A DNA stretch of 64,000 bases. It comes from Haliotis cracherodii (lineage: Eukaryota). Below, one piece after another: positions 1-64,000 of the stretch. The position numbers were made by a program, and so were the translations under genes. The notes under the pieces were generated by a model, which had not been told where the DNA came from, did no database searches, and worked only from the letters and a program-made list of their open reading frames with translations. Where the stretch lies: contig NW_027266297.1 in NCBI RefSeq assembly GCF_022045235.1, forward strand, positions 71,114,001-71,178,000, in the 5' to 3' direction. How positions within the stretch are numbered: the first letter of the stretch is position 1; every line of letters starts with the position of its first letter.

Positions 1-15314: not shown

Positions 15315-17799
15315 CATTACCACATCGTGCCTGGCCCTGAGCCACCGACAGGCAGCATAGCTCGGTAGTACTGGGGGGCACCCGGGCTCTGTCCTTAGTC
15401 AGCGGGGCGCAAGCCGCTACTGCGCAGGACAGACTGTCACAGTTAGGTCGGTCAGGAGCTGATATTTATATTTATTTATGGCTGTGGCGTTCTCTGTTCA
15501 TGAATGATTGTATAAGTAAACATGATAACGTGGATGTAGATTTTGACACTAGGCCATATAAAGTCATGGATTGCTGTGTTGTATAAATGACATAAATGTA
15601 TAAATAAGTCAGTTCAATAATCGATCTTTACACTTGTTCTTAAACGGAAGAAGGTTTTTGTGCACACTATATGCGTTAACTTATATATGCATTTTACTGT
15701 GGACAAATTAGGAATTTCGACTTATGTATTAAATGTCGATTACTTTTTTTCTTTTCTGGCTCCACCGGTATGATATCTAACACTCGTGAAACGTGTTCAA
15801 GGAGAACATTAAGATAATATGATCGTGACTAGAATACCAGAGACAACGGCGTGCATTAACACGCATTATAATTCAGCACGCGACTCTCCTCGGAGTTATC
15901 TGTGCTCATCATCTGCCTGCATTCTATCAGTTGATTCCATGATGCCAGCAGCTGAATCTTGTGAAACACGCTGTTATGAAATACCATGACTGAAAATATA
16001 TTAAAACATTCAGTATTTCAATCACGTTTATTCATAATCAGATTATATATTTCGAAACGTCTGTTCCTTCGGATCAATTGCGTAACATTACATTATCTTA
16101 TTGCCATATGGTCCTCTCGGCAGTGTTATCAGCTGACATCGTTTATGCAAATACTTACAGAATGTTATCACAGGCCCATGTTAATCAACTTGCTCCTACA
16201 CGCACTACGACTCCACCTGGGTGTGGGTGTGGGGTGTGTAGGGGGTGTGGGGGGTTGGAGGGGGTGGGGGTGGAGGGGTACGATAAGAGGGTAGGACTTA
16301 TTGTACTCTCTCCCGTGGTGTCAGGGTATAATATACCAGTTGGGAGTTGTTGGTGTGTGGAGGTGGTGTGTGTAGTGAGTGAGTGAGTGAGTGAGTGAGT
16401 GAGTGTCTCAAAGGTTTTTTTTCTAAATTAGGAATCAGACTGGATCCCTCTAACTAAAAGACGTTTATGAAATAAACTTACACTTATCTTCAACATACAA
16501 CTTTGAGCGTTCCCATGAAACGTGTCTTAATTAGTTCCAAATTCCAATATCAAACCTGCATGACTTATTACAGGGTAAACATACAGGTCCCACACCCGTC
16601 GTCAGCCTTTCAAACCTACAACTTTAAACTTATGATCAAGAAAGAATAACTAAAGAAAAAGTTTTATTCCAAGAGGTGATCCCAAAGCCAGCGTTCCGAG
16701 TACTCTACTCCATGACATGGGTATAAAAATATATATCACACAAGAACAAGGCACAGATGCACAGAGTTACTGAAATGTTCCCTGATGATCGTTCTTGTTC
16801 TTGTCATTGTAACTGTTTCCGGTGACTGTTCTAATTTTGATACCATACAGTTATTGTCATTGATAAAATATAACGAAATATCAAAAACTCAGGACTGTCT
16901 TGAAGGAAAGCGAAAGTCATTAATCGTGTACATGATTTTATTTCAGCGAGTGAGTAAGTATTTAGCTTCCCATCACCAGTGTATAATCAGTGTAGAAACG
17001 AGAGCAACATATAACATGGTACAAACCTCTCAATGAAGGAAACTTGAAACGTTGAGAACATATCACAGTGTCAGTGCATACAAGAGAGAAAAAAAGTTAG
17101 ACATATTAGTTAATCGACTATTTACAATTGAAAGCTGGCTATACACCATCTGCCACCTGAGCTATTAGCTTCCTGCATCGCGCCCCGGGAGGACTTACGT
17201 CATCAGCCCGGGTGTGGTTGCTGACCTAGTAAAATGATATCTAACGTTATTTATAACATTGCTGCATATACATGCATGTCACGTGCCTTGTTTGTGTATA
17301 CCTTCTGGTTGTCTAGCCTCTAACCTCCAGTTTGTCTGTCTCTACAGAATAAATTAAAATTGAACCAACTTAAGATTAGAATCATTTGGCAAGTCTAGAA
17401 TGCCTATCTAGAACTATTCTTCTGGGCTCCAATTTCTGTTTTAATTTTTGTTTTGTAGATACATATTTTTAAATAAGATAACTTTATTGCTCGGACTAAA
17501 CTTTAGTCTATACCATCGCATGGAGAGCGGATTGGTGTGCAGTGGAGATATCACGAAAGGTTTTCACTTGTCCGAGACCTTTGCCTTTTAGAAAATAAAT
17601 ATTCATGGTAAAAATAAATAGTATCGTCAAATGACGACGTTAGTTTAGTGAGTGAGTGAGTGAGTGAGTGAGTGAGTGAGAGACCCATCAAACAGTGCAC
17701 CTGTGTGGGGAATCAAACTCCCCTGTGTGAAGCTTAACCTGAAACGAAGCCCCAAAGAAAGTGACGTGTAACCTGAATGTTTGGTGAAATACACTCCAC

Positions 17800-18215
17800 T
17801 AGTCAACTTGCCCTTTATTTGTGTGGAGCAATGTTCAGCATCTGCAGCCATTGTGTCTACATTTCACAACTACTGAGGTACAATCAAGCATGCTCTTTCC
17901 GTGAAGATTTTGAAGAGCGTCATACGACTCTTGCTCCAAAGCTGTTTGATCATGGGTACGACATTCAAGGCCTAAGCGAAACTTTCAAAACGTTTTTTTT
18001 TTATGGTAGACATGTTAAGGAAATTTCCAAACTTGACGCATCAGCGGCAAAAAGATGTCCGATGCAATTCCCTATTTTGACTTGTACCATATCTTCCCGT
18101 GACGTTTCGGGTGAACAATTAACTTGCTTTTGCATGTGTTTGTGACGGGTGTCACCGGTGGGACAGCATGTTAGAATACCTGGTATCATCACTGTTTGAT
18201 AGTGGTTCACAAACA
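17800..18215 (+). mobile_element. Decayed Penelope-like retroelement 3' fragment (RT C-terminal/thumb region followed directly by the 3' end; Naiad-type organisation, tentative)
   Basis: Translates to VNLPFIC.. / VYISQLLRYNQACS..DF..R...L..KL...GY....L...F...FYGRH. The downstream motif GGTATCATCACTGTTTGATAGTG is shared with 41077-41100. Confidence 0.6.
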
Positions 18216-18682
18216 CATGATCGTGACATAATCGGAATTCTATAATTAACCATAGATTTCTTATGAATACGTAATGACTTTTGTCGAATTATTTACAATA
18301 GTACGTATATTGTATTGACTAACCAAAGATCATATTTAGTGGCGATTCGAACTCATGGCTGTCAGCTGCAAAGCATGGCAACATCATCGCCAACACCATC
18401 ATCCACAGCGGCAGCATCAACAACATCACCATTCATAGTGTACAAAGTATATACCTTTCTCAGTTTACGAATCACTTATATCAAACACGAATTACCACAA
18501 TTCATGTTCACAAAGGCGTCGGCATAATGTTGTACGCTGAGCGCAAAGGTGAACAAATTCAGAATTTCATGCTTTCTACAGATGTGGCAAGTTACACCAC
18601 CATATTTCTGTACTGAATGTCATTGAACTTAATCCTTCCTTCCACGCCGAACCACTGGTTGATGGTGAGTCGAAAGTATGGA

Positions 18683-18844
18683 GAGTGAGTGAGTGAGTAT
18701 GGATCTACGCCTCTTTTAGCTATGTTCCAGCAATATCACAGCGGGGCACACCGGAAATGGGCTTCACACATTGTACCCAAAATCGAACGCTGGTCTTCGG
18801 CGTGACGAGCGAATGCTTTAACCACTAGGTTAACCCACCGCCCG
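18683..18844 (-). mobile_element. Short tRNA(Asp-like)-derived SINE family D, (ACTC)n tail
   Basis: Homologous to 30171-30341, 48841-49011 and 22538-22697; A box TAACCTAGTGGTTAAAGC and GTCACGCCGAAGAC head. Confidence 0.85.
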
Positions 18845-19117
18845 TGAAAGTAGACTCCCCTCCCTTATAGATATATACCCGCAAGGCTGTTACTCTATTA
18901 CACAGATGACGTACATGACGTTGGAAAAGGCTAGGATGTTTCAGTTTGAGGGTGTGCCCCTGAGAAAGACGTACATTGATAAATAAATAGTTCTGAAATT
19001 GCTTTTTATTTGCTTTTTAAGGTATATACCCAAACACGCAATTTTATAGATTCTTTGTGAACTGTATACGATAAGGGAGGAACTAGCTATCGGCTGCTTA
19101 TGTCCCTCGTGTTAATG

Positions 19118-19327
19118 ACCCCATGAAGATCGAGGTTAGAAGTGGGCTTGAACAACCCATGCCGGTCGTAAGAGACGATCAACGGGATCGACTAAAAGCA
19201 TGTCACCGTATTCAACTTGTGTAGATCGATGCTCATGATGTCAATCACTGGATTGTCTAGTCCAGACGCGATTATTTAAAGACTGTCGTCAGATAACTGG
19301 AATATTGTTATCAACAACAAACAAACA
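19118..19327 (+). mobile_element. SINE-like family B copy (degenerate)
   Basis: GACCCCATGAAGATCGAGGTTAGAA...GTAGATCGATGCTCATGATGTCAATCACTGG...(CAA)n. Confidence 0.75.
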
Positions 19328-20142
19328 CAACTAGTTTTAATAAAACCTTATAATGGGCTTTTTTACATAATGTCAGAAATACATTTACGTATGTTTATTT
19401 GTACGAAAGAATATCAGAATATCGACATAAATCAACATTTCAAACCACAAACTGACAATTAGTTGAGTCTTATTTAATACACAATCAATTAATCAAACTT
19501 TACCGCATACAATATTATGGTTATATACTCAGAGTTGACACATGTGTCGGGTTGTCACATATTGCACTCCTTGCACACAATGGCGTTTCAGTTCGTCACA
19601 GAAGATATGTACAAACCAGTTGTCCTTTGATCGGATCAACTGAGCCGTGTCTGTCATCGTCATCACCAGTGTCATCTTCATTGTCATCACATCGTTTTCA
19701 TTGCCATACAGGGCCGTCCAGGTTTTGAGATTCCTGTCTGTTATTGGGTGAGGTTGACACACATGCTTAGAAGCACTTCCTGTGCACAATGGATGGGCCG
19801 GACTCATCGTACTCCTGCTTGCTGATCCACATTGGCTGGAAGGTGGACAGAGAGGCAAGGATGGAGCCACCGATCCAGACGGAGTATTTCCTCTCTGGGG
19901 GAGCGATGATCTTGATCTTCATTGTGCTTGGGGCAAGGGATGTGATCTCCTTCTGCATTCTGTCGGCGATACCAGGGAACATGGTAGTACCTCCTGAGAG
20001 AACAATGTTGGGGAACAAGTTATTACGAATGTCAATGTCACACTTCATGATGCAGTTGGATGTGTTTTCGTGGATACCAGCAGATTCCATTCCCAAAAAG
20101 GATGGCTTGAAGAGGGCCTCTGGACAACGGAACCTCTCGTTA

Positions 20143-20382
<240 letters not shown>

Positions 20383-20848
20383 TCATTATTCCTGATATTA
20401 TCTTTTGTTTGACATTTACACAACTTTGATTTTGTACAAATCAAACAGCATATTCAGAAACATGTCAGAAACAGAAGTTAACTGGCACCCCTATATGTTC
20501 GAAGGCAAAGCACTTGGTACAGATTTAGTTCAAGTGATATCCCAATACTTCACCGAACCTTATAGTTTGAGGTGTATAAGTTTCTCATATAAAGATACTC
20601 GAGGGTATGCACCACCAATAAGACGTTATCCAAGCCTGATCCTAAACTGCCGACAAAAAGAAAATATACACCAATATTTGATAGTGGCTAAAAATGGTTA
20701 CTCGATGGTGATGTATTTGATACGGGTATCATTGGCGATATTACATGTATCATATTAATGAGTATCACACAACGGATGACGTGCACATGACGTCTCAAGG
20801 AACATGGGGGACGCAGTTTCACAGTACATAGTCATGAGCAGGCTGAAG

Positions 20849-21174
20849 GTGAGGTGAAATATGGTTTAACGTCGAGTCCAAGACGTGCATGCTCGTGCGT
20901 GTGTGGCTCTTGTACTGGTCTGGACTGATGCCGGTTTTATAATGCTAGCCCACTGAGATACCATGGTCTCAGTTTAACGTGAATACCCCACTCAGACACA
21001 GTATACTGACTCAGAGCCGACCAGTTCTTGTTTTAACCCCTTAATGTCGAACGCCAGGCGGGGTAACAACAATTACCATCTTTTAACGTCTTTTAGTATG
21101 AAGCGGCTGGGGTTCGATCCCTGACCGTCCGCCCTGAAGGCGGACGCTCTACCACTAGGCCACAGAGGCGGTCT
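20849..21174 (-). mobile_element. tRNA-derived SINE family A (Meta/MESC-like central domain, (CACCT)n tail) in the pseudogene intron
   Basis: Head GACCGCCTCTGTGGCCTAGTGGTAGAGCG; body GGTCGGCTCTGAGTCAGTATACTGTGTCTGAGTGGGG. TSD TGAGCAGGCTGAAG (20835-20848) / TGAGCAGAGTGAAG (21175-21188). Confidence 0.88.
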
Positions 21175-21239
21175 TGAGCAGAGTGAAGCAGGTACTGTCA
21201 TGGTCAGTTTGAGTTGGTTCACAAATACCAGACATTCTC

Positions 21240-21700
21240 ACCACGAACACAATGCAGGCCTAGCCTCCCCGTCTCATCGTCAGCCGCCAGATGGCGTCAT
21301 TTCGAATCCGTTGCCACTCATATCTTCCGGATGTTTGCGGTTTGGTGGTGGATAAGGACGCCTCCTCATCTGACGATCCAGATCATCCCACAAGTGTCAT
21401 TCATGTAGATCTGGCCCCTGAGATGTCCCTTCGGCCACAATTCCTTCCGACACCACCCCCCTCCGCCAACATATGGACGCACTTGGATGGATCCTGGCGC
21501 CAATCGTTCCCCCTCCGACTATAAACCTCAACACGACCATCATTATGGAATAAGGAGAATCTGCTTTCGTCAATGATCTGCAAGCTTTGCTCAGTGACGT
21601 CTTTGACGTTGATGTTCATGGGTCAAAAAATGGTTTTGGCGATGTTTCACTGCTGCATGCGCATCGTCCAAACCAGCTTTTGTGTTTTGAACCTTAAGTT
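21240..21700 (-). mobile_element. Decayed Tc1 transposase relic in the pseudogene intron
   Basis: The minus strand translates to DESRFSLFHNDGRVEVYSRRG (first catalytic D motif) and, downstream, HLWDDLDRQMRRRP..PPN / EWQRI...AIWRL. Confidence 0.75.
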
Positions 21701-21808
21701 AACAGTGTTTCGGGGACTGTTTTCAGCCTAGTAACGCTTTGACAATGTTTATATTATTTTTAATAAATTCCAATGTGTACTTTCATTTGCCCGGCAGTTT
21801 AGTAATCA

Positions 21809-22096
<288 letters not shown>

Positions 22097-22130
22097 TCAA
22101 TACTCTGACAACGCATCTGGTCGACCTGCC

Positions 22131-22210
22131 TATATACTCCTGTGAAATAAAAGTCCACATATGGTCGTGGCAGGAATTTGACTTAGTTTGTGGAATATGC
22201 CCTTATATAG
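22131..22210 (-). promoter_or_regulatory. Pseudogene promoter: TATA plus CArG-like boxes
   Basis: TATATA 22131-22136, CCACATATGG 22155-22164, CCTTATATAG 22201-22210; positionally homologous to actin 1. Confidence 0.55.
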
Positions 22211-22537
22211 ACAATCTCAGAGCCACAGACATGGGACATATTTTTGTCATCTAGCTAGTCAAAGTGGGGCACTCGGGCACGACACCCAATGAGTTGGGCG
22301 GCGGCTGCTGCCGTTCAGGACAAGCTATGCAGTTAGGTCCCTCATGTGCTGATTTAGTTTTACTTTATGGTTGTGGCGTTTTCCCTGTTCTTGAAAAATG
22401 GTGCTGGTAACCATGACACACATGGATGTAAATTTTGACACTAGGCCATATAAGAAAGAATTAAAAAGATTAATGTGTTGTAGAAAAGACTTTGTACTTG
22501 AATCAGTTCAATAGTTGAAATGTACTTGTCCTCAAAA

Positions 22538-22697
22538 GTGAATGAGTGAGTATGGTTTTACGCCACGTTTACCAATATTCCTGCAATATCATGGCGGGGG
22601 GCACCAGAAATGAGCTTCACACATTGCACCTATGTGGGGAATCGAACCTGGGTCTTGATGGAATATTGCTTTAACCACTAGGCTACCCTATCGCCCC
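22538..22697 (-). mobile_element. SINE family D with an 8-bp TSD
   Basis: TSD TGTCCTCA at 22527-22534 and 22698-22705; absent from the paralogous actin 1 upstream region (~15635). Confidence 0.85.
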
Positions 22698-23015
22698 TGT
22701 CCTCATCAGGGAGGAGGGTGAGGTGAAATTGGGTTTAACGCCACGTTCAAGACTGAACCTCGACCATCAGCAGACGTTCTACCGACTAGCTACGTGGCGA
22801 TCCTATAAGAAAGAAGGTTTTTATGAGTACGTTAAATATGTGAAGAGTATGTATTTTATTATTTTTTAAGACTTATGAGTTGATATTTTGAATTATGTAT
22901 TGGATTATTAATTAATTAATGACGATGATATGGTCGTGACTGGAATACCAGACAAAACGGCATTCATTAACATGCATTGTGATTCATCCCGCCTTGGTGT
23001 TGTTGTTGCTTATAC

Positions 23016-23345
23016 ACCTTCTCTCCGCCACCCTGTCTGCCTTCTCTCCGCCCTTCCACCCTGTCTGCCTTCTCTCCGCCCTTCCATCCTGTCTGCCTTC
23101 TCTCCGCCCTTCCATCCTGTCTGCCTTCTCTCCGCCCTTCCACCCTGTCTGCCTTCTCTCCGCCACCCTGTCTGCCTTCTCTCCGCCCTTCCACCCTGTC
23201 TGCCTTCTCTCCGCCACCCTGTCTGCCTTCTCTCCGCCACCCTGTCTGCCTTCTCTCCGCCCTTCCTGTCTGCCTTCTCTCCGCCAACCTGTCTGCCTTC
23301 TCTCAGTCAACCTGCCTGCCTTCTCTCAGCCAACCTGCCTGCCTC
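23016..23345. repeat. 23/28-bp pyrimidine-rich minisatellite (CCTTCTCTCCGCC[CTTCC]ACCCTGTCTG)
   Basis: About 12 tandem units. Confidence 0.92.
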
Positions 23346-23353
23346 TAAAAGAG

Positions 23354-23586
23354 TACCCATGCATGCCGTAATAGTCGACTATGCTTGTCGTAAGAGGCGA
23401 CTAACGGGATCGGGTGGTCAGGCTCGCTGACTTGGTTGATGCATGTCATCGTATCCCAACTGCGTGGATCGATGCTCGTGATGTCAATCACTGGATTTTA
23501 TGGCCAAGACTCGATTATTTACAGACCGCCGTCATATAGCTGGAATATTGCTGAGTGCGGCGTTAATCAAGAAACAACAAACAAAT
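23354..23586 (+). mobile_element. SINE-like family B copy
   Basis: GCTTGTCGTAAGAGGCGACTAACGGGATCGGGTGGTCAGGCTCGC...GAATATTGCTGAGTGCGGCGTTAA...(AAAC)n. Confidence 0.88.
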
Positions 23587-24071
23587 CTAAAAGAGCATTC
23601 CACGACGCCAGCAGATGAGTCGTATCTTATGTAAAGACGGCTATAGGAAACACCGCGATGGAATATTTAGGAGATAACCCTACTGTGTGATATTCGAAGT
23701 CGCCTTTTCTCTTACCGTAATGTGGAACCGAGCATTTTGAATCTTCAGGACGCTTTAATAACGGTAGTCTTTCAGAACGTATAAAATACATTAAATACAC
23801 AGCTTTACAAAATGAATTGGTGAAATAACCCTCGATAGATATACGTATAATTTCATCGCAACCTGTTGCATATTTGCACGGCTTTGACCAACATGGCGTG
23901 ACAGAATGTAGAAATAGTGAAATAAAAGCAACTTATATTAATTATTACTAGTTGAAATAAATAGAATGGAAAATGTCATCCCCGAATGCACAATTCCCTG
24001 ACACCAGGCAGCAGAAAATGTCCTACATTGCCCGTGACACGCCAGTACATATACGATACAGTGATCCCCCA

Positions 24072-24111
<40 letters not shown>

Positions 24112-24115
<4 letters not shown>

Positions 24116-24513
24116 TAATGCGAATGCTGTCACCGAAAAAATCGTCCAGAGAGCATTATTTCGCAAATTCAGGGAACCATAAATGCCTCTTAAATTACAT
24201 CAAATGTGAAGCACTAGTGAAAAATGAAAATGAAATTCATTTCATTCTTGTTTGCCCTATTTATGAAGATATTCGCTCGAAATATTTCCCATATTTAGAC
24301 TTCATTACTGGTAATAATCGTAAAGACACACTAGTTAGAATGTTAAACTCTTCTGATGTAAACAATCTTGAGAACTTAGCCAGTTATGTTGAATATGCTA
24401 TCTGTCTTTGTTCTTCTTACCTGTAAATAATATTTCATGCATCACATGATAACTAAATTGTATATATCTGTATGTGGGCCTGAGGCCTTATTACCGAATA
24501 AACTGATTGACTG
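24112..24513 (+). mobile_element. 3' fragment of a non-LTR retrotransposon (RTE-X-like ORF2 C-terminal zinc knuckle plus tail)
   Basis: ENEIHFILVCPIYEDIRSKY...LASYV motif, followed by a GGCCTGAGGCC hairpin, AATAAA and a (CTGA/TTGA) tail. Confidence 0.7.
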
Positions 24514-25320
24514 ATACTCGGAGATTTCTTATGATTATAAACAGGGCTTTTATTTGCCCTCATTAGTTGTCGGACAGCCAGGGTGATCTCGGAATAGCGA
24601 ACCATCATTCACATCGTCCCAACGATTTTATAAATGAAACTTAAATAAAACGTATCATTTAAAGAATGTAATGTATATATTCAATTATAAAAGCTGTTTG
24701 AAGCAGTCAAACAAATGACAACATCCATGTGGTTCCTTGAGGTGAATGTGCTCAGCTCTAGAACACAAACACCGGGATCTCCCAAGCCTCGTTCTAGCAT
24801 GACACGGGGGATTTCCCAAGCCTCGTTTTGGCATGACTCAGGGATTTCGCTCCTTTCACTTTAAAATAGCTGACTCATGTTTGTTTTCCTCCGTCAAGTC
24901 GGTATTTGTGGACACTATCAGCACTGACATTCTCACTAGACCTCACCTGTAGTGTCTTCAGGAATACACACTGAATGAAGGTTAGATTTATGCATTTTTC
25001 AGAGCACATAACTTGTAACGGGATGAAAAACGTGTCAGTAGAGGGACGAGCAACGCCCCCTTTTCCGACCTATTGTACTGCCCGGATGAGGGTATGCGGG
25101 TGTGAACACCGCGAGGGTGTCGCCTCAACGCAGTACTACGGGATTAAGTATACTGCAGCGTTTGGGTGGGATAGGTATCGAGTTGAAAAAGTAGAGCGGG
25201 CCAGACCGGGTCAGAGTTCGATGAGCATGAGTAATATACACTTATAGCTTGCCACACATGCAGCACCGGCGCCGATCTCGATATCGAACCAAGCATAGAG
25301 GTTGAGGCATATGTTTATCT

Positions 25321-25438
25321 CCATATAAGGCAGTGCGTGTCCATTTATAGCGATCTGGAAGCACGTGTTTATATTGTTTCCAGATATGGTCACATAAACA
25401 CACATACTTTATTTCCATTTTCAGGCAGAGTATATATA
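25321..25438 (+). promoter_or_regulatory. Promoter of the divergent actin-like gene: CArG boxes plus TATA
   Basis: Perfect CArG CCATATAAGG at 25321-25330, near-CArG CCAGATATGG at 25380-25389, TATATATA at 25431-25438, ATG at 25509. Confidence 0.75.
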
Positions 25439-25508
25439 GTCAACATCGTCCGGAGTTTCTGTACAGGTGAATTGTTCGTGACAGTCCACAGCTAAAAAAT
25501 ATATCAAC

Positions 25509-28500
25509 ATGTCGAAGGCGTCGGGAGCTCATGTGATCATTGACATCGGCACCTACCAGACCCGAGCCGGCCTAGCTAACGACTCAGCACCCCGTGTCGT
25601 TCAGCCGACCCTTGTGGGACGAGGGGTGGGAGAGGTAATACTGACACTTTTCTTTGTCTATCAGATAGCTTAGTAGGCAGTATGTTTAACGTGTGGACCT
25701 CCAGATACCGCGGATCTATGATAAATCTGACGTATATCTCCGGGGAATAAGGGAAACGGTGGAAGGATACAGCTCGCACGTGATGAAGCAACGCGCATTC
25801 TATCGCGTGTAGCTCCTAAGGTATCGACAGACCATCTCTCCACCTCGTCGAGAGGCCCCGATCCAGTGAATGGCTGGTCTTGTGCCTCCCGCTACCCCGC
25901 ACTGTCGAGAGCGCTCGAGATCTCCTCACTTCCTGGTTTGGTCGGATAGAAGAAGGGAGGAGGGGTCGGTGATGCTAAATATAACCCGGCAGCGTGAGAA
26001 GGCTGTATCCAACGTGCACGCGCGCGTCCAATGTGCAGCAACCCATCCCTTCTCCCCCCCGGCTCCGTGTCGGCTAGCGTTACAGGCGTCGCCCACATGA
26101 CCCCCCCTTCCCTCCCCCAAGTTAGGCCAGCGCAGCTGAGAGGTAGACTAGGCTCTGTGTGCACGTGTCTATACTGTTTAGTTACCAAAGCGGATGCGCA
26201 ATCCTATATTAGGACTAGTCGTTGGTCGGTTTAAATGATTACAACCGTTGATGGATAACGATCTTTGAAATCGAAATCTGACCCAGTTGAAAGAATGCGC
26301 GTCTGACATGGCAGCATGTCGTAGGCTTATCATTCAAACAGGAAAAAACATGTTATTTGAGTAAATACCGTATGTTCTTTATATTAAAATGAAAATATAG
26401 ACTAAATACATTCAGGGTAAATTGTTTTAGTGAGGAAATATGTTGTCTATGACCTTTTCCACACCAATGAATTGTTACATCTGGAAGTTATGCTCTAGCT
26501 GGATAATTGTTATCTTTGGTAACATGCTTAGGAGATTAACTCCTGGAGACAAGGAATTATCTTTGACACACGCATGCAGTCCTTGTTGCTACATTGTGTA
26601 TTCGTGTGTAGAGGGTGACGTCTGTACGTTTCGGGGGGAGGGTGGGGCTGCTACTCATACCCATCAAACACCCCCACCCGGTCACTATGTCACGTGTGTA
26701 GAGATAGTTTCACCGGCCATTCCGTGCATGTACAATGGATATATTCCGGTAATACACACGTGCATCATGCACACGACAGGCGCTCTGTGAAACCTACTGG
26801 TGTCATTCCTCGCGTTTATTGGGGTAGGAGCTCAGTGAGGCTTGGGGTGAACTTCAGTGAGACGGGGGTGGAGCGCAATGAGATTGGGAGGGAGTAGGGA
26901 GAGAAGCGTCGGTCTTTGTTCCCCTCGGGGAATACCACGAACAGCTGGGAATCAGTTCTGCCGTGACAGACATTCCGATGAGGACTTAGCGTTTTGCCAC
27001 CCCCACCACACCCCCTCCCCCCCCTCCCCCTCTCCCTCCCCCTCTCCCTGCCGCGCTGCGCCATATAGGACAAAGGGCGACAGATCGACATCCCCTACGC
27101 TCATGGTTTAGTTTAATTGTTCATGTAATATTTTGTCCATTATGAGTCATAGTCCACTTCCCGTGTCCGACAGGGTGGTCAGTCGACTTCGGCTACAACT
27201 ACATCACGTAACGCCAGCTTTTGTAAGAGTGGCAGAAAAGATAATTTTTTAATAATAAATGTCAACAGTCTTTGTTGAGCTTAAGCACTACTAACGGTAT
27301 GAAATAATGACTTTTTCCTTTTATTGGGAAGTTATTTATGAATTAAGGCGACACTCTTTGGTGTCTCCCCTGTACATATGTTTTTCACGTGACTGCTATA
27401 TATCACATGTGTTACATGTCATGAAGTCCAACATTGACAAAACAATTTATATAACACTTCCTTGTTCACTCTGCAGAGAGGGCATAACCAGGGATTTTAC
27501 GCCGCTTCATAAACTACTTCACTGACGTGAAGGCATTGCAGCTGTCTATTTCAGTCCTGGAATCTATGTTGTGCATCGAATCCAGGTCAGCTGTGTGATG
27601 TTGACAGCCTTGTCTCAGGGCTACACTACACAGCATGTAGAGTATGCGAATGGGACATCGCCTGCAACATGGCGGACATTGGTTATTTGACTGACACATA
27701 ATTATGAAATACATAATTTGGACAAAGTTGGGGGTTTTTTTTAGTTAAACTCCATCATTCGATCCTTGGTTGATAGGCTAGAAGTACACGCACAATGTAA
27801 TTGTCTTAAATGACAACCAACAAGATAAACAACGCCAGTATCATATGGGTTGGATAAAGAAAACAAACGATTCCTCTTGGGGACAAAGGTCGTTTAATAA
27901 TGACAATTTTTTAATCGAAAACATAAAACTTCAGATCAAACAGACTGAGAAAAAATCACCAAATTTCTGAACAACGTGTAGTTTGCATGTTACGTTTGGC
28001 GCCTGTGATGTTCCCCTTGCAGCAATAAAAAAACAAATACCGCTTACAGCATTATCAGCAATATGACATTTGGGGTTGTCTCCCCATAACTGTTAAAATA
28101 TATGGACACTAAAACAAATGTCATGGCATTGCCGTTTAAATTAAAATAAACTAGGCTTTATTTCTTACAAATTAAACTCCGGAACTACCAGGACTGGACA
28201 GAGTAGATCTGTGTTTGTTTTTATGTTGATATACATATATATACACGCATGTATGCACGTGTGTTTTTATCTCAACCGAATATTCTGTGTTACAAATGGT
28301 TACCACGGACTGTTTTGGTATTAAAAGTATTGCTATTGTCATTACAGAACAAGAACGCGACCTATGTGGGTTCAGCAGCCAGGGCCAGCCGTGAGGGCAT
28401 AGTGCTGAGTCAACCCGTCCGCGAGGGAGAGATCCGAGACTGGGACGATGTGGAGGCCATCTTGAGGGATGTCTTGGTGGACAAGCTGGGCGTCGAGACA

Positions 28501-29316
28501 CATGACCGCAACGTGCTGCTCATTGCCTCGCCGTCCCTGGACCCCCAGGCCAAAGAGAAGATGGCGCAGATCATGTTTGAGAAGTTCCAGGTCGCTGGTC
28601 TGTTTGTTGCCAACAGTGGTGTTCTCAGTCTGTATGCCGCGGGGAGGCTGGCGGGTGTGGTGTTGGAGGCAGGAGACGGCGTTATCCATGCCGTCCCTGT
28701 GCATGAGGGCTTCGCGCTGCCCAAGGCTGTCACACGGTGGGCGTTTGGTGGCAGTGGACAGAGCGAGTTCCTCTGCAAACAGCTCTCTGAAAAGGGCTAC
28801 AATTTGTCCGATAATCCAGAAGCAGTACGGGAGATCAAAGAGAGCTTGTGCTATGTGGCTAAAAGCTATGATCTGGAGATGGCCAAAGCATCAGATACAT
28901 CCTTCCAGAAGACATTCAAGCTCCAAGACGGGAAGGTCGTCACCCTTGGTAGCGAGATGGTCAAGACGTCAGAGATCCTCTTTACTCCTTCAGTTGGAGG
29001 TCTGTCAACTTCTGGGGTCGTCGCCCTCTTGAATGAGGCCATTGATAAGTGCACTGCTGAACAACAGAAGGTCATGTATGGCAACATCGTCCTTGCGGGA
29101 GGCCCTACTCTCGCCACTGGGTTCGTGGAACGGATGAAGAAGGAGGTGAAGACTAGGGCTGCCTATGCCAACGTTGTTGCTTCGGAACACCGAGAACACG
29201 CAGCCTTTATTGGAGGCAGCACCCTTGCCGCTCTGGACGACTTCCAGTCCATGTGGGTCACGGCGGCCGAGTACAAACAGAAGGGAGCCGGAGTCATCCA
29301 CGACAAATGCAAGTAA
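25509..29316 (+). CDS. Divergent actin-like (actin-related) protein, join(25509..25634,28348..29316), 364 aa
   Basis: Exon 1 (absent from the ORF track) encodes MSKASGAHVIIDIGTYQTRAGLANDSAPRVVQPTLVGRGVGE, aligning with actin [29 protein letters not shown]. Donor GAG|GTAATA at 25634/25635; acceptor TTACAG| at 28347/28348, phase 0. Exon 2 is open for 322 aa with actin motifs WDD, EKM.QIMFE, VLSLYA.GR, GDGV.H.VP, IGGS.LA and H.KC. AATAAA at 29818-29823. Confidence 0.9.
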
Positions 29317-29332
29317 ACAGAACTGTTCGGGA

Positions 29333-29470
29333 GGTGATTGACCAGTACATCTTGAGATGATTGACCAGTACATCTTAGAGTGATTGGTCAGTACATCTTG
29401 AGATGATTGACCAGTCCATCTTGAGATGATTGACCGGTACATCTTGAGATGATTGACCAGTACGTCGTGA
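29333..29470. repeat. 23-bp tandem repeat (GATGATTGACCAGTACATCTTGA) in the 3'UTR of the divergent actin-like gene
   Basis: About 6 units here and about 11 units in the inverted paralog at 43055-43308. Confidence 0.9.
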
Positions 29471-30170
29471 TTCGTGTGCTTTACACACAGCAGAATCAGT
29501 GCAACAGACTGAAATAGGTTTCCTCTGTTATGTCTAATGGGACATCCCAGGCTGACTGAACACAAACTTGATCCAAAGTGACAATGAAAGGTTTCTTTCT
29601 AAAATTGAAGTGCAGTGCAAGTTGTGTTATGTTTCAAGAGATTTTGTCAAGGGCTATTTTCATACAAATATTTTGTACATATTAATATCAAAAGTGAAAG
29701 GGATATGTTGAAGAATGTGAATATATTTAAGAAGTTCATGAAAGTGAACCACAATGAACGCTGTTTGTCTCGTTGTTTTGTCTCGCTGTGTTAATGTTTA
29801 TGTGTATAGTTTGGGTTAATAAATGGCTCAGTGTTCAAGATATGCACCTCATGTTGGTTATTGTTTGCAGTCACGTCATGGGACATATAAATTATTTATA
29901 CCCAATGAATTGACCCAATGTGTGTCTGTCTATACAGACATATTCTATGATATGTACCCGCGTCAGCATCTTAACGTATATTAAAATAAAAACACCCGTT
30001 CCTTCTGGACTATATATTAACAACTACTTTTGAGGGATTATATCTCTCGAAAGATTGTTTGAGGGACTATGTTTGATTAACTATGTACGGTTTGAGGTAA
30101 TATATCTCACTAAGTATTGTTTGAGGTACTGTACCTTACTATGTATTGTTTGAATGGATGAGGGGAGAAG

Positions 30171-30341
30171 GGGGGGGGGGAGTAGCCTGGTGGTTAAAGC
30201 ATTCGCTCGTCACGCTGATGACCCGGGTTCGACTCCCTACATGAGTACTATTTGTGAAATCCATTTCTGGTGTCCCCCGCCCTGATATTGCTGAAATATT
30301 GCTAAAGGTGGCGTAAAACCATACTCACTCACTCACTCACT
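30171..30341 (+). mobile_element. SINE family D
   Basis: TAGCCTGGTGGTTAAAGCATTCGCTCGTCACGCTGATGACCCGGGTTCGACTCCC (A and B boxes) ... GGCGTAAAACCAT(ACTC)n. Confidence 0.9.
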
Positions 30342-31059
30342 AAAGGCATTATGTTATATAAAGGATGACTTGATCCTTCGTGAAAGCTTGAAAAAATAAT
30401 AATTATGATTCAGATCGTTGAAAACAAATTGTCAGCCACAAAAGTTTAAAAACATCTCCAAATAAAATACACCCACTCATCCCACATGGTGGTATTTGTA
30501 TCAAGATTATTCCAGCAACAGCCACAAAACCAGATATCTTTTATTCAACAGTCTAAGGCCCCATTGAGGGATATCTTACTTGATATTGTTTGAACACATG
30601 GGAAAATGTAGGACTAAACACATGGCAAATCTAGGCTTAAAGAAACCGCACGTGTAGGTCATGATGCTCATCACATGTATCCTTGAGCTCTTGGCGGTCG
30701 TGTGGAAACACGTTGAAATACCATTGGCAAGAACTACTACTTAACACGGGTTTAGTTGATAACTTGCACTACATCGTTTCTGGAAGAGTTGTGAGGAAAG
30801 TAGTTGTGACGTGATATTTGTTCACCATTGTGTGGTGTGGCTGGTACACGAGGAATCCCGCTTCAGTACATTCATCCGGGGATGTCGCATTCCAACGTGG
30901 ATGATGGCGTTAGTGAAGCGCCGACAGTTTATTATTACACGATAAACAATACATTGTGCAGACAGTACGAAAAAACACCTGTGTGTGACAGCCACAAATA
31001 ATGTCCTGATTTAGGACAGGAACAACAGATCTCCCTATCCGAGCAGCTTGTGTACCAAC

Positions 31060-31640
31060 CTCTAGCAGCACTCTAGCAGCGTTCGAGCAATATTCCCTCA
31101 GCAGTATTCAAACAATATTCCAGCAGCAATATTCCAGCTGCCATATTCCAGCAGCAGAGTTGCAGCAGTATTCCATGAGCAGTATTCCAGCAGCAATATT
31201 CCATAAGCAGTATTCCAGCAGCAATATTCCAGCAACAGTAGTCCAGCAGTATGCCAGGAGCAGCGTTTCAGCAACTGTATTTCAGCACTAGTAGTCCAAC
31301 AGCAATATTCCATAAGCAGTATTCCAGCAGAAATATTCCAGCAATAGTAGTCCAGCAGCAATATTCCAGCAACAGTAGTCCTGCAGCAATATTCCATAAG
31401 CAGTATTCCAGCAGTAATATTCCATGAGCAGTATTCCAGCAGCAATATTCCAGCAACAGTATTCCAGCAGCAATATTCCATGAGCAGTATTCCAGCAGCA
31501 ATATTCCAGCAACAGTAGTCCAGCAGTATGCCAGGAGCAGCATTTCAGCAGCAGCATTCCAGCTTCAATGTTCCATCAGCAGTATTCCAGCATCACTATT
31601 CAAAGAATAATCCAGCAGCAGTATTCCAGCAATAATCCAG
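31060..31640. repeat. CAG-rich degenerate minisatellite (CAGCAGTATTC/CAGCAGCAATATTC)
   Basis: Tandem 11-14-bp units; inverted paralog at about 42040-42405. Confidence 0.88.
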
Positions 31641-33594
31641 CTTATCAAACATATTTGCTTTTATAAAAGTTTGTAGCCGAAAATGCAGAAAAAGAAAATG
31701 TAGAAATTGCACTGCGCTGAGACTTTTGGTCGTCTTTGACGTTAAGTGTTCGTTACATTGACATTGATCTACGTGTAGGTTGGGACACAGGTGTCCAGGG
31801 CGTTAGAGGCTACGTGATTCGCTGACCAGAGTTGCGCCCCTTAGTCGTACCAGGATCATATGGTCAGAGATCCGAATGCAAGGTTCGTACTCGTCACGAA
31901 CCTTACTCGTGCTTATGGTATTCACAAAAGTAATACACATCCCTTTGGGCTAACGGGAGGGCAGGACATGCTTATCCTTTTAGCGAACACCCGGTGTCAT
32001 CGAGGATAATGTTAAAACTCCTCTGGTTTTTAAACTTTTATATTTGATATCAACAGTCACTCGAGTGAGATTCTCCATATGTGCTGAATATAGTCGATAA
32101 GATTGTGATAAAAAAAATCCTGAAGCCAAGGCGTCGTTTTCAAAACAGTAAGCGTTTTTTTAACGTTTTCATCATTCTTAGAATCCTAGCTGTAGCGAGT
32201 GAGTGAGTGAGTTGGGTTTAACGCCGCTTTTAGCATTATTCCAGTTTTATCACGGTGTGTCAGCTTAATGTGGGAGGAAAGCCTGACGTGATGCAGGTCT
32301 CAGACGTTTACCACTTCGGTGAAACCCACGAGCACGGGTATGGTGCTGACAAACCTAGAAACATAATCGGGGCGTCCTAGCTGTAACATACAACACATGT
32401 CATACTCTGATCCACTGTACCTTGTGAATCTAGGGCACCAGGTGAGGAAGTAAGTTTTTGTAATATATTTATAAGCTGCCAGTTTGTTTTGGTTTTTTTT
32501 TGTTCGCAGATCATTTAATCAAGTTAAATCGGTCTTACTTCCTCGACCATAACCTCAGAGTCGTACTATCCTTCACCTGAATCCCTGTAAGTGCCTGAAT
32601 CGTGCGTCGTCTATTCCTCATAGGATTATAGCGTTACACAATGTCATGTTGTTTCGGTCGAATCATCGACTAGTGTAGATCGATAACCACGCCCCCTAAT
32701 CGACTGCATACTATATACCATAAAAGGTAGCATGAGCCAAATACAAGCATGTATGACAGGTTATAAATACTCCACTGTAGATATGCCCTAACTTGGCGTC
32801 AGGTCAGAGTACAAACCGCACTGGTCTGCACAGTGACGGTATGTATGAATGTGTGCAGGTATATATGTATGCACGCTGGCTTGTGGATCTATTTATAGAG
32901 TACAACTCGAGGGTACGTGTACAACAGTGTGACAAGCATGTCCCATGACTTTGCACAATTCAATGTCGTGTGTGCGTGTGTCTGTGTGTGTGCGCGCGCG
33001 CGCGTGTGTGTGTATGGCTGCTTGTACTAGGTCGGGACCATTGCGATTTTATAGTGCTTGCCTACTGGGATACCATGCCGCAATTTAGTACCTCACTCAG
33101 ACACAGTAATCCCCAAGACGCTACTCGATGTGAAGTCAGACACTGCTCGATGTGAAGTCAGACACTGCTCGATGTAAAGTCAGACAATGCCTATACTGCC
33201 CAATGTTAAATCAGATCCTGTATTTAATATTCCACAAACCAAGTACGCGACTTGGTATAACATCTATTCAAAGCATGCACAGTGTGTAATGGGCGTAAGG
33301 ATATGTAGGTTTGTTAATGACCTATATTTCTTTCATATTTGACGTAAGGCGAGGATAAAAGGGGTTTAACGTTGCTTTCAAGTTTTATCCCCGACCGCCA
33401 GGCATGGTGACAACAAGTGTCTTTTAACATCTTTTAGTATGAAGTGACCAGGGGATCGAACCATCGATCCTTTGCCCTCCGGGCAGACCTCTACCCACTA
33501 GACAATGGGTATCACATAATGACAGCTGTCTGTATCAGATATGATTGCAACATATCAACAGAAAAATGCATAAGATCCTGTTTATCTGTTGAAT

Positions 33595-33956
33595 GTGAGG
33601 TTGGGTGAAATTGGGTTTAACGCCGCGTCCAAGATTATTCCACTTATATATCGACGTGACGTGCATGCACTTGTGTGTGTGTGGCTGCTTGTACTAGTCC
33701 TGGATGATGCCGATTTATAGTACCGATGCCGATTTATATCTCACTGAGATTCCATGCCGCATGAATATCCCACTCTGACACAGTATACCGACTCCGAGCC
33801 AACCAGTCCTTGTTTTAGCCCCTTAATGCCGAGCGCCAGCCTGGGTAACAACAAGTACCATCTTTAAACGTCTTTTGGTATGACACGGCCGGGGATCGAA
33901 CTCTGGATCTTCCGATCTCCAGGCGGACGCCCTGCCACTAGACCACGGAGGCGGTC
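33595..33956 (-). mobile_element. SINE family A, full length
   Basis: Homologous to 20849-21174 and 44548-44905; imperfect TSD TTTATC(T/G)GTTG. Truncated A pieces also at about 32985-33110 and 33345-33505. Confidence 0.88.
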
Positions 33957-34169
33957 TTTATCGGTTGTAATTACCTTCTGTATACTTAATATATACTCCT
34001 GGATATCATATAAGCACCCTTTAAATAAACGTTGTGATTGAGTATGGTTTTACAACACTATATTCTATATTGACGAGATTATACACCCGGACAACCGTAC
34101 CTCCCAATTATGATATGACCTCTTTAAGCAGAAAACAGGCAATGCCACAAAACAAAACCTAGTAACAAA

Positions 34170-35215
34170 TTGAGAATCTCACCAGAGTGTCTTTACATAT
34201 CAAATATTTCAACAAAAGTTTTGAACTTACATCAACGAGTGTTGATATATTTGATATCAAAAGATACGAGGATGAGATTTTATTTATCATCCATTCTTCC
34301 AACTTTTGTAGTCTGTAAACAGTAATAACCAGTGTTAACCAGTAACCAGTAAATGAAAAATGTACAGCTTACCAGCTTCAGTGGCAGAGATATAGAGGAT
34401 ATTTCATGTGTCGAGTGAAATATCATGTTTCTCTCATCGAGTGACGGGGGGAAAGGAGATATTTTCACGAGAGGCGGAAAATTACAAATGTCAAACCTTG
34501 AAACGTAAATTCTCCCTACCAAACACATAGGGACGGTTCACCAGCCCTTGTATTTGCGACTTAAAAAGAAGTGTTTGAACAATCTTAAAAAATATGAACA
34601 TAAGTAATATTTAAGGTCACGATAATTCTTTATCATACATTTCGATATCATTATATACAAAATCAACTTCAACCAAAAATATTCCTGACAACTAGGAGAC
34701 CGCTGAGAGAAGCGAAAGAATACACGCCGGTCAAATAACCAAAAATGGCGCTTTGTGAAACGAACAGTCTCGATTGACGAGTTAAATGAGAGATATAAAG
34801 TTAATAACAAAACATTTTCGAGAGAAGAATGAATGGCAAGAAGCAATATTAACTCCATAAATGACCATCCGTCATTATTTTGCCTTATCAATGTATAACT
34901 AACGTAAAAAGGACGTCAACATTTTGTGTACAGGCTAGACACATACGATAAAGGGAGACAATTAAAGGGGAAGTAACTCTTGTATGACAATAGTTCCGTT
35001 AAAGTGTTATGTTCACTGCAATGAAAATATCACTTTTCTCAACTTCAGTCTTTCACACTGAAGTATGTAGTAAATGTGATGTGTTTTGATTATGTCTGAT
35101 GACGTCACAATGACGTGCAAAGCACTGTGATGCAATTTCCATGTAGCGATATCCCATGTGATATTGTTGGAACTCACCCAGGCGATATTTCCTGAGGAAA
35201 CCAGTTTCGTTATGA
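34170..35215 (-). mobile_element. Copy of the 48139-48560 element, interrupted by a nested insertion (~34330-35035)
   Basis: 34172-34320 matches the reverse complement of 48360-48550, and 35090-35210 matches the reverse complement of 48150-48270. Part of the insert (34944-35030) recurs at 12578-12680. Confidence 0.55.
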
Positions 35216-35953
35216 TATTAATATTCTCTTGCAATCTTGTCATGACAATAACTGATAGTTTGTCAAATGTAACAACCATTACTAAATCATAACATCAAAT
35301 TCTTTGGAATTGTTATGCCAATGTCGAAGACGAAAGTGTGATCTTTCCATGCATGTTTAATACCATGCATCAGCATGTTAATGTTCAGTATTTCTAGGTT
35401 GATATTCAATTTGCTCGTGTTTAAAAAAATCAAAAGCCACTTTTGGTGTGGGGACCTAAGGGTAATAAAGAATGTTGTGATGGGTACTCAAGGGCATAAT
35501 TAAGAGAGTTTTTTAACGTCGATCTCAAAGACATTTCAAGTTGGGAAGATAGCCCAAAGTTACGCGGGCAGTAGATGTTTTCTACTTTGGTGACTGATCT
35601 GGTGTTGACTGGCCAAGGGTATGGAACTAACAGAACCTTTAACGTAACCAGAGGGTCACTTGTAGCCCCGGTTATTACCATATATAAGATAGCTAAGCGA
35701 TGAATAGCATAAAGCAATGATGACTAAAGCGTGGTTTATTTCACGATAAAACACCGTTTATCATGACGTCATTTCTGGAGATTTGAATATGAGCTCGCAA
35801 TTTCATGACATCATATATTGGACGACGACATTTTGTTGTGACAACATTCATGTCCTTGTCATGAGCAGCCAACTTTTGCCCTGGAATAGCAAACTGAGAC
35901 AGTCTGGTTACAATACGTCACATAAATAGTCCATTGATTCAAATAGTCAAAGT

Positions 35954-37674
<1,721 letters not shown>

Positions 37675-37750
37675 TCAAATAAAAAAGGGTGGTGATATGT
37701 TACTCCCCTGTCGTACGCCACTGCACTGAAACCAGTAGTCACCGTTGGTC

Positions 37751-37823
37751 TTAAATAGGAGTCACAGGGTGTCTTAAATAGGCCACCAAGCACCTTGTCT
37801 TCACTCTCAATGTCCATATATGG
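37751..37823 (-). promoter_or_regulatory. Actin 3 promoter: TATTTAA TATA-like box plus a perfect CArG
   Basis: TATTTAA on the minus strand at 37751-37757, with a duplicate CTTAAATAGG at about 37773-37782; CCATATATGG at 37814-37823. Confidence 0.65.
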
Positions 37824-38910
37824 TAACAATATGAGTCTATATTCCCTATAAGTCCTTGAATCAACATTGGTATATCCATGTATAGCTGTTGGCGTGGAGG
37901 GAGAGACTGCGAGGGACCAGATAAGTGCGTTGTGCCGGTGCTGTATATCACCCGACCTACAAACCGCCTGTATCACCCAGTTAGGGTCAAAAGGAAATCA
38001 ATCAGGGCTGAGAAACTATACATAGGAGCCCTGAACCAGCATAACTGTCCTGTGTCATGAGAATTTCATACAGCGCAAACCTTTCGGAGAATGGAGGTTT
38101 AGTGGAAGGGTTTGCTTGAAGCACAATAGACTAAAGTTTCATTTCTGAGTGAATATTCAAGGTCGTTAACTGGACTACAAAGCTACGAATGTCACGTATG
38201 TGCTTTTAACGTCACGCAACATCACTCCCAGGCGATACTAGGATGTGGTGGTAATAAATAGCGCACGTTAACTTTCTTATATGTAAAGTGGTAATATAAA
38301 ATTATTATATATTTATATCTTACTAATATATATTGAAATTTAAATGCAACAGAGAAAAGATTAACCGAAAACTGTCTTGACTCCTTGTGGTGATGCGTTG
38401 CTTCACACCAGTGTGACAGAAAGTGTTATGAGTGTATACAATCGCACGTCCACCGGGGCTGCATTCCCTAATACGGACTGACACTGTTTATGTAGATGTG
38501 ACTATTGGTCAGAGTTATTATTAGATTATGCTCGTCATCTGTATTATTAAAAAAGCAACCACTTCAACATACGCTGAAAGGTAATAGACACATGACGATA
38601 TATTTAGGAGATCCCGTCACGTTATTTTTGTTGTGTGATTTGATTCCATTATCGTGCCAGAACCATATTGGCTTCAGTGTCACTCTCACAACTTATTTTA
38701 CCTTGTGTGCAGTGGAGCTGTGTATGACAAGGTGGATAGAGTTGCCCCCCTTTAGCCACTGGTTGGCCACACTCTTCGTGATACCAGCTGTTGTCCTACT
38801 CCCACTTGTATTGTGTCTCCCTCTCTTGTACAAATCTACAAGTACGTGTATATATGTAAACACCGCTGTGAGTGAGTGAGTGAGTGTGGATTTACGCCGC
38901 TTATTGCAAT

Positions 38911-39042
38911 NNNNNNNNNNNNNNNNNNNNNNNNNNNNNNNNNNNNNNNNNNNNNNNNNNNNNNNNNNNNNNNNNNNNNNNNNNNNNNNNNNNNNNNNNN
39001 NNNNNNNNNNNNNNNNNNNNNNNNNNNNNNNNNNNNNNNNNN
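38911..39042. other. Assembly gap (132 N)
   Basis: Run of N. Confidence 1.
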
Positions 39043-39188
39043 CTAGGACTATTCGTGCTTGAACAGGTGTTAGGCATAAACGCTTTATCGATTTCTCGTA
39101 TCTTCCTACCGCTCTCTCGCCTCGTTCTATCGCGTTCTCGCTTTCTCATATCGCTCTATCGCTTTCTCGTCTCGTGCTATCGCAGGCA

Positions 39189-39272
39189 TATATGGTGACC
39201 GAGAAGGGACATCGCTTTCTCGCCTTCAATTACGGCCGCGAGGAAGCGATGTCCCTTCTCGGCCACCATATA
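39189..39272. mobile_element. Short TA-flanked palindrome / MITE-like element
   Basis: 35-bp arms: TATATGGTGACCGAGAAGGGACATCGCTTTCTCGC / GCGAGGAAGCGATGTCCCTTCTCGGCCACCATATA. Confidence 0.65.
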
Positions 39273-39803
39273 TTCCTGGAAGTAAACACCCTCCCTCACT
39301 GAGTATAGTTGGGCCTGTTTCAGTCGAGCCGTACAGGTCTCTGTGTATGTAGGGTTTAGTGTTTTCCTTTACAATGAATCGTTATTTTTTCCCTCTCTGT
39401 GCACGTCCGACAAAACATTTCTATACCACACAACTTGGGATATTGTAGGAGACTCGCTATTTTATTCAGCTGCATCTACAAAACCAGATATTGATTAATT
39501 TAAACTATGCGCCGAATTTTTTTAACGTAATTTTTGTGACAGACAATTTCTACTTCTTTTTCAAAGGCCTGAAGCTTAATAAAAAAAATTCAAGCATTTT
39601 CTAGGATAGTTTATTTGTTTCGATAACAGGTTTATAGCCACCAAATCCACTATGAAGTTATGGTCACCATCTTTTGGGACAGCGATGTCATAATGCACGT
39701 CGGTTATTTACAACGTGGAATAATGGGGCATATTATGACAACTAATTGAGGAGATTGCGTCGCGACATCGAGGTGTTGTAGCCCACCACAAGCACCATGC
39801 ACA

Positions 39804-39997
39804 ACAAGGTAGGCACAATTTTATGGATAACAACTCCTTTAATACTTTAAAAAGCGACGTTTCGGTATAGATCTTTATACCGTTGTCAAGCAATCCTTAT
39901 ACCGTGTCTGCTTGACAACGGTATAAGGATCTATACCGAAACGTCGCTTTTTACAGTATTAAAGAAGTTGTTATCCATAAAATTGTGTCTACCTTGT
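39804..39997. mobile_element. Inverted pair of Penelope-like pLTR fragments
   Basis: ~89-bp inverted arms (39804-39892 / 39909-39997), each carrying a minimal hammerhead motif followed by an AT-rich ATTAAA segment. Confidence 0.7.
39910..39950 (+). ncRNA. Minimal hammerhead ribozyme motif (U3-A8 core variant, PLE type); mirror copy on the minus strand at 39851-39891
   Basis: GC-TTGACAA-C-GGTATA-AGGATC-TATACC-GAAA-CGTC-GC: core, 6-bp stem II, palindromic ACGT stem III; predicted cleavage after C39945. Confidence 0.6.
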
Positions 39998-40295
39998 CAT
40001 CCGTCAACTTCTAAGTAATGCCTATCAAACAATTCACCCTGCTCAAGTTACAGCACAGGAATGTAGGTACGGCCTTCTACCCCACCCATCCCCTCCACCA
40101 GATCTGCCCCATTTGACTACCTGTTTTCAAATTTGATAAAAGAACCACTTCATAGTCACAGATTTAACGAGGACCAAGCATTTGGAGGGGAGTGGCCTTC
40201 TACAAAACAGAATCACTCACAAGATATGACACAAGCGGATGGACCTGCAAGGGGCGGCGTTGATAAATATTACGACATGACACAATCTCATTAAA

Positions 40296-40832
40296 ATCAG
40301 ACCTGAGTTCTCGCTGTCGCTAAACAAAGATCTGAGGACATCCCATTACGAACTTGACCGACCATTGATATGACTTACAAGACGTCGACATCAGCCAATT
40401 AGAAAAGCAGCTTTCTCGAGCTTTACGGCACTCGTTTCAACCTGGCGACTTCCATTTCAGACTACGGTTGACAAATAAGTTGACACAGTTCTCGATCAAA
40501 ATTTTGAATACTGAACAAACGAACATTCCGGAATGTCTAATATATGTTGAGATTGTATAGCAGTGTTCCCCACGTACTGTGCAACGCCTCCTTCGTTCAA
40601 ATGTTTATCCCACGGAAGCGAGAGATAGGCGATAATTTTGACGGAACCAGTCGTACGGAATATCCCGTGTTAACGTTTTGGAGGTTGCATGATTAGAAAA
40701 CACATTCCGACTGTCACTTTCATGATCTGGTAAGCGACGCTTTTAATGGTCGGATGAAATATCGTTCTGACGTGACCCGTAATGGGATGTCCTCAGATTT
40801 TTGTTTAGCGGCATCGAGAACTCAGGTCTGAT
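40296..40832. mobile_element. MITE with ~55-bp terminal inverted repeats
   Basis: ATCAGACCTGAGTTCTCG...GAGGACATCCCATTACG (40296-40350) is inverted at 40778-40832; AT-rich flanks; superfamily uncertain. Confidence 0.8.
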
Positions 40833-41321
40833 ATTAATTATATTGGACACGACAGTATTTCAGTTCAACGTATGCTAGGCTCATACCGCCTCGTCCTACT
40901 TGCATACTTAGTTAACATGTGTTTTACTCATGTTATCACGTGTCTGTGTTTTTTCAGGTGAACACTTGACCTACTTTTGCATATGCAAACAAACACTCAC
41001 TTTTTAATACAAAGTGTGGAGGTGGCTGGCGGGTGCTGCCGGTGGAGCAGGGCACGTTCACCTTTTCGCGAACGCCGGGTATCATCACTGTTTGATAGTG
41101 AAATTAATAGACACATGCTCATCATACAAACTGCTGGGCAATAGAAAGTATACACTCATGTTTAAAGGTGGCTAAAAAAAACAAACAAGACATGGTCTTT
41201 CGATAGTGATGTATTTAATACGGTATCATTGGCGATATTACATGCATCATATGAATCAGTATCTCACAACAGGTGACGTGCACACGACGTCTCACGGAAC
41301 ATGTGGGTCGCAGTTTCGGGG

Positions 41322-41582
41322 TAACCGTGAAGATCCGGTTAAGAATTGGTCTTCAGCAACCCATGCTTGTCTTAAGAGGCGATGGGCCTGTCGTGAGAGG
41401 CGACTAACGGGATTGGGTGATCAGGCTCGCTGACTTGGTTGATGCATGTCATCGTATCCCAATTGCGTAGATCGATATTCATGATGTCAATAACTGGATT
41501 GTCTGGTCCAGACTCGATTATGTACAGACCGCCGTCATATAGCTGGAATATTGCTGAGTGTGGCATTAAACAACAAACAAAC
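41322..41582 (+). mobile_element. SINE-like family B, near full length
   Basis: Head CCGTGAAGATCCGGTTAAGAATTGGTCTTCAGCAACCC through to the (AAAC)n tail. Confidence 0.88.
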
Positions 41583-41779
41583 ACACATGTATTTTCAGGA
41601 TCAGTCTAGTTGGTTCACAGATACCAGTCCAACACGAGGACCAATGCACGGTGACGTCATGGGTATCATACATCATATCTCAGTGCAGCTTCCAGCTGTT
41701 GAAGGTAGGTTACATTCAAAAGTCAATACATAGTACCACAGTCCCATTTAAAAGACTTGTGACTATTTTTCGCATTGGG

Positions 41780-42025
41780 ATTCACGTCTCTTTTCATAAG
41801 CATGGTAAATATAAAGGCACAACATTTTCAAATTATAGGCATCATTTGTAAGAAGTTTCTTAGAATTAAAAATATTGTCATGTATATTTTGTGGAAGACA
41901 TTTCATTTAAATTTCACCATAAGCTGGACACATAAACATGATATGAAATTCATCTTCTATACCGATTTTACATGATGGACATATTCTCCGTGATATATCG
42001 ATGCTTTGCCATCTACCTTCGTTTA
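41780..42025 (-). mobile_element. Non-LTR retrotransposon ORF2 C-terminal relic (RTE-X-like)
   Basis: EGRW....RRICPSCKIGIEDEFHIMFMCPAYGEI, a CCHC knuckle. Confidence 0.7.
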
Positions 42026-43323
42026 CTTTGGGCTTGCTACGGGAATACTGCTGATGGAATATTACTGCGTGAATACTACTACTAGAAAACAACTGCTGGA
42101 ATACACTTGGAAAAACTACTGCGGGAATACTGCTGCTGGAATACTGCTACGGGAATACTGCTGCTGGAAAACTACTGGAATAGTGCTGCTTGTACGATTT
42201 TGCTGGAATACTGCTGTTGGAAAGACTTTGCTTGAATACTGCTGCTGGAATACTTCTCGAATACTGCTACGGGAATACTGCTGCTGGAATATTTCTACTG
42301 GAATATTGCTGCTGGAATACTTCTATGGGAATACTGCTACGGGAGTACTGCTGCTGGAATACTGCTACGGGAATACTGCTGCTGGAATACTGCTACGGGA
42401 ATACAGCTAGTTAATCAAATATAATCCCTCAAACAATATTAAGCAAGATATAATACCTCAAAAGTAGTTGTTAATACACAGTCCAGAAAAAACAGGGCTT
42501 TTTGTGTTAATATACATAAAGATGCACACGCGGGTACATATAATGGAATATGTCTGCGTATGCATATGTTGATGACACATACATTGGCTCATCTCACTTT
42601 AAATTATACATAAAAGGTGAATAAATAATTTAAACTTCCCGTGACGACAAACACTGACAAACATATCCTGAACATTAAGCCATTTATTAACCAAAAATAT
42701 ACACATAAACATTAATACACGATCGTCATATACGAGACATAATCTTACAACACTGTGGCTCACCGTTCATATTTAAGGTGCGAATTTCACATCCATTAAC
42801 ATATCCCTACACTTTTAATATTAATATGTACCTAACTATATGTATAAAAAGTCTCTCGCATATAACATAAATCAGGCAGTCCTTCAATTCCATTTTACAA
42901 AGAATCCTTTCAAGGGCACATCGGGACACATAGTCATGAGTAAATCTAAAGTTTGTGTTGAATCAATTATCAGTGCGGGGTGTCCCATTAGACATAACAG
43001 GGGCAAACTATTATAGTCTGTTGTACTGCTTCTGTTGTATCTAAAGCATACGAATCAAGATGTACTGGTCAATCACCTCAAGATGTACTGGTCAATTATC
43101 TCACGATGTACTGGTCAATCATCTGAAGATGTACTGGTCATTCACCTCAAGATGTACTGGTCAATCATCTCAAGATGTACCGGTCAATCATCTCAAGATG
43201 TACTGACCAATCACTCTAAGATGTACTGGTCAATCATCTCAAGATGTACTGGTCAATCACCTCAAGATGTACTGGTCAATCATCTCAAGATGTACTGGAC
43301 AATCACCTCCCGAACAGTTCTGT

Positions 43324-44400
43324 TTACTTGCATTTGTCGTGGATGACTCCGGCTCCCTTCTGTTTGTACTCGGCCGCCGTAACCCACATGGACTGGAAGT
43401 CGTCCAGAGCGGCCAGGGTGCTGCCTCCAATAAAGGCTGCGTGTTCTCGGTGTTCCGAAGCAACAACGTTAGCATAGGCAGCCCTAGTCTTCACCTCCTT
43501 CTTCACACGTTCCACGAACCCAGTGGCGAGAGTAGGGCCTCCCGCAAGGACGATGTTGCCATGCATGACCTTCTGTTGTTCAGCAGTGCACTTCTCAATG
43601 GCCTTATTCAAGAGGGCGACGACCCCAGAAGTTGACAGACCTCCAACTGAAGGAGTAAAGAGGATCTCTGACGTCTTGACCATCTCGCTACCAAGGGTGA
43701 CGACCTTCCCGTCTTGGAGCTTGAATGTCTTTTGGAAGGATGTATCTGATGCTTTGGCAATCCCCAGATCATTGCTTTTAGCCACATAGCACAAGCTCTC
43801 TTTGATCTCCCGTACTGCTTCTGTGTTATCGGACAAATTGTAGCCCTTCTCAGATAGCTGTTTGCAGAGGAACTCGCCATCTCCCATTCGATGCACAACA
43901 TAGATTCCAGGGCTGAAATAGACAGCTGCAATGCCTTCACGTCAGTGAATTAGTTAATGAAGCGGCGTAAAATCCATGGTTATGGCCTCCCTGCATGAGT
44001 ACGAGAATCTGCACTTTACTAAGAAAATGTTTTCCCAAATATATCATTTGTTACATTTGACAACTTTCTAAATGACATTGTGTATCCATAGTTTTCGGCC
44101 GGTATCTAGAGGTCTACACGTTAAATATATTACCTACTACGTTACCTGATATACAAAGAAAAGTGTCAGTATTACGTTTATGGACTGTCACGAACAATTC
44201 ACTTTGCAGACACTCCGGACGATGTTGACGACATTTCCTCTGCCCGAAAATGGAAATAAAGCTTTGTGTTTTGGGGACCATATCTAGAATCAATGTAAAC
44301 ACGTGCTTCCAGATCAGCAGGGCCTTATATGGAGATAACATGCCACAACCTCAATGCTTGGTTCAATGTCGAGATCAGCGCTGGTGCTGCAAATGTGGAA
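43324..44400 (-). pseudogene. Truncated pseudogene of the divergent actin-like gene
   Basis: Only the C-terminal ~184 codons remain (43324-43877). Coding exon 1 is deleted (junction GACAGTCCATAAAC|GTAATACTGACAC at ~44175), as are the acceptor and 5' part of exon 2 (junction at ~43878). The TATA box is mutated; CArG CCTTATATGG at 44323-44332 is retained. Confidence 0.9.
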
Positions 44401-44547
44401 AGTTAAAAGTGTGTCATGCCAAAACGAGGCTTGGGAAACCCCAATGTCATGCTGGAACGTGGTTGGTGAGATTTCGGTCATGCCAGAACGAGGCTTGGGG
44501 GATTCCTGTGTTTGTGTTCACTGGAGCTGAGCACATTCACCTCAAGG

Positions 44548-44905
44548 TGAGGTGAGGTGAGGTGAGGTGAGGTGAAATTGTGTTTAACGTCGCGTCCAAG
44601 ATTATTGCACTTATATAGCGACGTGCATGCACGTGTGTGTGTGGCTGCTTGTACTAGTCCGGACTGATGCCGATTTATAGTAATAGCTCACTGAGATACC
44701 GTGCCGCAGTTTAACATGAATACCCCACTCAGACACAGTATACTGACTCCGAGCCGACCAGTCCTTGTTTTAGCCCCTTAATGCCGAGCGCCAGACAGGG
44801 TAACAACAAGTACCATCTTTTAACGTCTTTTGGTATGATCGGGATCGAACCCCGGACCTTCCGCTCTCCTGGCGGACGCTTTACCACTAAACCATGGAGG
44901 CGGTC
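44548..44905 (-). mobile_element. SINE family A with a 12-bp TSD
   Basis: TSD TTCACCTCAAGG (44536-44547) / TTCACCTGAAGG (44906-44917). A box TGGTTTAGTGG, B box GGTTCGATCCC, (CACCT)n tail. Empty site at about 24735-24746. Confidence 0.92.
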
Positions 44906-45014
44906 TTCACCTGAAGGAACCACATGGATGTTGCCATTTCTTTGACTGCCTCAAACAGTTAAAAAACAATACAATGTTTGATAAACAAGATCCGAACACC
45001 CTGCACAACGGGAG

Positions 45015-45790
45015 GAGAGGATATATTCTACTGTCTGTGTTATCAGGATATTGTCCATCCGGGGATTGCAGGACGAATCAACTTACTGGTGTGTCACGGT
45101 ATTGTCCATTCGTGGAGGACAGGACAAATTCTACTGTCTGGTGTGTGACGGTATTGTCCATCCGGGGGAGGACAGGACAAATTCTACTGTCTGGTGTGTC
45201 ACGATATTGTCCATCCGGGGGAGGACAGGACAAATTCTACTGTCTGGTGTGTCACGGTATTGTCCATCCGGGGGAGGACAGGACAAATTCTACTGTCTGG
45301 TGTGTCACGGTATTGTTCATCCGGGGGAGGACAGGACAAATTCTACGGTCTAGTGTGTCACGGTATTGTCCATCCGGGGGAGGACAGGACAAATTCTACT
45401 GTCTGTGATGTCACGGTATTGTCCATCCGGGGAGGACATGATAAATTCTACTGTCTGTGATGTCTGGGTATTGTCCATCCGTGGAGGACAGGACATATTC
45501 TACTGTCTGTGATGTCACGGTAATGTCCATCCGTGGAGGACAGGACATATTCTACTGTCTGTGATGTCTGGGTATTGTCCATCCGTGGAGGACAGGACAT
45601 ATTCTACTGTCTGTGATGTCACAGTATTGTCCATCCGTGGAGGACAGGACATTTTCTACTGTCTGTGATGTCACGGTATTGTCCATCAGGTGAGGACAGG
45701 ACAAATTCTACTGTCTGTGATGTCATGGTATTGTCCATCCGGGGAGGACAGGACAAATTCTACTGTCTGGTGTGTCAGGGTATTGTGCAC
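45015..45790. repeat. 52-53-bp minisatellite (GGTATTGTCCATCCGGGGGAGGACAGGACAAATTCTACTGTCTGGTGTGTCAC), about 14 units
   Basis: Direct tandem repeat with two subtype blocks. Confidence 0.95.
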
Positions 45791-48138
45791 GGGTGAAATC
45801 ATATTTTCTACTCTCCAGCGAGAAAATGGCAGTTATTATCTACCAACTTCCGGTTTGGCATGGACAGCGCTTACCCACTGTGTGTTGTTCTCGTGAGAAC
45901 GCACTCACGTGTCTAATTCGTCATAAAATTTAGGCGAGTATGAGTAGTACTATATATCCGTGTGTTCGCCAAACGGTAGTTGTCTATTTCCGTTTTCGTT
46001 CGTTATGTATTTTCCAGCAAACAGTCCAGATGTGTTGAGAATATTATAGCTACCCATCTTGAATTACATGAACTAAAGTAACAGTGTGTTACTCCGCTCT
46101 TCTCGATTTTATTTTGTTCCATTACCTGTGTAAACTGTATAGCTCGTAGACAATACATATTGGCTCGTATTTCCTTTTAAAAGGTGGACATTTGTAATAA
46201 TATTTTTCCCTCTGCAATTCACGGACAAGGCATATTCAACAAAGACAGAAATAACCAGAAGATTAGATACTGATAAAATTACATCTGATATACGCGACCA
46301 ACAAATGAGGACAACCTCTGAGACTGTGGGACCAATATCGGAGACGAAGACAACGCGGCCAACATCTGCGACGACGGTGTCAAACTCTGAGACGACGGGG
46401 TCAACATCTGAGAGATGACGAGACCAGCATCTGAGACGGCGAGGTCAACATCTCAGACGACGTAGATAATTCATAGATATCAAGGTATTGTTACAACTTA
46501 ACCTAGAATCTTTCGATTTCAACTCGATTCGAAACAAGAATTGTCAATACAGGCATAACCAAAGTAAAGTGGACCTGAAATGTTTGATAAAAATTACGTG
46601 ACAGACACTAACCTCGAATATCGACTAATCACTTGATCACTATTGACCTGTCACGTGATCGATATTGACCTCGTCTGCTAGAAAACAACGTAGCATCTCC
46701 GCGTGGTATTACACGGGTCGCCGATATTCCTGGGGGAAACCTCTCCTGAATTGTAATTGCAAGAAACAAGAAGACTGCAAATAAAATAAAACTGAAAATA
46801 ACCACTTATACATGAGTTTCGGTATAACAAAACAATTGATTACTCTTCACGGGGTGTTTATGCGAAAACAAGGACCCGAGGTCCAGTAGGACCACCTCAA
46901 CAATGATCACGTCAAGGTTAATTATTCGTAAAATCAGACTCAGACGTCTTTTTTCAACAACAAACCATGAGGTCATTAAAAAATGGTGTCACAAAATGTT
47001 AGGCGAAATGAAAATCAACAGCGAAAACCCACTGCATCCAGTGTCGGCTGATACTAGGAAAAGGTGAGCTCCTGTCTAGTGCGTCTGTGCAGAGTTTCAC
47101 TCCTTAATAGTCCCAGGATCCGCTGATCATGGGTTGAGTCTTGGTTTCTCTGCACCATACCTGCGCTCGTGGGTGTCATGGGCAACGTGCAATTCGTACC
47201 TGCATCCACACCTGCAAAGAAGAAAAGACCGCAACAGACCGCGATGACCGCCAGGTGCGCCTCCAAACGTAAAGTGACAGATTCAGATCACCATCAAGCT
47301 TAATCGCTGCGTTTTGGGCCATCCTTACATCCTTAATGTTCGAAATTTAATTTAGCGTCGTTAATATCTGCAGGTTACCTTACTCTTTATTGAAAACACA
47401 ATACTTACATAAATATGTTTTATACATTTTGGTTTCTTTCACACAACCACATCACTGAAATGCAGTTGGTTATGTTTTCACGAATGGAATGTGCCATCTT
47501 CTCGGGTGATTTGGGACAACAGCAGGTATATATAACTTGCCAATGTAAGAGAACAACCAGGTACATTGTCTGGTTGTCAGGAGTAATATGAAAGAATCGG
47601 GTCTTCTTTAACTTCTTTTGTGCTGTATACAACCGGGACTCCTTCAACAAGTTACCTTTACCACAACGAGTGTACATGGAATAGAATCACTTGGTTTAAC
47701 AAATAAACTATTATCAAAGTACTTTTCTTCACTCAAACGGAACTAATGGACTCAGCTTTTAAAAAATAAAACTTTAGTTCCGGATCAATAAACTAATATA
47801 TGAGATTAAAACACCTTCCATCGAACTCATCACCCGGATGCATTAATCTATGCCTGCAAATAGTACTCACCCACATTAATCAAGAGAAGTCTCTCTAAAC
47901 TCCCTACACGTGTTTAACCTTGTGACGCCTGTCTATATAAGTCTATTTATAATCCCTTCGTGTGTTTAATTTGGGTCGCCTGCCTATATGTCTATTTAGA
48001 CTCCATACAAAGAGGATATCTTTCTGTTTGACTGGACACAACTGGTCGATGGTCTCTGACCCTGTACCACGTATTTGGCTTACTAAAGTTAGAACTCCAC
48101 CCACCGACTGCCAGGTTTAACAGATAGATGGTATAACA

Positions 48139-48560
48139 ATGGTTTATCATCCCAAACTGGCTCCCACAGGAGATATCGCTGGGATGAAATCAAGCGATAT
48201 CTACACTGTAGATATCGCTGCAATGAAATTACATCACAATGCTTTGCAGACCATTGTGACGTCACTGGTTACCATGACGTCACAATCAAATGACATCACT
48301 AATGGCTCTGCTACTGAAGCTGTTTGCAGTACTTTTTACACTGAAGACACTCCTAATTACTGTCTACAAATTGGAAAAGTTGAAAGAATGATGTTGGATG
48401 ATAAATAAAATCTCATCCTCGTGTCTTTTGATATCAAATATTTCAACACTCGTTGATAAAAGTGGCAAAAATCCTCGGCAAGCCTGGGAATTTTTCCACT
48501 TTTATCAACTCGTGTTGATATATATATCAAAAGACACTCGGGTGAGATTCTCTATTTATC
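48139..48560 (+). mobile_element. Non-autonomous element with an internal IR plus a terminal palindrome (same architecture as 3451-3873)
   Basis: TTTATCATCC (48143-48152) is inverted at 48396-48405, followed by ~70-bp arms around CCTCGGCAAGCCTGGG. Confidence 0.65.
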
Positions 48561-48840
48561 AATAAGGAAGATACTTTGGTTTTGCTCAGTTTGTAAAATT
48601 TATCGTGGGTGAATATAATTTTATTTTAGAATGTCGTGAATTGGATCATTTACGAAATACATATCATCCATCCAATTGTGGTAAATATATTTCCCTTGTG
48701 AAGCTCTTAAGAGCAGCTCAGTATATTAAATATGGACAGGGTATGCACCACTAATTGTTAACCATGATTGTGTATATTTGTTGTGCTTGTCAACTTCTCC
48801 ATGTCACCACCGTGATTCATGAGAATATACATCTTCTACT

Positions 48841-49011
48841 CGGGCGGTGGGTTAGCCTAGTGGTTAAAGCAATCAGTCATCACGCCGAAGGCCTGGGTTC
48901 GATTCCTCACATGGGTACAATGTGTGAAGCTCATTTCTTGTGTCCCCTGCCGTGATATTGCGGGAAGATTGCTTATATAAAGCGGCGTATAACCATACTC
49001 ACTCACTCACT
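48841..49011 (+). mobile_element. SINE family D
   Basis: A box TAGCCTAGTGGTTAAAGC, B box GGGTTCGATTCC, (ACTC)n tail. Confidence 0.88.
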
Positions 49012-49039
49012 TTTCTGTACGGGTTATTCATGGGAGCGG

Positions 49040-49405
49040 GACCGCCTCCGTGGTCCAGTGCTAGAGGTCCGGGGTTCGATCACAGGCCGCGTCACACCAA
49101 AAGACGTGAAAAGATGGTACTTGTTGTTACCCTGTCTGGCGCTAGGCATTAAGGGGGCTAAAACAAGGACTGGTCGGCTCGGAGTCAGTATACTGTGTCC
49201 GAGTGGGGTATTCATGTTAAACTGCGGCATAATATTTCAGTGAGCTATTACTATAAATCGGCATCAGTCCGGACTAGAACAAGCAGCCACACTCGCACAC
49301 GCACACGCACACGAACACGCACACATACACACACGTGCATGCCTGTCGCTATTTAAGTGCAATAATTTAGACGCGACGTTAAATCCCATTTCACCCACCT
49401 CACCT
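49040..49405 (+). mobile_element. SINE family A
   Basis: GACCGCCTCCGTGGTCCAGTG...GGGGTTCGATC...GACTGGTCGGCTCGGAGTCAGTATACTGTG...CACCTCACCT. Confidence 0.9.
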
Positions 49406-49697
49406 GTCCTAATACATGACGTTTACATCAGTCCCTATCCGGATAGAATACTGATCTGGTCGGACATGGGAAGAGGCCTCAAGGGAGATAACTGTGTCAG
49501 CGTGCCATGCCCAGCTGTCGTGTCAGGCGCAAATTGGCCTCTTGTATACCAGTTCTCCCACAAAGCACATTTGTCATTCGGTCTCCTCAGTTCTATTCAT
49601 GTGATAAGTACAGAACATTCATGCACGCATTTAGTTAAAAATGATACACAAGATAACGAATCTTGAAACGTAATATTCGAAACTATAATGGTGAATA

Positions 49698-49859
49698 CAG
49701 TCAACTGAGGTTATAACGAACACAAGGGACCACTGATTTGAGTTCAGTATAACCGTAGTTCGTTATTCGCATACATACAGCAAACGTCCAGGACCAAATA
49801 TATGTTCGTTATATCCGTCAGTTCGTTCAAAGCGTGTTCGTTATAAACGTATTTTACTG
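49698..49859. mobile_element. pogo/Tc1-type MITE (TA TSD, CAGT termini), degenerate
   Basis: TA|CAGTCAACTGAGGTTATAACGAACAC ... GTGTTCGTTATAAACGTATTTTACTG|TA. Confidence 0.7.
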
Positions 49860-50001
49860 TACATGTAAATATATATACACAATCCAGTGAGCGAATGATG
49901 CGTGCACTGTTGTATCGTGTGTGTGTGTGTGTGTGCGCGCACGCACGTATGTGAATGTGTGCGTATAGAGATTCATTAACATGAATTAAACTCGGGTCTT
50001 T

Positions 50002-50655
50002 GGGTCTGTAAGTAATCGAGTCTGGACCAGACAATTCAATGATTGATATCATGAGCATCAATCTACGCAACTGGGATACGTCTACATGCATCAACCAAGT
50101 CAGCGAGCCTGACCACTTTTACGGCAAGCATAGTCGCCCGTTACGGCAAGCATCATATTTGAAGTGGGTGGTTCTTCCAGACCCACGATATATGGATTTC
50201 AGCACGATCATGAGCCTCTCTGTGCAATTCGGGTAACAAGGGAGGAGGGTGAGAACCCGTGGGTCAATGTACTACAAGTGGGAATTCTTGCAGCATGGAT
50301 ATGCGCGAGCATGTTGCATAACGCCGCAGAGAGCAGTAGTCTCGCTATATCACAGTGTTAGTAAACTGGGTAATGTCAGAGAAACCAGTCACTGAGAGCA
50401 TGAGCGACAGTCGACGTTGTTGGGGTACGATGTTACGCATGAAGTCGCCGTGTCGGGCGATCTGATTGTTGTTTGTTTATTGCTTAACGCCGCACTCAGC
50501 AATATCCCAGCTATATCACGGCGATCTGTCAATTATCGAATCTGACTAGACAATCCAGTGATTGATATCATGAGCATCGATCCACGAAATTGGGAAACTG
50601 ACATACATCAACCCAGCCAGACTGACCACCCGATGCCGTTAGTCGTCGCTTTCGA
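50002..50655 (-). mobile_element. Two partial SINE family B copies (~50002-50150 and ~50468-50655)
   Basis: Homology to the family B body. Confidence 0.75.
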
Positions 50656-50779
50656 CATTGAAAAGATACCCAAGTTTCACCCTGTGCTCGTTTCGCTAGC
50701 ATCATCCCCGATATGAAACAATTTGCCGTTTAATTTCGCGAGTGTGTGCGCGGGCGCGAGTAATGGGTATAGTATTCCT

Positions 50780-51014
50780 TTGTGCAGAGTTGCGTCCCTT
50801 GGGTACGTCAGAAGCCTCTGATTGTGTTCGAATCCCCGTTCACCCCAATTATGTTTCTAGGTTTGTCAGCACCATACCCGTGCTCGTGGGTTTCATCGAA
50901 GTGGTAAACGTCGGAGACCTGCATCACTTCGGGCTTACCCAACACATTAAGCTGACACGACGCGATATGCCTGGATAATTGCTAAAAGCGGCGTAAAACC
51001 CCACTCACTCACTC
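50780..51014 (+). mobile_element. SINE family C (5'-truncated), (ACTC)n tail
   Basis: Shares TGTGCAGAGTTGCGTCCCTTGGG...TTCGAATCCC with 11746-11805; its 3' body matches the reverse complement of 32197-32365. Confidence 0.75.
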
Positions 51015-51358
51015 AAAGTTAACGTCAAGCTAGAATATTGCGGAGTACGGCGTTAACAAAACTTCTACACATAGAGGTCTCACTTGTTGTGAACACATTG
51101 GTGTTCTTGAGAACAATAACCTTTGATGATTGATAACAGTAACATAATTGAAAGGTATTTTTTTTTATTTGTTTTTTTTTTCTTTTAAAAAATGTAACAA
51201 AAGTTGCTGAAACAATAAAATAAATTGCCGTTCATTATGTCCAACAGACGTGGGGAACTCAGCCGGGCGTCCCTCGGAAGTGGTCCAACCCCACAGAGCT
51301 CCCCCCGCCCGTAATACAGAAGGAGCAGATCACGTCTTATATCAATGCAGCCAAAAGT

Positions 51359-53460
<2,102 letters not shown>

Positions 53461-53542
53461 TTAAGTTTTAAGGTTGACAAGAAGTGATATGCTCCTGACT
53501 GAAAGCCGGTCTTGAGTGAACACCTTCGCTTGGTAGCCTGTC

Positions 53543-53763
53543 TATTTATACCGCCCGACCATGGGTTCTCGGAAAGAGCGGTTGAGATTGCCATATAAGG
53601 AAGTTTCATGTCACCATATATGGCAATCTACGCTACAATGACGCTCGCCCATTGTGATTGAGTGGCCCATGCTGTAAGCGACGAAGGGCAGGCCGACTAC
53701 AGCAAGCATTAATACGTGTTCCTTGGAGCGTGGAATCCACGTTTTAACCTCCACCAAATATGG
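53543..53763 (-). promoter_or_regulatory. Actin 4 promoter: TATAAATA plus three perfect CArG boxes
   Basis: TATAAATA on the minus strand at 53543-53550; CCATATAAGG 53591-53600; CCATATATGG 53614-53623; CCAAATATGG 53754-53763. Confidence 0.85.
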
Positions 53764-54836
53764 GAACTGGCGCAGTGAATGCATTCTTCTTACAATGTTT
53801 ATCATTAGCAGAAAATATGTGTGTTGAGAGCCGAGACAAGAGTTGTAATATCGATCTCCGAATTACTGCGTCGGCAATCGATTTCATGAGTCACACAACA
53901 TTAACACAGGGCGCGACAGGCGATGAGGTCGAAAGTGCGCACTTTGCAAATATATCTAAGGATTGGACCCTCGTTAGTTTGAAAACTAATATTTAGATAA
54001 TGTATGTGAAGGACATTTTAACTTCAACAGTTTAAGACTGACACGGTAATAAAGTTTGTTTTGAATTACTACTTTCATAAATATATCTCCTTACGACAGT
54101 GTTTCTTGACAGAAGATGTTGACTTGATACTATTAAGCCCAAATTATTTTAGACGCGGTTTTAATACCTGTGATTATCGATTGCACGTTTCCATGGCAAC
54201 ATGTGCCATCTGTCACCGAGGACCGGGAAAGACAATAGAGTCACACAAGGCTGGGTTGGTTCATAGATGTGGCATAAAAACTGCATTATACACCGAATTG
54301 TATTTCAAGAAGCATGTGATCACTTATTCTATGTTCACATGTATTTAAACTGATGTTGCAGTGGACTGAACGTTTCGCTTAATATGGGCGATATTTTTCT
54401 ACAAAATATGGCCTTCGTTTGGAAACAATACCTATTGTCCTTTCCAACCAACCAACCAACTTGTATATTCTGTCGAATTTGAATGCTTAGATTTCAATAC
54501 ATTCGTCAAAATAATCATGTAGCCTATATTTAATTGTATGTGCCATTTCCAAACAGTTATTGATATTTAAAAAGGTTTGGTTGGAATGGAATTAAAGATC
54601 ACCATTATTGTTATTTGATGTTTACTTTCACTCGAGGCAACATTAAGGCCATTACTGACCAGACTTGCAAAACTGACCGAGTTCGTGATTACACGTCAGC
54701 ACGTATACAGTATACAGCTACCAGAGCGCCACGCTGAGTCGGAGGTATTGAGTGCTATAATTGATATACACCAGTTACATTAATTCATCTACATTATCGC
54801 TATGGTGCACATGGTGCTTCGACTGTTTGTACGTGA

Positions 54837-54871
<35 letters not shown>

Positions 54872-55832
54872 GACCCCCTGTAGTTTACACCAACACGGCC
54901 CAGTGTAGGCCGGGGTCACGTGACCCACAACTGCCGTCAGTTCATCTAAAATATATGTTTTTTGATCAGGCCAGTTAAAGTGTTCCTGGTGCATATTCAT
55001 CTACGAATCTCGAATTCATTTTGTTTTTAATGAACATGTGTCATGTCATTTAGAAATGTAATGTTATGGTGCGATTTAACATGACGTTATCGTGTTCACA
55101 TTGATAATTCTAAAGTGATTGTTCTGGAGAGGTTTACTGTAAAAGCTGAATTTTCGGGCAATTGAAAAATGTTTTAATGCAACCAACATTAAATCGTCAC
55201 AATAACATACATGTTTCCATACTCCGACACCTGCATGGTATAGTATACACAAGGACGGCACGTCAGTATATCCAGGCTGCATGTGTATATGGCAGATTGC
55301 ATACACCCTGTGTTATTCTATAAACGTGTTGAGTAAGAATAATGAATAAGTTCTTTTTATTTTTATTGGTGAATAAAAACCGTCGCAAATGATGTACAAT
55401 GAATGTGACTAACAGACGATATCCCCGGTGAGAGAGTGGGATAATATATTATAACCACCACTAGGAAGTAGCATACCTTGTCGATGACGTCACACTGACC
55501 TGGGGTGGGATCAAGGAAGACAGTTGTGTTTCAAGGTTACAGTGATGTCAGTTATCAACATACACGTTGTTATGTCACGACTACCCCCGGGGTGGGGGTG
55601 GGGGGTTGGATCAGGTGTCCAGTGAAGATGACCGTTTGTATAATCACCCGTCGTCCCGCATTGCGTCAGTGATTGATCTGGGTTGTATATTTCCATGTCA
55701 GATCTCCAGGGGTATTCCCATCTCCATATATACAGGGGGAAATGTTAACCTATGTTAATAAGTACAGTTTGTGCGAACGGTATGTAATATCTATCGAATG
55801 CCCCTCTGTCACGATGTATATATTTTATGGTA

Positions 55833-56060
55833 CAGTCATGCCCCGCTTATACGGACTTCAGATATCCGGAAACCTCGGTTCCCGGACGATTTTCATTCAA
55901 AACCTCTATGTTTTGTGAATGAAAATGACCGTCCGGTTCCGGAAACTGAATTTCCGGATATACGGGTAAATTTATATAGTAATTATTTCGGTTTGAATGA
56001 AAATCGTCCGGGAACCGAGGTTTCCGGATATCTGAAGTCCGTATAAGCGGGGCACGACTG
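55833..56060. mobile_element. Young pogo/Tc1-type MITE, 228 bp, TA TSD
   Basis: TA|CAGTCATGCCCCGCTTATACGGAC... with ~70-bp TIRs that differ at one position, ending ...GGGGCACGACTG|TA. Confidence 0.92.
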
Positions 56061-56816
56061 TATTAGCTTGGAGTCGGTGTTTGTAGGGTAGTGCTACTTG
56101 GACCACGTTCATGTCTGTTGTAACAAGCATCCCCTCAAACATGTCTCTGCATCACTGTTGTGGAATTAGATACATTCAGCCGATTAAGGTTTTTCACAAA
56201 AAAGTTACATTATATATATGGCAAATGGCCGGGGCGGCCCAAAAAACAGTTCGTAATAAGCTGTAGTTGTGATTCCAGACAATTTGTCAGTATGCATAAT
56301 AATAAGACCGTTACTGGCATATTTCGTCAGCTCAATGGACAAAATCCCGATAATTCAGCTCTTCTTTCATGGGTAAATATTCTATTGTCCCTCAATGGGT
56401 GCTGTTATGACTTCCGGGCTGGTGCTGATAGTATCACTATTAGATGAACACACAAGGCAATGGATGGATGAAGCGGTGGAAAGAATACAGATGGTCGTTA
56501 AGGTGAAAGCGAGGGGGAACTGGTGAAGGTCCTCTCCCATCAGCAGCAATATCTGTGTTTCTTGACTAGTTCAATGGTATCTATCAGAATGAGTGAGTGT
56601 TGTTTTATACCACAGTCCAACTCTCCAGCTTATACCACTGCAGCCGAGTCAGAACCAGAAAACCTGGAAATATGAGCAACGGTCTGTTGGGGCACTAATT
56701 CACGCTGTCATGACACTGAATCACGCCGTCGGGGCAACGGACCTTACCACCCGATCCTCCTCAGCTGGTTCTTACGACACGCATTAGTAATGAAGTAGTG
56801 ACTAGAGGTACCCTCC

Positions 56817-58135
56817 GTACGACTGTCGCAGTATGAGCCTAATTATGAGAGTGACGACGACGACGTTAGAGTGTGCGTACGACTGTCTCAGTATGTGCTG
56901 AAGTACAAGAGTGACGACGACGACGTAAGAGTATGCCTACGACTGTCTCAGTATGTGCTGAAGTACAAGAGTGACGACGACGACGACGTTAGAGTGTGCG
57001 TACGACTGTCTCAGTATGTGCTGAAGTACAAGAGTGACGACGACGACGTTAGAGTGTGCGTACGACTGTCTCAGTATGTGCTGAAGTACAAGAGTGACGA
57101 CGACGACGTAAGAGTATGCCTACGACTGTCAGTATGTGCTGAAGTACAAGAGTGACGACGACGACGTTAGAGTATGCGTACGACTGTCTCAGTATGTGCT
57201 GAAGTACAAGAGTGACGACGACGACATAAGAGTATGCCTACGACTGTCTCAGTATGTGCTGAAGTACAAGAGTGACGACGACGACGTTAGAGTATGCGTA
57301 CGACTGTCTCAGTATGTGCTGAAGTACAAGAGTGACGACGACGACGTTAGAGTGTGCGTACGACTGTCTCAGTATGTGCTGAAGTACAAGAGTGACGACG
57401 ACGACGTAAGAGTATGCCTACGACTGTCTCAGTATGTGCTGAAGTACAAGAGTGACGACGACGACGTTAGAGTATGCGTACGACTGTCTCAGTATGTGCT
57501 GAAGTACAAGAGTGACGACGACGACATAAGAGTATGCCTACGACTGTCTCAGTATGTGCTGAAGTACAAGAGTGACGACGACGACGTTAGAGTATGCGTA
57601 CGACTGTCTCAGTATGTGCTGAAGTACAAGAGTGACGACGACGACGTTAGAGTATGCCTACGACTGTCTCAGTATGTGCTGAAGTACAAGAGTGACGACG
57701 ACGACGTTAGAGTATGCGTACGACTGTCTCAGTATGTGCTGAAGTACAAGAGTGACGACGACGACGTTAGAGTATACGTACGACTGTCTCAGTATGTGCT
57801 GAAGTACAAGAGTGACGACGACGACGTAAGAGTATGCGTACGACTGTCTCAGTATGTGCTGAAGTGTGAGAGTTACGACGTCGACGTTAAAGTATACGTA
57901 CGACTGGCTCAGTATGTGCTGAAATGTGAGAATTACGACGTCGACGTTAGAGTAAACGTACGACCGTCTCAGTATGTGCTGAAGTTTGAAAGTTAGGACG
58001 ACGACGTTAAAGTATGCGTACGACTGTCTCAGTATGTGCTGAAGTGTGAGTTACGACGTCGACGTTAAAGTATACGTAGGACTGTCTCAGTATGTGCTGA
58101 AATATGAGAGTTTCGACGACTTTGAAATATACGTA
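56817..58135. repeat. 60-bp minisatellite (GTACGACTGTCTCAGTATGTGCTGAAGTACAAGAGTGACGACGACGACGTTAGAGTATGC), about 22 units
   Basis: Exact 60-nt period, visible as vertically aligned rows; degenerate at both ends. Confidence 0.97.
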
Positions 58136-58435
58136 CAACTTACTGTATCACGAACAATCAAACCTTCAGGCATCAAAGTATATGTGTTGTTTGACATATC
58201 ATTTAGTCTGCACATTCTTTACGGAGGACAAGTAACTTCCTGGTTGTTGCCTGATCGCAATGTATTCATGTATAACATGCCTTACTTCCCTGATCGCGCC
58301 ACACTTTGTTGTGACCATATATAGAAGTGATGGCAGACCAGAAATTAAGTGTGAACCCTCCACTCTCGCACCCATACCCCCACCCACTCCTCGTGTCGTG
58401 ATTTGCTGTGACTGAGGCGATCCGGCTATTGACTA

Positions 58436-58692
58436 TTTGGTTGGTTGTTTGTTGTGTAACGCCGCTTTCAGCAATATTCTAGGTATATGACGGCGGTCTG
58501 TAAATAATCGAGTCTGGACCAGACAATCCAGTGATTGACATCATGAGCATCGATCCACGAAATTGGGATGCGATGACCTGCACCAACCAAGTCAGCGATC
58601 CTGACCACCCGATCCCGTTAGTCGCCTCTCACGAATTGCCTTTTACGGGAAACATGGGTTGATGAAGACCTATCCTGACCCGGATCTTGGGT
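58436..58692 (-). mobile_element. SINE family B, near full length
   Basis: Family B head, body and tail. Confidence 0.88.
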
Positions 58693-58744
58693 ATTGACTG
58701 ACACCAGGATGTAGGCGTCAAATGTACCTCCTACGTAAAATTCA

Positions 58745-61700
58745 GCAGTATCCCCAATGTCATGGTCCACTGTGTCCCCAATGTCATGGGCTACTGTGTC
58801 CCCTATACCGTGGTCCACTGTGTCCCCTATACCATGGTCCACTGTATCCCCAGTGTCATGGTCCACTGTGTCCCCTATACTATGGTCCATTGTGTCCCCT
58901 ATACCCTAGTCCACTGTGTCCCCTATACCATGCATGGTCCACTGTGTCCCCTATACCATGGTCCACTGTGTCCCCTATACCATGGTCCACTGTGTCCCCT
59001 ATACCATGGTCCACTGTGTCCCTTATACCATGGTCCACTGTGTCCCTTATACTATGGTCCAGTGTATCCCCAGTGTCATAGTCCACTGGGTCCCCTATAC
59101 CATGGTCTACTGTGTCCCTTATACCATGGTCCATTGTGTCCCCTATACCATGCTCCACTGGGTCCCCTATACCATGGTCTACTGTGTCCCTTATACCATG
59201 GTCCACTGTGTCCCCTATACCCTGGTCCACTGTGTCCCTTATACCATGGTCCACTGTGTCCCTTATACCATGGTCCACTGTGTCCCTTATACCATGGTCC
59301 ACTGTGTCCACTATACCATGGTCCACTGTGTCCACTATACCATGGTCCACTGTGTCCCCAGTGTCATGGTCCACTGTGTCCACTATACCATGGTCCACTG
59401 TGTCCCTCATACCATGGTCCAATGTGTCCCCTATACCTTGGTCCACTGTGTCCCTCATACCATGGTCCACTGTGTCCCCTATACCATGGTCCACTGTGTC
59501 CCTCATACCATGGTCCACTGTGTCCCCTATACCATGGTCCACTGTGTCCCTTATACCATGGTCCACTGTGTCCCTCATACCATGGTCCACTGTGTCCCCT
59601 ATACCATGGTCCACTGTGTCCCTTATACCATGGTCCACTGTGTCCCCTATACCTTGGTCCACTGTGTCCCCTATACCTTGGTCCACTGTGTCCCCTATAC
59701 CATGGTCCACTGTGTCCCCTATACCATGGTCCACTGTGTCCCCTATACCCTGGTCCACTGTGTCCCCTATACCATGGTCCACTGTGTCCCCTATACCATG
59801 CATGGTCCACTGTCACCCCTATACCGTGGTCCACTGTGTCCCCTATACCTTGGTCCACTGTGTCCCCTATACCTTGGTCCACTGTGTCCCCTATATCATG
59901 GTCCACTGTGTCCCCTATACCCTGGTCCACTGTGTCCCCTATACCATGGTCCACTGTGTCCCCTATACCATGGTCCACTGTGTCCCCTATACCATTCATG
60001 GTCCACTGTGTCCCCTATACCATGGTCCACTGTGTCCCCTATACCATAGTCCACTGTGTCCCTTATACCATGGTCCACTGTGTCCCCTATACCATGGTCC
60101 ACTGTGTCCCCTATACCATGGTCCACTGTGTCCCTTATACCATGGTCCACTGTGTCCCTTATACCATGGTCCAATGTGTCTCCTATACTGTGTCAATCAC
60201 TGGACCGTCTGATTCAGACTCGATTGTTTACAGACCGCCCTCATATAGCTGGAATAGTGCGGTGTTAAACAAAAAACAAACAAACAAATCCTATACAATG
60301 GTCAACTGTGTCCCCTATACAATGGTCAACTGTGTCCCCTATACAATGGTCAACTGTGTCCCCTAAACAATGGTCAACAGTGTCCCCTATACCATGGTCA
60401 ACTGTGTCCCCTATACAATGGTCAACTGTGTCCCTTATACCGTGGTCCACTGTGTCCCCTATACCATGGTCCACTGTGTCCCTCATACCATGGTCCACTG
60501 TGTACCCTATACCATGGTCCACTGTGTCCCCTATACCATGGTCCACTGTGTCCCTTATAACATGGTCCACTGTGTCCCCTATACCATGGTCCACTGTGTC
60601 CCCTATACCGTAGTCCACTGTGTCCCTTATACCATGGTCCACTGTGTCCCCTATGCTATGGTCCACTGTGCCCCTATACCATGCTCCACTGTGTCCCCTA
60701 TGCCATGGTCCACTGTGCCCCTATACCATGCTCCACTGTGTCCCCTATACCATGCTCCACTGTGTCCCCTATACCATGGTCCACTGTGTCCCTTATATCA
60801 TGGTCCACTGTGTCCCTTATACCATGGTCCACTGTGTCCCCTATACCGTAGTCCAATGTGCCCCTTATAACATGGTCCACTGTGTCCCTTATACCATGCT
60901 CCACTGTGTCCCCTATGCCATGGTCCACTGTGCCCCCTATACCATGGTCCACCGTGTCCCCTATACCCTGGTCCACTGTGTCCCCTATACCATGGTCCAC
61001 TGTGTCCCCTATACCCTGGTCCACTGTGTCCCCTATACCATGGTCCACTGTGTCCCCTTTACCATGGTCCACTGTGTCCCTAATACCATGGTCCACTGTG
61101 TCCCCTATACCATGCATGGTCCACTGTGTCTTTTATACCATGGTCCACTGTGTCCCCTATACCATGGTCCACTGTGTCCCTTATACCATGCATGGTCCAC
61201 TGTGTCCCCTATACCATGGTCCACTGTGTCCCCTAAACCATGGTCCACTGTGTCCCCTATACCATGCATGGTCCACTGTGTCCCTTATACCATGGTCCAC
61301 TGTGTCCCTTATACCATGGTCCACTGTGTCCCCTATACCTTAGTCCACTGTGTCCCCTATACCTTGGTCCACTGTGTCCCCTATATCATGGTCCACTGTG
61401 TCCCCTATACCCTGGTCCACTGTGTCCCCTATACCATGGTCCACTGTGTCCCCTGTACCATGGTCCACTGTGTCCCCTATACCATTCATGGTCCACTGTG
61501 TCCCCTATACCATGGTCCACTGTGTCCCCTATACCATAGTCCACTGTGTCCCTTATACCATGGTCCACTGTGTCCCCTATACCATGGTCCACTGTGTCCC
61601 CTATACCATGGTCCACTGTGTCCCTTATACCATGGTCCACTGTGTCCCTTATACCATGGTCCACTGTGTCCCTTATACCATGGTCCAATGTGTCTCCTAT

Positions 61701-62388
61701 ACTGTGTCAATCACTGGACCGTCTGATTCAGACTCGATTGTTTACAGACCGCCCTCATATAGCTGGAATAGTGCGGTGTTAAACAAAAAACAAACAAACA
61801 AATCCTATACAATGGTCAACTGTGTCCCCTATACAATGGTCAACTGTGTCCCCTATACAATGGTCAACTGTGTCCCCTAAACAATGGTCAACAGTGTCCC
61901 CTATACCATGGTCAACTGTGTCCCCTATACAATGGTCAACTGTGTCCCTTATACCGTGGTCCACTGTGTCCCCTATACCATGCTCCACTGTGTCCCCTAT
62001 ACCATGGTCAACTGTGTCCCCTATACAATGGTCAACTGTGTCCCCTATACAATGGTCAACTGTGTCCCCTTTACCATGGTCAACTGTGTCCCCTATACAA
62101 TGGTCAACTGTGTCCCCTATGCAATGGTCAACTGTGTCCCCTATACAATGGTCAACTGTGTCCCCTATACAATGGTCTACTGTGTCCCGTATACAATGGT
62201 CAACTGTGTCCCCTTTACCATGGTCAACTGTGTCCCCTATACAATGGTCAACTGTGTCCCCTATGCAATGGTCAACTGTGTCCCCTATACAATGGTCCAC
62301 TGTGTCCCCTATACAATGGTCAACTGTGTCCCCTATACAATGGTCCACTGTGTCCCCTATACAATGGTCAACTGTGTCCCCTATACGC
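58745..62388. repeat. 24-bp satellite (CCATGGTCCACTGTGTCCCCTATA), about 140 units, with two embedded identical SINE-B 3' fragments
   Basis: Tandem array; SINE fragments at about 60191-60288 and 61705-61802. Confidence 0.97.
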
Positions 62389-64000
62389 CCTGAACTCACC
62401 GACTGTACACGTGTGAATGTACTGACACAGATTCAGCCATCATTTCGGGCAGATCATTTTGAAACATTGACACCGGCATCTTATTCTCTTCTCTGCAAGT
62501 ATTCCCGGAAGACCATATTTGGACATGTTCATGCTTACAGTTTACCGGCATATCTGCGAGACTGGATTCCTCCCCAGTCAGCACTGGGTCCAGATCGATT
62601 CACCTGATCGATACACCTGATGTCTGGTAGATGTGCCATACCTACTGGACAGCAGGCTTGCTTAAAGACCCCTTGTCACAGCGTTTCTTACGATACAATT
62701 AGGGCCAGACTAGAGTGCGTTGTCATGGCTACTGAAATGTCCGGTTACTATTCCACACAAAAGCTCAAAGGTGCATACCAATATATGCGTGTGCTTGTCT
62801 TATGCATGACCGTATATCAGTATAGTGGTGTTGTGTTTAGTCTCTGCCTCGCACCTTGGTCACATAAACATTGGGGTGGGTTGTAAGTAAGTGAGTAAGA
62901 AAGCCAAAACTAAACCAGAGCTCAACCAGACCCAGCAAAGCCTCACGGAGACTATTGTATTACCTGTCGTGCTTAACGCTGAAAGGGAAGAAAGCAATAT
63001 AATTCTGCAATTGTTAGATACGTAATAAATAAAGATTCGGTCGCAGGCAGGGCCACCAGTGACCTTAGAGATGGCGATGTATGGCCAATTCATTTGAATA
63101 CTATCCACTTAAACTTCCAAAGAAGACAACCTCTCTTGAGGCCCCGTGCCCCGAGGTAAAGGGTATTTATGTTCCCTATTTTTGTCCGAATTTCTTTTCC
63201 TGTTTTTGTGACTCCGGTGTATAGCCTCGGCTGTTGAAAAAAGAGGTCATTCCAAGGTCATCATGCAGGTGTGTGTTGCCACCCATAGCATTTATTGTCT
63301 GACTTAGTTCACAATTGGTGTTCGACACTGCCACGTGTACTCCGAGTGCCTCTCAGTGTATAACGTGACCTTGCCCTTGTCAACAGGTCGTTCGGTCGTT
63401 CATTGTTCTAATGTTGCTTTTTACGGAATCTTAGACAGGATGGGTCCGCTCAGTGATGGAAGAAATGTCGAATGGCGTATGTCGTTTGTGAAACTCATAA
63501 GCACGAATATGGCGCTAACGTATGAGAGCAATCAGAGTCAGAGCAAATTTCAGATTGGAACCCATGACTACCATCTTCCCGAGGCAAGGGAGTTAACTGA
63601 CTTTAAAAGTCCGGTGTCCACCCTTGCCGAGCTAGGCTGGAATTCCTGGGCTCGATCGTAGCGCCACCTGTGGCTATTACGAGTTATGTCCCTTCTATGC
63701 CTCTCCTATGGACCAATCAGATTCCACCTCTCGTATCACTTGCGTTTGCTTCAAACAAAACGGCGGCGCCCAGTCTAGACGATCTGATCCATAACCAAGA
63801 TCTCTATATTGTGACAAAACGAGACCTACATCGCGAAGTGCATCAAATCACGTGAGCACCTTGATTAAAAACATGAAAAGATTTAGAAAATATATGTTGA
63901 CAACTAGTTAGCGGTGCACATGTTTTGTAAATCCTCCAATCGACCGAAATCTGCATGACAGTTTACGAGCGGGATTTCGATTTCGGAGCGCGATTTTGAT

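Follow-up and report, generated by a model that had tools for sequence, protein, structure and literature searches.

Within a cluster of conventional actin genes of Haliotis cracherodii, a divergent 364-codon gene was found that very probably encodes a functional, transcribed actin paralog restricted to Haliotis, which originated as a duplicate in the cluster, diverged strongly, and was then kept under purifying selection. The gene lies in a window of 64,000 nucleotides (contig NW_027266297.1, positions 71,114,001 to 71,178,000), the whole stretch of DNA that was analyzed.

Gene structure, transcription and distribution

The coding sequence consists of two exons on the forward strand (25509-25634 and 28348-29316; Table 1), which together give 364 codons and are separated by a 2,713-nt intron with GT..AG ends. 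The first exon begins with ATG, contains 42 codons, and is directly followed by GT, and the second is directly preceded by AG and contains 322 codons and a stop. Each exon separately matched the Pfam Actin family (PF00022), exon 2 with E=5.2e-76 (profile positions 45-410) and exon 1 with E=5e-7 (profile positions 6-37). The resemblance to actin is far beyond chance, and the 364-codon actin-like gene is confirmed as real. Its coordinates, reading frame, and phase-0 splice had been proposed by an earlier, sequence-only reading, which was exact to the base.

Table 1. Features of the divergent actin-like gene, its truncated duplicate, and neighboring actin genes in the window.
Feature	Position	Strand	Remarks
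Conventional actin neighbor	13270..15119	-	Coding region of two exons, split by an intron after codon 41; reference
Non-coding 5' exon	24911..24980	+	Minimum extent; true start possibly further upstream
5'-UTR intron	24981..25424	+	GT..AG
Exon with 5'UTR and first 42 codons	25425..25634	+	5'UTR 25425-25508
Phase-0 intron	25635..28347	+	2713 nt, GT..AG; at the site of the intron between actin codons 41 and 42
Last coding exon	28348..29316	+	322 codons + stop
3'UTR	29317..29837	+	AATAAA at 29818-29823; contig end near 29837
Conventional actin neighbor	35954..37632	-	Context
Truncated duplicate (pseudogene) of the divergent gene	42408..44547	-
Conventional actin neighbor	51359..53436	-	Context

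Assembled contigs from three closely related organisms (runs X5, X17, and X19) skipped the intron 25635-28347 exactly, and almost no depth was found within it in these runs; the runs are transcriptome-sized, and that they are RNA is judged from the exact skipping together with the lack of intron coverage. Reads across the 25634/28348 junction had been proposed as a check on the gene, and the contigs of all three runs join exactly there. In one run, the transcript contig had a k-mer depth of 1333. The same junction was also present in the RefSeq protein XP_046330648.2 of H. rufescens (364 aa) and in the RefSeq orthologs XP_046330649.2 (H. rufescens), XP_046546957.1 (H. rubra), and XP_067677691.1 (H. 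asinina). An origin of the junction contigs from a processed retrocopy was considered and rejected, as the genome holds only the one intron-containing copy and the truncated one; no intronless copy of the gene was found in it. The gene is transcribed in the three related organisms, and its splice sites are conserved and used.

Upstream of the coding region, the X5 contig carried 68 additional letters 5' of 25423, the last 30 of which corresponded to 24949-24978, with a GT donor at 24981; this junction of the 5'-UTR intron is placed from a loose contig end and two ambiguous letters. A CArG box was observed within the same intron (25321-25330). Downstream, the X5 contig extended 337 nt beyond 29500. 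The 3'UTR contained a minisatellite with a 23-nt unit (29331-29470, 6.1 copies), whose copy number was variable, with a 23-nt insertion in X5.

Searches were run exon by exon, and natural full-length orthologs were used where the whole protein was needed. When 1.84 billion cluster representatives (1.84e9) were scanned exhaustively with HMMER, a single related cluster above 44% identity emerged, which contained only Haliotis proteins, and nothing outside this cluster exceeded 44%. The gene is restricted to the genus Haliotis, which agrees with the lineage-specific origin suggested from the sequence. Intact orthologs were found in a Logan contig (95% identity), in H. rubra (XP_046546957.1; 361 aa, 78%), and in H. 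asinina (XP_067677691.1; 359 aa, 76%). The H. rufescens ortholog (XP_046330648.2; 364 aa) was 99-100% identical, with 100% over residues 1-42 and 99% over the last exon.

In RefSeq, the proteins are named "actin-3, muscle-specific-like" in H. rufescens (XP_046330648.2 and XP_046330649.2), "actin-like" in H. rubra, and "uncharacterized protein" in H. asinina, which are automatic best-hit labels. No paper was found in the searchable literature on the gene, on the RefSeq name, or on any of the six accessions searched. The suggestion that the gene was possibly uncharacterized therefore holds for its function, but not for its gene models, which RefSeq has in three Haliotis species. The name "actin-3, muscle-specific-like" is misleading here, which matters where abalone expression studies use actin references or markers.

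Divergence from actin and predicted properties

Identity to the neighboring actin was 131/324 in exon 2 and 17/42 in exon 1 (~40% overall), matching the ~40% that had been estimated by hand alignment. The small length differences reported from that alignment were also all found: +1 at the N-terminus, -6 (G42-M47), -2 (E205-R206), -1 (~230), and -3 (~324-326). Animal actins, in comparison, are mutually more than 85-90% conserved. The substitutions G15Y, H73E, Q137S, D154E, K336E, and F375K and the six-residue deletion in the D-loop, which inserts into the next subunit of the filament, were invariant across the Haliotis clade. In addition, the protein carried K18R relative to conventional actin, a changed hydrophobic plug (F266V, I267G/A), a 322-326 loop shorter by three residues, and an N-terminus that, unlike that of actin, was not acidic. 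In actin, the hydrolytic water is positioned by Q137, G15 lies in the phosphate-1 loop, and H73 is the methylated histidine. Residues kept from actin included G13, G156, D157, G158, H161, K213, E214, G301, G302, and C374; with several nucleotide-binding residues retained, nucleotide binding may persist. Among features characteristic of conventional actin, the level of conservation (40%), Q137, G15, H73, the full D-loop, the plug, and Phe375 were absent or changed, and H161 was kept.

The ATP pocket was 52% identical to actin and 81% invariant within the clade, and 256/375 actin-numbered positions (68%) were invariant among the orthologs. For contact residues, which were assumed from general knowledge of F-actin structures, the pointed face was 19% identical to actin, with 8/32 residues deleted, and the barbed-face cleft was 69% identical; the residue sets are small, and the asymmetry of the two faces is suggestive.

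A four-subdomain actin fold was predicted at high confidence. The AlphaFold model of the H. rubra ortholog had a pLDDT of 95.9 and a pTM of 0.92, and its best solved match was actin (4pl7_A; Z 47.4, rmsd 1.3 A over 340 residues, 40% identity). Matches in the ESM Atlas were to generic "actin-like" clusters only. A complex prediction for the H. rubra ortholog with a 74%-actin-like protein scored 0.02 and returned no answer, which counts neither for nor against an interaction.

A full-length actin fold without insertions, many kept pocket residues, most of the barbed-face cleft, the location in the actin cluster, and the depth of 1333 in one run, as a structural protein might show, would all be in keeping with a specialized isoform that acts conventionally, polymerizing and hydrolyzing ATP, for example in muscle as the RefSeq name implies. 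This is unlikely: identity was 40% against 96-100% among the conventional copies of this genome, the pocket changes, F375K, the D-loop deletion, the plug, and the non-acidic N-terminus were fixed in the clade, and the name is only a best-hit label.

A functional paralog that has departed from conventional actin fits these residues better. With Q137S, G15Y, H73E, D154E, and K336E, the D-loop shorter by six residues, the altered plug and 322-326 loop, F375K, and the lost acidic N-terminus, it would be non-polymerizing and hydrolysis-impaired and no longer a filament-forming ATPase. The kept barbed-face cleft may bind actin or cleft-binding partners, and no extension would be expected on the pointed face. 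Because such a loss of filament formation and ATPase activity would be combined with a largely retained barbed-face cleft, a monomeric or filament-end-binding actin-like subunit would be the most likely mode, and in this it would resemble in kind the lineage-specific non-canonical Arps. Among the canonical Arps, several form no filaments like those of actin and serve as subunits or bind filament ends.

Origin, selection and position among actins

The gene sits among ~17 conventional actin copies (C34:71.01-71.17 Mb). Conventional actin copies in this genome shared 96-100% mutual identity, and the flanking actins, described by the sequence-only reading as near-identical, fell in this range. A phase-0 intron after actin codon 41 was common to the divergent gene and the neighboring actin, and this common intron, together with the location inside the cluster, indicates that the gene arose by duplication within the actin cluster. 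Moreover, the identity of database hits to the divergent protein climbed with their identity to conventional actin. The parent is best explained as a conventional actin gene that was duplicated inside the tandem cluster, the copy having diverged strongly before today's abalone species separated.

The stem of the Haliotis clade measured ~1.1 substitutions per site, and distant Haliotis species were 76-78% identical, compared with 96-100% between conventional actin copies of this genome. Variant sites among the relatives comprised 19 synonymous and 14 non-synonymous sites (binomial p=2.7e-5 against neutrality). Omega was 0.11-0.25 in four comparisons (~0.2), as measured from contig differences; six more differences are unlisted and, if all were non-synonymous, would raise it to ~0.3, still below neutrality. 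No indel, frameshift, or stop was found in the coding sequence among these relatives, and the frame was intact in every lineage sampled. These data are best explained by clear purifying selection, though weaker than expected for conventional actin. Rapid divergence under continued purifying selection, as inferred earlier from the sequence, is borne out on both counts, and neither a dN/dS near 1 nor frequent disruption, which would have spoken against it, was seen.

Of the coding sequence, the truncated duplicate in the window retains the last 186 codons, having lost coding exon 1 and the initial 136 codons of exon 2; a promoter-proximal piece, intron pieces, and the 3'UTR are also kept. It was 94.6% identical to the gene in amino acids and 96.6% in nucleotides (dS 0.065, dN 0.026). 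This dead sister copy can be used as an internal neutral control.

That the gene itself is a pseudogene that is still transcribed, or a duplicate in decay, with a frame open by chance, is highly improbable. Points in favor of this reading are that its divergence from the parents is extreme, the sister copy is clearly dead, and omega (~0.2) is well above what would be expected, rather than measured, for conventional actin. On the other hand, the 364-codon frame was intact in all lineages sampled, including the distant H. asinina and H. rubra, the synonymous excess was significant, 68% of positions were invariant among orthologs and 81% in the remodeled pocket, and the splice sites were conserved and in use.

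The canonical Arps are an ancient group, conserved throughout eukaryotes, and insertions, family-specific in Arp2/3 and the nuclear Arps, occur in most of them, although Arp1 lacks large ones. In the divergent protein, Arp-type insertions were absent and only small deletions relative to actin were found. Its closest named hits were actins, and Arp-labeled hits were 31-36% identical. Chains of the Arp3, Arp4, Arp5, Arp6, Arp8, and Arp10/11 types were 18-27% identical and 401-626 residues long, compared with 364 aa. When searched against PDB sequences, two Arp1 reference candidates, chosen by their identity to actin, both came out as actins. In quick trees, whose only Arp-labeled references formed an Arp2 group, the divergent clade was nested within the actin clade with SH-aLRT support of 96-97%, away from the Arp2-labeled group. 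A single Haliotis origin was not rejected by the AU test (p=0.275). Within actins, the long stem makes any closer placement of the clade tentative.

An abalone ortholog of a canonical Arp (Arp1/centractin or another) that adjoins the actin genes by chance would belong to the same superfamily and, if Arp1, would likewise be free of large insertions, but it can practically be dismissed, for Arp1 indirectly, as animal-wide close orthologs would be expected and nothing outside Haliotis exceeded 44% identity, actins were the closest named hits and the best match in both sequence and structure, well above the Arp chains compared, the intron position was common with the actin neighbors, and the tree position was inside actins and away from the Arp2 group; the sequence-only reading had likewise set the protein apart from the canonical Arps.

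Relation to other actin-like proteins

Few proteins are as constrained as actin, and most work on lineage-specific actin-like proteins has been done in Drosophila and mammals. The Haliotis protein resembles conventional metazoan actin in its fold, in its length class without insertions, in the phase-0 intron after codon 41, in its cluster, and in most of the barbed-face cleft, and differs in being 40% identical (versus >95%) and evolving much faster. With the canonical Arps (Arp1-Arp10), it has the actin fold in common; it differs from them in having no insertions and no ortholog found outside Haliotis, and none of the Arp chains compared is as close to it as actin.

Non-canonical, lineage-restricted Arps include Arp53D of Drosophila, the Arps of the obscura group, and mammalian testis actin-like proteins (PMC8291977). 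Like these, the Haliotis gene is young relative to canonical Arps, is confined to one lineage (Haliotis only), derives from a duplicated actin-family gene, here an actin, and has evolved faster than actin yet was retained; unlike them, it is of independent, molluscan origin. Arp53D has a 40-residue N-terminal tail (PMC8291977), whereas the Haliotis protein has no long N-terminal extension. The hallmark of non-canonical Arps is male-germline expression, and the analogy of the Haliotis gene with the testis-specific Arps is one of kind only. The selection seen here was purifying (omega ~0.2). By this comparison, the protein can be counted, in a mollusc, among the lineage-specific non-canonical actin-like proteins of the kind that flies and mammals have.

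Abalone sperm proteins evolve fast. A tentative and rather doubtful suggestion is that the Haliotis protein is a catalytically impaired actin-like protein, not extendable at its pointed face, that caps filament ends or is built as a fixed subunit into an actin structure specific to abalone, such as one in sperm. If this were true, the pattern of young germline Arps of flies and mammals would reach Lophotrochozoa, and the protein would be a natural actin with a remodeled yet conserved nucleotide pocket. Testable predictions follow from the compact set of fixed changes, which affect the ATP pocket and the pointed-end face. The gene provides a mollusc case in which the birthplace is visible, with the parent genes adjacent and the intron in common, and a paralog that fell to 40% identity and was then held gives a view of the re-use of the actin fold.

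Gene structure, transcription and constraint

The divergent gene comprises two coding exons, and the start codon, GT, AG and stop codon at their ends agreed with the structure claimed in the sequence-only reading. Searches were made with the two exons separately or with natural full-length orthologues. Each exon alone matched the Pfam Actin profile (E=5e-76 for exon 2, E=5e-7 for exon 1), and the two covered consecutive stretches of it. Identity to the neighbouring actin was 131/324 in exon 2 and 17/42 in exon 1, giving the overall ~40% estimated earlier, whereas the three conventional actins of the window, described as near-identical, were 96-100% identical to one another. The alignment also recovered all of the length differences proposed (+1 at the N-terminus; -6 at G42-M47; -2 at E205-R206; -1 near residue 230; -3 near residues 324-326; actin numbering).

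Coordinates of the divergent gene, its transcript features and its partial duplicate in the window
Feature	Position	Strand	Remarks
Upstream non-coding exon	at least 24911-24980	+	X5 contig; second GT..AG intron joins it to 25425
CArG box CCATATAAGG	25321-25330		~190 nt upstream of ATG; neighbouring actins alike
TATA-like element	25431-25439		~75 nt upstream of ATG; neighbouring actins alike
Exon 1	25509-25634	+	ATG start, 42 codons, then GT
Exon 2	28348-29316	+	preceded by AG; 322 codons up to stop
3'UTR minisatellite	29331-29470	+	23-nt unit; copy number variable
Transcript 3' end	near 29837	+	X5 contig; 14 nt past AATAAA at 29818-29823
Truncated copy	42408-44547	-	partial duplicate

Four public sequencing runs were compared with window positions 25300-29500, including X5 (organism A, same species label as the window), X17 (organism B) and X19 (organism C); the RNA label of these runs is a guess, and their contig totals are transcriptome-sized. 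Single contigs of X5, X17 and X19 each omitted exactly 2713 bases bounded by GT..AG, corresponding to the intron 25635-28347, and thus crossed the predicted 25634/28348 junction. Intron depth was zero in X5 and X19, and 1-4 in X17 vs 1333 on the exon. No intronless copy able to mimic the junction was found in the genome, where the matches were one full and one truncated copy. The divergent gene is real, spliced and transcribed.

The X5 transcript begins in the upstream non-coding exon or beyond it. Since the CArG box and the TATA-like element fall inside or shortly past the 5'UTR intron of this transcript, at least one promoter is located further upstream, and the gene may have two promoters. 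In H. rufescens, RefSeq lists two transcripts and a single protein. X5 carried one extra unit of the 3'UTR minisatellite after 29330, so that its copy number varies between individuals.

Among the runs, exon 2 contained 19 synonymous and 14 non-synonymous variant sites, out of 227 and 739 sites, respectively (omega ~0.23; 0.20, 0.25, 0.11 and 0.22 per run), a non-synonymous deficit relative to neutrality with p=2.7e-5. Counting six further unlisted differences all as non-synonymous would raise omega to ~0.3, still well below 1. No indel or stop was found in the coding sequence of any run compared, and the only stop-codon change still encodes a stop. These results support the purifying selection inferred earlier, and the gene is selectively maintained. 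Across four orthologues, 256 of 375 actin-numbered positions were invariant.

Of the intact gene, the truncated copy preserves a piece near the promoter, two pieces of intron, the 3'UTR and the last 186 codons; coding exon 1 is missing, as are the first 136 codons of exon 2. Its 186 codons are still open, with 94.6% amino-acid identity to the intact gene, and its 3'UTR minisatellite is expanded to 11 copies (43055-43309). The divergence between the copies (dS 0.065, dN 0.026, omega 0.40) agrees with constraint on one lineage and its absence from the other.

Distribution and origin within the actin cluster

The only relatives returned by a word-indexed search were those from H. rubra ('actin-like', 361 aa, 78% identity) and H. 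asinina ('uncharacterized protein', 359 aa, 76%), a 95%-identical Logan contig and the truncated copy in the window; generic actins of at most 43% identity came next. Cluster look-up added H. rufescens XP_046330648.2/XP_046330649.2 ('actin-3, muscle-specific-like', 364 aa), in which exon 1 is identical, exon 2 agrees at 318/322 positions and the junction is shared. Because orthologues occur in distant Haliotis species, the gene predates the split of those lineages. HMMER was run exhaustively against 1.84 billion representatives, drawn from ~15 billion proteins clustered at 50% identity, and yielded a single related cluster, from Haliotis, all others showing at most 44% identity. With no orthologue outside Haliotis in either search, the gene is, as judged from these databases, confined to the genus, in line with the lineage specificity suggested earlier. 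It had also been called possibly uncharacterised: literature searches by gene, accessions and RefSeq name found no study, although database models exist under automatic names. A contig of run X20 (RNA-Seq, labelled plant metagenome) was 96-97% identical over window 28593-29420; it has the same amino-acid changes as the 95% Logan protein, so that the sample contains transcript or DNA of an abalone relative.

The window corresponds to C34:71,114,001-71,178,000 in the 1.18-Gb assembly, and the divergent gene lies among ~17 conventional actin copies at C34 71.01-71.17 Mb. The first coding exon of the neighbouring actin has 41 codons and ends at a GT donor; the acceptor precedes G42, so this intron is in phase 0, and the intron of the divergent gene occupies exactly the same alignment column. 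In trees, the four Haliotis sequences formed one clade (100% SH-aLRT; stem of ~1.1 substitutions per site) within the actin group (96-97%) and apart from the Arp2-labelled group. An AU test did not reject a tree that unites the divergent clade with every Haliotis gene of the actin cluster (p=0.275). Among ~100 database proteins, those closer to conventional actin were closer to the divergent protein (maximum 43%), as a conventional-actin derivative would be expected to show.

Other actin-related sequences were also observed. Between the live copies lies a dead conventional-actin copy (19773-20337, minus strand; ~90% identity over residues 203-334), which is interrupted by an in-frame TGA and lacks an internal segment. 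Further diverged paralogues at C34:65.46-65.55 Mb (L026, L027) and C12:60625419-60626387 (L024) showed 67%, 61% and 78% identity to conventional actin, and a single-exon actin-like ORF at C5:34571775-34572716 (L029) showed 38% to actin and 29% to the divergent gene, its best solved matches likewise being actins. Elsewhere in the window, long minisatellite arrays at 1537-3077 and 57136-62600, open in several phases on either strand, seem to be repeats and not genes, and 132 successive N at 38911-39042 mark an assembly gap or masked stretch.

Relation to Arps and predicted surface properties

A canonical Arp identity is very unlikely: as previously claimed, no insertions relative to actin appeared in the alignment, the best 60 solved sequences were all actins, and the clade stands apart from the Arp2-labelled group. 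For the H. rubra orthologue, the AlphaFold model (pLDDT 95.9) had actin as its closest structural match (Z 47.4, rmsd 1.3 A, 40% identity), followed by Arp3, Arp4, Arp5, Arp6, Arp8 and Arp10/11-type chains at 18-27% identity. Arp1 membership is excluded only indirectly, because no close orthologue was found outside Haliotis. The gene belongs to a known class, the lineage-specific non-canonical actin-like proteins.

Residue roles were assigned from general knowledge of actin structure and changes from the orthologue alignment. In the nucleotide pocket, G15Y, K18R, H73E, Q137S, D154E, S303P, M305L, F306A and K336E are fixed in all orthologues, and G13, G156, D157, G158, H161, R210, K213, E214, G301 and G302 are retained. 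The pocket is only 52% identical to actin and yet 81% invariant inside the clade, implying that it was first remodelled and has since been held constant. On the pointed-end face, the D-loop has lost six residues, and the longitudinal contact set shows 19% identity to actin and lacks 8 of its 32 positions. The same face carries F266V and I267G/A in the plug, a 322-326 loop shortened by three residues, and Lys in place of F375. The N-terminus is neutral or basic instead of acidic. Identity to actin is 52% in the barbed-face contact set and 69% (9/13) in the target-binding cleft. The asymmetry between pointed and barbed faces appears to hold, on small residue numbers.

From this residue pattern, we infer that the protein can probably still close around a ligand in its cleft, with ATP hydrolysis weak or absent. 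Its pointed face would be unable to be extended, and its barbed face may still dock on actin or cleft-binding proteins. The gene would gain in interest with proof of germline-specific expression, or of a capping or non-polymerising role that stems from the remodelled pocket and one-sided surface.
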